A DNA stretch of 64,000 nucleotides from a virus. Taxonomy: Duplodnaviria; Caudoviricetes. Shown piece by piece: positions 1-64,000 of this stretch. The notes beneath the pieces were generated by a model. That model worked only from the letters and a program-made list of their open reading frames with translations. It searched no databases and had not been told where the DNA came from. The stretch lies in the IMG/VR virus record IMGVR_UViG_3300020046_003652, positions 1-64,000 of that record. One strand, given 5' to 3'. Every line of letters starts with the position of its first letter. The stretch's first letter is position 1. Both the position numbers and the translations under genes were made by a program.

Positions 1-9110: not shown

Positions 9111-9222
9111 AAATATGATAAGTCCTCTTAATGAAGTCAATACTGGCAGCGTTTTTACGCACAATATAGCGCAGTTTACGACAAAACTTAATGACTTCAC
9201 TAAATAACATAGGAGAAAGTTT

Positions 9223-9525
9223 ATGGAAAAACTAACCCGTTTAATTCCAGTAGGGATTCTTTTGGTTTACCTTTTAAAATGTTTAATTACAGGTCCTCAA
9301 CCTGTAGATGCTGCTATTCTTGGTATATTTGCAGCACTTGCTGGATATGCTGAATATAAATCCGAAGAGAAACATATATTAGCGTTAAAAAGTGAAATAG
9401 CTATAATGAAATCATTACAAACTGACATGATAAAACAACAAGAAGAACTAAGATCTCATGTATCTAGCATGAAAATCGGTATGAATATGCGTTCTGGTTC
9501 ATTAACAGGAAAAACTAACGGTTAA
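9223..9525 (+). CDS. Membrane protein with coiled-coil tail (holin-like candidate)
   Basis: Two N-terminal hydrophobic segments; divergent from the endolysin gene; GGAG RBS. Confidence 0.5.
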   Translation: MEKLTRLIPVGILLVYLLKCLITGPQPVDAAILGIFAALAGYAEYKSEEKHILALKSEIAIMKSLQTDMIKQQEELRSHVSSMKIGMNMRSGSLTGKTNG

Positions 9526-9527
9526 TT

Positions 9528-9959
9528 ATGTCTTCAATCGACGAAATGATGAAAAGTTTTGCTAATATTGCTGAGTTGCAAGCATTTTGTGAGCAACAAC
9601 ATGCAACTATTATGGAACTTACACGTAAAATCGATAAAATGAATGATAAAAATAAACAACTAGAAGATCTTTTACAACAAAAGAGTCCAGTATTGGTTGG
9701 TGAGTATTCTCCAATAGTACAAACTGGTCGTATAGATGAAGCATATGAAGAAAATATATGTAAAATGGAACTAAAGAAGCTACATGACTTATCTTTAGAG
9801 CGTACATTAACATATGAAGAGACTAAAAAAGTAGATATATTTACAAAATTGTTGCTAGCTATAGCACAAAAACCTAAAAGTCAGCTTATTGATACTAAGA
9901 AAAAGAACACAGATGAGCTGTTAAGATTGGTATCAAACAATGACGACGAATCAAATTGA
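9528..9959 (+). CDS. Putative terminase small subunit
   Basis: Assigned by position upstream of TerL and size; helical. Confidence 0.45.
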   Translation: MSSIDEMMKSFANIAELQAFCEQQHATIMELTRKIDKMNDKNKQLEDLLQQKSPVLVGEYSPIVQTGRIDEAYEENICKMELKKLHDLSLERTLTYEETKKVDIFTKLLLAIAQKPKSQLIDTKKKNTDELLRLVSNNDDESN

Positions 9960-10623
9960 TTTAAACGGTATATATTTAATAAAGAACAAAGTAAATAATA
10001 AATTTTACGTAGGTAGTGCGTCTAAAAGCTTTAAATATAGATGGAATGAACATAAAAGAAAGCTAAATAACAATAGACATTACAACCGATACTTACAATC
10101 ATCATGGAATAAATACACTAAGGATAATTTCGAATTTATTATATTAGAAATAGTAGAAAAAATAGAAGATATTATAAAAAGAGAACAATATTATATAGAT
10201 ACACTTATACCTGAATATAATTTATCTCCAACTGCTAACTCGGTTAGAGGATTTAAACATTCAGATGAAGCTAAATTGAAGATGAGTAAAGCTAAATTAG
10301 GAAAAGTAACTTGGAATACAGGAAGAAAGTGGTCAGAAGAATCTAAATTAAGAATAAGTAAACAACGTACAGGTAAAAAACTAAGCGAATCTCATAAAAA
10401 TAACATAAAAGAAGCAATGAAATTCGCAAACTTAGAAAAAACAATAATTGCAACTAAAAAAAGACAAAATAAAAAAATATATTGTGTAGAAATTGATATG
10501 TTATTTGAATCACAGTTACAGGCTGCTTCTTTTTTACAATTAAGTTATGATCATATGTCTTTCTGTATTAACAAAGGTAAAAAAGTAAAAGGATATACAT
10601 TGAAACGAGTTAATAATGAGTAA
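9940..10623 (+). CDS. GIY-YIG homing endonuclease with NUMOD3-like repeats
   Basis: GIYLIKN...FYVGSA, R-W-x-x-H, EQYYID..PEYN; HSDEAKLKMS-type repeats. Confidence 0.92.
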   Translation: MTTNQIDLNGIYLIKNKVNNKFYVGSASKSFKYRWNEHKRKLNNNRHYNRYLQSSWNKYTKDNFEFIILEIVEKIEDIIKREQYYIDTLIPEYNLSPTANSVRGFKHSDEAKLKMSKAKLGKVTWNTGRKWSEESKLRISKQRTGKKLSESHKNNIKEAMKFANLEKTIIATKKRQNKKIYCVEIDMLFESQLQAASFLQLSYDHMSFCINKGKKVKGYTLKRVNNE

Positions 10624-12076
10624 TTCTCCTAAAATTAGCAAAGAACAAGCAATAAGAGAATTATGGTTAAGACATAATATTTCTTGGAAATTAAAACCTC
10701 ACCAAAAAGCGTTATATGATTTGTTTTATAATACTCAACATAAAACCCAGACTTGGTTATTAGCACGAAGATCTGGAAAAACATATACTTTAGCTATGTT
10801 GGCAATTGAAGCATGTTTAAGACAAAATAATACTATTGTTAAATTTTTATCTCCAACTAAAATTCAAATTTCTAGTAACTTACGCCCGATTATTCGAGAT
10901 ATTTTAAAAGATTGTCCAGAAGAAATTAAACCGGTATTTAAAGCTAAGGATTATATATACTACTTTCCTAATGGTTCAGAAATTCAGCTAGCTGGATCAG
11001 AATCAGGTCATTATGAGAAACTACGCGGGGGATATTCACACATAGCAATCATAGATGAAGCTCAAGACGTATCAAATCTTAGTGATGTTGTAAAATCCGT
11101 TCTATTACCAACAACACTAACTACAAACGGAAAAGTATTGCTTGCTGGAACACCTCCGAAGAACTCTGATCATGAATTTATCAGTTTTGTTGAAACCGCA
11201 GAACTTAGAGGATCATTAATTCGTAAAACTATATATGATAATACTATGATTACTCCTGAAAATTTAGAAGAAATCAAACAAGAGGTTGGTGGAGAAGAAA
11301 GTGAAGAATTTAGAAGAGAATTTATGTGTGAAATTATTAAAGACTCTAATTATTCTGTTATTCCTGAATTTACTACACAATTAGAACACGAAATAGTAAA
11401 AGACTGGCCTAAACCTCCATTTTACGAATCATACGAGTCAATGGACTTAGGATTTAAAGATTTAACTGTTGTTTTATTTGCTTATTATGATTTTAGAGCA
11501 GATAAAGTGATAATTGAAGATGAAATTGCAGTAAATGGAACTAATTTACAATTACCTACTCTAATTGCTGACATTAAAAAGAAAGAAGAACAGCTTTGGC
11601 TTAATCCTTTAACTAATGAGATAACAGTTCCAACAGTTAGAGTATCAGATATCAATTATATTGTAACACAAGAGATAGCTAGAGCTTCACAAGGTACTTT
11701 AAATTTTTCTCCAGCTAAAAAAGATGATAAAGAAGCAGCTATTAACAAACTTAGAGTATTATTACAAGCTAAAAAAATTATTATAAATCCTAGATGTGTC
11801 AATCTTATCAGACACTTAAAGAATGTTCGATGGGATAAGGGTAAAAGTAAGTCAGGTTTTGCTAGAAGTCCAGATGATGGACATTATGATGCTGTAGATG
11901 CAGCTATCTACTTGATAAGACACGTTAATTTTGGAAAAAACCCCTATCCTTTCGGATTTGATAGTGGATTGCGACGTGAAGATATATTCGTTTCTAACCC
12001 TGATAGTTTTGGAAAATCAACAACTAATAATGTCGATATATATAAAAAGATATTCGGAATAAAAGGACGTAAATAA
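10616..12076 (+). CDS. terL: Terminase large subunit
   Basis: ARRSGKT Walker A, IAIIDEA Walker B, SMDLGF and HYDAVDA nuclease motifs. Confidence 0.93.
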   Translation: MSNSPKISKEQAIRELWLRHNISWKLKPHQKALYDLFYNTQHKTQTWLLARRSGKTYTLAMLAIEACLRQNNTIVKFLSPTKIQISSNLRPIIRDILKDCPEEIKPVFKAKDYIYYFPNGSEIQLAGSESGHYEKLRGGYSHIAIIDEAQDVSNLSDVVKSVLLPTTLTTNGKVLLAGTPPKNSDHEFISFVETAELRGSLIRKTIYDNTMITPENLEEIKQEVGGEESEEFRREFMCEIIKDSNYSVIPEFTTQLEHEIVKDWPKPPFYESYESMDLGFKDLTVVLFAYYDFRADKVIIEDEIAVNGTNLQLPTLIADIKKKEEQLWLNPLTNEITVPTVRVSDINYIVTQEIARASQGTLNFSPAKKDDKEAAINKLRVLLQAKKIIINPRCVNLIRHLKNVRWDKGKSKSGFARSPDDGHYDAVDAAIYLIRHVNFGKNPYPFGFDSGLRREDIFVSNPDSFGKSTTNNVDIYKKIFGIKGRK

Positions 12077-14130
12077 TGGTTGACCTTAAAGACAGAGAAG
12101 TGTATTTTGCTAAAAAAGATCCAAAAGATGCAGCATATATTCTTTTACAAAAATCAAGAACTTTTTTTAACGTCATAGAATCTAATAACTATTTAGAAAA
12201 ACTAAGAAAAATGTGGAAAGCTTACTACGGAGCATACCATAATGACTTAGGATTTGGTCATCAGATCGAATATACAGGCGAACAAGGTGAATTTTGTGCT
12301 CTACCTGTCAATCATTTCGCTAACTTAGCTAGACATATCTATGTAATGATCACAACTAATCGTCCAGTAATGGAAGCTAGAGCTGTTAATACTGATTATA
12401 AGTCACTTTCTCAGACATACCTGGCAAACAGTATCCTTGACTATTACATGCGTGAGAAAAGGCTTGAGGATGCGTTAAAACAAGCAGCAGAAATGGCTGT
12501 TGTTCTTGGTTCCGGCTTTATTAAACTTGAATGGAATGCAACTGCAGGAGAAGCATACGATGTAGATCCTGATACAGGCGAATTTAACTACGAAGGTGAG
12601 TTAGAATTTACTAATTTATCACCAATGGACGTTGTTACTGATGGAACTAAAGAATCTTGGAACAATGAGTGGGTTTTAACTCGTTCTAGAGAAAATAGAT
12701 TTAACTTAATGGCTAAGTATCCTGAATTTGTAGATAAAATTAAGAGCTTACCTTCTATTAATCAAACTAATAACTATAGACTTCAATTATTCTCAAATGA
12801 TGACACTGATGATGTCTTTATATATGAGTTTTTCCATAAAAGAACAGAGGCAATGCCTGATGGTCGTTATCTTTTATTCTTAGATAGCGAAATAGTATTA
12901 CTAGATACTAAAATGCCTTATAGAGATTTACCAGTATATCGTATATCTGCTCAAGATATCATGGGTACTCCTTACGGTTACTCTCCACTGTTCGATATCT
13001 TCCCATTACAAGAAGGTATCAATGCTTTATACTCTACTATTCTAACAAATCAAAATGCTTTTGGTGTTCAAAACGTATTTGTTCCTAGAAATGCTAATAT
13101 AGCAGTGAATAATTTGGAAGGTGGACTAAATATCATCGAAGGTGATGCTAAACCCGAACCTTTAAACTTAACTCAAACTCCTGCTGAGACTTTTCAATTC
13201 TTAGAAATGCTAGAAAAAGCAGCAGAAACTATCTCTGGAGTAAATAGTGTTGCCAGAGGTAATCCTGAATCTAGTCTTAAGTCTGGAACAGCACTAGCTC
13301 TAGTACAATCTATGTCTCTACAGTTTGTTTCTGGATTACAACAGTCATATGTTAAGTTAATTGAAGACGTTGGTACATCTTTAATCAATATTTTAAAAGA
13401 TTTCAGTACTGCTCCTAAAGTTATTGCTATGGTTGGTAAGAATAACCGTCCATACCTTAAAGAATTCACAGGAGAAAGTATCTCAGCTATCAATAGAGTG
13501 GTAGTTGATGTAGGAAATCCTTTATCTAGAACAATAGCTGGTCGTGTTCAAATGGCAGAACAGTTACTGCAGATGAAATTACTTAAATCTCCAGAACAAT
13601 ATATGCAAATTCTTAATACTGGTAAATTAGATTCAGCAATGGAAGGCGAAATGTCTGAATTGTTACTAATTAAATCAGAAAATGAGAAAATGTTAGATGG
13701 TATTAATCCAATTGTATCTCCGCTAGATCAACATAGACTACATATTACTGAACATAAATCGGTTTTAGCTGATCCTGAATTAAGAAACGATCAAGCTATG
13801 GTTAAAAACGTATTAGATCATATTGAACAACATTTAAATATGTTAAGAAATACTGATCCTGATCTTTTAAATCTTATTGGTGAACAACCTCTAGCTCCTA
13901 TGGGTGGAAATCCTGCAACAGGTAATGGTGGAGCACCAGTTCCTCCAGATAGACCACTAGAGAATAGTCCAATGAATGATATGATGCAGAATCCTCAACA
14001 AGGTAACCCAATGCCAGGAGATCAGATACAAACAAATCAACAAGGATATCAGACACTTCCTCAAATTCCTTCGCCTCCACCTCCTTTTGAGAATTTGCCA
14101 GTATCACCAGATCAAATGTTACCAAGGTAA
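12076..14130 (+). CDS. Portal protein
   Basis: 684 aa directly after TerL; ISGVNSVARG...SGTA segment; Pro/Gln-rich tail. Confidence 0.85.
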   Translation: MVDLKDREVYFAKKDPKDAAYILLQKSRTFFNVIESNNYLEKLRKMWKAYYGAYHNDLGFGHQIEYTGEQGEFCALPVNHFANLARHIYVMITTNRPVMEARAVNTDYKSLSQTYLANSILDYYMREKRLEDALKQAAEMAVVLGSGFIKLEWNATAGEAYDVDPDTGEFNYEGELEFTNLSPMDVVTDGTKESWNNEWVLTRSRENRFNLMAKYPEFVDKIKSLPSINQTNNYRLQLFSNDDTDDVFIYEFFHKRTEAMPDGRYLLFLDSEIVLLDTKMPYRDLPVYRISAQDIMGTPYGYSPLFDIFPLQEGINALYSTILTNQNAFGVQNVFVPRNANIAVNNLEGGLNIIEGDAKPEPLNLTQTPAETFQFLEMLEKAAETISGVNSVARGNPESSLKSGTALALVQSMSLQFVSGLQQSYVKLIEDVGTSLINILKDFSTAPKVIAMVGKNNRPYLKEFTGESISAINRVVVDVGNPLSRTIAGRVQMAEQLLQMKLLKSPEQYMQILNTGKLDSAMEGEMSELLLIKSENEKMLDGINPIVSPLDQHRLHITEHKSVLADPELRNDQAMVKNVLDHIEQHLNMLRNTDPDLLNLIGEQPLAPMGGNPATGNGGAPVPPDRPLENSPMNDMMQNPQQGNPMPGDQIQTNQQGYQTLPQIPSPPPPFENLPVSPDQMLPR

Positions 14131-14170
14131 TATAAATAACAACTTACTATAGATAAAAAAGGTAGGAAAT

Positions 14171-14506
14171 ATGTCAAATGCACTTCCAATATTTGTATTA
14201 AATCGTCCATTGTTCACTAATCAATCTTTAACTAGTACTGTGTCTTCAGATATCGTAGATCTAGCTGAAACATTAGGATATGCTATTCATGCTATTTGGA
14301 CTGGTAGTCCAGATGGAACTATATCAGTTCAAGGTGGAAATGATGGCATAAATTTTGTTGAAGTAGATTCAATTGTAACTGGAGCAACATCAGGGCAACA
14401 TCTCCTTAATGTAGAAAAACATCATTATCGTTATGTTAAAATAGTTTATACTGCAACTAGTGGAACTGGTTCATTAACTTTGTATATTTCCGGTAAAAGA
14501 GGTTAA
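14171..14506 (+). CDS. Virion structural protein (small beta-rich)
   Basis: Late-region context; beta-strand pattern. Confidence 0.55.
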   Translation: MSNALPIFVLNRPLFTNQSLTSTVSSDIVDLAETLGYAIHAIWTGSPDGTISVQGGNDGINFVEVDSIVTGATSGQHLLNVEKHHYRYVKIVYTATSGTGSLTLYISGKRG

Positions 14507-14508
14507 TC

Positions 14509-16698
14509 ATGGCTTCAACTTTCAGAAACATAAGAGGCGATGGAGTTTTAATAGTCCCTACCGTAGCTTCTCTTCCGGTTAGTGCAGCAACAGGATTAAT
14601 GGCAGTTGACGCTAGTACTACAGATATATATGTATTCGATGGTGTAGTATGGCAATTAAAGTCTGCTAGTGGAAGTGCCGGAGTTACGTCGTTTAATACC
14701 AGAACAGGGATAGTTGTCTCTGTTTCTGGAGATTATAATGCATCCCAGATAACAAACACTCCAGCTGGAGGAATATCAGCCACAGATTTACAAGCAGCAA
14801 TAAACGAATTAGATACAGATAAAATAGGCAATGGAATAGCTTCTAATAACCAATTAATATATCAAAATGGTTCCGGAGTCATAGAAGGTTTACCAGGTTT
14901 TTCGAAAGACACAACATCTGGTGGTTTACAAATGCAACTAACCGAGCAACCTAATGCTAATGTTGCTAGTTATACTGTTAGTAGCAATAATATAACTTTA
15001 GAGCCACTACAGAACTCTCCAGATGAATCTTGGAATGTTATAATTAATCAAGTTACTATAGACCCTACTAGTACTGGTTTTACATTAGGCACAAATGGTA
15101 CTGCTGCGAGAACATTATTAAACAAGATATTCCACAATGGAACTTCTGATACTGGTGCAATAGAATTAATACAAAATAATTTTAGCTTAGGTAATGGTAC
15201 TGACCCTATTGATATAAAAGGTGTTTCTTATCTAATGGGCTTTGGCCAATTTAACGCTAATGTTAACATATCAGGTCCAATACAAGGTTATGGTTTTCAG
15301 ACTAATATAAATGCAGCAGCTACTATGTCTTCTACGACATATACACAAGCTTTTTATGATGCAGCAAATTTTGCTACAGCAGTACCTAATTATTCATCCT
15401 TTAATGCTAGTCCTACAATATCTTCCATCGTAAATAATAATTATTATAATGGTTTAAATATCAATCCAACTATAACTAACTTTACTGGTAATGCTGGTGC
15501 AAATGCTGTAGCTATTGGTGGTAATTGGGGTTCTTTTGGTACTGGTGGCTGGAATGGTATTAATATAAATCCAAATATTACATTAGCTAAATATGCGGCT
15601 GGTATAAATGTATCAATGGACAACGTTATTGCCTATGCAGGTGTTCAATCTACTTTGACAGAACAAGATTTGACATTTACATGGAATTTAGTAGGAGACA
15701 ACAATGCCTACACAATGGAATATACTCCAGGAGCTACAGCCGGAGCCGAAGTAGTTTCTATTTTAGGTAATGCTATTGAAGTGCAAATTGAAAATGGAGT
15801 TTCAACAGCTAACCAAATTAAGACAGCATTAGAAGCTAATATGGGCTTCAACTCTAATGTTACTGTTACTGTAAGCGGAGTTGGAACTGACCCTCAAGTT
15901 ACTTTCGGCCCTACCAATTTTATAAATGGAGAAAATGCAGGAAATGTTAAAGCTGCTCAATTTAATGGAGATGTTGAAATTACTGGAGCTTTAAGTTTTA
16001 GTGGAGCACTATCAATAGGAAAACTTACAGCATTTGCGTCTCAGGCATTAACTGACGGCGGTGGAACTCCATCTTCTATTCACAGTTTAATTACTAATCC
16101 GACAGTTGCGGCCAATGCTACCTTGACTAGTGCTGATTCTATTTCGGTAAATACAGCAGCACTTATAAATATTGGTGATAATGCAGTAGTAGGTACTTCT
16201 TTTATTGGAGTAGCGGCTTTGGGTTTACCTGCAGTATTAACCATGGGCACTGGTTCGACTGTTGACAGAATATATGGAGCACTATTTGCTCTAAGCCTAG
16301 ATGCCGGAGCCACAGGTGGTACTGCAGACGAAGTTGGATTATGTAAAGCCGTAGCAATTCCAAATGGAGTTACTACTGTTAATAATTTATATGGTTATTT
16401 ATTCGATCTACCTTTTGGTGATCCAGGCACAAAGACTTTTGGATTTTACGATAGACCAGGAAAGAATAATTACTTAGCAGGTCAATTGTTAATTGGTGGT
16501 ACTGCAGGTAGTGATGATTTAGTTACAAACTCAAGTGTTGCACTTGAAATTAAATCAACAACTAAAGCTTTTATAAATGCTAGAATGACAACGACAGAAA
16601 GAAACGCTTTGACTGCAGTAAACGGAATGCAAATTTACAACACGACAGACGATAAGCTTCAGGTTTATGCTGGTGGTTCGTGGGTTGACTTACATTAA
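14509..16698 (+). CDS. Tail fibre/spike-like protein
   Basis: G/T/N/A-rich; C-terminal RMTTTERNAL...GMQIYNTTDDKLQVY..GSW fibre-type motif. Confidence 0.7.
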   Translation: MASTFRNIRGDGVLIVPTVASLPVSAATGLMAVDASTTDIYVFDGVVWQLKSASGSAGVTSFNTRTGIVVSVSGDYNASQITNTPAGGISATDLQAAINELDTDKIGNGIASNNQLIYQNGSGVIEGLPGFSKDTTSGGLQMQLTEQPNANVASYTVSSNNITLEPLQNSPDESWNVIINQVTIDPTSTGFTLGTNGTAARTLLNKIFHNGTSDTGAIELIQNNFSLGNGTDPIDIKGVSYLMGFGQFNANVNISGPIQGYGFQTNINAAATMSSTTYTQAFYDAANFATAVPNYSSFNASPTISSIVNNNYYNGLNINPTITNFTGNAGANAVAIGGNWGSFGTGGWNGININPNITLAKYAAGINVSMDNVIAYAGVQSTLTEQDLTFTWNLVGDNNAYTMEYTPGATAGAEVVSILGNAIEVQIENGVSTANQIKTALEANMGFNSNVTVTVSGVGTDPQVTFGPTNFINGENAGNVKAAQFNGDVEITGALSFSGALSIGKLTAFASQALTDGGGTPSSIHSLITNPTVAANATLTSADSISVNTAALINIGDNAVVGTSFIGVAALGLPAVLTMGTGSTVDRIYGALFALSLDAGATGGTADEVGLCKAVAIPNGVTTVNNLYGYLFDLPFGDPGTKTFGFYDRPGKNNYLAGQLLIGGTAGSDDLVTNSSVALEIKSTTKAFINARMTTTERNALTAVNGMQIYNTTDDKLQVYAGGSWVDLH

Positions 16699-16711
16699 AA
16701 GGATATATAAA

Positions 16712-16843
16712 ATGACTATTGAACAAGCAAAATTATTACTAAAAAAAGCATCTTCAGGCGCGATATTAACTGATTCTGAAAAAAAAGATATATTAAAAGC
16801 AATACATATAGTGTCAAACTCACCGTTGAAGCCTAAAGAGTAA
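16712..16843 (+). CDS. Small hypothetical protein (43 aa)
   Basis: Hand translation MTIEQAKLLLKKASSG...PKE; AAGGA RBS. Confidence 0.55.
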   Translation: MTIEQAKLLLKKASSGAILTDSEKKDILKAIHIVSNSPLKPKE

Positions 16844-16932
16844 TTAGAAATTTATAAACTATTAAAATATTGAAATATATGCAATATTAACAACTGTATT
16901 TGTGAGTAAATTTAACTCGTTAGGGGAATATT

Positions 16933-17352
16933 GTGGACGAAAACGAATTTAGACGTAAAAGAAAATTAACACCTCAAGAACAAATCAATAGTATGATGGG
17001 TACAGCTACAGCAGATAGTATGACCGATTTACTAGGATCTAACACTCCTGGACGAGAATTAGGCGGATCTTCTGATTCTACTGCGTATTCTGATGACAGA
17101 GAACGAAGAATTAAAGCACTAGAGAGAATGGGAGTTAATCCTAATTCTACAGAACAATATAATAAAGATATACAGAATAAAAAAATAGATCAAGAAGATT
17201 TATCTGCAGAGATAGATCCAGAAATTGAACAATATATGCAACGTGAAAGAAGTGCTTATACTCCACCTGCACGTCCTGAATTACCAAAAGAGACTCCAGA
17301 ACAAAGACAATCAAGAATAATGCAATTACTTAAATCGAGAGGTTTAAAATAA
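16933..17352 (+). CDS. Hypothetical late protein
   Basis: ORF track; GGGGA RBS; downstream of TAACAACT. Confidence 0.7.
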   Translation: MDENEFRRKRKLTPQEQINSMMGTATADSMTDLLGSNTPGRELGGSSDSTAYSDDRERRIKALERMGVNPNSTEQYNKDIQNKKIDQEDLSAEIDPEIEQYMQRERSAYTPPARPELPKETPEQRQSRIMQLLKSRGLK

Positions 17353-17474
17353 TGGGAGATTCTGCACCAAAGACTACAAATATGTTTAAAGGTTTAAAAT
17401 CTATCTTAAAAGAGACATATGCTAAATGTCCTAAATGTAAAAAGTCTAAAAAGGATTGTTCTTGTGGCAAGTAA
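17352..17474 (+). CDS. 40-aa Cys-rich peptide
   Basis: MGDSAPKTTNMFKGLKSILKETYAKCPKCKKSKKDCSCGK; TAATG overlap with the upstream gene. Confidence 0.65.
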   Translation: MGDSAPKTTNMFKGLKSILKETYAKCPKCKKSKKDCSCGK

Positions 17475-17952
17475 AGAAGACATCGAAAGATTTCTGCATT
17501 ACATTAGTCAGTTAGAAACTTCCGGTGGAAAGAATTTAAATCACGAAACAGTTAAAGAAGGTCCACTTAAAGGTGAAACTGCTGAAGGTAAACATGGACA
17601 TATGCCTTCTACTCAACGTGATATGATCAATAGATATCCTGCAAATCTTGATGAAAATAGTACACCAGAAGAAATAGATAGACAATTAGCAGAACATGTT
17701 TTAAATAGAGCAAAAGGTGATGAAACTTTAGCTTCTGGATTATGGCGTCATGGTCATAACCGTAGAATGGTTCATCAAGCTCCGTTAAAAGATCCTAGAG
17801 ATATTAGAAATAGTCTATATGCTCAAGAATATGATAAAGTAAGAAGTGAAATTCCTTATACGTTAGATCCTAATCCGTATCAAGAGAAATACGCTGAAGA
17901 ACAAGAAGAAAAAAAGAAATTTCCTCAATTAGATAAACTGTTTAAAAAGTAA
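17464..17952 (+). CDS. Lytic transglycosylase/lysozyme-like protein
   Basis: ISQLETSGG.N...AEG..G.MPST resembles the SLT motif; GTG start with AAGGA RBS. Confidence 0.55.
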   Translation: MASKEDIERFLHYISQLETSGGKNLNHETVKEGPLKGETAEGKHGHMPSTQRDMINRYPANLDENSTPEEIDRQLAEHVLNRAKGDETLASGLWRHGHNRRMVHQAPLKDPRDIRNSLYAQEYDKVRSEIPYTLDPNPYQEKYAEEQEEKKKFPQLDKLFKK

Positions 17953-18612
17953 TTATAATTTCTTGTATTTCTTGCAAAAAGATTTAATCGAATCTATAGC
18001 ATCCCATGTATCATCTTCATGATCTATATCTATCCAAAAATATTTATAAATAGAGTTACCATAATAGAATTTATTATAATACATTAATACATGATAATTA
18101 TATTCTCTTCCATATGTATATTCAGGTATAGCTGAGTATATTTTCATAAAGGCTTAATCCCCATAATCATTCTGATATGTGTAGGGTTAGGATAAGTCGC
18201 TACAATATCATTAAATTTACAGTATCTACCGATACGAAACTCATTAAAAAATAATAAAGGACAAATGTTACTACCTTGAATATGGATACTACGTATAATC
18301 ATAATGATTCGGTATCCTTTGCTTTTTTATACATATCATTATCATAAAACATTTCATCTATATGTTTAAAGTATCCTAATTTACCTATTCGATACCCTCC
18401 TATAAATAGTAACGAAAAACTAATAGGTGAATCGTTATATATAATAGACTTTATTATCATAAAACTATAGCCTTTTCTGGAATAGTACAATGTTTTTCAA
18501 TAGAATAAAATTTAGATCTAACATCGAACATATAATAATCGAATTTATATATGTCATATACCAATATGTCATATACCAAGAGGGTATTTATTAAATATAA
18601 TCGATTATACAT
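17953..18612 (-). other. Antisense micro-ORF chain: 18457-18612, 18299-18460, 18144-18302, 17953-18147
   Basis: Hand translation, TTATGA junctions; MIIKSII..RIG and MIIRSIH..RIG are paralogues. Confidence 0.85.
18550..18579. repeat. 15-bp tandem duplication TATGTCATATACCAA x2
   Basis: In frame, gives LVYDI-LVYDI in micro-ORF 18457-18612. Confidence 0.95.
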
Positions 18613-18696
18613 AGTTAACAACTTTCTTTGTGCCATTCAAACGCACTAAAAAAGCTCATCTCAATTAAGAGACAGCTAAAATAATAAGGAGAACAT

Positions 18697-19695
18697 ATGT
18701 CAGACGCAAGTCAAGCTGCTTCCCCAGCAGCAGAACAATTATCCGCTATGAATGAGTCTAACTCAGAATCTAGCGAAAGTCAAGTAGAATCATCGGAAGG
18801 TTCAAACGATTCACTACAGGATGTAGAAAGTCAAGTAGAACAAGTACTTACAGATCCGAATGCTACTAAAGCAGAAAAAGTACAAGCACAAAAGATGCTT
18901 AAAAGCTTAAAAATCAAATTCAATGGTAAAGAGTATGACGAAGAATTACCATTCGAAATCCCTGATACTCCAGAAGCTATGAAATATATGCAAAATAAGC
19001 TTCAAATGGATAAATTAGCTAGAGTTAAATCTCAAGAATCAGCTAATCAACAAAAAATGATTACAGAATTTATGGATGCTCTTAAGAAGAATCCACGCAA
19101 AGTATTATCAGATCCATCTATCGGAGTTGATTTAAAGAGAATCGCTGCTGAACTAATTGAAGAAGAAATCGAAAATAGCAAGAAATCTCCAGAACAAATC
19201 GAAAGAGAAAAACTAGAGAACGAATTAAAGGCAATGAAAGAAGAAAGAGAAAAAGAAAAAGACGAATTCAATAAACGTGAATTAGATCGTTTACAACAAC
19301 AAGAGTTTGAACGATATGACATGTTAATGTCTAAAGCTATTGAAAAGTCTGATCTTCCTAAATCTCCGTATATCATTAAAAAGATGGCTGATTATATGTT
19401 AATGGGACTTCAAAAAGGAATTGATGTTACTCCAGATGACGTATTACCGTTAATCCGAGAAGAAATGCAAAATGATTTAAAAGAGATGTTTGCTGTTATG
19501 CCTGAAGATATTATCGAATCTATCGTAGGTAAAGAGAATATCAACAGAATACGTAAGAAAAACTTACAAAGAGCAAAACAATCAGCTTCAGTACAACAGG
19601 TTTCTCAAGCTAAAACTAAAGACGTTGGAGCAGTTTCACAAAAACAAACTCCAGTTGGTAAAAAAGTTAAAGCTAGAGATTTCTTTGGTTTCTAA
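18697..19695 (+). CDS. Capsid scaffolding protein (putative)
   Basis: Acidic low-complexity N-terminus and coiled coil; upstream of the major capsid gene. Confidence 0.7.
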   Translation: MSDASQAASPAAEQLSAMNESNSESSESQVESSEGSNDSLQDVESQVEQVLTDPNATKAEKVQAQKMLKSLKIKFNGKEYDEELPFEIPDTPEAMKYMQNKLQMDKLARVKSQESANQQKMITEFMDALKKNPRKVLSDPSIGVDLKRIAAELIEEEIENSKKSPEQIEREKLENELKAMKEEREKEKDEFNKRELDRLQQQEFERYDMLMSKAIEKSDLPKSPYIIKKMADYMLMGLQKGIDVTPDDVLPLIREEMQNDLKEMFAVMPEDIIESIVGKENINRIRKKNLQRAKQSASVQQVSQAKTKDVGAVSQKQTPVGKKVKARDFFGF

Positions 19696-19728
19696 GTAAA
19701 ATCAACTAGTTACGGATTTACACTTGGC

Positions 19729-19758
19729 ATTATAACATATGAGTATGGATAATGTCAA
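19729..19758 (-). promoter_or_regulatory. Consensus sigma70 promoter antisense to the scaffold gene
   Basis: Minus strand TTGACA-18bp-TATAAT with extended -10 TG. Confidence 0.75.
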
Positions 19759-19918
19759 GCTTTTTAACAACTTTCTATGGAACTTTTATGTAGTGACCTT
19801 TGTCTGTTTACATGACTTTTAATATCCTCAGGGACTTAAAACATCTAAGTAGAAAAAGATAATCGCCTCACGAAATAAAGTCTACATGAAAACAAAAACA
19901 AAATAGGAGAATATAAAA

Positions 19919-20206
19919 ATGTCATATCAAGCAAAAGATAGCCAAGTATTGAACCAACAACTTAAAGTTCAAGAACTTGTTCTATTCGCAAACAATTCAT
20001 TAATTTCTGACGATTCAACTGATCTTTTCGTAAGCATCGGTGAGAACGTTCAATCTGTACTTTCTTGCCAAAAGCAAGTTGCTGCAGGTACTCTTTCAGG
20101 TGTTGTTGCTACCGTACACAGTGATCCAACTAAAATTAAATTAGCTGGTCAAACTGGTCCTGTTGCTTCTACTACTTATGTAATTAAATACATAATCGCT
20201 GAATAA
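19919..20206 (+). CDS. Putative head decoration/structural protein
   Basis: Directly before the MCP; similar high-expression codon choice. Confidence 0.55.
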   Translation: MSYQAKDSQVLNQQLKVQELVLFANNSLISDDSTDLFVSIGENVQSVLSCQKQVAAGTLSGVVATVHSDPTKIKLAGQTGPVASTTYVIKYIIAE

Positions 20207-20261
20207 TATTAAAGAAATTAACTTAACTTTTAACTAAAATATATAAATAAAGGAAAATAAA

Positions 20262-21518
20262 ATGGCTGCTGCAAATACATTCGGTACTCCAAACAATTCA
20301 GTTGGTACCCTTAATGGTCTTTTTAAAGAGACTTATGCTGATAAATTACAAGAATTAATCCCTGATGGTGTGAAATTGATGAATAAAATCAAGTTCGCAG
20401 CTAAGGACAAAATGCCCGGTAACCTATATCACCAACCAGTTATTCTTGGTATGGAACATGGTGTTACTTTTGCTTCTTCAGACGAAGATGCTTTTAACTT
20501 GAATGCTCCAGTTGCTGGTCAAATCCGTGACGCTCAAGTTCGTGGAAATCCAGTTGTTATGCGTTCATTACTTGGTTACGTTGCTCTTTCAAGAGCTGCT
20601 CAAGGTGGACAAAAAGCGTTCATGGATGCTACTAAGTTTTTAGTTGCTAACATGTTACGATCTATGTCTAAAAAACTTGAGATCGAAATGCTTTATGGAC
20701 AAATGGGTTATGGTGCAATTTCTGCAGTTTCTTCTGCAACTTTGACTATCAAAACTTCTGAGTGGGCGCCTGGTATCTGGGCTGGTGCTGAAGGCATGCC
20801 TATCGAAATCAGAGACGTAACTGGTGCTACTTCTCGTGGCGAAGCTATCGTTCAATCTGTTGATATGGACGCTAGAACAATCACTTTAGTTAGTGCTGTT
20901 TCTGGTATCGTTACTACTGCTTCTTCTGAAGACATTATCTGGCACAAAGGTGCTTATGGTAATGAATTTCCTGGTATCCATAAGATCTTGTCTATCCAAT
21001 CTGGTACTCTTTTCAACATCAACGTTGGAACATACAACCTATTCCGTGGTAACGTATATTCTGCTGGTTCTGCTGCACTAAGCTTCACTAAGCTTCAATC
21101 TGCTGCTGCTAGAGCTGTTGAAAAAGGTCTTGATGGAGATCTTTACTCTCTTGTTAATCCACGTGCTTGGGCTAACATGATGACTGAACAAGCTGCTTTA
21201 CGTATGTATGACAGTTCATACAGCGAAGCTAAATCAGCTAATGGTTCAAAAACTATCCAGTTCCATTCTCAAAATGGTACAATCGAGATCGAACCTTCAA
21301 TCTACGTTAAAGAAGGTTATGCATATTGCTTGTCTGTTGATGACTGGTTCCGCGTTGGTTCTACTGACATGACTTTCAAAGCTCCTGGTCAAGGTGAAGA
21401 TTTCTTCCGACATGTTGAAAATGCTGCTGCCCTCGAATTGCGTCTGTATTCTGACCAAGCACTTTTTTGCCATGCTCCAGGTAAATCTGTTCTTATAAAC
21501 AACATCGTTAACTCTTAA
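20262..21518 (+). CDS. Major capsid protein
   Basis: 418 aa after the scaffold; optimised codons (AAC/TTC/ATC/GCT); followed by a strong terminator. Confidence 0.8.
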   Translation: MAAANTFGTPNNSVGTLNGLFKETYADKLQELIPDGVKLMNKIKFAAKDKMPGNLYHQPVILGMEHGVTFASSDEDAFNLNAPVAGQIRDAQVRGNPVVMRSLLGYVALSRAAQGGQKAFMDATKFLVANMLRSMSKKLEIEMLYGQMGYGAISAVSSATLTIKTSEWAPGIWAGAEGMPIEIRDVTGATSRGEAIVQSVDMDARTITLVSAVSGIVTTASSEDIIWHKGAYGNEFPGIHKILSIQSGTLFNINVGTYNLFRGNVYSAGSAALSFTKLQSAAARAVEKGLDGDLYSLVNPRAWANMMTEQAALRMYDSSYSEAKSANGSKTIQFHSQNGTIEIEPSIYVKEGYAYCLSVDDWFRVGSTDMTFKAPGQGEDFFRHVENAAALELRLYSDQALFCHAPGKSVLINNIVNS

Positions 21519-21565
21519 TAGTTAACTCATAATTCTCTAAGTATTCCCAATACTTGATGAGTCTA

Positions 21566-21600
21566 GAAGCCCGGCTTAAAACGTCGGGCTTCTTTTTTAT
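21566..21600 (+). terminator. Rho-independent terminator
   Basis: AGAAGCCCGGC..GTCGGGCTTCT followed by a T-run. Confidence 0.9.
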
Positions 21601-21619
21601 ATAAAACACATAATAATGC

Positions 21620-21648
21620 TTGACTAATATACACATTTGTTATATTCT
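21620..21648 (+). promoter_or_regulatory. sigma70-type promoter of the endonuclease gene
   Basis: TTGACT-17bp-TATTCT. Confidence 0.65.
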
Positions 21649-21667
21649 ATTGTTATAGGAGAAACAC

Positions 21668-22525
21668 ATGAGCAAATATTTAGTTTACGCACTTAAAGAT
21701 CCAAAAACACAAGAAATTAGATATATTGGTAAATCTACTAGCGGCATGCGTCGGGCTTTACAACATAAAGACTCATCTAGTTTAAAAAAGATTTCACATA
21801 AAAACAATTGGATTAAATCTTTATTAGAATCGGGATTAATGTACCAAATTGAAATATTACAAAATTGTTCTTCAAATGAAGAAACACTACAAGCTGAAAT
21901 GTACTGGATTAAATTTCATAAAGAAAAAGGAACAAATTTAACTAATCTTACTGATGGTGGAGAAGGTAACTCAGGATGGGATATGCCAGAAGAAACAAAA
22001 AGAAATATCAGTATCGCTAGAAAAGAATTTAATAAAAATCATCCAGAAGTACATCAAGCTATTATTGAAAAACAAAGAAAACAACACGAATTTCTTAATG
22101 GAATTGAACATAAACATTGTTCTGACTGTAATTCATATAAACCACTCACTTCTTTTTGTAAAAATAAAGGATTTTGGGATGGGTTTAAATCTATATGTAA
22201 ATCTTGTTCTAATACTAGAGTACAAGAATATCGTAAAGAAACATTTATTCCAATGAACGAACAAGAATGGAAACAATCATATGTAAATCGTTCTGAAGCA
22301 AATAGCAAAGGTGTAACTGAGTATTTTAAAAATAACCCAGAAGCAAAAGCTAATATATCTAAAAGAATGTCTAAACCTGTAATTGGAACATGTGTAACTA
22401 CTGGAAAAGAAATCAGGTTTGAATCAGCTTTAAAAGCTAAAGAAGCTGGATTTAATAATACTAATTTAGGACAGGCTATTTCGAAAAATAAAGCATATAA
22501 GGGATATATCTGGAAAAAAGCATAA
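21668..22525 (+). CDS. GIY-YIG endonuclease with Zn finger and NUMOD1-like C-terminus
   Basis: LVYALKDP...IRYIGKS, EMYWI, LTNLTDGGEG; CxxC...CxxC; FESALKA. Confidence 0.85.
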   Translation: MSKYLVYALKDPKTQEIRYIGKSTSGMRRALQHKDSSSLKKISHKNNWIKSLLESGLMYQIEILQNCSSNEETLQAEMYWIKFHKEKGTNLTNLTDGGEGNSGWDMPEETKRNISIARKEFNKNHPEVHQAIIEKQRKQHEFLNGIEHKHCSDCNSYKPLTSFCKNKGFWDGFKSICKSCSNTRVQEYRKETFIPMNEQEWKQSYVNRSEANSKGVTEYFKNNPEAKANISKRMSKPVIGTCVTTGKEIRFESALKAKEAGFNNTNLGQAISKNKAYKGYIWKKA

Positions 22526-22541
22526 TTAACAACTATATGTT

Positions 22542-22736
22542 ATGACTGCATTTCTAGCAACTTTTATACCATTTATTATATTATCATCTGCTCTAGCTTG
22601 GATGATGTTCACTTCTCCGCATCCTGAGCTTCCTCCAATGTCACCAGAGCGTCAAAAAGAACTACTAATAGCTTTAGCTGAACAAAGAAGAAAACGCAAA
22701 GAACGAAGACTTAAGCGTTTAAATAAGAAAAACTAA
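22542..22736 (+). CDS. Small membrane protein with basic tail
   Basis: ORF track; one TM segment; 7 bp after TAACAACT. Confidence 0.65.
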   Translation: MTAFLATFIPFIILSSALAWMMFTSPHPELPPMSPERQKELLIALAEQRRKRKERRLKRLNKKN

Positions 22737-23070
22737 AGATCTATTTTCCTCCATCCATGTAAGTTCATATGCTCAATGTATTTATTCTTATCTTGAGATA
22801 CATATGTCGATTCTTGTGATATAATAATTAACCCTTTATCGGTTGATACGTCAATTGCTAAATCCATATTAGATAATCCAATATTATCAAACTGATGATC
22901 GAAATCTACTATAAATAATTTATAGGTTATTACCATTTATTGGCCTTTCTTTTTATATACACTATATCCCAATCAATGACCAATTCACCATCAATTACAT
23001 GCCCATACGTACCAAATCCGTAGTTAAATATAACTAAATTATCCTTAAATGTATATAGATAGTACCTCAT
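22733..23070 (-). other. Antisense micro-ORF pair: 22930-23070, 22733-22936
   Basis: MRYYLYTFKDNLVIFNYGFGTYG...; own promoter at 23079-23107. Confidence 0.8.
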
Positions 23071-23078
23071 AACTATAT

Positions 23079-23107
23079 AATATACCTTAAAATTTAATAA
23101 AAATCAA
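23079..23107 (-). promoter_or_regulatory. sigma70-type promoter
   Basis: TTGATT-17bp-TATATT, 8 bp upstream of ATG 23070. Confidence 0.65.
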
Positions 23108-23168
23108 TATAAATTACTTATTTAACAACTTTATTTGACTAGTTTTACTAACAAATCGAGGATTTATA

Positions 23169-23657
23169 ATGTCTAAGACACTTACTTTTGGATCTACTCC
23201 TGTAGAAATCCCTACGTCTGCGAATGCTCCAAATTGGAGTGAAGGTGTTACAGAAGCATTTACAGCAATAGCAGATACTTTAGCAACAGTTGCTGGAGCA
23301 TTTGATGTTCCATCTCAATCAGTATCAATAGATTCATCTAATCCAGGATCACCTAATACTAACATTGAAGCACTTAGTTTTCCTATTACTGATGTTAGAG
23401 CTATAAATATTACATATGCGGTAAATAGAACAACAAACTCAACAACAGCATACGAAACTGGTACAATTATTGCAATATATTCTGCAGCTAATTCTATCGG
23501 TAATAAATGGGAAATGTCTCAAGATTATATCGGTGATGGTAAAATAAAATTTAATATTACAGACTTAGGTCAAGTTCAATATACATGTACGGCTATTGCT
23601 GGAACTGGTCACTTAGGTCAAATAATATTTTCAGGTAAAGCAATATTACAAAGTTAA
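23169..23657 (+). CDS. Virion structural protein
   Basis: C-terminal part resembles the C-terminal domain of 26636-28588 (F.IT..GQ[VI]QYT). Confidence 0.65.
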   Translation: MSKTLTFGSTPVEIPTSANAPNWSEGVTEAFTAIADTLATVAGAFDVPSQSVSIDSSNPGSPNTNIEALSFPITDVRAINITYAVNRTTNSTTAYETGTIIAIYSAANSIGNKWEMSQDYIGDGKIKFNITDLGQVQYTCTAIAGTGHLGQIIFSGKAILQS

Positions 23658-23674
23658 TTATTAAGGAGTTTTAA

Positions 23675-25171
23675 ATGGCTTTTGGTATCAGAAAATTTAT
23701 TGAAGGTATCTTAGTAAAAAATAGTACAGATACCACAAAAGAAGTTGAGTTAAAAGTTTCAAATAGTGCAACTACTGCAACTAAAACTACTATATTAGCT
23801 AGTCAAACTGCAAATGTTACTGTTACCTTACCAGACTCTACTAGCACTTTAGCTACAACTGGAGAAGTTGCAGGAAAAGCAGATACAGATCTAAATAACA
23901 TAGATCCAATTGCTGCTGATCTAATTCCAGATGGCAATATAACAAGAGCTATAGGATCTACTATTGCTGCTTGGTCTGGTGTATATACTTCACAATTAAC
24001 TGATTCATCTAACGATGCAAGTTATGTTGTAGATACTAGAGTAACTTACGATACATCTACTACAGTATCTGTTGATGCTGATGCTCGATTATTAAAATCA
24101 TCTGCAGGAAATAAATTAGGATGGTCTGGAACAGACAATACTACATATGCATCCATTATTCCAAATGCAGATAATACATTAAATTTAGGAAATACTACTA
24201 CCAAATTCAATACATTATATGCTAATACAGTTGCTTCTACTAGTTCATCTCCTTCTGTTGTTCTTGGTGCTTCTGCTGAGCTTAAAGATTCAGCTGGAGA
24301 TACTTCAGTTGATTGGCCTAATCGTCAATTACAATCAGGAGCTACTGTAAAATTGGATTGGTCAGGAACTGATGTTAGTTTAAACACTCGTAAATTAACT
24401 AACGTAGTAGATCCTACTTCAGCACAAGATGCTGCAACTAAGAACTACGTAGATAGTTCTTCTGCTGGAAATTTAGCAGTAACAACAAAAACTGCGAATT
24501 ATACATTAACTGGAGCAGATAGTGTTGTAATTGGTGATGTTTCTGGTGGAGCATTTACACTAACATTACCTACTGCAGTTGGAATTACTGGTAAAGTATT
24601 TACAATTAAATATGGTGGAGGAGTTGGTCAAAATCAATTAATAATAGCTACAACATCAGCTCAAACTATAGATGGAATTTCTAATATATACATGACTTCG
24701 TTTGGTGATGTAACAAGACTAATGTCAGATGGTTCCAATTGGGTAGAAATATCAGCAAGTAGAGTTGTTGGGGCGAGGTATCATAGTTCAACTACTGCTG
24801 CGGTTGTTGGAGATGTAGTAATGATTCAGCCTAGTGTAACATATGATACATACGGAAGTTATAACACAGGAAACGGACAATATACTATAATGGAATCAGG
24901 ACTTTATACTATTGATTGTTCTTGGCAAATTAACGCAGGTGCTTTTAGTACAACTCAAGACATGGCAATACTTATATATGTAAACGCTAGTAATATTCCT
25001 GGAGGTAACTTAGGGTATATGGTAGGAAACGGAGCTACTAATTTTTACACAGTACAAGGATCAGATACGTTACAGCTAAATCAAGGATCAGTTGTAACTA
25101 TAATACTAAGGAGTACAGTTGCTGGAGCTTGTACCACTAATTCGTTTTTCAGTATAAGTAAAATAAAATAA
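23675..25171 (+). CDS. Tail fibre-like protein
   Basis: T/S/G-rich; VVDPTSAQDAATKNYVD module; TKTANYTL...TLTLPTA domain. Confidence 0.7.
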   Translation: MAFGIRKFIEGILVKNSTDTTKEVELKVSNSATTATKTTILASQTANVTVTLPDSTSTLATTGEVAGKADTDLNNIDPIAADLIPDGNITRAIGSTIAAWSGVYTSQLTDSSNDASYVVDTRVTYDTSTTVSVDADARLLKSSAGNKLGWSGTDNTTYASIIPNADNTLNLGNTTTKFNTLYANTVASTSSSPSVVLGASAELKDSAGDTSVDWPNRQLQSGATVKLDWSGTDVSLNTRKLTNVVDPTSAQDAATKNYVDSSSAGNLAVTTKTANYTLTGADSVVIGDVSGGAFTLTLPTAVGITGKVFTIKYGGGVGQNQLIIATTSAQTIDGISNIYMTSFGDVTRLMSDGSNWVEISASRVVGARYHSSTTAAVVGDVVMIQPSVTYDTYGSYNTGNGQYTIMESGLYTIDCSWQINAGAFSTTQDMAILIYVNASNIPGGNLGYMVGNGATNFYTVQGSDTLQLNQGSVVTIILRSTVAGACTTNSFFSISKIK

Positions 25172-25184
25172 ACAGAAAGAGTAT

Positions 25185-25610
25185 ATGAAAGAATTATTAA
25201 TATTATTGAGATCTATAAATTTATACGCACATCAAGCTCATAATATATGTGCAAGAATTCCTTTCTTTCAAGATCATGAATTCTTTAACGAAGTGTACAC
25301 TAACGCTGATTCTGCTTATGATGACGTTATTGAACGTATGATTGGTTTATATGGAGAAGAAAGTATTCCTTCTCTACCTGAACAGTTAGTTGCAATTTCT
25401 CAAATCATTGAACAATTACCTGAAAAAGGTGTTAAAGAAAATGCCATATTTTTTCAAGTGCTATTAGAAAAACAAAAATTAGTTTGTTCTAAAATTGAAC
25501 AATTATGTACTGCAGGTAATTTACCTCAAGGTACTATTCAAATGCTCGGTAATATTGCAGATAAATCAGAACAATTTCAATATAAAATGAAACAGCGATT
25601 AAAACGATAA
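25185..25610 (+). CDS. Ferritin/Dps-like protein
   Basis: LYAHQAH.N...FFQDHEFF.E.Y...DDVIER pattern. Confidence 0.7.
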   Translation: MKELLILLRSINLYAHQAHNICARIPFFQDHEFFNEVYTNADSAYDDVIERMIGLYGEESIPSLPEQLVAISQIIEQLPEKGVKENAIFFQVLLEKQKLVCSKIEQLCTAGNLPQGTIQMLGNIADKSEQFQYKMKQRLKR

Positions 25611-25622
25611 TAAGGAATAATT

Positions 25623-26093
25623 ATGGCAGAAGTATCAAGTAAATCAATGAGTCAAAAAGATGGAATGCAAGTTTTAAAAGCAGCATTTAATGATAACGAT
25701 ATGACTATTAGTACTTCGGGTTTTTTAGATGGTAAGGTAGGACATAGACTCAAAACTAAAGTAGTTTCTGTAACTGTAGATGAAAATCTTTTCTTTGATG
25801 AAGTACATGTAGAAACTGCTTCTTTTACTAATTCTTCTGCAGTTGTAACAGTTTCAAATACTATCAATTTTAAAGTTGGACAATATGCTTTGTTAGACGT
25901 TGGTACTTCTGGAATACCAGATGATACTACAATTTTATCTATCGACTCTAGTACACAAATTACGTTGTCTGCAGCATATGCAGGAGCAACTGGATCAGAA
26001 ACATTACATGTTGCTAATCTTATAAAAAGATTAAGATTACAATATAATAATGCTGGACATGATATTTTATTAGATGCTGCTAGAATTAGTTAA
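25623..26093 (+). CDS. Virion structural protein
   Basis: Late context; beta-rich with GIPDDTTILSI motif. Confidence 0.55.
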   Translation: MAEVSSKSMSQKDGMQVLKAAFNDNDMTISTSGFLDGKVGHRLKTKVVSVTVDENLFFDEVHVETASFTNSSAVVTVSNTINFKVGQYALLDVGTSGIPDDTTILSIDSSTQITLSAAYAGATGSETLHVANLIKRLRLQYNNAGHDILLDAARIS

Positions 26094-26111
26094 TTAATAA
26101 AGGAACGAATA

Positions 26112-26636
26112 ATGCCTAAATATAATATAACTACTAAAGTTTGGAGAGAAAATCTTTGTTCTCAAAAACAAACAGATATGTGGCATAAGATGTGTCCTTC
26201 TTGTGATGTTGTTGAACAAATTACATACGGGAGTGCTTGGAATATTCAAACTGGAAAATTTAAAGGACAATGTAAAAAATGCGCAGGAAAAGAAAGTCCT
26301 AACTCTGGTCAGTTTAAAAAAGGTCATGCATCATGGACTCTAAATAGATCAGGAGAATTACATCCTTGTTGGCAAGGAGGAAAAACCTCCGAAGTTAATA
26401 AATTAAGAAATACTAAAGAATATAAATTATTTAGAAAAACAGTTTTAAATAGAGATAATCATATGTGTACTATATGTAGTAATACTAAATCATTAGAAGT
26501 AGATCATATTAAACCTAGGTATTTATATCCAGAATTACAATTTGATATAAACAACGGAAGAGTTTTATGTTCTGATTGTCATAAAAAAACAGAAACATAT
26601 GGTCCTAAAGTTAAAAGATTAAAGAGGAATACATAA
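26112..26636 (+). CDS. HNH endonuclease
   Basis: RDNHMCTIC...LEVDHIKP...NGRVLCSDCH. Confidence 0.92.
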   Translation: MPKYNITTKVWRENLCSQKQTDMWHKMCPSCDVVEQITYGSAWNIQTGKFKGQCKKCAGKESPNSGQFKKGHASWTLNRSGELHPCWQGGKTSEVNKLRNTKEYKLFRKTVLNRDNHMCTICSNTKSLEVDHIKPRYLYPELQFDINNGRVLCSDCHKKTETYGPKVKRLKRNT

Positions 26637-28588
26637 TGCCTAAGTATAATATTAATCCTTTTACCGGAGTTTTGGATGGCTTAGGATCTGGAGCAACTCT
26701 AGCTATTGGCGGAACCGTTGCTGGAGCAAATCCTGAATCTATTCTTCTAGTAGACAGTGCTGGTAATTTAGCTGATTCTGGTACTCTTACTGATGGTGAA
26801 TTAGTAATAGGATCGACAGGAAATACTCCTGTCTCTGGTAGTATTACTGGAACAGCAAATGAAATAGTAATTACAAATGGTCCTGGTAGTATAACCATTT
26901 CTTTAGATGATAATATTCCTGCAACTAAAATTGCAGATGGTACAGTTTCAAATACTGAATTTCAATATATAAATAGCTTATCTTCAAATGCCCAAGATCA
27001 AATAGATTCTAAAATACCTTTAACTCAAAAAGGTGCAAATAATGGAGTTGCTCCGTTAGATGCTGGTGGAAAAATAGCATCTATATACTTACCTAATTCT
27101 GTTATGGAATTCCAAGGTACTTGGGATGCAGCAACTAATACTCCTACGTTAGTAGATGGAACTGGTAATACAGGAGATGTTTACTGGGTAACTGTTGCAG
27201 GGACACAAAACTTAGGATCTGGTCCACAAACTTTCGCTGTAGGTGATTTTATTATTTACAACGCTAGTAATATTTGGGAAAAATCAATAAATAGTAATGC
27301 TGTTGTATCAGTTAATGGACAACAAGGTGTAGTATCATTAGATACTGATGATATTCCAGAAGGAACTGCTATATATTTTACTGATGAAAGAGCACAAGAT
27401 TCTATCGGGGGAATATTAACAGATTCAGCTAAAGTAAGTTTAACTTATAATGATGGAACTCCATCGATTACTGCTGACATTATAGCTGATAGTTTAGTAA
27501 ATGCTGACATTAATTCAGCAGCAGCTATAGATGCAACTAAGATTGCCGATGGTTCTGTATCTAATACTGAATTTCAATACATTAATTCTGTTACTTCTAA
27601 TGTTCAAACTCAATTAAATGGAAAAGCTCTAGATTCTGATTTAACTAATCATATTTCAGATACTACTACTCATGGTACCATTGGTGACATAGTTGGTACA
27701 TCAGATACTCAAACTTTAACAAATAAAACAATTGATGCCGATTTAAATACTATAACTAATATTGAAAATGCAGATATTAAGTCTGGTGCAGCAATTGATG
27801 CTTCTAAGCTAGCAGATGGTTCAGTTTCTAATACTGAATTACAATATATTAATTCTTTGACATCTAATGCTCAAGATCAAATAGACGGAAAAGCTAATGT
27901 TAATCTAGGTAACTTAATGGGTACTGCAATAAATGTTAATTTATTACCAGACACTAACGGTAGTCGTAATCTAGGATCTAGTCTATTTACTTGGGATAGA
28001 GCATACCTTGGTGGAATATACGATCCGTCTAATCAAATTGCCTTTAATCTAACAGGTAGAACTCTCACTGATTTAGCAGGAAATACTTCAATAGACCTAG
28101 ACAATCAATTATTACTAACAAGTAGTACAACTAAATTAGACTGGTCTGGTACTAACATAGATATTAATACTAGAAAAATAATAAACGTAGTAGATCCCAC
28201 TTCAGCACAAGATGCTGCAACTAAGAATTACGTAGATGTTAGAGATTATTCATCTACCGGAGATATAAAACAAACATCATTTGCCGGAGCAGATAGTCAG
28301 GCAGCTCCAGATGATATAACTGGATTTCTTTTTAGTAATGCATCTGTACGTAGTTTTAAAGCCTTAGTTTCTGTCTCTATAGATGCTACAGCTGAATTAT
28401 ACGAGTCTTTCGATTTACAAGGAATACAAAAAGGTTCAACTTGGGACTTATCTATTTCATCCGTTGGTGACGATTCTTTGGTTAATTTTAGTATTACTAA
28501 TGCTGGTCAAATTCAATACACTTCAGATACATATGCAGGATTTACTAGTTTAACTATTAAATTTAGAGCAATTGTTACAAATGTGTAA
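26636..28588 (+). CDS. Tail fibre-like protein with three internal repeats
   Basis: Three copies of A[TS]K[IL]ADG.VSNTE[FL]QYINS; DAATKNYVD module. Confidence 0.72.
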   Translation: MPKYNINPFTGVLDGLGSGATLAIGGTVAGANPESILLVDSAGNLADSGTLTDGELVIGSTGNTPVSGSITGTANEIVITNGPGSITISLDDNIPATKIADGTVSNTEFQYINSLSSNAQDQIDSKIPLTQKGANNGVAPLDAGGKIASIYLPNSVMEFQGTWDAATNTPTLVDGTGNTGDVYWVTVAGTQNLGSGPQTFAVGDFIIYNASNIWEKSINSNAVVSVNGQQGVVSLDTDDIPEGTAIYFTDERAQDSIGGILTDSAKVSLTYNDGTPSITADIIADSLVNADINSAAAIDATKIADGSVSNTEFQYINSVTSNVQTQLNGKALDSDLTNHISDTTTHGTIGDIVGTSDTQTLTNKTIDADLNTITNIENADIKSGAAIDASKLADGSVSNTELQYINSLTSNAQDQIDGKANVNLGNLMGTAINVNLLPDTNGSRNLGSSLFTWDRAYLGGIYDPSNQIAFNLTGRTLTDLAGNTSIDLDNQLLLTSSTTKLDWSGTNIDINTRKIINVVDPTSAQDAATKNYVDVRDYSSTGDIKQTSFAGADSQAAPDDITGFLFSNASVRSFKALVSVSIDATAELYESFDLQGIQKGSTWDLSISSVGDDSLVNFSITNAGQIQYTSDTYAGFTSLTIKFRAIVTNV

Positions 28589-28614
28589 ATATAGGAACAA
28601 TAACAACTATTAGT

Positions 28615-29094
28615 ATGAAAAACACATTATTGACACAATTAGACCATAACCAGATAATAAAGCATATATTCGATGAAGAAAACGATGCACAACGCGTTAG
28701 TATCGTCTCTGGTCAAATTCCTGACATTAAGGTAGACATAGATCCATCCACAATAACAGCTGCAATACAAAAAGGATTAGAGTCTTTTAACCCACAACCA
28801 CAAAAAACAGACAATTTTAACATTCAAGTCGTGGAAGTACCTGTAATCATTAAAGAAACTATTATAGAGAAAATAGAAGTACCCGTAATCATTAAGGAAA
28901 TTGAATATAGAGAAATTAAAGTACCTTTCGAAGTGATTAAGACGATAGAGATAGAAAAACCTATAATTATAAAACAACCAGAAGTTCATATACTTACCAA
29001 GTCTACACTAGAAACTAAATATCTTAGGGTAGCTGTTGGTTGTTTACTTATTAGTGAAATATTAACCCTGCTATTTATTTTTAGCAGACATTAA
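28615..29094 (+). CDS. Hypothetical protein with V/I/E/K repeats and C-terminal TM
   Basis: ORF track. Confidence 0.65.
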   Translation: MKNTLLTQLDHNQIIKHIFDEENDAQRVSIVSGQIPDIKVDIDPSTITAAIQKGLESFNPQPQKTDNFNIQVVEVPVIIKETIIEKIEVPVIIKEIEYREIKVPFEVIKTIEIEKPIIIKQPEVHILTKSTLETKYLRVAVGCLLISEILTLLFIFSRH

Positions 29095-29098
29095 GGAG

Positions 29099-29497
29099 AT
29101 GTACAAAATGAAAGACAAAATGGCAAAGTTGATGGGAGAAAAGAAAAAGATTTCTCCAATCGAACAAAAAGCAAAGATGAATGTTCTTGAGCAATTAAAA
29201 AAAGATATGCAAGACATGATGGGTGATAAAGTTGCAGGACTTAAAAAAGTTACTGTTGCTTCTCCTGATTCAGAAGGTCTTGAGCTTGGTTTAGAAAAAG
29301 CTAAAAATCTAATTGAAGGTCAAGAATCTGAAGAGTCAGATGAGACAGAAGAATCTGAAATGCCTGAAATGGAATCAGATGAACATAAAGATCATATGGA
29401 AATGGCTCTAGGAGAATCAGAATCCGAAGAATCAGAAGAAGACATTGATGCTAAAATTCAAGAGCTTCTTAAGAAAAAAGAAATGTTAAAAAAATAA
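29099..29497 (+). CDS. Acidic hypothetical protein
   Basis: ORF track; E-rich. Confidence 0.7.
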   Translation: MYKMKDKMAKLMGEKKKISPIEQKAKMNVLEQLKKDMQDMMGDKVAGLKKVTVASPDSEGLELGLEKAKNLIEGQESEESDETEESEMPEMESDEHKDHMEMALGESESEESEEDIDAKIQELLKKKEMLKK

Positions 29498-29549
29498 TTA
29501 ATATTTTCTAATTTTCTATTCCAAATAATTTAACTAGTAGAGGATATAA

Positions 29550-30788
29550 ATGGCGTCTAAACCATGGAAAACGACAGATGAATTAGTGGAAATGGTAAAA
29601 AGAAAGATAGCATTACCTATCTATCAATCTACTTTTTCTAAACAAGACGTTATTGATTTTCTTAACGAAGAAATGATGATAAGTCAAATTCCGGCATTGT
29701 TACAATATCATGAAGAATATTTTGTATTTAAAAAAGAAATTCCATTAGTTAATAATATTTCAAGATATCCTATGCCAGATCGATCAATCGGAATGCGTTT
29801 ACGTGATATTAAATACGTAGATTCAAATCGTAACTTCTTTGATATGTCACAGATTCCGGCAGATGATAAAGCTTTTTTTCAACGAGCAATTGGATCTAAC
29901 CAAGCATTGCATAAATTCTACATAGAAGGCAATGATATAGTATTAACTCCTACTTTTCTTACATCTCCAAGTGGAAGCTTAGCGTTATACTTTTACATTA
30001 GACCTAATCAGTTAGTTGAAAACTCAAGAGCTGCAATATCTACTAGTTTTGTTAAGACTGTTACTATTTCAAATAATGCAACAGTAACCGATTCGTTAAA
30101 TACTATAGTAATAAATAATGTGTCATTTGTTCCTAAAACAATATTAGATCCAGGTGCAGTAAATGAATTTCTAATAGGAGTAGATGCAAACGCAACTGCT
30201 AATAACTTAGCAAATGCTATAACTACTTCTGCTTCATTTAATTATATAACAGCAACTGCTAATACTAATGTTGTAACAATAACTAGTACTAAAAATTCAA
30301 TGTTATGGACTATCAACAACGATACTAATTGTTACACTTTTGTAAATCAACATCAAATAGTTTGTTCGGATGTTATCCCTTCTAATATTACTACTTCAGT
30401 ATTAGTAGATTTACTTCAAACTAATGCTGGTCATAAAATATATGACTATGATATTGTACCTCAAGCAATCTCTGGAAGCACAATCGTATTAAACGATTCT
30501 GATGTTCCTAGTACATATGTTGTAGGTGATTACATATGCGAACAACATGAGTGTATTATTCCTTATCTACCTCCTGATTTACATAACGCGTTAGCAGAAA
30601 GAGCTTCTTCTAGAATTCTTGCTGCACAAGGCGATGCAGCAGGACTTCAGATGGCCCAAGCTAAGATACAAGAAATAGATCAACAGACTAATCGTATCAT
30701 TGGCGATAGAGCAGAAAGTACTCCTCTTAAGTTAAATGCTAGAGGAAGTATTTTACGTTATACTAAAATGGGAAGAAATCGCTGGTAA
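29550..30788 (+). CDS. Putative head-tail adaptor
   Basis: Position before the nozzle-like gene; helical N- and C-termini flanking a beta insert. Confidence 0.5.
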   Translation: MASKPWKTTDELVEMVKRKIALPIYQSTFSKQDVIDFLNEEMMISQIPALLQYHEEYFVFKKEIPLVNNISRYPMPDRSIGMRLRDIKYVDSNRNFFDMSQIPADDKAFFQRAIGSNQALHKFYIEGNDIVLTPTFLTSPSGSLALYFYIRPNQLVENSRAAISTSFVKTVTISNNATVTDSLNTIVINNVSFVPKTILDPGAVNEFLIGVDANATANNLANAITTSASFNYITATANTNVVTITSTKNSMLWTINNDTNCYTFVNQHQIVCSDVIPSNITTSVLVDLLQTNAGHKIYDYDIVPQAISGSTIVLNDSDVPSTYVVGDYICEQHECIIPYLPPDLHNALAERASSRILAAQGDAAGLQMAQAKIQEIDQQTNRIIGDRAESTPLKLNARGSILRYTKMGRNRW

Positions 30789-30811
30789 TTTAATTAAAGA
30801 CGGATGTTAAA

Positions 30812-33800
30812 ATGGCAAGCTTAGTTACATTAAAAGCTACAGGATTACAAACTCAGCCCAATCAATTGGACTTAGCCGAGGGTTCGTTATCTGTTGCTTC
30901 TAATATTATTATCGATAGAGATAACGTAATTGAAAAACGTAGAGGATTTAAACTTTACGGTAATTCATTTGGATCATCATCTAATATATCAAAACAATTA
31001 ATGGAATATAGAGACAGATTAATTCGTCATTATTTAGATAAATTACAATACGATAATGGATCTGGAACATTTACTGATTTTCCTGGAACATTTACTGAAC
31101 CAGAAACTGGAATTAGAATTAAATCAGTTGCAGCTAATAATAATTTTTATTTTACCACTTCGCAAGGGGTTCAAAAAATAGCAGCAGCTACTAGCGATTT
31201 AAGTACATCTGTAATTTCTAATGCTGGTGGAGTAAAAGCAATAGATATATCTTCTGCATTAAAATATACATATGGATCTTTAACTGGCTTTTTACCAGTA
31301 GATTCAGCTGTTGCATATCGTGCTGTATGGGGAATAAAAGATGTAAATGGTAATTTAATTTTAGGTACTCCTTCTCCTAGATCTGAAATATACAATCCGA
31401 TTACCCCAGTAATGAATCAAGATTTTATGAGATTATTACAAGGATTAGATAATGCTGCTGCAGTTCCTGCAGGTCAATCATTAACTGATGTTGATTATAC
31501 TACAACATTAGGATTACCTATATATTCAGATGCTACTTTATTACGAACCAACATACTTTCTTTGTCTGCTAAATTAGATACAGATATTTATCCTGCATTA
31601 CCAGCAATAACTACTCCTGATCCTTTTTATACAGCAGGACCTCCTCAATATGTACGTATCAAGTTTGTAGCAGCTCACGGCCTAATAGTTGGAGATTCGG
31701 TTAAAATAACAGGAATGATACCAGATGCGTATAATGGTGTATTTTCCGTAATTAATATTCCAGCAGCAGATACTATAGATATTTCAGTAATTGCTAACCC
31801 TGGAACATATACTTCTGGTGGAGTAGTAACTAAAGTAAAATATCAAACAATATTAGAACCAGATGAGTTAAGCATTCCTCAAACATCAGCACAATTAAGA
31901 AGCATCCAAGATTATATGGATGAGATTATTTTAAAATTACAAACAAGTCCAACTTCAGAAATTACAAATACTAATTTAAATTTATATATAGATGAACTAA
32001 ATGTAACCAAAACCTCTACTGTTAATTTAACTATAAATATTCCTACAGAGGTAGTGAGTGCAGGATTAAATCAATACTTTTTGCAGTTATATCGATCTAA
32101 TATAACAGAAGCAATAGGAACCACGGTATTAAGTGAATTGGTTCCAGATGATGAAATGAAATTAGTATATGAAGCTTTTCCAACAGCATTAGAATTAAGT
32201 GCTAATGTTATGTTATTTGAAGATATAACACTAGATACTTTCGCTGGAGCTAATTTATATACAAACGAAGCGACAGGAGAAGGAGCATTACAAGCAAATG
32301 ATGCGCCTCCTTACGCTAAAGATTTAGCTAGATTTAAAAATGTTACGTTTTATGCTAATACTAAAAATAAACAAAAAAAGCTATTATCTTTATTAGGTGT
32401 ATCTAATATGATAACAGATTACAATAACAGTATAATTCCAAAATTAACAATAACAAATGGAACAAATACTGTTACTTATTCTTTTGTTACAGGATTACAA
32501 GAAATAACAGATATAACTTGTGTAGCTGATGTTGCTGATAGTTTAAATGGTACATATTTTGATATATATTCAGCAGAAGATGTAACTAAATATCGTTTTT
32601 ATTATAAAACATCAGGGGGGACTGATACTCCTCCAGCTATAACTACAGAAACTCTAGTTAAGATCTACATAAACACTAACGATGCCGACACTAGTGTTGC
32701 GGGTAAAACTAAAGACATATTAAACGTATATGGTGTAGATTTTATAGCCGAAGATAACACGTTACCTACTATACAAGTAACAACTACTGGATTTGGGTAT
32801 ACGACAGATGCGTCTGCTGGAACTACAGGATTTACAGTTACAGTTACACAACAAGGTAGAGGTCAATCTATATCCACTAATCCTAAACAGGTTCTTCTTT
32901 CAACTAACATATCTCCAGCAGTAGCTGTCGATGAAACAGCAAGAAGTTTAGTTAATATAATAAATAAAGATACCTCCAGTCCAGTATATGCTTATTACTT
33001 ATCTTCAGCTAGTGGTGTTCCTGGTAAATTCTTTTTAGAAGCAAAATCACTAAATTCTGATGTATTATATATGTTAACCAATAATTCAGTTACTGGAGCA
33101 TCTTTTAATCCAGATTTGAGTCCTACTTCTAGTATTACTGCTATTTCTTCTGCAAATCCTACTGTAATAAATACTAGTGCTCCTCATGGTCTAGTCAATA
33201 CTTCAACTGTTGTTATTTCATCATCTAATTCTCCAACTAACATAGATGGCAAATATTCAGTTACTGTAGTCTCTTCTACTCAATTTAGTATCCCTGTCGA
33301 TTTATCTGCTATGGTAGTAGGTTCATATTCTGCAGTTTATTCTAAAACATCAGATGTTGAAGCAAGTGAGAATGAAACAAAACCAAATAGAGTTTATTAT
33401 TCTAAATTAGACCAACCAGAAGCCGTTCCGTTGTTTAATTATTTCGATGTAGGTGATTCAGATAAAGCTATCCTTCGTATTTATCCTCTTAGAGATAGTT
33501 TATTTGTATTTAAAGAAGAAGGACTATATCGTATATCCGGTGAAGTATCTCCTTTTACCTTAGCTTTATTCGATTCTTCTTGTAAAATAACAGCTCCCGA
33601 TTCAATAGGAGTAGTAGCTAATTTGATATTTGCTTGGACTAAAAAAGGAATAGAGACAATATCAGAGTCTGGTGCATCCTTAGTGTCTAGACCAATAGAT
33701 AACGATATATTGAAACTAGGAAGTACCAACTATACTAATTTTAAAACAACGACATTCGGACTAGGTTATGAATCAGATAAATCGTATTTAGTATGGACAG

Positions 33801-35104
33801 TAACAAAAACAAATGATTCTGTTGCTAAAATATGTTATAGATATAGTACCGTTACGGGAGCATGGACTACGTACGATAAAACTAATACTTGCGGAATAGT
33901 TAAAGTTCTAGAAGATAAATTATTTCTAGGAGCAGGTGATATTAATTACATAGAAGAAGAAAGAAAGACATTCACAAGAACTGATTATGCTGATCGTGAA
34001 TTATCATTTCAAATAAACAGTAATGCTTACTCTGGTAATAAAATTAAATTTACATCTATAACTGATTTTGAAATAGGTGATGTACTAGAACAACAACAGA
34101 CTCTTACTCCTTATATATATAATATGTTATTAAAGAAATTAGATTTTGATCCTGGTTCTAATTTTACATCGTTTTATACAACATATCAAGCTTTGGGTGG
34201 AAATAACATGCGAGATAAGTTGGTAGAGTTAGCTCAAAAATTAGATACATTAGGATTAACTTTTACTGATTACGAAAGTGTAATTGATTCTAAAACCGGA
34301 AGTATAGGTTCTCAAACAATAGGAGGATCTGCAGTTGAAATAACATCAACTGCTCATGGATTAAAAACCGGAAGATATATTAACATATTTGGAAATACAT
34401 CAACTCCTAGTATTAATGGAGATTGGTTAGTTACGGTTATAGATGCTAACACTTTTAGTATTCCTACTGTGATAAATACTTCGGTTTCTGATGGATCATT
34501 TCTCACTTTAGATGATAATTTTGAAGATGTTAAAGGATGTTATAATCTTATAATAAATAAATTAAACGCAGATCAAACTATAGGGTTTACTAATTATTTA
34601 GAAATAGATACGACAACTAATATCGAAGCAATTGTTACTGATATAAATAAAATAACAAAAACAATAACTTTAAATATAACACTTGACTATGTGGTTGGTC
34701 CTGTTTTATTATATAAGTCATATACTAGTACTGCTGTTTACTCACCAACTACAATGGGTGATCCGTTAGGATATAAACACGTTAGAGAAGCTACTGTAAT
34801 GTTTGAAAATAAAGCATTTACTTCTGCAATACTTAGTTTTGGAAGTGATTTATTACCGATGTATATACCTATTCCTTTCAATGGTGATGGTAATGGTATA
34901 TATGGTCATAATAACTTTGGAGAAGGCTTTTATGGAGGATCATCACATAGTGCTCCATTCAGAACGTTAATACCCAGAGATAGTCAACGGTGTAGAGCAT
35001 TGAATGTTAAATTAGAACATGATGTTGCTAGAGAAAATATAATAATTTATGGTATATCAATTACAGGTGAAGTTGGCTATAGCACAAGAGCTTACAGAGG
35101 TTAA
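30812..35104 (+). CDS. Tail nozzle/tubular protein B-like (1430 aa)
   Basis: RRG[FY] N-terminal motif; VYYSK..QPEAVP...LFVFKEEG propeller-type region; three HGL-containing inserts. Confidence 0.7.
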   Translation: MASLVTLKATGLQTQPNQLDLAEGSLSVASNIIIDRDNVIEKRRGFKLYGNSFGSSSNISKQLMEYRDRLIRHYLDKLQYDNGSGTFTDFPGTFTEPETGIRIKSVAANNNFYFTTSQGVQKIAAATSDLSTSVISNAGGVKAIDISSALKYTYGSLTGFLPVDSAVAYRAVWGIKDVNGNLILGTPSPRSEIYNPITPVMNQDFMRLLQGLDNAAAVPAGQSLTDVDYTTTLGLPIYSDATLLRTNILSLSAKLDTDIYPALPAITTPDPFYTAGPPQYVRIKFVAAHGLIVGDSVKITGMIPDAYNGVFSVINIPAADTIDISVIANPGTYTSGGVVTKVKYQTILEPDELSIPQTSAQLRSIQDYMDEIILKLQTSPTSEITNTNLNLYIDELNVTKTSTVNLTINIPTEVVSAGLNQYFLQLYRSNITEAIGTTVLSELVPDDEMKLVYEAFPTALELSANVMLFEDITLDTFAGANLYTNEATGEGALQANDAPPYAKDLARFKNVTFYANTKNKQKKLLSLLGVSNMITDYNNSIIPKLTITNGTNTVTYSFVTGLQEITDITCVADVADSLNGTYFDIYSAEDVTKYRFYYKTSGGTDTPPAITTETLVKIYINTNDADTSVAGKTKDILNVYGVDFIAEDNTLPTIQVTTTGFGYTTDASAGTTGFTVTVTQQGRGQSISTNPKQVLLSTNISPAVAVDETARSLVNIINKDTSSPVYAYYLSSASGVPGKFFLEAKSLNSDVLYMLTNNSVTGASFNPDLSPTSSITAISSANPTVINTSAPHGLVNTSTVVISSSNSPTNIDGKYSVTVVSSTQFSIPVDLSAMVVGSYSAVYSKTSDVEASENETKPNRVYYSKLDQPEAVPLFNYFDVGDSDKAILRIYPLRDSLFVFKEEGLYRISGEVSPFTLALFDSSCKITAPDSIGVVANLIFAWTKKGIETISESGASLVSRPIDNDILKLGSTNYTNFKTTTFGLGYESDKSYLVWTVTKTNDSVAKICYRYSTVTGAWTTYDKTNTCGIVKVLEDKLFLGAGDINYIEEERKTFTRTDYADRELSFQINSNAYSGNKIKFTSITDFEIGDVLEQQQTLTPYIYNMLLKKLDFDPGSNFTSFYTTYQALGGNNMRDKLVELAQKLDTLGLTFTDYESVIDSKTGSIGSQTIGGSAVEITSTAHGLKTGRYINIFGNTSTPSINGDWLVTVIDANTFSIPTVINTSVSDGSFLTLDDNFEDVKGCYNLIINKLNADQTIGFTNYLEIDTTTNIEAIVTDINKITKTITLNITLDYVVGPVLLYKSYTSTAVYSPTTMGDPLGYKHVREATVMFENKAFTSAILSFGSDLLPMYIPIPFNGDGNGIYGHNNFGEGFYGGSSHSAPFRTLIPRDSQRCRALNVKLEHDVARENIIIYGISITGEVGYSTRAYRG

Positions 35105-35105
35105 C

Positions 35106-35516
35106 ATGAGATTACCTAATTATCGTAGAATATTTTCTAATGATTTTGAAGAACAATTTAAAGATTTGTTAGATAAATTGTCAGGTACATTAAATTCTGG
35201 TATAGAAGTTATTTACGAAGCATTGAATAATAAATTAACGTTTAGAGATAACTTTGCAGCAACAGTTGCCGAGTTTAACGTTATTGTAGATAGTAACGGT
35301 ATTCCTAACGGGACAACTAGTTTCAAGCTTTCTAACTCCTTGAAAATAGAAGGATTATTCGTAATAGCAGCAACCGACACAAGTAATTCTACCTTATATC
35401 CTCCAGGAGCTGTTTTTGTAAGTGGGAATCCTAGTAATACTTCGTATATAATAAGCAATATAAGAGGTTTAACTCCAGGTAGAGAATATAGAATTAAAGT
35501 AGTAGTTTTAAATTAG
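35106..35516 (+). CDS. Virion structural protein
   Basis: ORF track 35049-35516; ATG 35106 just after the upstream stop. Confidence 0.6.
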   Translation: MRLPNYRRIFSNDFEEQFKDLLDKLSGTLNSGIEVIYEALNNKLTFRDNFAATVAEFNVIVDSNGIPNGTTSFKLSNSLKIEGLFVIAATDTSNSTLYPPGAVFVSGNPSNTSYIISNIRGLTPGREYRIKVVVLN

Positions 35517-35578
35517 ATACGATATGTTCGTTTTAACAACTCTATATGTTGTATCTCTACGTAATTTAAAGGGAAAAA

Positions 35579-37792
35579 ATGGCTATAAATTTTAATCAAC
35601 AAAATCCAAATAACCCACAAGGTCAGCTACCTAATCAACAAACACAACAATCGTTTAAACCTAAATCTACTGGATTCACTAATATCCAACGAGTGTTAGG
35701 TGCGAATAAAAACAATAAATTAGGTCAAGCTGTAACTCAAGGAGTACAAGGAACTGTTCAAGGGGTTAAAAGTAATTTACAACAAGAAGTTCAAAAAAAT
35801 AAACAAATAGCAGATAATTACAATAGTCAAATAGGTCAACAACAACATCAAGCAAATCAGGTCATAAGTCAAGTTAATCAACCTGATCCAAATGCTGATC
35901 TATCTCAAATTGCAAATGCTAATCAAGAATTATTTCAAAACGTAAGATCTTCTAATTATACCGGACCACAAGAATTAGGTAATATACAAAAGCTACAACA
36001 ACAAGCTGGAGACGTTGAACAGTTAGGTAAACAAATAGCAGGTAGCAATAGAGAAGGTCTTTTACAACGGTATGTTGGTGGAGATAGATACACTGGAGGT
36101 CAACGTAGACTTGATAATTTACTTTTAGGTCAAACTGGACAAAAAGAGTTAAATCAAGCTCGTCGTGACACTATGGGAATTGATGATAGTATAAGTCAAG
36201 CCAATAGTGAAGCGGCTAATCGATTTATGTCTAATTTAAAATATAAACAAGATGTTGCTGGTAGCATTAATCAACAATTAGGTCAATCTCAAGAAAAGAT
36301 AAATAGTGATATTCAAAACGTATTAAATAATCTACAATCAGATAATCAATTTCTTCAAACTAAAGATAAAGCAGTTCGTGATTATTTATCACAAAGACAA
36401 AAAACAGGTGCAGGTGAAGTTCAGACTCAAACTATGATAGATCCAGTAGATCAGGCTATGGTTGCTTTAGAACGGGCTGGAGTAAGCGCTGGTCAATATA
36501 AAGATCAATTAATGAAAGCTTTAAACGCTGGATTAGATCCGCGTGAATTAGTTAATGCTAGCTTAAAAACAAATTTAGGTCAAAATATAACAAAAGAAGG
36601 AGCAATGACTGGACAACAAGCATCTCAGTTAAACGCCCTATCTAGACTTAGTGGAGATAATTCAACTACGTATAATAAAAATATAGAAGCAACTAAAGGT
36701 GGATTTAATTTTGATATTAATAATATTCAAAAAAATATAGCAGAACAAGAAGCATATAATCAAGCAAATGCAGAAGAAAAAGCTAGAATGTTAGCAGATA
36801 GAGATGCTAGAACTAGAAAAGAAAGAATGGCTGCAGAAAATACAAGAAAAGCTCTATATTTATTAAATCCAGCATTAGGCGCATCAGCTGATATGTTATC
36901 TGGCGATTTCCAAAAAAGCGATGCATACAAAGCACTACAAAAATATGGTGGAATGGATAAAGTATTCGAATTAACAGGTAACACTTCAAATGCCCTAAAT
37001 CGAGCTATGAGCGGAGAACAATCATTAGATTCGGCTTTAAGCGACACTACTAGTAATTTATTAAAAGATATTGCAAATAGACCTGGACAATATATTAATT
37101 TATCTCCAGGGATGACAGCAGAAGACGCATATAATCAAATTAAATCAATAGGATCTAATCCAGGAGATGCATATAATCGCGGTGATATCAAAAAAGGAAT
37201 AGAAAGCGTTGGAAATACGGTTTCTGATGCAGTAAGTAACGTTACTTGTCATCTAGCTGGAACTATGATACGATTAATAGATAACAAATTTAAATCTATA
37301 GAAAATATTAAATTAGGAGATATGTTATATCTTGGTGGAAAAGTTACAGCACTTGGTTCAAGTGTAGCTAACGAATTTTATGATTATAAAAATGAAAAAG
37401 TTACAGGAGAACATGCGGTATTTGAAGATGGAAAATTTATTAGAGTTAAAAATAGTAAAGACTCTAAATTAAATATTGTCAATAATGAAATTATAGTGTA
37501 TATTATAGTAACTGAAAAACATTTAATGGTTACTAACAATATAATATGGGCAGATTATGCTGAAACTCCATTTGCTATGTCTTTAACCGATGATCAACGA
37601 TTGACTTGGTTAAACGATCAAGTAGATAGAAATAAAGAATTAGAAATTATTCAAAAGGATTTGAACAATGAAATTGCGATTAATGAAGAGAAAAACAGAA
37701 TATCGGTATTTAAACCAATTATGGAAAAAATACAAGTATTTACCTCCTCATTTAAGTATTTTACCAAAAACAAGTTATTTTGTTTTAGATAA
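35579..37792 (+). CDS. Internal virion/ejection-type protein with C-terminal Hint domain
   Basis: Q/N-rich; VT-CHLAGTMI..K.IE.I..GD, VTGEHAV, VY...WADY. Confidence 0.75.
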   Translation: MAINFNQQNPNNPQGQLPNQQTQQSFKPKSTGFTNIQRVLGANKNNKLGQAVTQGVQGTVQGVKSNLQQEVQKNKQIADNYNSQIGQQQHQANQVISQVNQPDPNADLSQIANANQELFQNVRSSNYTGPQELGNIQKLQQQAGDVEQLGKQIAGSNREGLLQRYVGGDRYTGGQRRLDNLLLGQTGQKELNQARRDTMGIDDSISQANSEAANRFMSNLKYKQDVAGSINQQLGQSQEKINSDIQNVLNNLQSDNQFLQTKDKAVRDYLSQRQKTGAGEVQTQTMIDPVDQAMVALERAGVSAGQYKDQLMKALNAGLDPRELVNASLKTNLGQNITKEGAMTGQQASQLNALSRLSGDNSTTYNKNIEATKGGFNFDINNIQKNIAEQEAYNQANAEEKARMLADRDARTRKERMAAENTRKALYLLNPALGASADMLSGDFQKSDAYKALQKYGGMDKVFELTGNTSNALNRAMSGEQSLDSALSDTTSNLLKDIANRPGQYINLSPGMTAEDAYNQIKSIGSNPGDAYNRGDIKKGIESVGNTVSDAVSNVTCHLAGTMIRLIDNKFKSIENIKLGDMLYLGGKVTALGSSVANEFYDYKNEKVTGEHAVFEDGKFIRVKNSKDSKLNIVNNEIIVYIIVTEKHLMVTNNIIWADYAETPFAMSLTDDQRLTWLNDQVDRNKELEIIQKDLNNEIAINEEKNRISVFKPIMEKIQVFTSSFKYFTKNKLFCFR

Positions 37793-38087
37793 AAACAATA
37801 AAATAATAGCTTCTGGGTTATTATTTTTAACTAATGGTAAACTAGCAATGATTGGATGGTTGATAGTTGATAAAGATATTAAAAATAAGAAAGTAATAAT
37901 GAATTTTTTAATTAAGAATCTTATAAATAAAGCAAAAGAAAAAGGTATAGTATGTATCTATACTTATAGTAAACATTCTAGTATGCTTTATATGTATAAG
38001 AAAATAGGATTTAAAAAATATGGTTCAGGAATAAATACATTAGGATTTAGTTGTAATAATATTAACTTAGCTTTTATGAAGGAATAA
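37668..38087 (+). CDS. GNAT-family acetyltransferase-like protein
   Basis: IIASGLL...GWLIVD...LINKAKEKG...MYKKIGF. Confidence 0.7.
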   Translation: MKLRLMKRKTEYRYLNQLWKKYKYLPPHLSILPKTSYFVLDKNNKIIASGLLFLTNGKLAMIGWLIVDKDIKNKKVIMNFLIKNLINKAKEKGIVCIYTYSKHSSMLYMYKKIGFKKYGSGINTLGFSCNNINLAFMKE

Positions 38088-38090
38088 CAA

Positions 38091-39158
38091 ATGGCTCCAT
38101 TAATGATCGCAGCAATAGCAGCTCCAGTAATATCCGGCGCAATGGGTCACTTCCTTGGCGCAGGAGATAGGGCAGCAGCCGCTGCGAAATCTGCAGAAGC
38201 AGTACAAGGGTTGATAGATGTAGGATTACCTCCTGATCTATCTAAACGATTAGTACTTGAAGAATTCCAAAAAGCAGGAATGCTAGATCCAGAAACAGAA
38301 AAAACTATTAACATGAATGTATCTAAAGTTGCTGGAATCCAAGAAGATTCTAAACTTAAAGATGCACAAATGTCTTCTTTAGAATTACTAAGTCAAAGAG
38401 CTAATACCGGATTAAACCCAGAAGATATGGCTGCTCTTAATAAAATAAGAGATCAATTAGCTAGAGATCAAAATGCAAAACAACAACAAATAGTTCAAAA
38501 TTATCAAATGCGTGGTATGGGTGGTTCTGGTGCAGAATTAGCAGCTGCGTTATCTGCAGAACAATCAGGTGCAAATCAAGCTTCACAACAAGGTGATCAA
38601 TTAGCAGCAATGGCATCTCAAAACGCATTACAAGCGGCTATGCAATCTGGTCAATTAGGTGGATCTATCAGATCTCAAGATTTCGATGTTAGTAAGACTA
38701 AAGCTGGTGCAGAAGATGAAATGAATAGATTTAATATTCAAAATCAATTAGGACAACAACAAAGAAACGTTGCAGCTAAAAATCAAGCACAACAGTTTAA
38801 TTTACAAAATGAACAAAATTTAATGAATGCTAATACACAACAAGCAAACACCGAAACTCAAAGACAAAATCAAGCTAAACGTGATTTTTATACAGATAAA
38901 ATGAATAGAGCGTCTGCATTAGGTAATGCATTAAATGGTCAAGCTAATCAATTAAACAATCAAGCATCAGCTACTGGTCAAATGTGGTCAGGAGTAGGTT
39001 CTGGAATAGCTACAGGTATTGCTGGATATGGTAAGTATCAAAATGATCAAGCTTTAAATGAATCAAATATTTCAAAAAATGCAGCAGAAGCTAATTATTA
39101 TAATAGACTAAATACTCCTCCTGCAAATAATCCTCTTTTGATTAAAAAACAAGGATAA
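38091..39158 (+). CDS. Ejection/pilot-type internal protein
   Basis: G/A-rich hydrophobic ends with a Q/N/A-rich coiled middle. Confidence 0.6.
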   Translation: MAPLMIAAIAAPVISGAMGHFLGAGDRAAAAAKSAEAVQGLIDVGLPPDLSKRLVLEEFQKAGMLDPETEKTINMNVSKVAGIQEDSKLKDAQMSSLELLSQRANTGLNPEDMAALNKIRDQLARDQNAKQQQIVQNYQMRGMGGSGAELAAALSAEQSGANQASQQGDQLAAMASQNALQAAMQSGQLGGSIRSQDFDVSKTKAGAEDEMNRFNIQNQLGQQQRNVAAKNQAQQFNLQNEQNLMNANTQQANTETQRQNQAKRDFYTDKMNRASALGNALNGQANQLNNQASATGQMWSGVGSGIATGIAGYGKYQNDQALNESNISKNAAEANYYNRLNTPPANNPLLIKKQG

Positions 39159-39163
39159 TTGAT

Positions 39164-40900
39164 ATGGCTAATATACTAGATTTAATACGAAAAAATAATC
39201 CTAATTTAACATTAGATGATGCCAGAAAAGCTATGGGTATTCCTTCTGGTAATACGTTTGATATGTATGGGAATCAAGTTCCAACTCAAGATAATACAAT
39301 AGACCCACTTCCTACTATGAGTCCAATGCAAAATGCGACTCCATTCGAACCTCAAATTTATAACGAGTCTTACGATCCTATTGCAAGTTTGGATATTGAA
39401 CGTAATCCTAAAGAATCTTTTAATCCGTTTCAATCCGCTAATGCTCCTAAACCATCTCCTAGTATACCTAGACAAAAATCTACTCAACCTAGAGCAGAAA
39501 CTCCTTCTAAGGAATTAAAATTACCACAAGATGATATTCAACAAATTAATGAAGAGAATAAACAACAAGAAGAATATAAAAATGTAGAAAATCAGTATGC
39601 TCAAGAAGACAAACAAGCTCTTGATAGTACTCCTGAAATTCCAGAAGAAGGTCAATCTGATATATCAGAAGAATATCACGAATCTCCAGAAACATATGCT
39701 CAACAATTAGCTCGTGCTCAAGGAGCTGCAAATGATACACGATTACTTAACTCTTTAGCACAAGCTGGAGAATTAATAGGTTCTTCTATCGCTGGAGCTA
39801 AACCTATAGCTCAAGATATATTCAAACAAAATATCGCAAATGCAGACCAACCAGTTAAAGATCTTAGTGCTAGAATTGAAATGGAATCACATGATTCTAA
39901 TTCTGCTTATTCTAAATCATTACGTGACTTTTTAAATACTAAATTTGGAATGGAATTACCTGATACTATTTCTGGTGCTCAAATTGATAAATCTTTTAGC
40001 GGATTAGGTCTTAAGACATTTGAAGCAGACAAAGCAAGAGAAGAAGCAAGAAAAAAACAAGAGTTAGATTTACAAAATAAAAAAGAATTACAAGATATAA
40101 GACAAGAAGATAGATTAGAACAAATTAAAGCTATGGCAGCAATGAACGCTCCAATGCGAGAATCATTACTTCATGAGCGAGAATTATCTAGAGAAATGCG
40201 TGAAAGAATTTCTAAAACTGGTAAAATAAACACTGCAGCACAAAAAATGGCTTATGGTAATGGTTCTAGTTATATTACTAGGTTATATAATGATAATTTA
40301 AGAGCAGAAAAAGTATTTACTACTATTGGATTAGATCCAAAAATATCTGAAAAAGAATTAGACGCAATACCAATTGCACAATTAGATAAAGAACAAAAAT
40401 TAAAAGTAATGGAATTAGCTACTGAATTAAACGGACTTCTTTCTGGAAGTAACAATCCAGCTGCCTCTAGTCTAAATAAATTAATTCCAGCTAATATACA
40501 AATGCATAAAACAAAGGTAAAAGATTTTATTACTTCTGAATTAAATGGAGCAAATCAAGGATCTTTTGTTAAAGAAGTAGCAAAAATTGCTCGTAGGGTT
40601 AAAGAAAATTCAAAAACAAAAGTAATGGAAATAGCTAAGAAATCCTTTGGTCCGTTATCTGGATTTGCAAAAGATAAAGATCCTGAAGTTCAAGACATGT
40701 ACAGACATACATTATATATGAACGGATTAGATCCAGAAGATTTTGAAGAAGAAATTAAAACAAGAGCATCTAATTTAAAAGAAAAAGCTGCTAAAAATAA
40801 AGAAGCTAAATCTCCAGGATTAGATGCTAAATTAAAAGCAGTAGATACAATGTCAGAAGAAGAATTAGATAAAGAACTTGCAAAACGAGGAATTAAATAA
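39164..40900 (+). CDS. Internal virion protein (putative)
   Basis: Context; low-complexity and helical. Confidence 0.55.
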   Translation: MANILDLIRKNNPNLTLDDARKAMGIPSGNTFDMYGNQVPTQDNTIDPLPTMSPMQNATPFEPQIYNESYDPIASLDIERNPKESFNPFQSANAPKPSPSIPRQKSTQPRAETPSKELKLPQDDIQQINEENKQQEEYKNVENQYAQEDKQALDSTPEIPEEGQSDISEEYHESPETYAQQLARAQGAANDTRLLNSLAQAGELIGSSIAGAKPIAQDIFKQNIANADQPVKDLSARIEMESHDSNSAYSKSLRDFLNTKFGMELPDTISGAQIDKSFSGLGLKTFEADKAREEARKKQELDLQNKKELQDIRQEDRLEQIKAMAAMNAPMRESLLHERELSREMRERISKTGKINTAAQKMAYGNGSSYITRLYNDNLRAEKVFTTIGLDPKISEKELDAIPIAQLDKEQKLKVMELATELNGLLSGSNNPAASSLNKLIPANIQMHKTKVKDFITSELNGANQGSFVKEVAKIARRVKENSKTKVMEIAKKSFGPLSGFAKDKDPEVQDMYRHTLYMNGLDPEDFEEEIKTRASNLKEKAAKNKEAKSPGLDAKLKAVDTMSEEELDKELAKRGIK

Positions 40901-40901
40901 T

Positions 40902-43184
40902 ATGGCTGATTCTGCTGAACAAAAACGTATACTATTAAAAAAACAAATGCTTAAAGAACATTTGTTAAATGAAAAAGCTCCAGAAGAAGTTAAACAAGAA
41001 GAACCTCTACCTGAAGATCCTAATAAGAATACATTACGTCAAGCGTCATGGGCTGAAACTAGTCCATTAGTTCAAGGAACTAAAAATACTTTACTAGGTG
41101 TAACTGCTGGTATTCCGTTTACAGAACAAATAGCAGGTATTGTTGGTGCTTTACGTGGTAAAGGATATGCTGATTCTAGAGATAGACTTATAAACAGCGA
41201 AGAAATGGCAAATTTCGAAGATCCTGGTAAGTATGCATTTGGAAACGTTGCAGGTGGAATAGGAGTAGCTCTTGCACCAGAATTAATAGCAGGAAAAGTA
41301 TTACAAGGAGCAAATGCGGCACGAGTGGCAGCATTAGAAGCAGGAAATTTAATACCTAAAGCAACAACTGCTACTAAAATTGCTAGTGCATATAAAAATA
41401 CACCAGAACCATTAAAACAAGCAGGATTTGGTGCAATATATGGTGCTAGTAAATCCGGTGTAGATTTAACTAAAGATGATTTATCTTTAGGCGATATAGG
41501 TAATTATGCTTTTGATATAACAAAACCTACAGCATATGGTGGGTTGGTAGGTATGATCCCAGCAGCAATAGCCGGAACTATAACTAAAACTCCATTAAAA
41601 AATACAGGATATGGTAAATTATTTAAAAAATCATATGAAGAAGGTGTAGATCTTTCTAATGGTGACGTAATTGATGCATTAGCTAAAGAAAAAATAAGTA
41701 AAAGTAACGAAATAGCCGAAACTATTTTAGGAAATGCTAAGAAAAAAGCAATAGCTAAAGCTGAAGCTATAGGTCAGAATGCAGATGTTCCATTAAATCT
41801 TAAGGACATTAGACAATTCGCAGAAGAAGAACTCGGTGCCCTATCTCCAGATCTTAAGTCTAATCAACAATTAATAGCAGAAGTACAAAACGAACTTTCT
41901 CAAGCGTTTAAAGATAAAACTATTACAACTAAAGTTCCTAAAATAGATGTAACTAAAACAGAAGTACCATATGAACCTAGTAGCTTAGATAAACTAAGAG
42001 AAAAAATAGCTGATCAAAAACTAAAGGATGCAGATTTAGGTATAAATGCTAGATATGACATAAATAAAGTTAAAAATGAATTAGGTCAAGATCGACTTAA
42101 AGTAAATAAGTACGTAGATGATGTTCCAAAAGCTTCTCCTGAGAAGTTAGTAGATGAATTAGATTCACAAGGACAACCTACTGGATATAAAGTTTTAGAT
42201 GTGACAGAACAACAACCGTCTATTGATACATCAGCTAGTGTTACTGGAATACATCCAGATATCCCTGCATCTGGAGGATATTCTAAATTTACACCAGAAC
42301 AAACAATAGAAGAGTACACTAAACTAGAAAAACATCCAGAAATGTACACATTAAAAGAAGCAGATGAAATACGTAAAAACTTATCGACATTGATAGATCA
42401 ACAAAAATACAAAATAGATCCAATGGGTGGAACAAAAAGTATAGCATACGATCCGTTAAATCGAACTAGAGGAAAAATATCAGAATTAATAAATGAATCT
42501 ACTCCAGAAATATCTAAATTAAATAAAGAATTAAGAAATACAGCAGATGTTGCGGATGCTTTAGGTATGGGTAAAATGGATGCAGATACTATTGCTGATT
42601 TGTCATTAAAAGATCAATTTAAAATAGATGATCCTATTCGAGCATTAGCTAATCCTGCTTCGCACTCAGTAGAAGCAGCAAATAAACAAATGATAAATCA
42701 AAGTAAATTTATGGAAAAGCTCCAACAATTAGATCCCGCATCTGTTGAGAAATTCAAAAGAACAATGAATATATCTGAAGATTTAGATTTAGGTCAAGCA
42801 TTAGGAACTGCAGAAAAAGGGATTACTACTAGATACGGAGTAATCCAAAAATTAGCTAAACATATATCAGGAAAAGGTGGAATTGCTATTAGAGCTTTAA
42901 ATAAAGGAAATAAATATACATTTACTACTCCTGAAATAGCAACTGCATTATCTCCAGGATATAATGAACAAACAGAAGAAAAAAGACAACAATTATCTGA
43001 AATGAGTCCAGAACAAATGATGAATATTGCATCAAGACTCAAAGGTAAAGGAATTGATGGAGTTGCAACTAAGATAGAAAAAGCAGCTCAATCTAAAGAC
43101 CCTGTACAAAAAGCTCAAGCTGAATTTATAGTTAAACAGAATCCAACTGCTCGCAAACAAATTGAAAATCCAGAGGAGGAATAA
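40902..43184 (+). CDS. Large internal virion protein (putative)
   Basis: ORF track 40878-43184; G/A-rich N-terminal segments. Confidence 0.55.
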   Translation: MADSAEQKRILLKKQMLKEHLLNEKAPEEVKQEEPLPEDPNKNTLRQASWAETSPLVQGTKNTLLGVTAGIPFTEQIAGIVGALRGKGYADSRDRLINSEEMANFEDPGKYAFGNVAGGIGVALAPELIAGKVLQGANAARVAALEAGNLIPKATTATKIASAYKNTPEPLKQAGFGAIYGASKSGVDLTKDDLSLGDIGNYAFDITKPTAYGGLVGMIPAAIAGTITKTPLKNTGYGKLFKKSYEEGVDLSNGDVIDALAKEKISKSNEIAETILGNAKKKAIAKAEAIGQNADVPLNLKDIRQFAEEELGALSPDLKSNQQLIAEVQNELSQAFKDKTITTKVPKIDVTKTEVPYEPSSLDKLREKIADQKLKDADLGINARYDINKVKNELGQDRLKVNKYVDDVPKASPEKLVDELDSQGQPTGYKVLDVTEQQPSIDTSASVTGIHPDIPASGGYSKFTPEQTIEEYTKLEKHPEMYTLKEADEIRKNLSTLIDQQKYKIDPMGGTKSIAYDPLNRTRGKISELINESTPEISKLNKELRNTADVADALGMGKMDADTIADLSLKDQFKIDDPIRALANPASHSVEAANKQMINQSKFMEKLQQLDPASVEKFKRTMNISEDLDLGQALGTAEKGITTRYGVIQKLAKHISGKGGIAIRALNKGNKYTFTTPEIATALSPGYNEQTEEKRQQLSEMSPEQMMNIASRLKGKGIDGVATKIEKAAQSKDPVQKAQAEFIVKQNPTARKQIENPEEE

Positions 43185-43185
43185 A

Positions 43186-44478
43186 GTGGATGATTCATAC
43201 GAACAAAGAAGATTAAGAAAATTAATAGAGAACGAAGAAAGACAAGCTTCTTTGGATTCTCCCATGTCAAAAACCGAAAGCTTCTTAAGAGGAGGAGCAC
43301 AAGGTGCTTCTTTAGGATTTGCTGATGAATTAACTGGTGCAGGTGAAGCAGTATTAGATACGTTACAAGGTAATACTAAACCAACATTTGAAGATTTCAT
43401 AAATACATATAAACGACATAGAGATGAATCTAGAGAAAATTACAAAACAGCAGAACATACTAATCCTTATAGTTATACAGGAGGTCAAGTAGTTGGAGGT
43501 ATTGCTCCATTGATTGCCTCTGGAGGAGCTGGAGCTGGAATTCAAGGTGCAGGTAGATTAGGGGCTATTGCTGGATTAGGAGTATCTGATCAAGATTTAA
43601 CTAATTCTGATATATCAGTTGCAGATAAAGTAAAAGGAACAGGTTCCGATATGATCTCTGGTGCAGGTTTTGGGTATGCAGCTGCATCTCTTCCTACCGC
43701 GTTCTCTGCTATTAAAAGTAAAATTCGTCCTGGAGCAGCTATTTCTGAAGTTCCGGCTGATGTGTTCTATGGCAAAATACAAGATGTTTTGAAAAATCCT
43801 AATCCATTATATAAAGCAAATATAACTCCATATAATATAGATGATTATAAAAATTTTAAAACATTTTTATCTAATGATGGTAAAAGTGGATATGCTTTAA
43901 AACCTGATGGAGAATTAATTAGCGTTTTCAGTTTAGAAAAAGGGAGAGGTCCAGAATTAGTAAAAGATGCAGTAGTTAGTAAAGGAGCAACTAAATTAGA
44001 TGCTTTTGATATTAATAATAAATTACCAAATTTGTACGGTAAATATATGGATGAAACGTCTCGATTGAAGTTTGCCGATGAATACGCTCCTAAAGATTGG
44101 GACTACTCTAAATTCGGTAGACCTGACGTTGTAACAATGAATGTAAATCCAGATAAATTAAAACCAAATGATTTATCTTCTGGTGTTTTTTCTAAACTGA
44201 AAAGTAAATTAAATCCGAAATATAAAGAAACAAAAAATACACAAGATATAATTGATCAATATGTACAGAGTAGAGGAAAAGAAAGAATTAGTGAATTATC
44301 TTTTAATGAAAATGAAGAATTATTAACTAAAATAATTCCAGACCATAAACCAAATTATAGTAAAGATGTTCAAAATCTTAAAAATACTAATAGTCTCCAA
44401 GATTTAACTGCAGACCAATTATTAAATATTCCAACAGATGAATTTAAACAATTAATAAAAAGATTAAACCTGAAATAA
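43186..44478 (+). CDS. Internal virion protein with GNAT-like insert
   Basis: RGGAQGASLGFADE N-terminus; DGKSGYALKPDGELISVFS...KLDAFD...APKDW..PDVVTM. Confidence 0.6.
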   Translation: MDDSYEQRRLRKLIENEERQASLDSPMSKTESFLRGGAQGASLGFADELTGAGEAVLDTLQGNTKPTFEDFINTYKRHRDESRENYKTAEHTNPYSYTGGQVVGGIAPLIASGGAGAGIQGAGRLGAIAGLGVSDQDLTNSDISVADKVKGTGSDMISGAGFGYAAASLPTAFSAIKSKIRPGAAISEVPADVFYGKIQDVLKNPNPLYKANITPYNIDDYKNFKTFLSNDGKSGYALKPDGELISVFSLEKGRGPELVKDAVVSKGATKLDAFDINNKLPNLYGKYMDETSRLKFADEYAPKDWDYSKFGRPDVVTMNVNPDKLKPNDLSSGVFSKLKSKLNPKYKETKNTQDIIDQYVQSRGKERISELSFNENEELLTKIIPDHKPNYSKDVQNLKNTNSLQDLTADQLLNIPTDEFKQLIKRLNLK

Positions 44479-44493
44479 AGGAATAAAGATGTT

Positions 44494-44781
44494 ATGAAAA
44501 TTTCTGAAATGTTGCTTAAAATATGTGAAAATCAAGAAGAAATGAAAAATGACGTAACTGATATTAAAGTTACGTTAGCTGAGCAACATGCCACACTAGA
44601 AGATCATACTCGTAGATCTTTGTCTAATGAAGAAGCGGTGGCTTTACTTAGAGAACAAATAAAGCCCATAGAAAATCATGTATTCATGGTAAATGCTGTA
44701 GTAAAGATACTACTAGGTCTCGGAGGAGCCATTGGATTCATCGCTTCCATCCTCAAGATCGTTGAGTTTTTCCTTAAATAA
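44494..44781 (+). CDS. Coiled-coil protein with C-terminal TM (holin/XhlA-like candidate)
   Basis: Heptad region followed by a hydrophobic C-terminus. Confidence 0.5.
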   Translation: MKISEMLLKICENQEEMKNDVTDIKVTLAEQHATLEDHTRRSLSNEEAVALLREQIKPIENHVFMVNAVVKILLGLGGAIGFIASILKIVEFFLK

Positions 44782-45264
44782 CTCATCTAAATAATTATTC
44801 TCATAATTCTCTTCTTGTTGCTTCTTAAGCTCAAGAATCTGTTCATATGAATCTAACTTTCCTTGTGCTTTTTCTCTAGTGTATATACATCTATTTCTAG
44901 CATTGTTCTTTGTATAACAATCACGCTTAGCTGCTTTAGTTCTATGTAGATGATTCTTATGTCTATTGAATGAAGCATTAACAAACTCAGTATTAAACTT
45001 ATTTAACCATTCTGCTGCTTCTGGATTGTTCTTTAAATCCTTAAGATACTGAGCATCCATTTCAAGTAAATCAAATCTAGTCTTTAGATTGTATTCAGGT
45101 AATAAAGCTCTTAATTTCTTTTTGCTTCTATCAGAATTCTTATTAGCCTTAGACTTAAACTTAGGACTAGTATATCTTCTTTTAGGTGCCGCTTTTTTTG
45201 TACCTTTTTTTGCCAAGCTCTTTCGTTTTAGCTGCTTCTTTTGCTTTTTCAAGGGTAACTCCAT
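44713..45264 (-). CDS. Hypothetical basic protein
   Basis: ORF track; start uncertain. Confidence 0.7.
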   Translation of the reverse strand: MELPLKKQKKQLKRKSLAKKGTKKAAPKRRYTSPKFKSKANKNSDRSKKKLRALLPEYNLKTRFDLLEMDAQYLKDLKNNPEAAEWLNKFNTEFVNASFNRHKNHLHRTKAAKRDCYTKNNARNRCIYTREKAQGKLDSYEQILELKKQQEENYENNYLDELFKEKLNDLEDGSDESNGSSET

Positions 45265-45871
45265 CTACTCTTAAGTTGTTTTTGTCAATGTAGAAAATCT
45301 CAGGGTATCGTCTATCAAATTCTTTATAAAATTTAAAATAATAAGTTAATATCTGATTAAAATCTGTTACAGAGATAGCTGTTAATCTATTATTAATAGA
45401 CCAATCTCTATATATGTAATGTAATACTGTACCGTCTACTGCATAATCTCCAGGAATAATGTTTAATTCTTTCATCCATCGCTCTATGTTCTTTTTGAAT
45501 CTAGGAGTATTTAAATATATAGTATGTTTTGTTTTAAAAAATACTTCTTTTGCTTTATTAGTTAAAGCAACATTATCTATATTAATTAGAACATGACCAC
45601 TTTTTGATCTCTCAAGGTATATAGTTAATCTATTCATAAACTCACGCTTGTTTAGTTTCTCTGATTTATTCCAAGCAGTGTATAGTTTATAAAGTAATGA
45701 ACCTTTTACTACGTTAGTTCCTGGTTTAAGATTATAAAAAGAAACAAAGTCTAACATATTATCTGGTGCAGACTGTACATTAGACTCGTTAGTAACATCA
45801 GACTCGTTTAATTGAGAAAGTAGAGTTTCTGTATCTATTTCTTGTCTTAAAAAGTCTTTCTTTTTGTTCAT
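45182..45871 (-). CDS. Protein with two winged-helix-like repeats
   Basis: PG..V.G..L[YH]..Y..W....F occurs twice. Confidence 0.55.
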   Translation of the reverse strand: MNKKKDFLRQEIDTETLLSQLNESDVTNESNVQSAPDNMLDFVSFYNLKPGTNVVKGSLLYKLYTAWNKSEKLNKREFMNRLTIYLERSKSGHVLINIDNVALTNKAKEVFFKTKHTIYLNTPRFKKNIERWMKELNIIPGDYAVDGTVLHYIYRDWSINNRLTAISVTDFNQILTYYFKFYKEFDRRYPEIFYIDKNNLRVDGVTLEKAKEAAKTKELGKKRYKKSGT

Positions 45872-46293
45872 TAAAATTCCATTGTAATATTAAGTAAGCC
45901 GAGATTGTCTGATTTATGTCTAATATACTGTCCACCGACAAAGATAGGTCCAAGTACTCGTCTATCTATTTTAGCAGAATAAGTATCAGTTACAGCAAAA
46001 GGATTTACTCCAACCGAAGCTAACCATTGTTTTTCTGCAGGTTTAGATATAACAGATTCGAATTGTTTATCTTTTTTCTCTGTAGACTTGTCTGTAATTA
46101 CGGTAACTAATTCTTTTGTACCGTCTGGTTTAGTTATCTCCTTAATAACAGTCACTACGTCTTTTTTAATTACTTCTTTCTCTTGTACTTCTATTTTAGT
46201 TTCGATTCTTGGAGGCTGGAAATATCTTCCAGCTCCATATCCTGAAACAAATAGAACAATAGCAACTATTACTATTGTCTTAATGTTGTTCAT
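45871..46293 (-). CDS. Membrane-anchored protein (spanin-like candidate)
   Basis: N-terminal TM followed by a K/E/V/T-rich region. Confidence 0.45.
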   Translation of the reverse strand: MNNIKTIVIVAIVLFVSGYGAGRYFQPPRIETKIEVQEKEVIKKDVVTVIKEITKPDGTKELVTVITDKSTEKKDKQFESVISKPAEKQWLASVGVNPFAVTDTYSAKIDRRVLGPIFVGGQYIRHKSDNLGLLNITMEF

Positions 46294-46294
46294 A

Positions 46295-47155
46295 TTATTT
46301 AATTCCTTTTATGTAATTCTGACAATATCCAGCAGTACAAATCAATTGGAAATCTATTGTATTTTTTACAACTCCTATATTTTGTTTTTTATTTTCTTGA
46401 TCTCCACCAGAAAGACTGATCGTTGTTTCAGGTAAAGTGAAACTAACGATACCATCAGTAATATTTTCTTCTAATGCATCTTCAGCATCAAGACGTAATT
46501 CATTAGCTATTTTACTTTTGTACTGTTCGAGCGTAATACCTTGACGTTTAGCTACTTCTAAATCCATTTTAGTAGAAAATCGTTTTAAGAACGATGTCAT
46601 AGCATGCATATGATCAATATTACCAGACGTACCTGCAGATGCTGAATGAAACATAATGATAGTACGATCGGTCATATATCGTTTAACTCCATACTGGTGA
46701 ATCATTGCATCCATAGAAGCACACGTAACATAACAGATTGTATATACTGGAGCTTTACTTGCTTGAATAGCAGAGATTAACATACTACCAGTAACAACCG
46801 ATCCACCTGGACCAGATAATACTAAATAAATAGGTTCATTAGATTGTTCAGACAAATTGTTAATAACTGCAGCAGCAACTAATGCATTTTGTCCTACTTC
46901 ACCTAAAAGAGCTACTGATCTACCCGGTGGTAGAGTTAATCGTTTAATTGATTTAGATTTAATTGTTATTTCTTTTTCTTGTAATTTAGGAACACTTGGC
47001 GAATCTACTGTAAAATTAGTTTCTTCTACTGGTAAAGTTACCGCAGATGATGTACCTTCTTTCTGTGTTCTAGTAAAGAAAATTGCTCCACCTATAAGGA
47101 GAATTCCAGCTAGAATTAATCCTCTCACTCTGTTTTGTTTTTTGTTATTGTTCAC
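46295..47155 (-). CDS. ClpP/crotonase-like serine protease with N-terminal TM
   Basis: LSGPGGSV, CASM (Ser), IMFH (His), AEDA...ITD. Confidence 0.8.
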   Translation of the reverse strand: MNNNKKQNRVRGLILAGILLIGGAIFFTRTQKEGTSSAVTLPVEETNFTVDSPSVPKLQEKEITIKSKSIKRLTLPPGRSVALLGEVGQNALVAAAVINNLSEQSNEPIYLVLSGPGGSVVTGSMLISAIQASKAPVYTICYVTCASMDAMIHQYGVKRYMTDRTIIMFHSASAGTSGNIDHMHAMTSFLKRFSTKMDLEVAKRQGITLEQYKSKIANELRLDAEDALEENITDGIVSFTLPETTISLSGGDQENKKQNIGVVKNTIDFQLICTAGYCQNYIKGIK

Positions 47156-47447
47156 TATTTTTTTCTCCTTGTTGTTGTTGTGTGTCGATCTCTAGTTTTG
47201 TTTTATCTTTTGTTATTTTTCTTCCAAAGTATAAAGCTCCCATAGCCCATACCATGTTTTCAGCAATTCCCATATCCATATCTTTTACTACTTCTAATAA
47301 TCCTAATGTCCATAGGACAAAAGAAACAATTAAAAGAGTAAGACTTACCGATGGAGCATTTTTATCTCGGATGAAAGGAAAAACTATTCCTTTAGTTGCT
47401 AAATATTCATTAATTTCTGCTAATTTAGTTTTAAGACTGTCTAACAT
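47145..47447 (-). CDS. Small two-TM membrane protein (holin-like candidate)
   Basis: Two hydrophobic segments ending ALYFGRK. Confidence 0.5.
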   Translation of the reverse strand: MLDSLKTKLAEINEYLATKGIVFPFIRDKNAPSVSLTLLIVSFVLWTLGLLEVVKDMDMGIAENMVWAMGALYFGRKITKDKTKLEIDTQQQQGEKNSEQ

Positions 47448-47477
47448 ATATACACCACTTCCTTGTGTCGAACTTTT

Positions 47478-47506
47478 ATACTATAACATTTTTTTATAGA
47501 TGTCAA
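47478..47506 (-). promoter_or_regulatory. sigma70-type promoter
   Basis: TTGACA-17bp-TAGTAT. Confidence 0.7.
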
Positions 47507-47520
47507 TAGTTTTTGTTATA

Positions 47521-47955
47521 CTATTTTACTTTTTTTGTAGATTTCCTATGTATTTTTCTTAATATATTCTCTTCGTCTGTCTTAGTTTTATTACATTCTA
47601 AGCAAAGTACTTGAAATCCTTCAGTTTTTGGAAACATTCGCTTTAAATAATCATCCCAATTAGTGAATCCACTCAGTCTCACGACGGGTATCACATGATC
47701 AAGTCTCACTTCTTTCTTAGGAAAGGCTTTAGTGCAGATGTGGCATTTATACAGCCCACGATCGACTCTGGAAGCCTTTAGCGCGTCGTTCCTATACGGC
47801 CAGTATAATGTACCTCTACGCAATGTAGCAACTATATAGCGTTTTAAATAGGCATCAAATTCTACATCGTTGGTTGGTAATGGTTTTTTCTTTTTCATAC
47901 CGTCTCGTATCCAGAATAGAAGAAGAGAGTACCACTGCTTATGATAGAAGCACAA
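47521..47955 (-). CDS. HNH endonuclease-like protein
   Basis: YKCHIC...RLDHVIPV...QVLCLECNKTKT; start uncertain. Confidence 0.85.
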   Translation of the reverse strand: MCFYHKQWYSLLLFWIRDGMKKKKPLPTNDVEFDAYLKRYIVATLRRGTLYWPYRNDALKASRVDRGLYKCHICTKAFPKKEVRLDHVIPVVRLSGFTNWDDYLKRMFPKTEGFQVLCLECNKTKTDEENILRKIHRKSTKKVK

Positions 47956-48107
47956 GGGAATGGTTCTAATTCTAGATTAACTCCTATTACCATATATGAT
48001 ATATCGGTTAAACTATATTTGTTTATTATTGATTTGTGTATGTAGATGGTGTCACCTACACGTAACTTATTAGAAGATGTTGGTTTTAGCGCGAGTCCAT
48101 GCGTCAT
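47895..48107 (-). CDS. Small hypothetical protein
   Basis: ORF track; downstream of TAACAACT at 48114-48121. Confidence 0.5.
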   Translation of the reverse strand: MTHGLALKPTSSNKLRVGDTIYIHKSIINKYSLTDISYMVIGVNLELEPFPCASIISSGTLFFYSGYETV

Positions 48108-48118
48108 GTATTAAGTTG

Positions 48119-48292
48119 TTAAAGATATTCTAAATGTAGAGGAATTATAAATCCATCATGTATTGACGTATCCCAGAAAGCAGAACCACTTGAAGTATAA
48201 ATACAAGCACAGTATTCTAACGCACCATTAACAAATGAAAGAGTTGCTTTTACATTTTCGATACTATAATAATTACAACTTAATTTTATCAT
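48119..48292 (-). CDS. Micro-ORF (57 aa)
   Basis: MIKLSCNYYSIENVKATLSF...HLEYL; ATGA overlap. Confidence 0.7.
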   Translation of the reverse strand: MIKLSCNYYSIENVKATLSFVNGALEYCACIYTSSGSAFWDTSIHDGFIIPLHLEYL

Positions 48293-48567
48293 TTTAACCT
48301 AGTTCTATCTCCACAAACATTACAAGTAGCATAAACTTTTCCTACTATTTCAAATGTCTCTAGTGTTCCTTTAAAACATTCTTTACATGGTAGTATAGGT
48401 TGGGTTCCAATAGGTAACTCTTCAGTATCGTCTTGAGAATCTTCAAAGATTTGTTCATTCTTTTCTAATTGACGTATTCTTTGACGTAGAGATTTGACTA
48501 ACTTCTTTAATTGTCGTATTTCAGACAAGTAGTATTCGTCTTTTCTAGCTTCTTTGCTTCTAGCCAA
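48289..48567 (-). CDS. Coiled-coil plus Zn-ribbon protein
   Basis: CKEC...CNVC. Confidence 0.7.
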   Translation of the reverse strand: MARSKEARKDEYYLSEIRQLKKLVKSLRQRIRQLEKNEQIFEDSQDDTEELPIGTQPILPCKECFKGTLETFEIVGKVYATCNVCGDRTRLK

Positions 48568-48581
48568 CTTAAGCTCCTAGC

Positions 48582-48800
48582 TTATTTAATCTGATTGTTT
48601 ACATTTTTCGCTAGCTGAATATAGTTGTTGATTAATCCATTTACGTAAGTTTCAATGTCTAACATCTCGTCTTTACTAGGATTTCCTGAGTTTCGTTGTT
48701 GCTTAAGTATATCAATAAAATCTAATACTAATTTTAAAGCTCTATATCTAGATTTAAGATCTTGTTCTAAATTAATCATTGACGTATCTCTTCTGCACAC
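48582..48800 (-). CDS. Hypothetical protein
   Basis: ORF track. Confidence 0.6.
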   Translation of the reverse strand: MCRRDTSMINLEQDLKSRYRALKLVLDFIDILKQQRNSGNPSKDEMLDIETYVNGLINNYIQLAKNVNNQIK

Positions 48801-48988
48801 TTAGACTTAACTAATATTACATTAGAATAATCACCTAAGTATTTTTTCTCTTTTGCTTCTTTAGTAAAATCAACATGATAACTGTATTTATTTTCTAATA
48901 CAACTTTACCATATACATTATCTTCTTTAGCATCTAAAGTATTATTACTATTCATAAATACTACAGTAATTAAACAAGTTACAAACAT
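48776..48988 (-). CDS. Hypothetical protein
   Basis: ORF track. Confidence 0.6.
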   Translation of the reverse strand: MFVTCLITVVFMNSNNTLDAKEDNVYGKVVLENKYSYHVDFTKEAKEKKYLGDYSNVILVKSKCAEEIRQ

Positions 48989-48991
48989 ATA

Positions 48992-49318
48992 TTACTCTTT
49001 TTTAAATCTATTATCTAGATTAGGATGATTATAATAAGTATCTATTGCCATTGCTAAATTAGCCATTGCGTTGCCTAAGTGTAACGATTTACTCTCATCG
49101 TCAATATCTTCACCATCTAAGAATTGGTAAATATGTCTTAGCGCAGCACTGACTGTTCTAGTTATTTCAATACCATTTTTATAATTCCATGATTGATACT
49201 TAGATGCACCAAACGTTAACGCTTTACCCATTTCATACATTGCTTCTTTTGGGACAAAAGCAAGTACTGGTTTTTCTGAATCATTTTTTAAACCTATTTT
49301 AAGTTTCTTGTCTTGCAT
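48992..49318 (-). CDS. dATP/dGTP diphosphohydrolase domain protein (DUF5664-like)
   Basis: KNDSEKP.LAFVP...GASKY..WNY..G...ALRH...HL..AMAN. Confidence 0.88.
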   Translation of the reverse strand: MQDKKLKIGLKNDSEKPVLAFVPKEAMYEMGKALTFGASKYQSWNYKNGIEITRTVSAALRHIYQFLDGEDIDDESKSLHLGNAMANLAMAIDTYYNHPNLDNRFKKE

Positions 49319-49469
49319 TTTCTTGTTGCTCCTGGTTAACTTCTTTAATCATAACAGGATTTCTTAGAATTGTCACTAACTTTTCTGCTTCAATCATAGG
49401 TTTAGTCATAAGATATCGATATAGTTCATTAATTTGTTCTTCTGAATATGTTCTTTCGTATTTTTTCAT
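49299..49469 (-). CDS. Small helical hypothetical protein (56 aa)
   Basis: Hand translation MKKYERTYSEEQINELYRYL...; GGAG RBS. Confidence 0.65.
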   Translation of the reverse strand: MKKYERTYSEEQINELYRYLMTKPMIEAEKLVTILRNPVMIKEVNQEQQENARQET

Positions 49470-49726
49470 TTTGTCTCCTTAATTATCATTAATTTACTGT
49501 TACATATATAAGAATCAGCTATCGTTTCTTCGAATCTAATTTTATAAGTTAAACGACAATCTGAGTAAGATTTTCCTTCTTCATAAACTATCCCAATAAA
49601 TCCCTCATAAAACCCATCTGTAACAATAACTCTATCATTATATTTAAATTTAGTTTCAACTGCTCTATTTGTATAGTCCCTAGTATTGCAGCCAATTAAC
49701 AATAAACACAAAAATATGTTTTTCAT
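49466..49726 (-). CDS. Putative lipoprotein with KOW/SH3-like domain
   Basis: LLLIG-C lipobox-like signal; KFKYNDRVIVTDGFYEGFIG. Confidence 0.55.
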   Translation of the reverse strand: MKNIFLCLLLIGCNTRDYTNRAVETKFKYNDRVIVTDGFYEGFIGIVYEEGKSYSDCRLTYKIRFEETIADSYICNSKLMIIKETK

Positions 49727-50017
49727 ATTACTTTCTCCCATCCAGTTACAGCATATGCTGCCGTATAAGAATATCTTCCAGATGTATCAATAAAATTAGT
49801 TAAGGTTAAAGCTAAGTACGCATTTTTTCTACTATGAAATTTAAACAATCCTATTTTAATCATATTAAAACGTTATTTTATGTAAATTATCAATCATATA
49901 ATTTCCTATGTAACTATACATTCCTTGATTATGTATAAAATGTCTAGGTTTAATAAATAAAAAATATATATTATTATTTGTTTCTACATTAGTTTTTCTA
50001 ATACTTATTTTTGCCAT
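49723..50017 (-). other. Micro-ORF pair: 49865-50017, 49723-49863
   Basis: Hand translation, 50 and 46 aa. Confidence 0.7.
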
Positions 50018-51300
50018 ATGAGACTATTATTGTATATTGGAATAATTTTGTCAAGTTCTTTTTTATCATCTACATCATTTAACTTAACAATTCTAGCATC
50101 TCCAAAAATATGATTTTTTGTACTTTCGAATATTACTTGACCTATTTGGTTATTGTTAATAGCCAAAGATTTAGCATATATATCAATTCCTGATAAACTT
50201 GGAGCGATAAACACCTTAGTACCGTCGAATGTAGTAAATTGAGCTTCGCAATGGGTGTGCCCAAAAAGGCACAGTTTAAATGGAGGTTTATTTATTGTAA
50301 TTTCTCCATAATTGAATTTGTTAATCGCTGCTCCTAAGCTATCTGTATTTAATGATTTACCTGGATTACCTAGTTGCTTAGAAAACATAGTGTCACCATG
50401 AGTTACTAGACATCTTCCTGCTGGTAAATTTATCTCAGCAAACATTGCTTCTGGAATATTAAAGTCAATTCGTTTTTCATTTCTAAAAGCAGCACTTAAT
50501 GCAAAAAATACTGGAGCTAAATTAGAATCAAATTTATGGGATGTTACACGATTACCATGTTCTCTACGATGCATACCATCATCGTGATTGCCGGATAAAC
50601 AACTAACTGTTATATTTTTATAGAACTGAGAACAATAACTAATAAAATGTGTTAATATATGTATTGCTCCGTTTTGTTGATAAGACAATAGTTCCATAGT
50701 GCGAGCAGTTAGATCGTGTATAGTTCCTTGAAGTAAATCACCATTTAACACAATATGTAATCTTTCAACATCTGCTCTTTTCTCTATTTTATAGTCAGCA
50801 ACTTGTTGTGCTAAATAAGCAGTTCTTCGACATGCTTCTTTCCAACCATAAGAATTAACTCCACCGACTTCTTTAGTTGGAACGATAAGACCATAGTGAG
50901 TATCATTTAACATCACCACTACTTCTCGTTTAATACCTGTTTTTTTATTATATTTTAATGGCTGAGCTTTAGGTAATTTAACAGGAACTACTAAATTATC
51001 TATAGCATTTTTTAATTCATCTCTAAAGTTTAAAGTTTTACCCAAAGATGTCTCTAACTTAGAAATATAATTAGCTTCGTTCTTTGTCTTTTGAATACCT
51101 GCTAAATCTTTATCACCTAAAGGAAAATAAGCTCTTTTAATTGCAGTAAGACCTGCACTACGTTTCAACGCATAATCAGTAATACCAAAATCTAACACTT
51201 CAGCTTTAGTAACATCAAACGGATGCTTATCTTGCTCTTTTGCTACTTTTTTTATTGCTGCTATTACTTTTTCGTTGAAATCGTTTTTTGGTTTGTTCAT
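50005..51300 (-). CDS. Calcineurin-like metallophosphoesterase
   Basis: NDTH, NGDLL, GNHD, THGD, FGHTH; likely start MNKPK. Confidence 0.88.
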   Translation of the reverse strand: MNKPKNDFNEKVIAAIKKVAKEQDKHPFDVTKAEVLDFGITDYALKRSAGLTAIKRAYFPLGDKDLAGIQKTKNEANYISKLETSLGKTLNFRDELKNAIDNLVVPVKLPKAQPLKYNKKTGIKREVVVMLNDTHYGLIVPTKEVGGVNSYGWKEACRRTAYLAQQVADYKIEKRADVERLHIVLNGDLLQGTIHDLTARTMELLSYQQNGAIHILTHFISYCSQFYKNITVSCLSGNHDDGMHRREHGNRVTSHKFDSNLAPVFFALSAAFRNEKRIDFNIPEAMFAEINLPAGRCLVTHGDTMFSKQLGNPGKSLNTDSLGAAINKFNYGEITINKPPFKLCLFGHTHCEAQFTTFDGTKVFIAPSLSGIDIYAKSLAINNNQIGQVIFESTKNHIFGDARIVKLNDVDDKKELDKIIPIYNNSLIWQK

Positions 51301-51805
51301 TCTTAAATTCCTTTTTCTTTTCGTTGTAGATTTTAACAGATGGAAATTCTCCTGTTTCAAAATAATATCTATACGCAAAAATATCTAACTTTTTACTTAA
51401 TAATATTACATCAGGATTAATCTTAATGTCAACTAATTTTACAATTTGATCCCAAAAATGTGTAGCATGGTGTTCATCTTCATAAATCAACTTACGATAC
51501 TTTACATCTATTACTTCACCTTTTTTACGTTTCTCTTCCATATGTAAAGCTGTAAATAAATCAGTATTAGTTGTCTTTCCTCTATGTACCCAATGTACAG
51601 CATGTCCCAGTTCATGTAATAGATTAAGTAATAATTGAGTTTTAGATAATCCTGGTCTAGTATATACAGTAATACCAGACCCGTCAGTGTAAAACTCTGC
51701 AATAGTAGGGTTTACCTTGTCTTTCTTACGATAAACTACTTTAACGCCTAAACTATTGGCATACGCCTCTAACCGTTTAAGCTCTTGATCTCGTATGTTA
51801 GACAT
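51227..51805 (-). CDS. HExxH zinc metallopeptidase-like protein
   Basis: LLHELGHAVH...E motif. Confidence 0.7.
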   Translation of the reverse strand: MSNIRDQELKRLEAYANSLGVKVVYRKKDKVNPTIAEFYTDGSGITVYTRPGLSKTQLLLNLLHELGHAVHWVHRGKTTNTDLFTALHMEEKRKKGEVIDVKYRKLIYEDEHHATHFWDQIVKLVDIKINPDVILLSKKLDIFAYRYYFETGEFPSVKIYNEKKKEFKNEQTKKRFQRKSNSSNKKSSKRAR

Positions 51806-51811
51806 AAACTC

Positions 51812-51964
51812 CTACAATGGGACAATATTTACATATTCTTCTACATCTTCTTCAAAAACAACATGTTCACCATCAAAATATATTGTAAAATACCTACTTA
51901 GAGTCCAGTATGCTAACTCTGGACCATATACAGATACATCACAAATTGCTATATTTAAATTCAT
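51812..51964 (-). CDS. Micro-ORF (50 aa)
   Basis: MNLNIAICDVSVYGPELAYW...VPL. Confidence 0.65.
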   Translation of the reverse strand: MNLNIAICDVSVYGPELAYWTLSRYFTIYFDGEHVVFEEDVEEYVNIVPL

Positions 51965-52368
51965 TAGCTGTTAATTAGGCTATCTGCTTTTTCGTTAAAA
52001 TTCGCGTCGTGTATGACTTTCTTAATTTCAGATTCTTCAAGAAGTCTACGACCATTAATCCAATACTCAGCATGTTTAATATCTAATTCACCAGTTGCAT
52101 GTTTTTTATATGCAGCACCGTAAGCAACTCCCTTAGTATTATGAAAGTATTTACCTACTTCTTTTTCTTTAGCTAAATCCATAACAAATTGCTCTAGCTC
52201 AACAACAGCGTCAATAGAATCTAATGATCCTTTAAGTTTATCTGTTAGGAATTCTTTCTTGATATTAGCAAAAACGATTAGATCATAATCTTCACGTTTC
52301 TCAGAAAGCCATTCTTTGTAAACGATTTCACCTTTATCTACTGCTTCTAAATATACTTTTTTTGACAT
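51964..52368 (-). CDS. Hypothetical protein
   Basis: ORF track; GGAG RBS; own promoter. Confidence 0.8.
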   Translation of the reverse strand: MSKKVYLEAVDKGEIVYKEWLSEKREDYDLIVFANIKKEFLTDKLKGSLDSIDAVVELEQFVMDLAKEKEVGKYFHNTKGVAYGAAYKKHATGELDIKHAEYWINGRRLLEESEIKKVIHDANFNEKADSLINS

Positions 52369-52387
52369 ATGTTTCTCCTTCTTTGTT

Positions 52388-52416
52388 AGTTTAATATAAT
52401 TTCATCTTAAAGTCAA
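52388..52416 (-). promoter_or_regulatory. sigma70-type promoter
   Basis: TTGACT-17bp-TAAACT. Confidence 0.65.
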
Positions 52417-52977
52417 ATTAATTTTGTAAATTTATCATTTTTAGGTATAGATCCAATTATCACTTCACCTTTTGTTATATTATCATAATCAATATAGATA
52501 ATATCATAATATTCTCCAAACGGATCATCTAACGTATATAATAACATACGAACAGAGATATACGGACTATCGTTTATTCTTAATTTCATAATAATTTTAC
52601 ATAATCTCCATTATTCGGAGTAGCTCCTGAAACTACTTTCCCTACATCTTCATTTTCGTAATACGATTGATCAAAATCAATATACCAACTATTATAATAA
52701 GTATCAAATAACGGATGATCTTTTAAGTAATATAATACCCAAGTATGTGCGTACTCCCAACTTATTCCTAATTTCATAATAAAACCGATGCAGCAAATCC
52801 TGATTTCATTCCATGTACTTTAGTAATTCCATTGCTATTCATAGACGCAAAGTTTAACCATTGATCTGATATATCACCTAAATAATATACCAGTATTGTT
52901 TTATATATAACTCTTTCGTTTTTGGTATCTTCTTCTAAGATATAGTCCACTACTTTACTTGTATATAAATATCTCAT
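52413..52977 (-). other. Micro-ORF chain: 52774-52977, 52586-52777, 52413-52589
   Basis: TTATGA junctions, 58-67 aa. Confidence 0.85.
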
Positions 52978-53253
52978 TTATTTTTCCTATTCAATAAACC
53001 TGTTATAGATAAAAAACTATTGTATAATATTATCCCTATAGATAAACCAACAATAGTTAGCATTCCTATCATTGCTAATATTAGTAAAAATATGTTTAAA
53101 GCCATAAGAGTATCTAACATTATTTTATTCCTTACCTATTAAATATGATCCAGTTACCATAGAAGCAAGACCTAATATTATGATTAATAAAAATAAAGAC
53201 CCTGTACCTCCATTAATCGCATCTATTATTAATAATATAAACATAATACTCAT
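52974..53253 (-). other. Two small hydrophobic membrane peptides: 53125-53253, 52974-53120
   Basis: Hand translation, 42 and 48 aa, almost entirely I/L/G/F. Confidence 0.6.
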
Positions 53254-53291
53254 AGGTAAATGGAACAGAAACCTTCCTAGTAGCTTTTTCA

Positions 53292-54611
53292 TTATTTCAA
53301 TCCCTTCATACTAATAGTCTTAACATTAGGATGATTCTTTAAAGGATGGTCCATTGTACCGTTCTCGGATATAACAATAACCATTTGTGTTTCAGGATCA
53401 ACATTAGTTCCATAATATCCATCAGTTAAAATAATAGTAAGATCTGGTTTAGCTTTATTAACTTTCTCAACAGTATCAGTCATATCCGTTCCACCAGATT
53501 CAATCTCTTCTTCTTTAATCTTATTACCTAATTTATATTTCTTAAGCTTATACAAAGAAGTGTGCCAGAAACCTAACATACATTTTCTACTACCTGCTTT
53601 AAGAAACCCGTCTACAACAGCTAAGAATTCGTTTAGTTCTTTAACTGAAATAGATCCAGATGTATCTGCTAATTCCCACAATTCAGGCAATTTAGCTAAT
53701 GTTGTACCTTTAGCAACTACACCATATCGTTTATTTGGTCTTTTCCATGTAGCAGCTCTGTCAGTAAAGCTAACAGACTTTTTAATAGCAGATTGTAGTA
53801 TCTGTCTATAGTTCATCTTATTTAAGAAAGTATTCATTTCTTCGATAAGATCTTTAATAGCATCTGGTAAATCTGATTTATCGTAACTAGTTTTTTCCAT
53901 AGTACGTTTAATCATCTTTTTCATTTCTTCAGCCATTTGCTTCTTCTCATCATCAGAAAGACTATCCCACATATGTTGATCTAGAGTTTCTCCTTCTCCA
54001 TATGCTTCTCCTCCTTCTCCAATTCCATCTTCTTTCATCTTTTCTCCAGCTTTTTTCAAAGCATTTGGATTATCTTTAAGTAATTCCAAATATACTTCTG
54101 CTGTTGCAAACTTAGGAAAAGGTTGACCGTCATCTGTTTCAAAATACTTAACATCTACACATCCTTCTGGAAGTGAGCGAATATACTGATTAATCGCCAT
54201 ATCTGCAGCTAGATTTGCTTTTTTAGCTTCATCTTTATTTGCTTCTGTTCTCTCCATTCCAAATCTAAATACGTGAGCATTAGTGAAATGTAACACTTCG
54301 TGGTGAAGAACACCAATACGATGATCTAACGACATTTTAGCAAAGAATTGAGGATTGATTAATATTTCAAATGATTGTCTCTTTTTATCATAACATAAAG
54401 CAGCTGTAGGTAATTGATATGATGGCTTAAAATTCATTTCTTGTAATAATCCACCAATGAATGGATTTTCGTTAGTAAAATAATATAAAGATTGTTGTAG
54501 TTCTTTTGAGAATTGTTTATATTCTTCTACTCTATCTACCTTAACTTCTTCAAGCATTTTATTAAGTTCAGGTATCTCTGTAATTTCTTTTTTAGTTTTT
54601 TCTTCTGACAT
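53292..54611 (-). CDS. Metallopeptidase-vWA protein (DUF2201-like)
   Basis: HHEVLH, N.AAD.AINQ, ADTSGSI (MIDAS), SGGTD, IILTDG. Confidence 0.88.
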   Translation of the reverse strand: MSEEKTKKEITEIPELNKMLEEVKVDRVEEYKQFSKELQQSLYYFTNENPFIGGLLQEMNFKPSYQLPTAALCYDKKRQSFEILINPQFFAKMSLDHRIGVLHHEVLHFTNAHVFRFGMERTEANKDEAKKANLAADMAINQYIRSLPEGCVDVKYFETDDGQPFPKFATAEVYLELLKDNPNALKKAGEKMKEDGIGEGGEAYGEGETLDQHMWDSLSDDEKKQMAEEMKKMIKRTMEKTSYDKSDLPDAIKDLIEEMNTFLNKMNYRQILQSAIKKSVSFTDRAATWKRPNKRYGVVAKGTTLAKLPELWELADTSGSISVKELNEFLAVVDGFLKAGSRKCMLGFWHTSLYKLKKYKLGNKIKEEEIESGGTDMTDTVEKVNKAKPDLTIILTDGYYGTNVDPETQMVIVISENGTMDHPLKNHPNVKTISMKGLK

Positions 54612-54635
54612 TGTAAGTACCCCTTTTATATTATT

Positions 54636-54664
54636 ATTATCTTATACTTTATAGAAAAAGTCAA
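54636..54664 (-). promoter_or_regulatory. sigma70-type promoter
   Basis: TTGACT-17bp-GATAAT. Confidence 0.6.
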
Positions 54665-54674
54665 TATATTATTT

Positions 54675-55193
54675 CTATCTCCTAATTAAAAAATATCCAT
54701 CAGTTTGCATAATGCCTTCGAATTTATCATCTGGATTCCAGAAATATTTATCTTTTACTATCCAATTAAAACTAATATATGATTTGGGCCAAATAGAATT
54801 ACTAACTATCTTTACTGTCATATAACCTCCATTAGAATATAATTTTAAATTCGCTTAATTTTCTTATCCCATTGGCAAATAGGACGTTATTATCGTATGA
54901 ATATACGGCATACGCAGCCCCATCTTTATAAAAACTTAAAGGAAGATTTCTTTTTTTATAGTGATCCCAATAATGTCCAATTTTCATAGTGGTGTTGTTT
55001 CTTCTATTATATTTTCTCGTACAAACCCTGTTATACCTCTACTGTAATAAGTAAATGAATCATCTTCATTTTGTTCTTCTATTAATTTAATAGATATAGT
55101 ATTAAACATCGAGTAATTAATATTAAAAAATAATTCAGGTATAATATAATCGCTTATTTCATCTCTACTTATATTTACTATATCTAGTTTCAT
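54675..55193 (-). other. Micro-ORF chain: 54984-55193, 54832-54987, 54675-54821
   Basis: Hand translation; MKIGHYWDHYKKRNLPLSFYK...; GGAGG RBS before 54821. Confidence 0.8.
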
Positions 55194-55205
55194 ATAATCT
55201 CCAAG

Positions 55206-55246
55206 AAAAAAGACCTCCGGCAAGAGGGGACTGCCTACCAGAGGTC
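55206..55246 (-). terminator. Rho-independent terminator after the AAA gene
   Basis: GACCTCTGG...CCGGAGGTC followed by TTTTTT on the minus strand. Confidence 0.75.
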
Positions 55247-55257
55247 ACGGAAAAGAT

Positions 55258-56316
55258 TTATTGAGCTTTCTTTAATACTGCTTTGAAATACTTAAGTAAA
55301 TCAGGATATTGTGTAGTTAGTGCATTTAAAATATCTTTTGAATTTCTTTTGTATTCCATTTCTTTAATTAAAGACATTGCTTGTTCAGGTCCAATTGCCA
55401 AACAGATTTCATATAACATTTCATCTGTTACTGATTTCTCATTCTCTAGTAATGATCTACAAGTAATTGAAACGTGACCAGTTTTATAGTTCTTAGGATC
55501 ACAGAAGTCTCTTAATCGTTTCATTGACTTCTTTAATGACTTTTCAATTTCTTCAAACGTTACAGGTTGTTCATTATGTTTGAACTGATAAAATGCTTTA
55601 CCTGTTAATTCTCCTAAGATTGCATTATAAATCTCTAGTTCTAAAGATTCAGGAACAGCAGATTTAATTGCATTATCTAATTTAGAGAATGTTCTAGGAG
55701 ATAAGTACTTACTTCCTGCGACATTAGAAATCTCTTCTGGTCTAGAATACTGCCAAGTACCTGATTGTACGAATAATTGAATAACTGGATTATAGTTAAC
55801 TTTTTCCATATACTCAACATGTACTTTTTTGCTATATTCTAGTTCAAAAAACTCCAATCGATCTTTAAGAGCAGTATCCATTGAATTTACATCATTATGC
55901 TCATTCTCTGGATTAATTGCTGTTACAATAATCCAGCCATCAGGTAATTGGTAATCTTTGACTTTACGGTCAGTCAGTAATTGCATAAAACAGTTCATAA
56001 CTGAAGTAGTTCCACGATTAATCTCATCGATAAACATTACTCCATTGCCTTCTGTAGGCCAAAAATCAGGTAGAGCGTGTTCTGTTCGTTGTCTACCATT
56101 AGTGTTTACGATTGTAGGAAATCCAATTAGATCAGGCGCTTCTAATAAAGCCGTTCTGATGTCAATTACTGGATACCCTTGACTTCTAGCCCATTGCTGA
56201 ACTATCTCTGATTTGCCAAGCCCTGGAGCACTTACAAAGCAAGGTGTAAATGTTTTACCTTGTTCGCGTGCTCTCTTAGCCATATTTAAAATTTCTGGAA
56301 TGTGACTTACATTCAT
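55258..56316 (-). CDS. MoxR-type AAA+ ATPase
   Basis: SAPGLGKS, DLIGFP, MFIDEINR, TAINP, ALKDR, SPRT. Confidence 0.9.
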   Translation of the reverse strand: MNVSHIPEILNMAKRAREQGKTFTPCFVSAPGLGKSEIVQQWARSQGYPVIDIRTALLEAPDLIGFPTIVNTNGRQRTEHALPDFWPTEGNGVMFIDEINRGTTSVMNCFMQLLTDRKVKDYQLPDGWIIVTAINPENEHNDVNSMDTALKDRLEFFELEYSKKVHVEYMEKVNYNPVIQLFVQSGTWQYSRPEEISNVAGSKYLSPRTFSKLDNAIKSAVPESLELEIYNAILGELTGKAFYQFKHNEQPVTFEEIEKSLKKSMKRLRDFCDPKNYKTGHVSITCRSLLENEKSVTDEMLYEICLAIGPEQAMSLIKEMEYKRNSKDILNALTTQYPDLLKYFKAVLKKAQ

Positions 56317-56369
56317 GTTTTGCCCCTTTGTTATTTTAGTTAAGAACCACTCTTAACTCTTATATAATT

Positions 56370-56398
56370 AGTGTATAATAGTTTCTATAATAAGTCAA
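56370..56398 (-). promoter_or_regulatory. sigma70-type promoter
   Basis: TTGACT-17bp-TACACT. Confidence 0.75.
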
Positions 56399-56406
56399 TA
56401 CTTATT

Positions 56407-58242
56407 TTATAATATTTTATCTAATTTTGCTTGTTCCATGTCTTTATATTTAAACATATTGAATAATCCAATATAACCTATTCTATAAATAATGGTATCA
56501 TCTATGAATTCAAGTAGTTTAGGATATTCTTTGTCATTACAGTTTAATATATGTAATTTCATAAATATATTGTTCCTAACATAGGAGTAAGACCATCTAC
56601 TTGAAAATAAGGAAGACTCCCTTGACCTAATCGAACTGATCCATAGTATGTAGTATAGAATAGATGATTTGTTTGTCTAACGCTATCTATAAATAATTTC
56701 ATAATTGTTTAAATAATCCTTGAAATTCTAGAATATAATCTGTTGTAAATTCAAATTCGCCTGTTACTTTATTTACATTAGCTAACAGTGGACTGAAACG
56801 TATAAACATTTGATTACTTAATAGTCCTATATAAATCATAATAGACCTTCATTATAAAACATATTAGCAGCGTTCCAAGATTGACATAATTGTTGATTAA
56901 AATGAATAAATACAGGAGTTTGATACTCATCTAATAACATAAAATAGATATATTTAGGCATAATACTAAAATCAGAACTATAATAAGCTTCTGGTTTACT
57001 ATAAAGTTGCATATATCTCTTCCATAGATAAAACTAGTCCTATTGGTACTAAAGCTGCTCGTTTATGATATTCTGGATGCTGATTAAAATGTTCTATATA
57101 CCATGAACCATTAAATACTAAAAATAAATTCCCACACCATTGCGTTACTATTAAGCTCATAACCAATTCTTCTCTCTATATGCATCTATTTCATCACTAA
57201 CTACTTTAATTGTTTTTCTAAATCCAGTTGTAGTTTTGCGATCATATATCTCAGATGTTGCAATATAAAGTACATCTTCCCATCCACCTGTATAGTATTT
57301 ATTATGATAATAACTTAAAAATGATTTATATATTAATAATTTCATAAATAATACCACGGTACTATTATTTTTGTTGGTGTTATTCTACTAAATTCAAACC
57401 TAGTTGAGTCTATCCATCCAGAGCAGTTTGCCGTATTGCCTAAATTCAAGTACTTAATTTTACTATCATAGAAAGAAATAAATACGTATAGTTTCATAAT
57501 ATTTTATCCTTATCAAAATCCATAAAATCCAACACACTATGATGAAAATTTCCACGTATGTTTATTTTATAAATATATTCAAATCCTACTCCAAAATGTA
57601 ATTGGTTGAAACCAATAAATAATTTCATAATAATACCCTATTAGGGAAAGTCCAGCAACTTTGAACTAAAAGGCTTTCTCCTATGAATATTTGTCCAATG
57701 ACTAATAAATGAATTGGTTGTTTATGAAAATCATAATTAACTATACATAGTTTCATATAAGTATAGCCGTTCTGTCGTGATTCGACTCTGCTGTTGCACA
57801 AAATACTTTATGATTCTGTATTATATATACATGGAGTAATGTATTATCACTAGTTGGGAAATGAAAAGCTAATACTTTACCTTTGTTACTAAACCATGGA
57901 GCAATGTAAGAAGTTAATTGTATTTTCATAATTTAATATTACTCCAATCTGGATCATCTATAAATGCAGTTCCTATATGATTTGAAATATTTAAATAAAA
58001 CCAAATTCTAGGATCTTTATTATAATAAACAGCAAAACCTAAGTCATAATTTATACTCCAAGGAGACTTACTTAAATATAATACAACTTTTATAGCGTCC
58101 AAAACTTATACCCAGGATAAGATGAATGTACGTCAAAGCTAAAAGTAGAATCAGTATGGTAAAATCCACTATGTTGCTTCGAATTTATGAATATATCCAT
58201 AGTATTACCTTTAGTAGTTTGCATTATTATTATCGTAGTCAT
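56407..58242 (-). other. Chain of twelve micro-ORFs: 58090-58242, 57926-58102, 57753-57929, 57625-57756, 57494-57628, 57342-57497, 57157-57345, 56999-57160, 56836-57012, 56699-56839, 56559-56702, 56407-56562
   Basis: Hand translation, 43-62 aa; six start MKL; nine ATGA overlaps. Confidence 0.88.
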
Positions 58243-58249
58243 TGGTATA

Positions 58250-58942
58250 TTATAAACTAAGTAATAGTTCTTGTAAAGCTTTTTGATTCTTTTTTAATGA
58301 GTAATTTAAACACATTTTAACATCTATGATTGTTTCGAATCTTTTTACTGTTTTAAACAATTTTTCGTAAAATTTAACTTTATTATGATCTCCACTAAAT
58401 TCAGATGCCAGTCCTAACTCCCCAGATTCTTTGGGATATACATATACTTTATCACCTTCTTTATATTCTTTTCCGGCAACTGCTCTTAGTAATTTTTGCT
58501 CATTTTCTCGTACAGATGCATACGTTTTCTCAGAAAGAGTCATCTTTTTTGCCCAAGGCGTAATATCTTCTATCTTACTAATTTCTTTTATATAACTTGT
58601 ATATACAGCAGGAATTTCGTCTATTTTATTAAAAACAATAAGATCAATACACTCTTTCAAAAACTCTTTAAGTCTAGGTTCTAGTGTTGATGATTTTAAT
58701 GATGAACCTTTAAGCTTGATTTTTTTACCATCATACATTATATAATTCTTAGCTTTTAATATTATATAGCGTGGAAAATAACCATCATCCGTAAATTTAA
58801 TCTCAGAATGATACAAACTGTTAAGTTCTTCTAAAAGAGATTCTCTTTCATCTTCTGAAATAAAGGAACCATCTTGTTTACATATACTAATGGCATCTGT
58901 ATCTATATTACAGAGAGTAAAACTATGTTTCTTCTGTATCAT
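58250..58942 (-). CDS. Family-B DNA polymerase, C-terminal subunit
   Basis: CNIDTDAI catalytic motif, KAKNY, KLKGS; own GGAG RBS before ATG 58942. Confidence 0.88.
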   Translation of the reverse strand: MIQKKHSFTLCNIDTDAISICKQDGSFISEDERESLLEELNSLYHSEIKFTDDGYFPRYIILKAKNYIMYDGKKIKLKGSSLKSSTLEPRLKEFLKECIDLIVFNKIDEIPAVYTSYIKEISKIEDITPWAKKMTLSEKTYASVRENEQKLLRAVAGKEYKEGDKVYVYPKESGELGLASEFSGDHNKVKFYEKLFKTVKRFETIIDVKMCLNYSLKKNQKALQELLLSL

Positions 58943-60485
58943 CTGTATTCTCCTCTGTAAAATATTCAGGTGCAATTTCTTCAAACTGTTTTCCTGTTGC
59001 CCAAGTAATTGCAGTTCTTAATATTTCTCTTCCCTTTGCTGTAATAAACTCTGCGCATTTTGGACTATTAAAAGAAAGTCCTGTCGCCCCGTAGAATCCG
59101 TAAAAGCTGTTTAATATTCCTTTGGCTGCGGTATCCATATCTTTATAGTGTTGAAGTCCGGTTTCTGCTGCAAGTCTTTTGTACTCTAGTCTGTTCTTTT
59201 TGAATTCCTTAACCAATGTTAATAGGTAAGCATTTGGATCTTTTTCTTTATCATATACTTCATGTGCAATTATTATCGATGGGTACATAGCAGCACAATC
59301 AAATTTTGCTACGTTATCATAAATACCTGCTCTCCCCCAACTCAAAGCGCCCTCAAACTTGTTTGTTTCTGATGCTTTAGGTAAAGAGTGCCCTTGTTGT
59401 AAATATGCTCGCATCATCATTGAATTGATTTGACTACCAGACGCAGTTAACAATACTTTACTAAATGATTTGGGGACCATCTGACTAGTATAGAAGAACA
59501 GGCTACCCATTAGATCCCAAAGCTTAATTGCATCATCTGCATCGTCTTTACAATATTCCTTAATCTTTCTAAATTCTTCTGGATCTTTGTATTTGAATCT
59601 TATTTGACTTGCATCGTAAAAGGTACGTCCAGGTGTTTCTAGCCCAAGCTGCGCAATTAACGATTTTAATCCGTATGATTCCATTGCTCTTGCTACATCA
59701 TATTTAATAGCAAGAAAATAAGTATCTACTATCTCTCTTCCAAATATAGAGGCTTCATGATAATGAAGATCTCTTGTTCCATCCAATCTAAAATTTGACT
59801 CACGACTTGAAAACTTTATTTCTGACCCATCTCTTCCCCAATTCAAAGAAGTACCATTATCTTGTGCTATCTGTGCTAAATATGGTAAATCAAATGCTAT
59901 TAGATTATGTCCAATAATTAATGCTGGGTTGTAGAGCTGTACATGACTATTCATTGCTTCTATTAATTCTTTAGGAGAAGGGTATTCGTCATATGCATAG
60001 AATTTTTTAATAGTAACATCTTTGAATCTAAATGTTGTAGATAAACAAAGAACCATGGCATCTTCATTTAATGGATCTAACCCTGTTGTTTCTATGTCTA
60101 GAGATAGTAAAGATACATCTTTTGGATGCATTCCTTTAAAATAAGAAATTCCATCTTTAATCATTGCTGATTCTTTTTCATTCCATACCGTAGTAATATC
60201 ATTATTCTTTTTAAATATAGCTCTAAACTTTTGAAAATCTTGTCTAGATGTGTATTGTTTTCCCCATTTATAATGTAAATCACCTTTAAGTCTAACCCAA
60301 TCTCTTTGTACTTGTTTGTCAGATAATAACCAATATTTATTAGGTTCTATCTTAGTTTCAACAGTACCATCTTCATTTTGAATGAATAATTCAATATTAG
60401 AACCGTCTTCATGATCAACAACTTCCAACCCTACGACTTTTTCAAATTGATTCTTACCGAAAATCAAGGGATCATAAAGACTCAT
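58923..60485 (-). CDS. Family-B DNA polymerase, N-terminal (3'-5' exonuclease and motifs A/B) subunit
   Basis: LDIETTG, GHNLIAFDLPYL, YCKDDA, KFDCAAMYPSII, KGILNSFYG; likely start MSLYDP. Confidence 0.92.
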   Translation of the reverse strand: MSLYDPLIFGKNQFEKVVGLEVVDHEDGSNIELFIQNEDGTVETKIEPNKYWLLSDKQVQRDWVRLKGDLHYKWGKQYTSRQDFQKFRAIFKKNNDITTVWNEKESAMIKDGISYFKGMHPKDVSLLSLDIETTGLDPLNEDAMVLCLSTTFRFKDVTIKKFYAYDEYPSPKELIEAMNSHVQLYNPALIIGHNLIAFDLPYLAQIAQDNGTSLNWGRDGSEIKFSSRESNFRLDGTRDLHYHEASIFGREIVDTYFLAIKYDVARAMESYGLKSLIAQLGLETPGRTFYDASQIRFKYKDPEEFRKIKEYCKDDADDAIKLWDLMGSLFFYTSQMVPKSFSKVLLTASGSQINSMMMRAYLQQGHSLPKASETNKFEGALSWGRAGIYDNVAKFDCAAMYPSIIIAHEVYDKEKDPNAYLLTLVKEFKKNRLEYKRLAAETGLQHYKDMDTAAKGILNSFYGFYGATGLSFNSPKCAEFITAKGREILRTAITWATGKQFEEIAPEYFTEENTDDTEET

Positions 60486-61424
60486 AATAATTCTCCCTAA
60501 ATGGAAGAGAACTTGACCATCTATCAAAATATGTATTATAGTAAGAAATAAAATTTAGGCTATGTTCGAATCTATCATCTTTATCGTACAGTTTGAAACC
60601 TAATATTAAGTTATTACGAAAAGATTTTATTCCTATTTTCATAAAACAACCTCAATCCAATCTATATGACAGGAATACTCGTCATCGAATATACCATCAT
60701 ATCTACCTATGTATCCGTATAAATCCCAAGCACACATATGAATATTCTTTCTTTTTAAGTATACAAGATATATGTAATTAGGTCCAGCACTAATTCCTAG
60801 TTTCATAATATATTATATCTATCTTTTCCTATTGGTTTTGTACTTGACCAACAATCAATTGAAGCATTATTATGTATAAACGTTAAGGTAAAGTTTCTTC
60901 CATAATTAGGATACATAATTTCATAAACTAATACTTTAAAGTCCAATTCTTCACTGAACATGGCATGTCTATATTTAGTTCCTATATTCATTAAACTCCA
61001 CCTATGTTAGTAATAATTCCTGAATACTTAATTATTCCTCCAGCAGTTGAAGTTATATTTGAATTTGCTGATAAATAAACAAATGCATTGGGTTTATTAG
61101 AATAGGCAATATACTTCCCATTTTCAAAATTATTATAACTTATTGGGGTTACATGAAAACCATCGCTACCATAACTAAACCATTCGCTAGGTTTATTGAT
61201 AGGATTATAATATATTAACATATGGTTGTCTATAAAATTTAATAAATATGTCATAATATCTTTTTATTTGTACTATCTCTTACGTGTTGTTTTGCTAATA
61301 ACTTAGATGAGAAAAACCAAAGGAAGTTATCAATATGTAAATGATCTCCGAGTATTGCTCTTTTGTTTTTATGAAAATAAAAATCTAAATAATCATTTAT
61401 TATTGTAGTTTTGACTATAACCAT
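60472..61424 (-). other. Micro-ORF chain: 61251-61424, 60991-61254, 60803-60991, 60639-60806, 60472-60642
   Basis: Hand translation plus ORF track; TTATGA junctions. Confidence 0.85.
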
Positions 61425-61426
61425 TA

Positions 61427-61765
61427 CTAATTACCTTCATCTTTATTCTTAGGTATAGATACAGCACTAAGTCTTTGTTCTTCTTCAGTAACTTCTTTTA
61501 CTATTTCAACTGTAATAACATTATTCTTCTTAACAGCTCTAGATATAGTCAAAGCATCATCTGATAAATAAATGTATTCATCGTCTATTTCTAACATATA
61601 TCCAGCAGCTACTAAAGGAATTAAGGCATTATCAGTTGCAGCCATTGGACCAGAACATACAATCTCAACTAATTCACCTATAAACGATAAATAGAATACA
61701 TTGTGAATACTAGTACTATTTTGACTTACTTGTTCTTCTTTTGTTTTCTTTTTAATTTTAGCCAT
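61427..61765 (-). CDS. Hypothetical protein, possible Sm-like fold
   Basis: FIGELVEIV...AGYMLEIDDEYIYL pattern. Confidence 0.45.
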   Translation of the reverse strand: MAKIKKKTKEEQVSQNSTSIHNVFYLSFIGELVEIVCSGPMAATDNALIPLVAAGYMLEIDDEYIYLSDDALTISRAVKKNNVITVEIVKEVTEEEQRLSAVSIPKNKDEGN

Positions 61766-61773
61766 AACTTCCT

Positions 61774-61923
61774 TTATAATATTCTATCATCTTTTGTATT
61801 AAATTCGACATCGGAATTTATTTGAATGAAATGTTCAACTTCATTGTGTGAATTCATATGAATAACTATTACTAAGTCTTTATTAACCGAAATCCACATA
61901 TTTGTTCTATATATACTTATCAT
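61774..61923 (-). CDS. Micro-ORF (49 aa)
   Basis: MISIYRTNMWISVNKDLV...DRIL. Confidence 0.7.
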   Translation of the reverse strand: MISIYRTNMWISVNKDLVIVIHMNSHNEVEHFIQINSDVEFNTKDDRIL

Positions 61924-63885
61924 TTAGTTCCATCCAGTGTCCTCTTTTGATTCTTTTTCTTCTTGTGCTTTTCTATTACGTACTTGTTTTAAATGATCAA
62001 TTTGAAATTCGTCTAATTGATAAATTTCTCCTGTAGCTCCTGACCATCCTAAATCTAATGTGAATAATTCTCCCATTCGATTCTTTAAACATTTAATAGT
62101 AATGAACTGATCGTCTTCTGGATGTCTTGGATCATACCCTGGTCTAGACATACCTAAAATTATACTCAGGGCCTGCTCCGACGAACTAGAACCCTTCAAA
62201 TTTCTATATGACTTCAATTCATCTGCTGGAGTACCTGCCATTTTATTTGGCTGCAATAGTACAATGATACAAATATTTAACTTAGTGGCTATTTCTCTAA
62301 GTTTTTGGGCAACTTGTGCACTTCCTGCAGTCATATCAGCAAAATCAGTTAATACTAGTTCACTGTAATCTACTACTGCTAATCTTAGTTTTTTCCCTGT
62401 CTTTTCTTCTGTATATTTAATAGTTTTTTCTATGTTTTCTGGAGTCATTCCAGTTTTAAAACAAAAGTCAACATTCTGATATTCTTTTTTTAATACATCT
62501 ACTACTTTTTTCTGAAAATTAACATCGCCATTTTTAAATTTTTCAAATATTTCTTTATCTGATACTTTTAAATGTTTTTGTACTAACTTTTGAAACACTA
62601 AAGCATGATACATATCAAAACTAAAGAAAATAGATTGTTCGTTAGTATTAGACATATTATTCAAAATCTGTAATGATAATGTGGTCTTGCCAACCCCTGG
62701 TCCTGCGACAACTCCTACAGTCATTCCGATTGTCATTCGTGCTTTTTCATCTAAAGGTTTAATTCCTGTTTTAATAGTTAATTTATCAATATTAACTGCA
62801 TAATCTTTAAACATATCAAACGCTGAATCTATGGATATAGTAGGTTCTTCATCTGTATCATTAGGATCAATGCCTATTCTTTTACTATACTGTTGTAACC
62901 AAACGTTATTTTTAATACTATATGAACCTCCATTCCATTTATCGCTATACACGGTATATAGTATATTACTATCTAAATCTTCAACTGGAGGTTTTTTAGT
63001 ATTAGCTTGGAATTTCTCATCAAAAGTTATACATAATGCTCTAGTCATCTCTTCTGGATAGCCCAAACCTTTGCAAGTTGCTGCAATAACCATTAAAGCT
63101 TCGTGTCTTTCTGATTCTTTAACTTGAACAGCATTTAATAGTGCCCATTTATAGTCAGGCCAATGTCTAGGCTTATTACTTAAAGATAAACTAGTTACTG
63201 GAGTTACTACTTGTTTTTCTGGAACAACTTCTTCTTTAAAGTATTCTTCTGATATCTCAGTATTTCCCCAATTAAACTCACTAGTTACATTATTAATATC
63301 TTTTGCTAATACTTTAATCTTATCCATAGACAAGGTACTAAGCTGTTGTACTGTCAATGGAATCTTGTACAATCCTGTTTTATTCATCGTCCAAGGTACT
63401 CTTAAAATTTGACTTGCATCAAAAAGTGATGTGTCAAAAGTTTGTAATCCTTGAGCAAACTTAGTCGCTGCTAATTGAGTTTGTCTTGGAGTTAATTCTT
63501 TGTTTAAAGTGATGATAACATGAAATCCTTTATTACCAGAATAATAGGCTTCTATGTCTTTTTCTTTTATTCCTTGAGTAATGAATCGTTTACATAGCTC
63601 TTGTGCATCTTTCTTAGCATTATCTGGAGTTTTTTCATCGTCAAAATCAAATACTAGCTTATTAGTTTTAACGTCTGTCACTCCACGTAATGAACCTTTT
63701 TCTTTTAGAATCTTAACATGATTATCGTTGTAATAATATACACTCTGATACCAGTCAGTGTTAATACCTGACTTATCATTTTCAATAACGTCTACTACTT
63801 TATTAGGTTCAACTAAAGTAGGAAGTCCAGATAAACCTTTTTTAAGTACTACATATTTATTGTTTGTATTAGACATATTGTTCAT
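61924..63885 (-). CDS. AEP (PrimPol-type) primase fused to a DnaB-like SF4 helicase
   Basis: FDFDD, YSGNKGFHV; GPGVGKT, AVVDYSE, LLQPNK, KNRMG. Confidence 0.88.
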   Translation of the reverse strand: MNNMSNTNNKYVVLKKGLSGLPTLVEPNKVVDVIENDKSGINTDWYQSVYYYNDNHVKILKEKGSLRGVTDVKTNKLVFDFDDEKTPDNAKKDAQELCKRFITQGIKEKDIEAYYSGNKGFHVIITLNKELTPRQTQLAATKFAQGLQTFDTSLFDASQILRVPWTMNKTGLYKIPLTVQQLSTLSMDKIKVLAKDINNVTSEFNWGNTEISEEYFKEEVVPEKQVVTPVTSLSLSNKPRHWPDYKWALLNAVQVKESERHEALMVIAATCKGLGYPEEMTRALCITFDEKFQANTKKPPVEDLDSNILYTVYSDKWNGGSYSIKNNVWLQQYSKRIGIDPNDTDEEPTISIDSAFDMFKDYAVNIDKLTIKTGIKPLDEKARMTIGMTVGVVAGPGVGKTTLSLQILNNMSNTNEQSIFFSFDMYHALVFQKLVQKHLKVSDKEIFEKFKNGDVNFQKKVVDVLKKEYQNVDFCFKTGMTPENIEKTIKYTEEKTGKKLRLAVVDYSELVLTDFADMTAGSAQVAQKLREIATKLNICIIVLLQPNKMAGTPADELKSYRNLKGSSSSEQALSIILGMSRPGYDPRHPEDDQFITIKCLKNRMGELFTLDLGWSGATGEIYQLDEFQIDHLKQVRNRKAQEEKESKEDTGWN

Positions 63886-63903
63886 GTGTTCCTTTTTCTT
63901 TTT

Positions 63904-63932
63904 AGTGTATCAAATTATTATAACAAAGTCAA
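63904..63932 (-). promoter_or_regulatory. sigma70-type promoter
   Basis: TTGACT-17bp-TACACT upstream of the primase-helicase. Confidence 0.75.
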
Positions 63933-64000
63933 TGTTGAATATTCTAGTCCATTCCATGTGAATAGTCCTCCTAGAGTCCCTATATGTGCATACGGAAATA

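Follow-up and report, generated by a model that had tools for sequence, protein, structure and literature searches.

The twelve short open reading frames (ORFs) that separate a DNA polymerase gene from an AAA ATPase gene in a tailed phage most probably form a fast-turnover chain of accessory micro-genes, which are coupled and shuffled at the same kind of short joint, and among which a variant joint with ATA instead of ATG has persisted. The array was analysed in the window, i.e. the whole stretch of 64,000 nucleotides, which represents the initial 64 kb of one contig of 75,447 bp, flagged as viral. The phage has a GC content of about 30%, its long genes have clear SD sites, and Pfam matches were obtained for terminase, portal, primase-helicase, family-B DNA polymerase (in two pieces), a MoxR-like AAA ATPase and a metallopeptidase/vWA protein. 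Its polymerase (polB) shares less than 30% identity with the nearest deposited phages. The array DNA had no match among 50,697 phage records, and Rfam had none over the window; a tRNA scan of the window found none, and a tandem-repeat scan returned nothing relevant to the array.

Organization of the array

The original prediction described an almost unbroken run of twelve ORFs of 43-62 aa between polB and the AAA gene, six of them starting with MKL. Both statements held: positions 56407-58242 of the minus strand are tiled without a gap (100%) by 12 ORFs of this length, and the list of MKL starts in six of the twelve matches exactly. The features of the region are given below.

58250..58942, minus strand: C-terminal piece of polB (polB-C), upstream neighbour of the array
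58249..58277, minus strand: sigma-70-like candidate promoter (TTTACA, 17-nt spacer, TATAAT; 11 of 12 positions), the best match in 6.5 kb
58090..58242, minus strand: ORF1, 50 aa, 7 nt past the polB-C stop; no SD; ends CTA TAA
57926..58102, minus strand: ORF2, 58 aa from TTG (58102-58100) or 55 aa from ATA (58093-58091); follows the non-ATG junction
57753..57929, minus strand: ORF3, 58 aa; present in L012, L013 and L016, absent from L018 and L003
57625..57756, minus strand: ORF4, 43 aa, ATG start; absent from L018
57494..57628, minus strand: ORF5, 44 aa; absent from L018
57342..57497, minus strand: ORF6 (version 6a), 51 aa; a paralogue, 6b, stands beside 6a or replaces it in relatives
57157..57345, minus strand: ORF7, 62 aa; orthologues in P0002 (90%), P0003 (56%) and L018 (63%)
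56999..57160, minus strand: ORF8, 53 aa
56836..57012, minus strand: ORF9, 58 aa, the most constrained member; P0010 is 95% identical
56699..56839, minus strand: ORF10, 46 aa
56559..56702, minus strand: ORF11, 47 aa; absent from L018, with an in-frame indel in the L012-L017 version
56407..56562, minus strand: ORF12, 51 aa, the last gene of the chain
56339..56398, minus strand: promoter-like site (56398-56370, TTGACT-type) and 7-bp stem-loop (56357-56339), between the array and the AAA gene
55258..56316, minus strand: MoxR-like AAA ATPase gene (Pfam AAA_5), downstream neighbour of the array

Nine of the 11 internal junctions of the array are 4-nt ATGA overlaps, one (ORF8/ORF9) is a 14-nt overlap, and the remaining one is the ATA/TTG junction. 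When the array region was Markov-shuffled 1000 times, ORFs of at least 43 codons numbered 1.1 and covered 10% of it on average, with maxima of 6 ORFs and 49% coverage, compared with the 12 ORFs and 100% coverage observed.

The -10 element of the candidate promoter at 58249-58277 ends 6 nt before the ATG of ORF1, inside the end of polB-C. Given this spacing and the lack of an SD before ORF1, a leaderless or near-leaderless ORF1 transcript might exist. The site is retained in the relatives L011, L012 and L018 and not in L003; since it lies within the coding end of polB-C, its conservation does not count as independent evidence. At the other end, the promoter-like site and stem-loop at 56339-56398 mark the downstream end of the chain. 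In L003 (9915-9985), both arms of the stem are changed and the pairing is kept.

The neighbouring polB has a history of its own. It is split into two ORFs on the minus strand (58923-60485 and 58250-58942) with a 20-nt overlap, the second piece having its own SD. The site of the split is occupied by a GIY-YIG endonuclease gene in L018 (7928-8671; Pfam E = 8e-10) and by an ORF of 176-180 aa in L001 (4078-4620) and L010 (6570-7100); of these two, the L001 ORF alone has a weak HNH match (E = 0.003), which falls short of the Pfam threshold. In the window and L003 the split is kept and the endonuclease is absent. The gene is also mosaic among the close relatives (window 58250-60150, compared with L018 8631-9347 and L011 1499-3319). 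In polB-C, the window and L018 share only 43% amino acid identity, and the adjacent AAA gene is 99% identical; in L011, most of polB has no blastn match and the flanking micro-genes are 90-96% identical.

The array ORFs behave as genes

To judge the coding potential of the ORFs, we used a codon model trained on 38 long genes, with stop codons removed from all frame models. The model preferred the annotated frame in 11 of the 12 array ORFs; of 219 spurious open frames within the long genes, 2 were classed likewise. The third-position composition of the array ORFs equalled that of the long genes. SD-like matches were found for 46% of the ATGA-coupled micro-ORFs, for 69% of long genes and for 10% of random positions.

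Relatives were collected by protein look-ups and contig retrieval. L011, L012-L017 and L018 are 86-95% identical to the array of the window at the nucleotide level; L003 and L004, also recovered, are more distant, with about 78% nucleotide identity in core genes and 91% amino acid identity in the AAA protein. The original prediction had named unrelated non-coding sequence in relatives, or frames that are not conserved, as findings that would speak against it. Every shared array ORF was found open in the related metagenome contigs (seven; L011-L018), and the frames of ORF11 and ORF12 are maintained across indels.

Pooled pN/pS of the array against six relatives was 0.32-0.53; in comparison with L012, there are 53.8 synonymous differences over 298 sites and 120 non-synonymous differences over 1261 sites. 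The dN/dS values against L018 were 0.07 for ORF9, 0.22 for ORF1, 0.38-0.39 for ORF2 and ORF7, and about 0.5 for ORF10 and ORF12, and for ORF8 they were 0.7-1.0 (1.0 against L018). Among the neighbours, the same comparison with L018 gave 0.02 for the AAA gene and 0.07, equal to ORF9, for the vWA core gene. ORF5 shows 5-6 non-synonymous and no synonymous differences from three relatives, which suggests relaxed or diversifying selection on the basis of few changes. Since the pN/pS of ORF4, ORF5 and ORF8 is near 1, these three may be neutral or newly decaying. Together, the codon fit, the open frames and the pN/pS and dN/dS values indicate that the array ORFs are real translated genes, with constraint varying from strong in some to absent in others.

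The ORFs could alternatively be something other than separate genes: chance frames in non-coding DNA, or pieces of one protein read through a -1 shift at each TTATGA. Every junction does shift the frame by -1, always in the same direction, and no member has a family match. We nevertheless regard this as extremely improbable, because chance is excluded by the codon model and the shuffles, and an ATG is placed exactly at the overlap in all junctions but one, whereas a frameshift needs none. In addition, no slippery heptamer occurs at the joints, SD-like sites are enriched before the starts, and single genes come and go with their neighbours undisturbed.

A common grammar of the joints

Genome-wide, about 89 ORFs of up to 70 aa (some 55% of the ORF calls) are arranged in chains, all with a Leu-stop/Met-Lys grammar; the chains outside the array include window positions 245-5314, 17953-18636, 52413-55193 and 60472-61923. 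Of the 89 micro-ORFs, 54 end in ATGA and 30 have AAA as the second codon. The last codon is TTA in 38 of the 54 ATGA-ending micro-ORFs, in comparison to about 15% expected from codon usage (p = 5e-20). The ends of orthologues (first and last 18 nt) are more conserved than their middles, with 95-97% versus 85% identity for L012 and 87-91% versus 72% for L018. Such a pattern is consistent with constraint on the joint reaching past the 4-nt overlap, for which reinitiation, recombination or the structure of the protein termini could be responsible.

Whole genes come and go at the joints

The slot between polB-C and the AAA gene contains 12 genes in the window, 13 in L012, 7 in L018 (ORFs 1, 2, 7, 8, 9, 10 and 12), 4 in the P0003 contig and 3 in L003 (ORF1, ORF2 and one unrelated gene). 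We recognized at least eight events of gain, loss or swap, scored as differences irrespective of their direction; each involved a whole gene or block, with breakpoints in the 6-22 nt of the shared stop/start joint.

A 45-aa gene flanked by TTGGTTATGA follows ORF7 in six relatives and is not present in the window, where the C-terminus of ORF7 resembles a hybrid resulting from loss of this following cassette. The genes 6a and 6b have identical 22-nt 3ʹ ends and near-identical starts, with 60% nucleotide identity overall; they stand in tandem in L013, L014 and L016, while the window has only 6a and L012 only 6b. The pair is a tandem duplicate with a different outcome in different relatives. L018 lacks ORFs 3-6, with TATGAAA at the boundaries, as well as ORF11, with TTATGAAATTA at the boundaries, and L011 has an extra 51-aa gene flanked by TATGAAACTAG. 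Two micro-genes outside the array are likewise missing as exact units from relatives:

54984-55193, minus strand: micro-gene bounded by ATGAAA, missing from L005 (98-99% identical)
60472-60642, minus strand: micro-gene bounded by TTATGA, missing from L011 and L003

The extra cassettes of the relatives have no copy elsewhere in the genome of the window. Of the 39 micro-ORFs in the shared 18 kb, L018 has homologues of 25 and L003 of 6; of the 15 larger genes, 14 and 13 are represented, respectively.

The positions of the breakpoints are observed directly, and the recombination mechanism behind them is suggested by the sequences. Selection for intact neighbours could also place the surviving breakpoints at the joints, even if recombination were random. 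The birth and death of genes originally proposed for the array is seen as turnover of whole genes (3-13 per slot, with breakpoints at the joints), and not in the ATA junction, which had been read as a gene in decay.

The ATA junction and the persistence of ORF2

The joint of ORF1 and ORF2 departs from the common grammar.

58087..58095, minus strand: non-canonical ORF1/ORF2 joint CTATAAAAG, where the grammar expects [CT]TATGAAA

It reads TGG ACG CTA TAA AAG and, in the -1 frame, ATA AAA GTT. As had been noticed originally, ATA at 58093-58091 replaces the ATG expected for the MKVVLYL start, and a TTG is located 9 nt upstream (58102-58100); we confirmed both on the minus strand. It had also been suggested to look for an ATG in relatives, and it was found only in L003, which alone has the canonical TTATGAAAA and an ORF2 that begins with MKIKL. 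CTATAAAAG is present in L011, L012 and L016 as well, its counterpart in L018 is ATATAAAAG, and the ATA is common to the window and all four. Read from this one outgroup, the joint would have lost its ATG (ATG to ATA). No substitution in that ATG other than G to A would leave the ORF1 stop in place (TGA to TAA).

ATA is a very poor start codon according to start-codon measurements in E. coli. This, the canonical ATG of L003 and the absence of a good SD before the TTG of ORF2 would favour the view that the gene is dying, i.e. that ORF2 has been left without a start and is drifting to a pseudogene. Such a fate seems improbable to us, since five genomes that are 6-30% apart in ORF2 (up to 30% in the protein) all have the ATA, and ORF2 is open in each of them, with no stop or frameshift. 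Moreover, the stretch of 27 nt (9 codons) that follows the ATA is the same in four genomes, in which the surrounding DNA differs by 6-14%, and 7 of the 9 first residues are unchanged in L018; the dN/dS of ORF2 among the ATA genomes is 0.28-0.49 (0.39 against L018). With the ATA shared and ORF2 intact and constrained, the junction appears to be a stable, conserved variant and not a gene in the process of dying, contrary to the original proposal of a decaying junction.

The TTG upstream of ORF2 is present in all genomes, its retention being explained by the fact that it spans the conserved Phe-Trp codons of ORF1; the ORF1 orthologues (L011, L012, L018 and L003) share the C-terminal motif KFWT[LI]. 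The two codons between TTG and ATA vary (Ala, Ser, Asn, Phe). ORF2 would still be made, most likely from the TTG and less likely from the AUA. Thus the lack of an ATG at a joint of this kind is not to be taken as the death of a gene; in the case of ORF2, the gene seems to have outlived the loss of its own ATG.

Identity and kinship of the micro-proteins

Pfam and PHROGs searches with all 12 ORFs and 8 related cassettes gave nothing at or near significance. Iterated phmmer/hmmsearch with decoys over 227 micro-ORFs found no link among the twelve, and the HMM comparison with the peptides of the left arm, which the original prediction had recommended, joined no array member to them (iterated HMMER with decoys). 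Elsewhere in this genome, iterated HMMER detected only small paralogue families of 2-4 members each, a few of them in the left arm; the exception to the non-paralogy of the array is the 6a/6b pair of the relatives. Word-index searches with ORF2, ORF9 and the ORF2 alignment returned close orthologues only, the ESM Atlas contained no usable match for ORF9, and an IMG/VR scan with ORF7 found nothing. Among the collections searched, homologues of the array are confined to this small phage clade. Tyr, Phe and Ile are overrepresented in the micro-proteins, and Ala is scarce. AlphaFold2 models were of low confidence (pLDDT of 64 for the ORF2 alignment of 6 sequences and 51 for the ORF7 alignment of 4 sequences). 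Judged by analogy and by their position, small size and turnover, the proteins would most likely have a role in interaction with the host, in takeover or counter-defence, each being individually dispensable.

A library-wide search with ORF7 yielded two orthologues and repeat proteins. The matches to Kelch-repeat proteins (E = 1e-9 to 1e-6), with GG...EIYD...T in register, would be consistent with ORF7, and perhaps its neighbours, being single blades of a Kelch-type beta-propeller assembled from separate peptides. We give this hardly any credence: unrelated repeat proteins (BRCA2-type and others) match other parts of ORF7 alike, with scores inflated by repeats, Pfam has no Kelch match at E <= 0.1, and a profile of the ORF7 family against PDB finds no Kelch chain at E <= 10. 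Furthermore, EIYD is not conserved among the orthologues (replaced in L018, altered in P0003), whereas G-G-W is mostly kept (G-P-W in P0003). The similarity of ORF7 to Kelch proteins was rejected as a repeat-score artefact.

Another possibility is that the twelve are diverged paralogues of one small beta-meander family, with conserved terminal strands and a hypervariable middle, i.e. a tandem-duplicated repertoire of binders. The shared M-[KI]-[LI]-x-[ILV] start and hydrophobic-Leu end, the better conservation of ends than of middles, and the 6a/6b pair, genuine tandem paralogues whose ends are identical and whose middle has diverged, all point in this direction, as do the lineage-specific C-terminal motifs ILEY[KE] (L001, L010) and FxxDMKxLL (L019) and the beta strand with which the low-confidence ORF2 model opens. 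We consider it rather unlikely, since the decoy-controlled HMMER search joins none of the twelve to any micro-ORF, the shared ends are no longer than the joint itself, and the structure models are of low confidence.

In more distant relatives, each lineage has its own expanded family of small genes in the same core-gene slots, with a lineage-specific C-terminal motif. The ILEY[KE] families are located at 5278-8300 in L001 and at 4863-5100, 8458-8577 and 18456-19226 in L010; F-x-x-D-M-K-x-L-L is found throughout L019 on proteins of about 75-95 aa, and proteins of about 95 aa with acidic ends are encoded at 7295-10004 in L002. L019 (PLXT01000071.1), the sole match in the prokaryote genome collection, is a 38-kb contig from a palsa sample binned as a Methanobacterium MAG, with an AAA protein 41% identical to that of the window. 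Because its gene content is phage-like, L019 is probably a mis-binned phage contig and is no evidence on the host.

A proposed explanation

The array lies in the replication module of what appears to be a 75-kb tailed phage with SD-type ribosome-binding sites. We propose that twelve separate micro-proteins are made from one polycistronic message, in which the ATG of a gene overlaps the preceding stop (TTA-TGA / ATG-AAA). Translation would most likely pass along the chain by termination-reinitiation, with weak internal SD sites assisting. The same short joint could provide the microhomology for recombination between related phages, by which whole genes are deleted, inserted, duplicated or swapped, and each exchange would leave both neighbours intact and still coupled. 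The ORF1/ORF2 joint would have lost its ATG by the sole substitution that spares the ORF1 stop (TGA to TAA), with ORF2 then retained under purifying selection. Its start would presumably be the TTG, to which ribosomes terminating 10 nt downstream would have access, the AUA being less likely.

A more far-reaching version of this proposal is conceivable, which we put forward only tentatively: the TTATGAAA overlap may be a joint selected for two purposes at once, the passage of ribosomes and the microhomology for in-register exchange, with the ATA/TTG joint acting as a translational throttle. By the same tentative reading, co-infecting relatives might exchange promoterless micro-genes through an enzyme-free, integron-like cassette system. 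If so, exchange itself would maintain the Leu-stop/Met-Lys grammar, and the throttle, situated near the head of the chain, would act on the genes behind it.

Comparison with known systems

Overlaps of the ATGA type are known to couple genes: strict termination-reinitiation coupling was observed in 13 of 14 tested pairs (PMC6728339). The array resembles such pairs (Huber et al. 2019, PMC6728339; PMC10666635) in its co-directional genes, the 4-nt ATGA and the weak or absent downstream SD. However, the known cases are mostly pairs of genes for subunits of one complex, whereas the array joins up to 12 unrelated micro-genes; it also shows the strong preference for TTA as the last codon, and its coupling is deduced from sequence.

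With the PeSL (promoter-early stem-loop) cassettes in the hyperplastic regions of T4-type phages (Arbiol et al. 2010, PMC2839356; PMC4122927), the array has in common that clusters of small non-essential ORFans lie between core genes, that whole genes are inserted, deleted or replaced, and that breakpoints fall in a short intergenic repeat; in the array, eight events have their breakpoints at the joint. In PeSL, the repeat consists of a promoter and a terminator stem-loop, so that each gene is its own transcription unit. The array joint, in contrast, is only an overlap of 6-22 nt (TTATGAAA...) with neither promoter nor hairpin, and its genes would be chained translationally in one message. The joints share only these 6-22 nt, about 6-8 nt being general and longer matches confined to certain pairs, and not the strong sigma-70-like early promoter of a PeSL repeat; promoter-like matches numbered 59 over the whole 6.5 kb, compared with 42 +/- 7 in shuffled sequence, and within the array they were not above expectation. 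No terminator-like site of the PeSL type was found within 56407-58242.

Integron cassette arrays are similar in that promoterless small ORFs vary by whole cassettes. They differ in that integron cassettes are bounded by attC sites, which are imperfect inverted repeats, whereas the array joint lies inside coding sequence; we found no attC-like recurrent inverted repeat at the joints.

The array thus parallels the shuffling of PeSL cassettes without their promoter and terminator and takes ATGA linkage as far as twelve genes in a row; it adds that a joint may survive the loss of its ATG. About 40% of the genes of this phage are micro-genes that standard annotation would skip, and the array indicates that such genes are real and under selection. 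With several close relatives available, it makes a clean natural case of accessory genes being added and removed whole, with no dedicated recombination site, by use of overlapping stop and start codons alone. It may serve as a testable model of how phages keep a fluid stock of tiny genes with a presumed role in host interaction.
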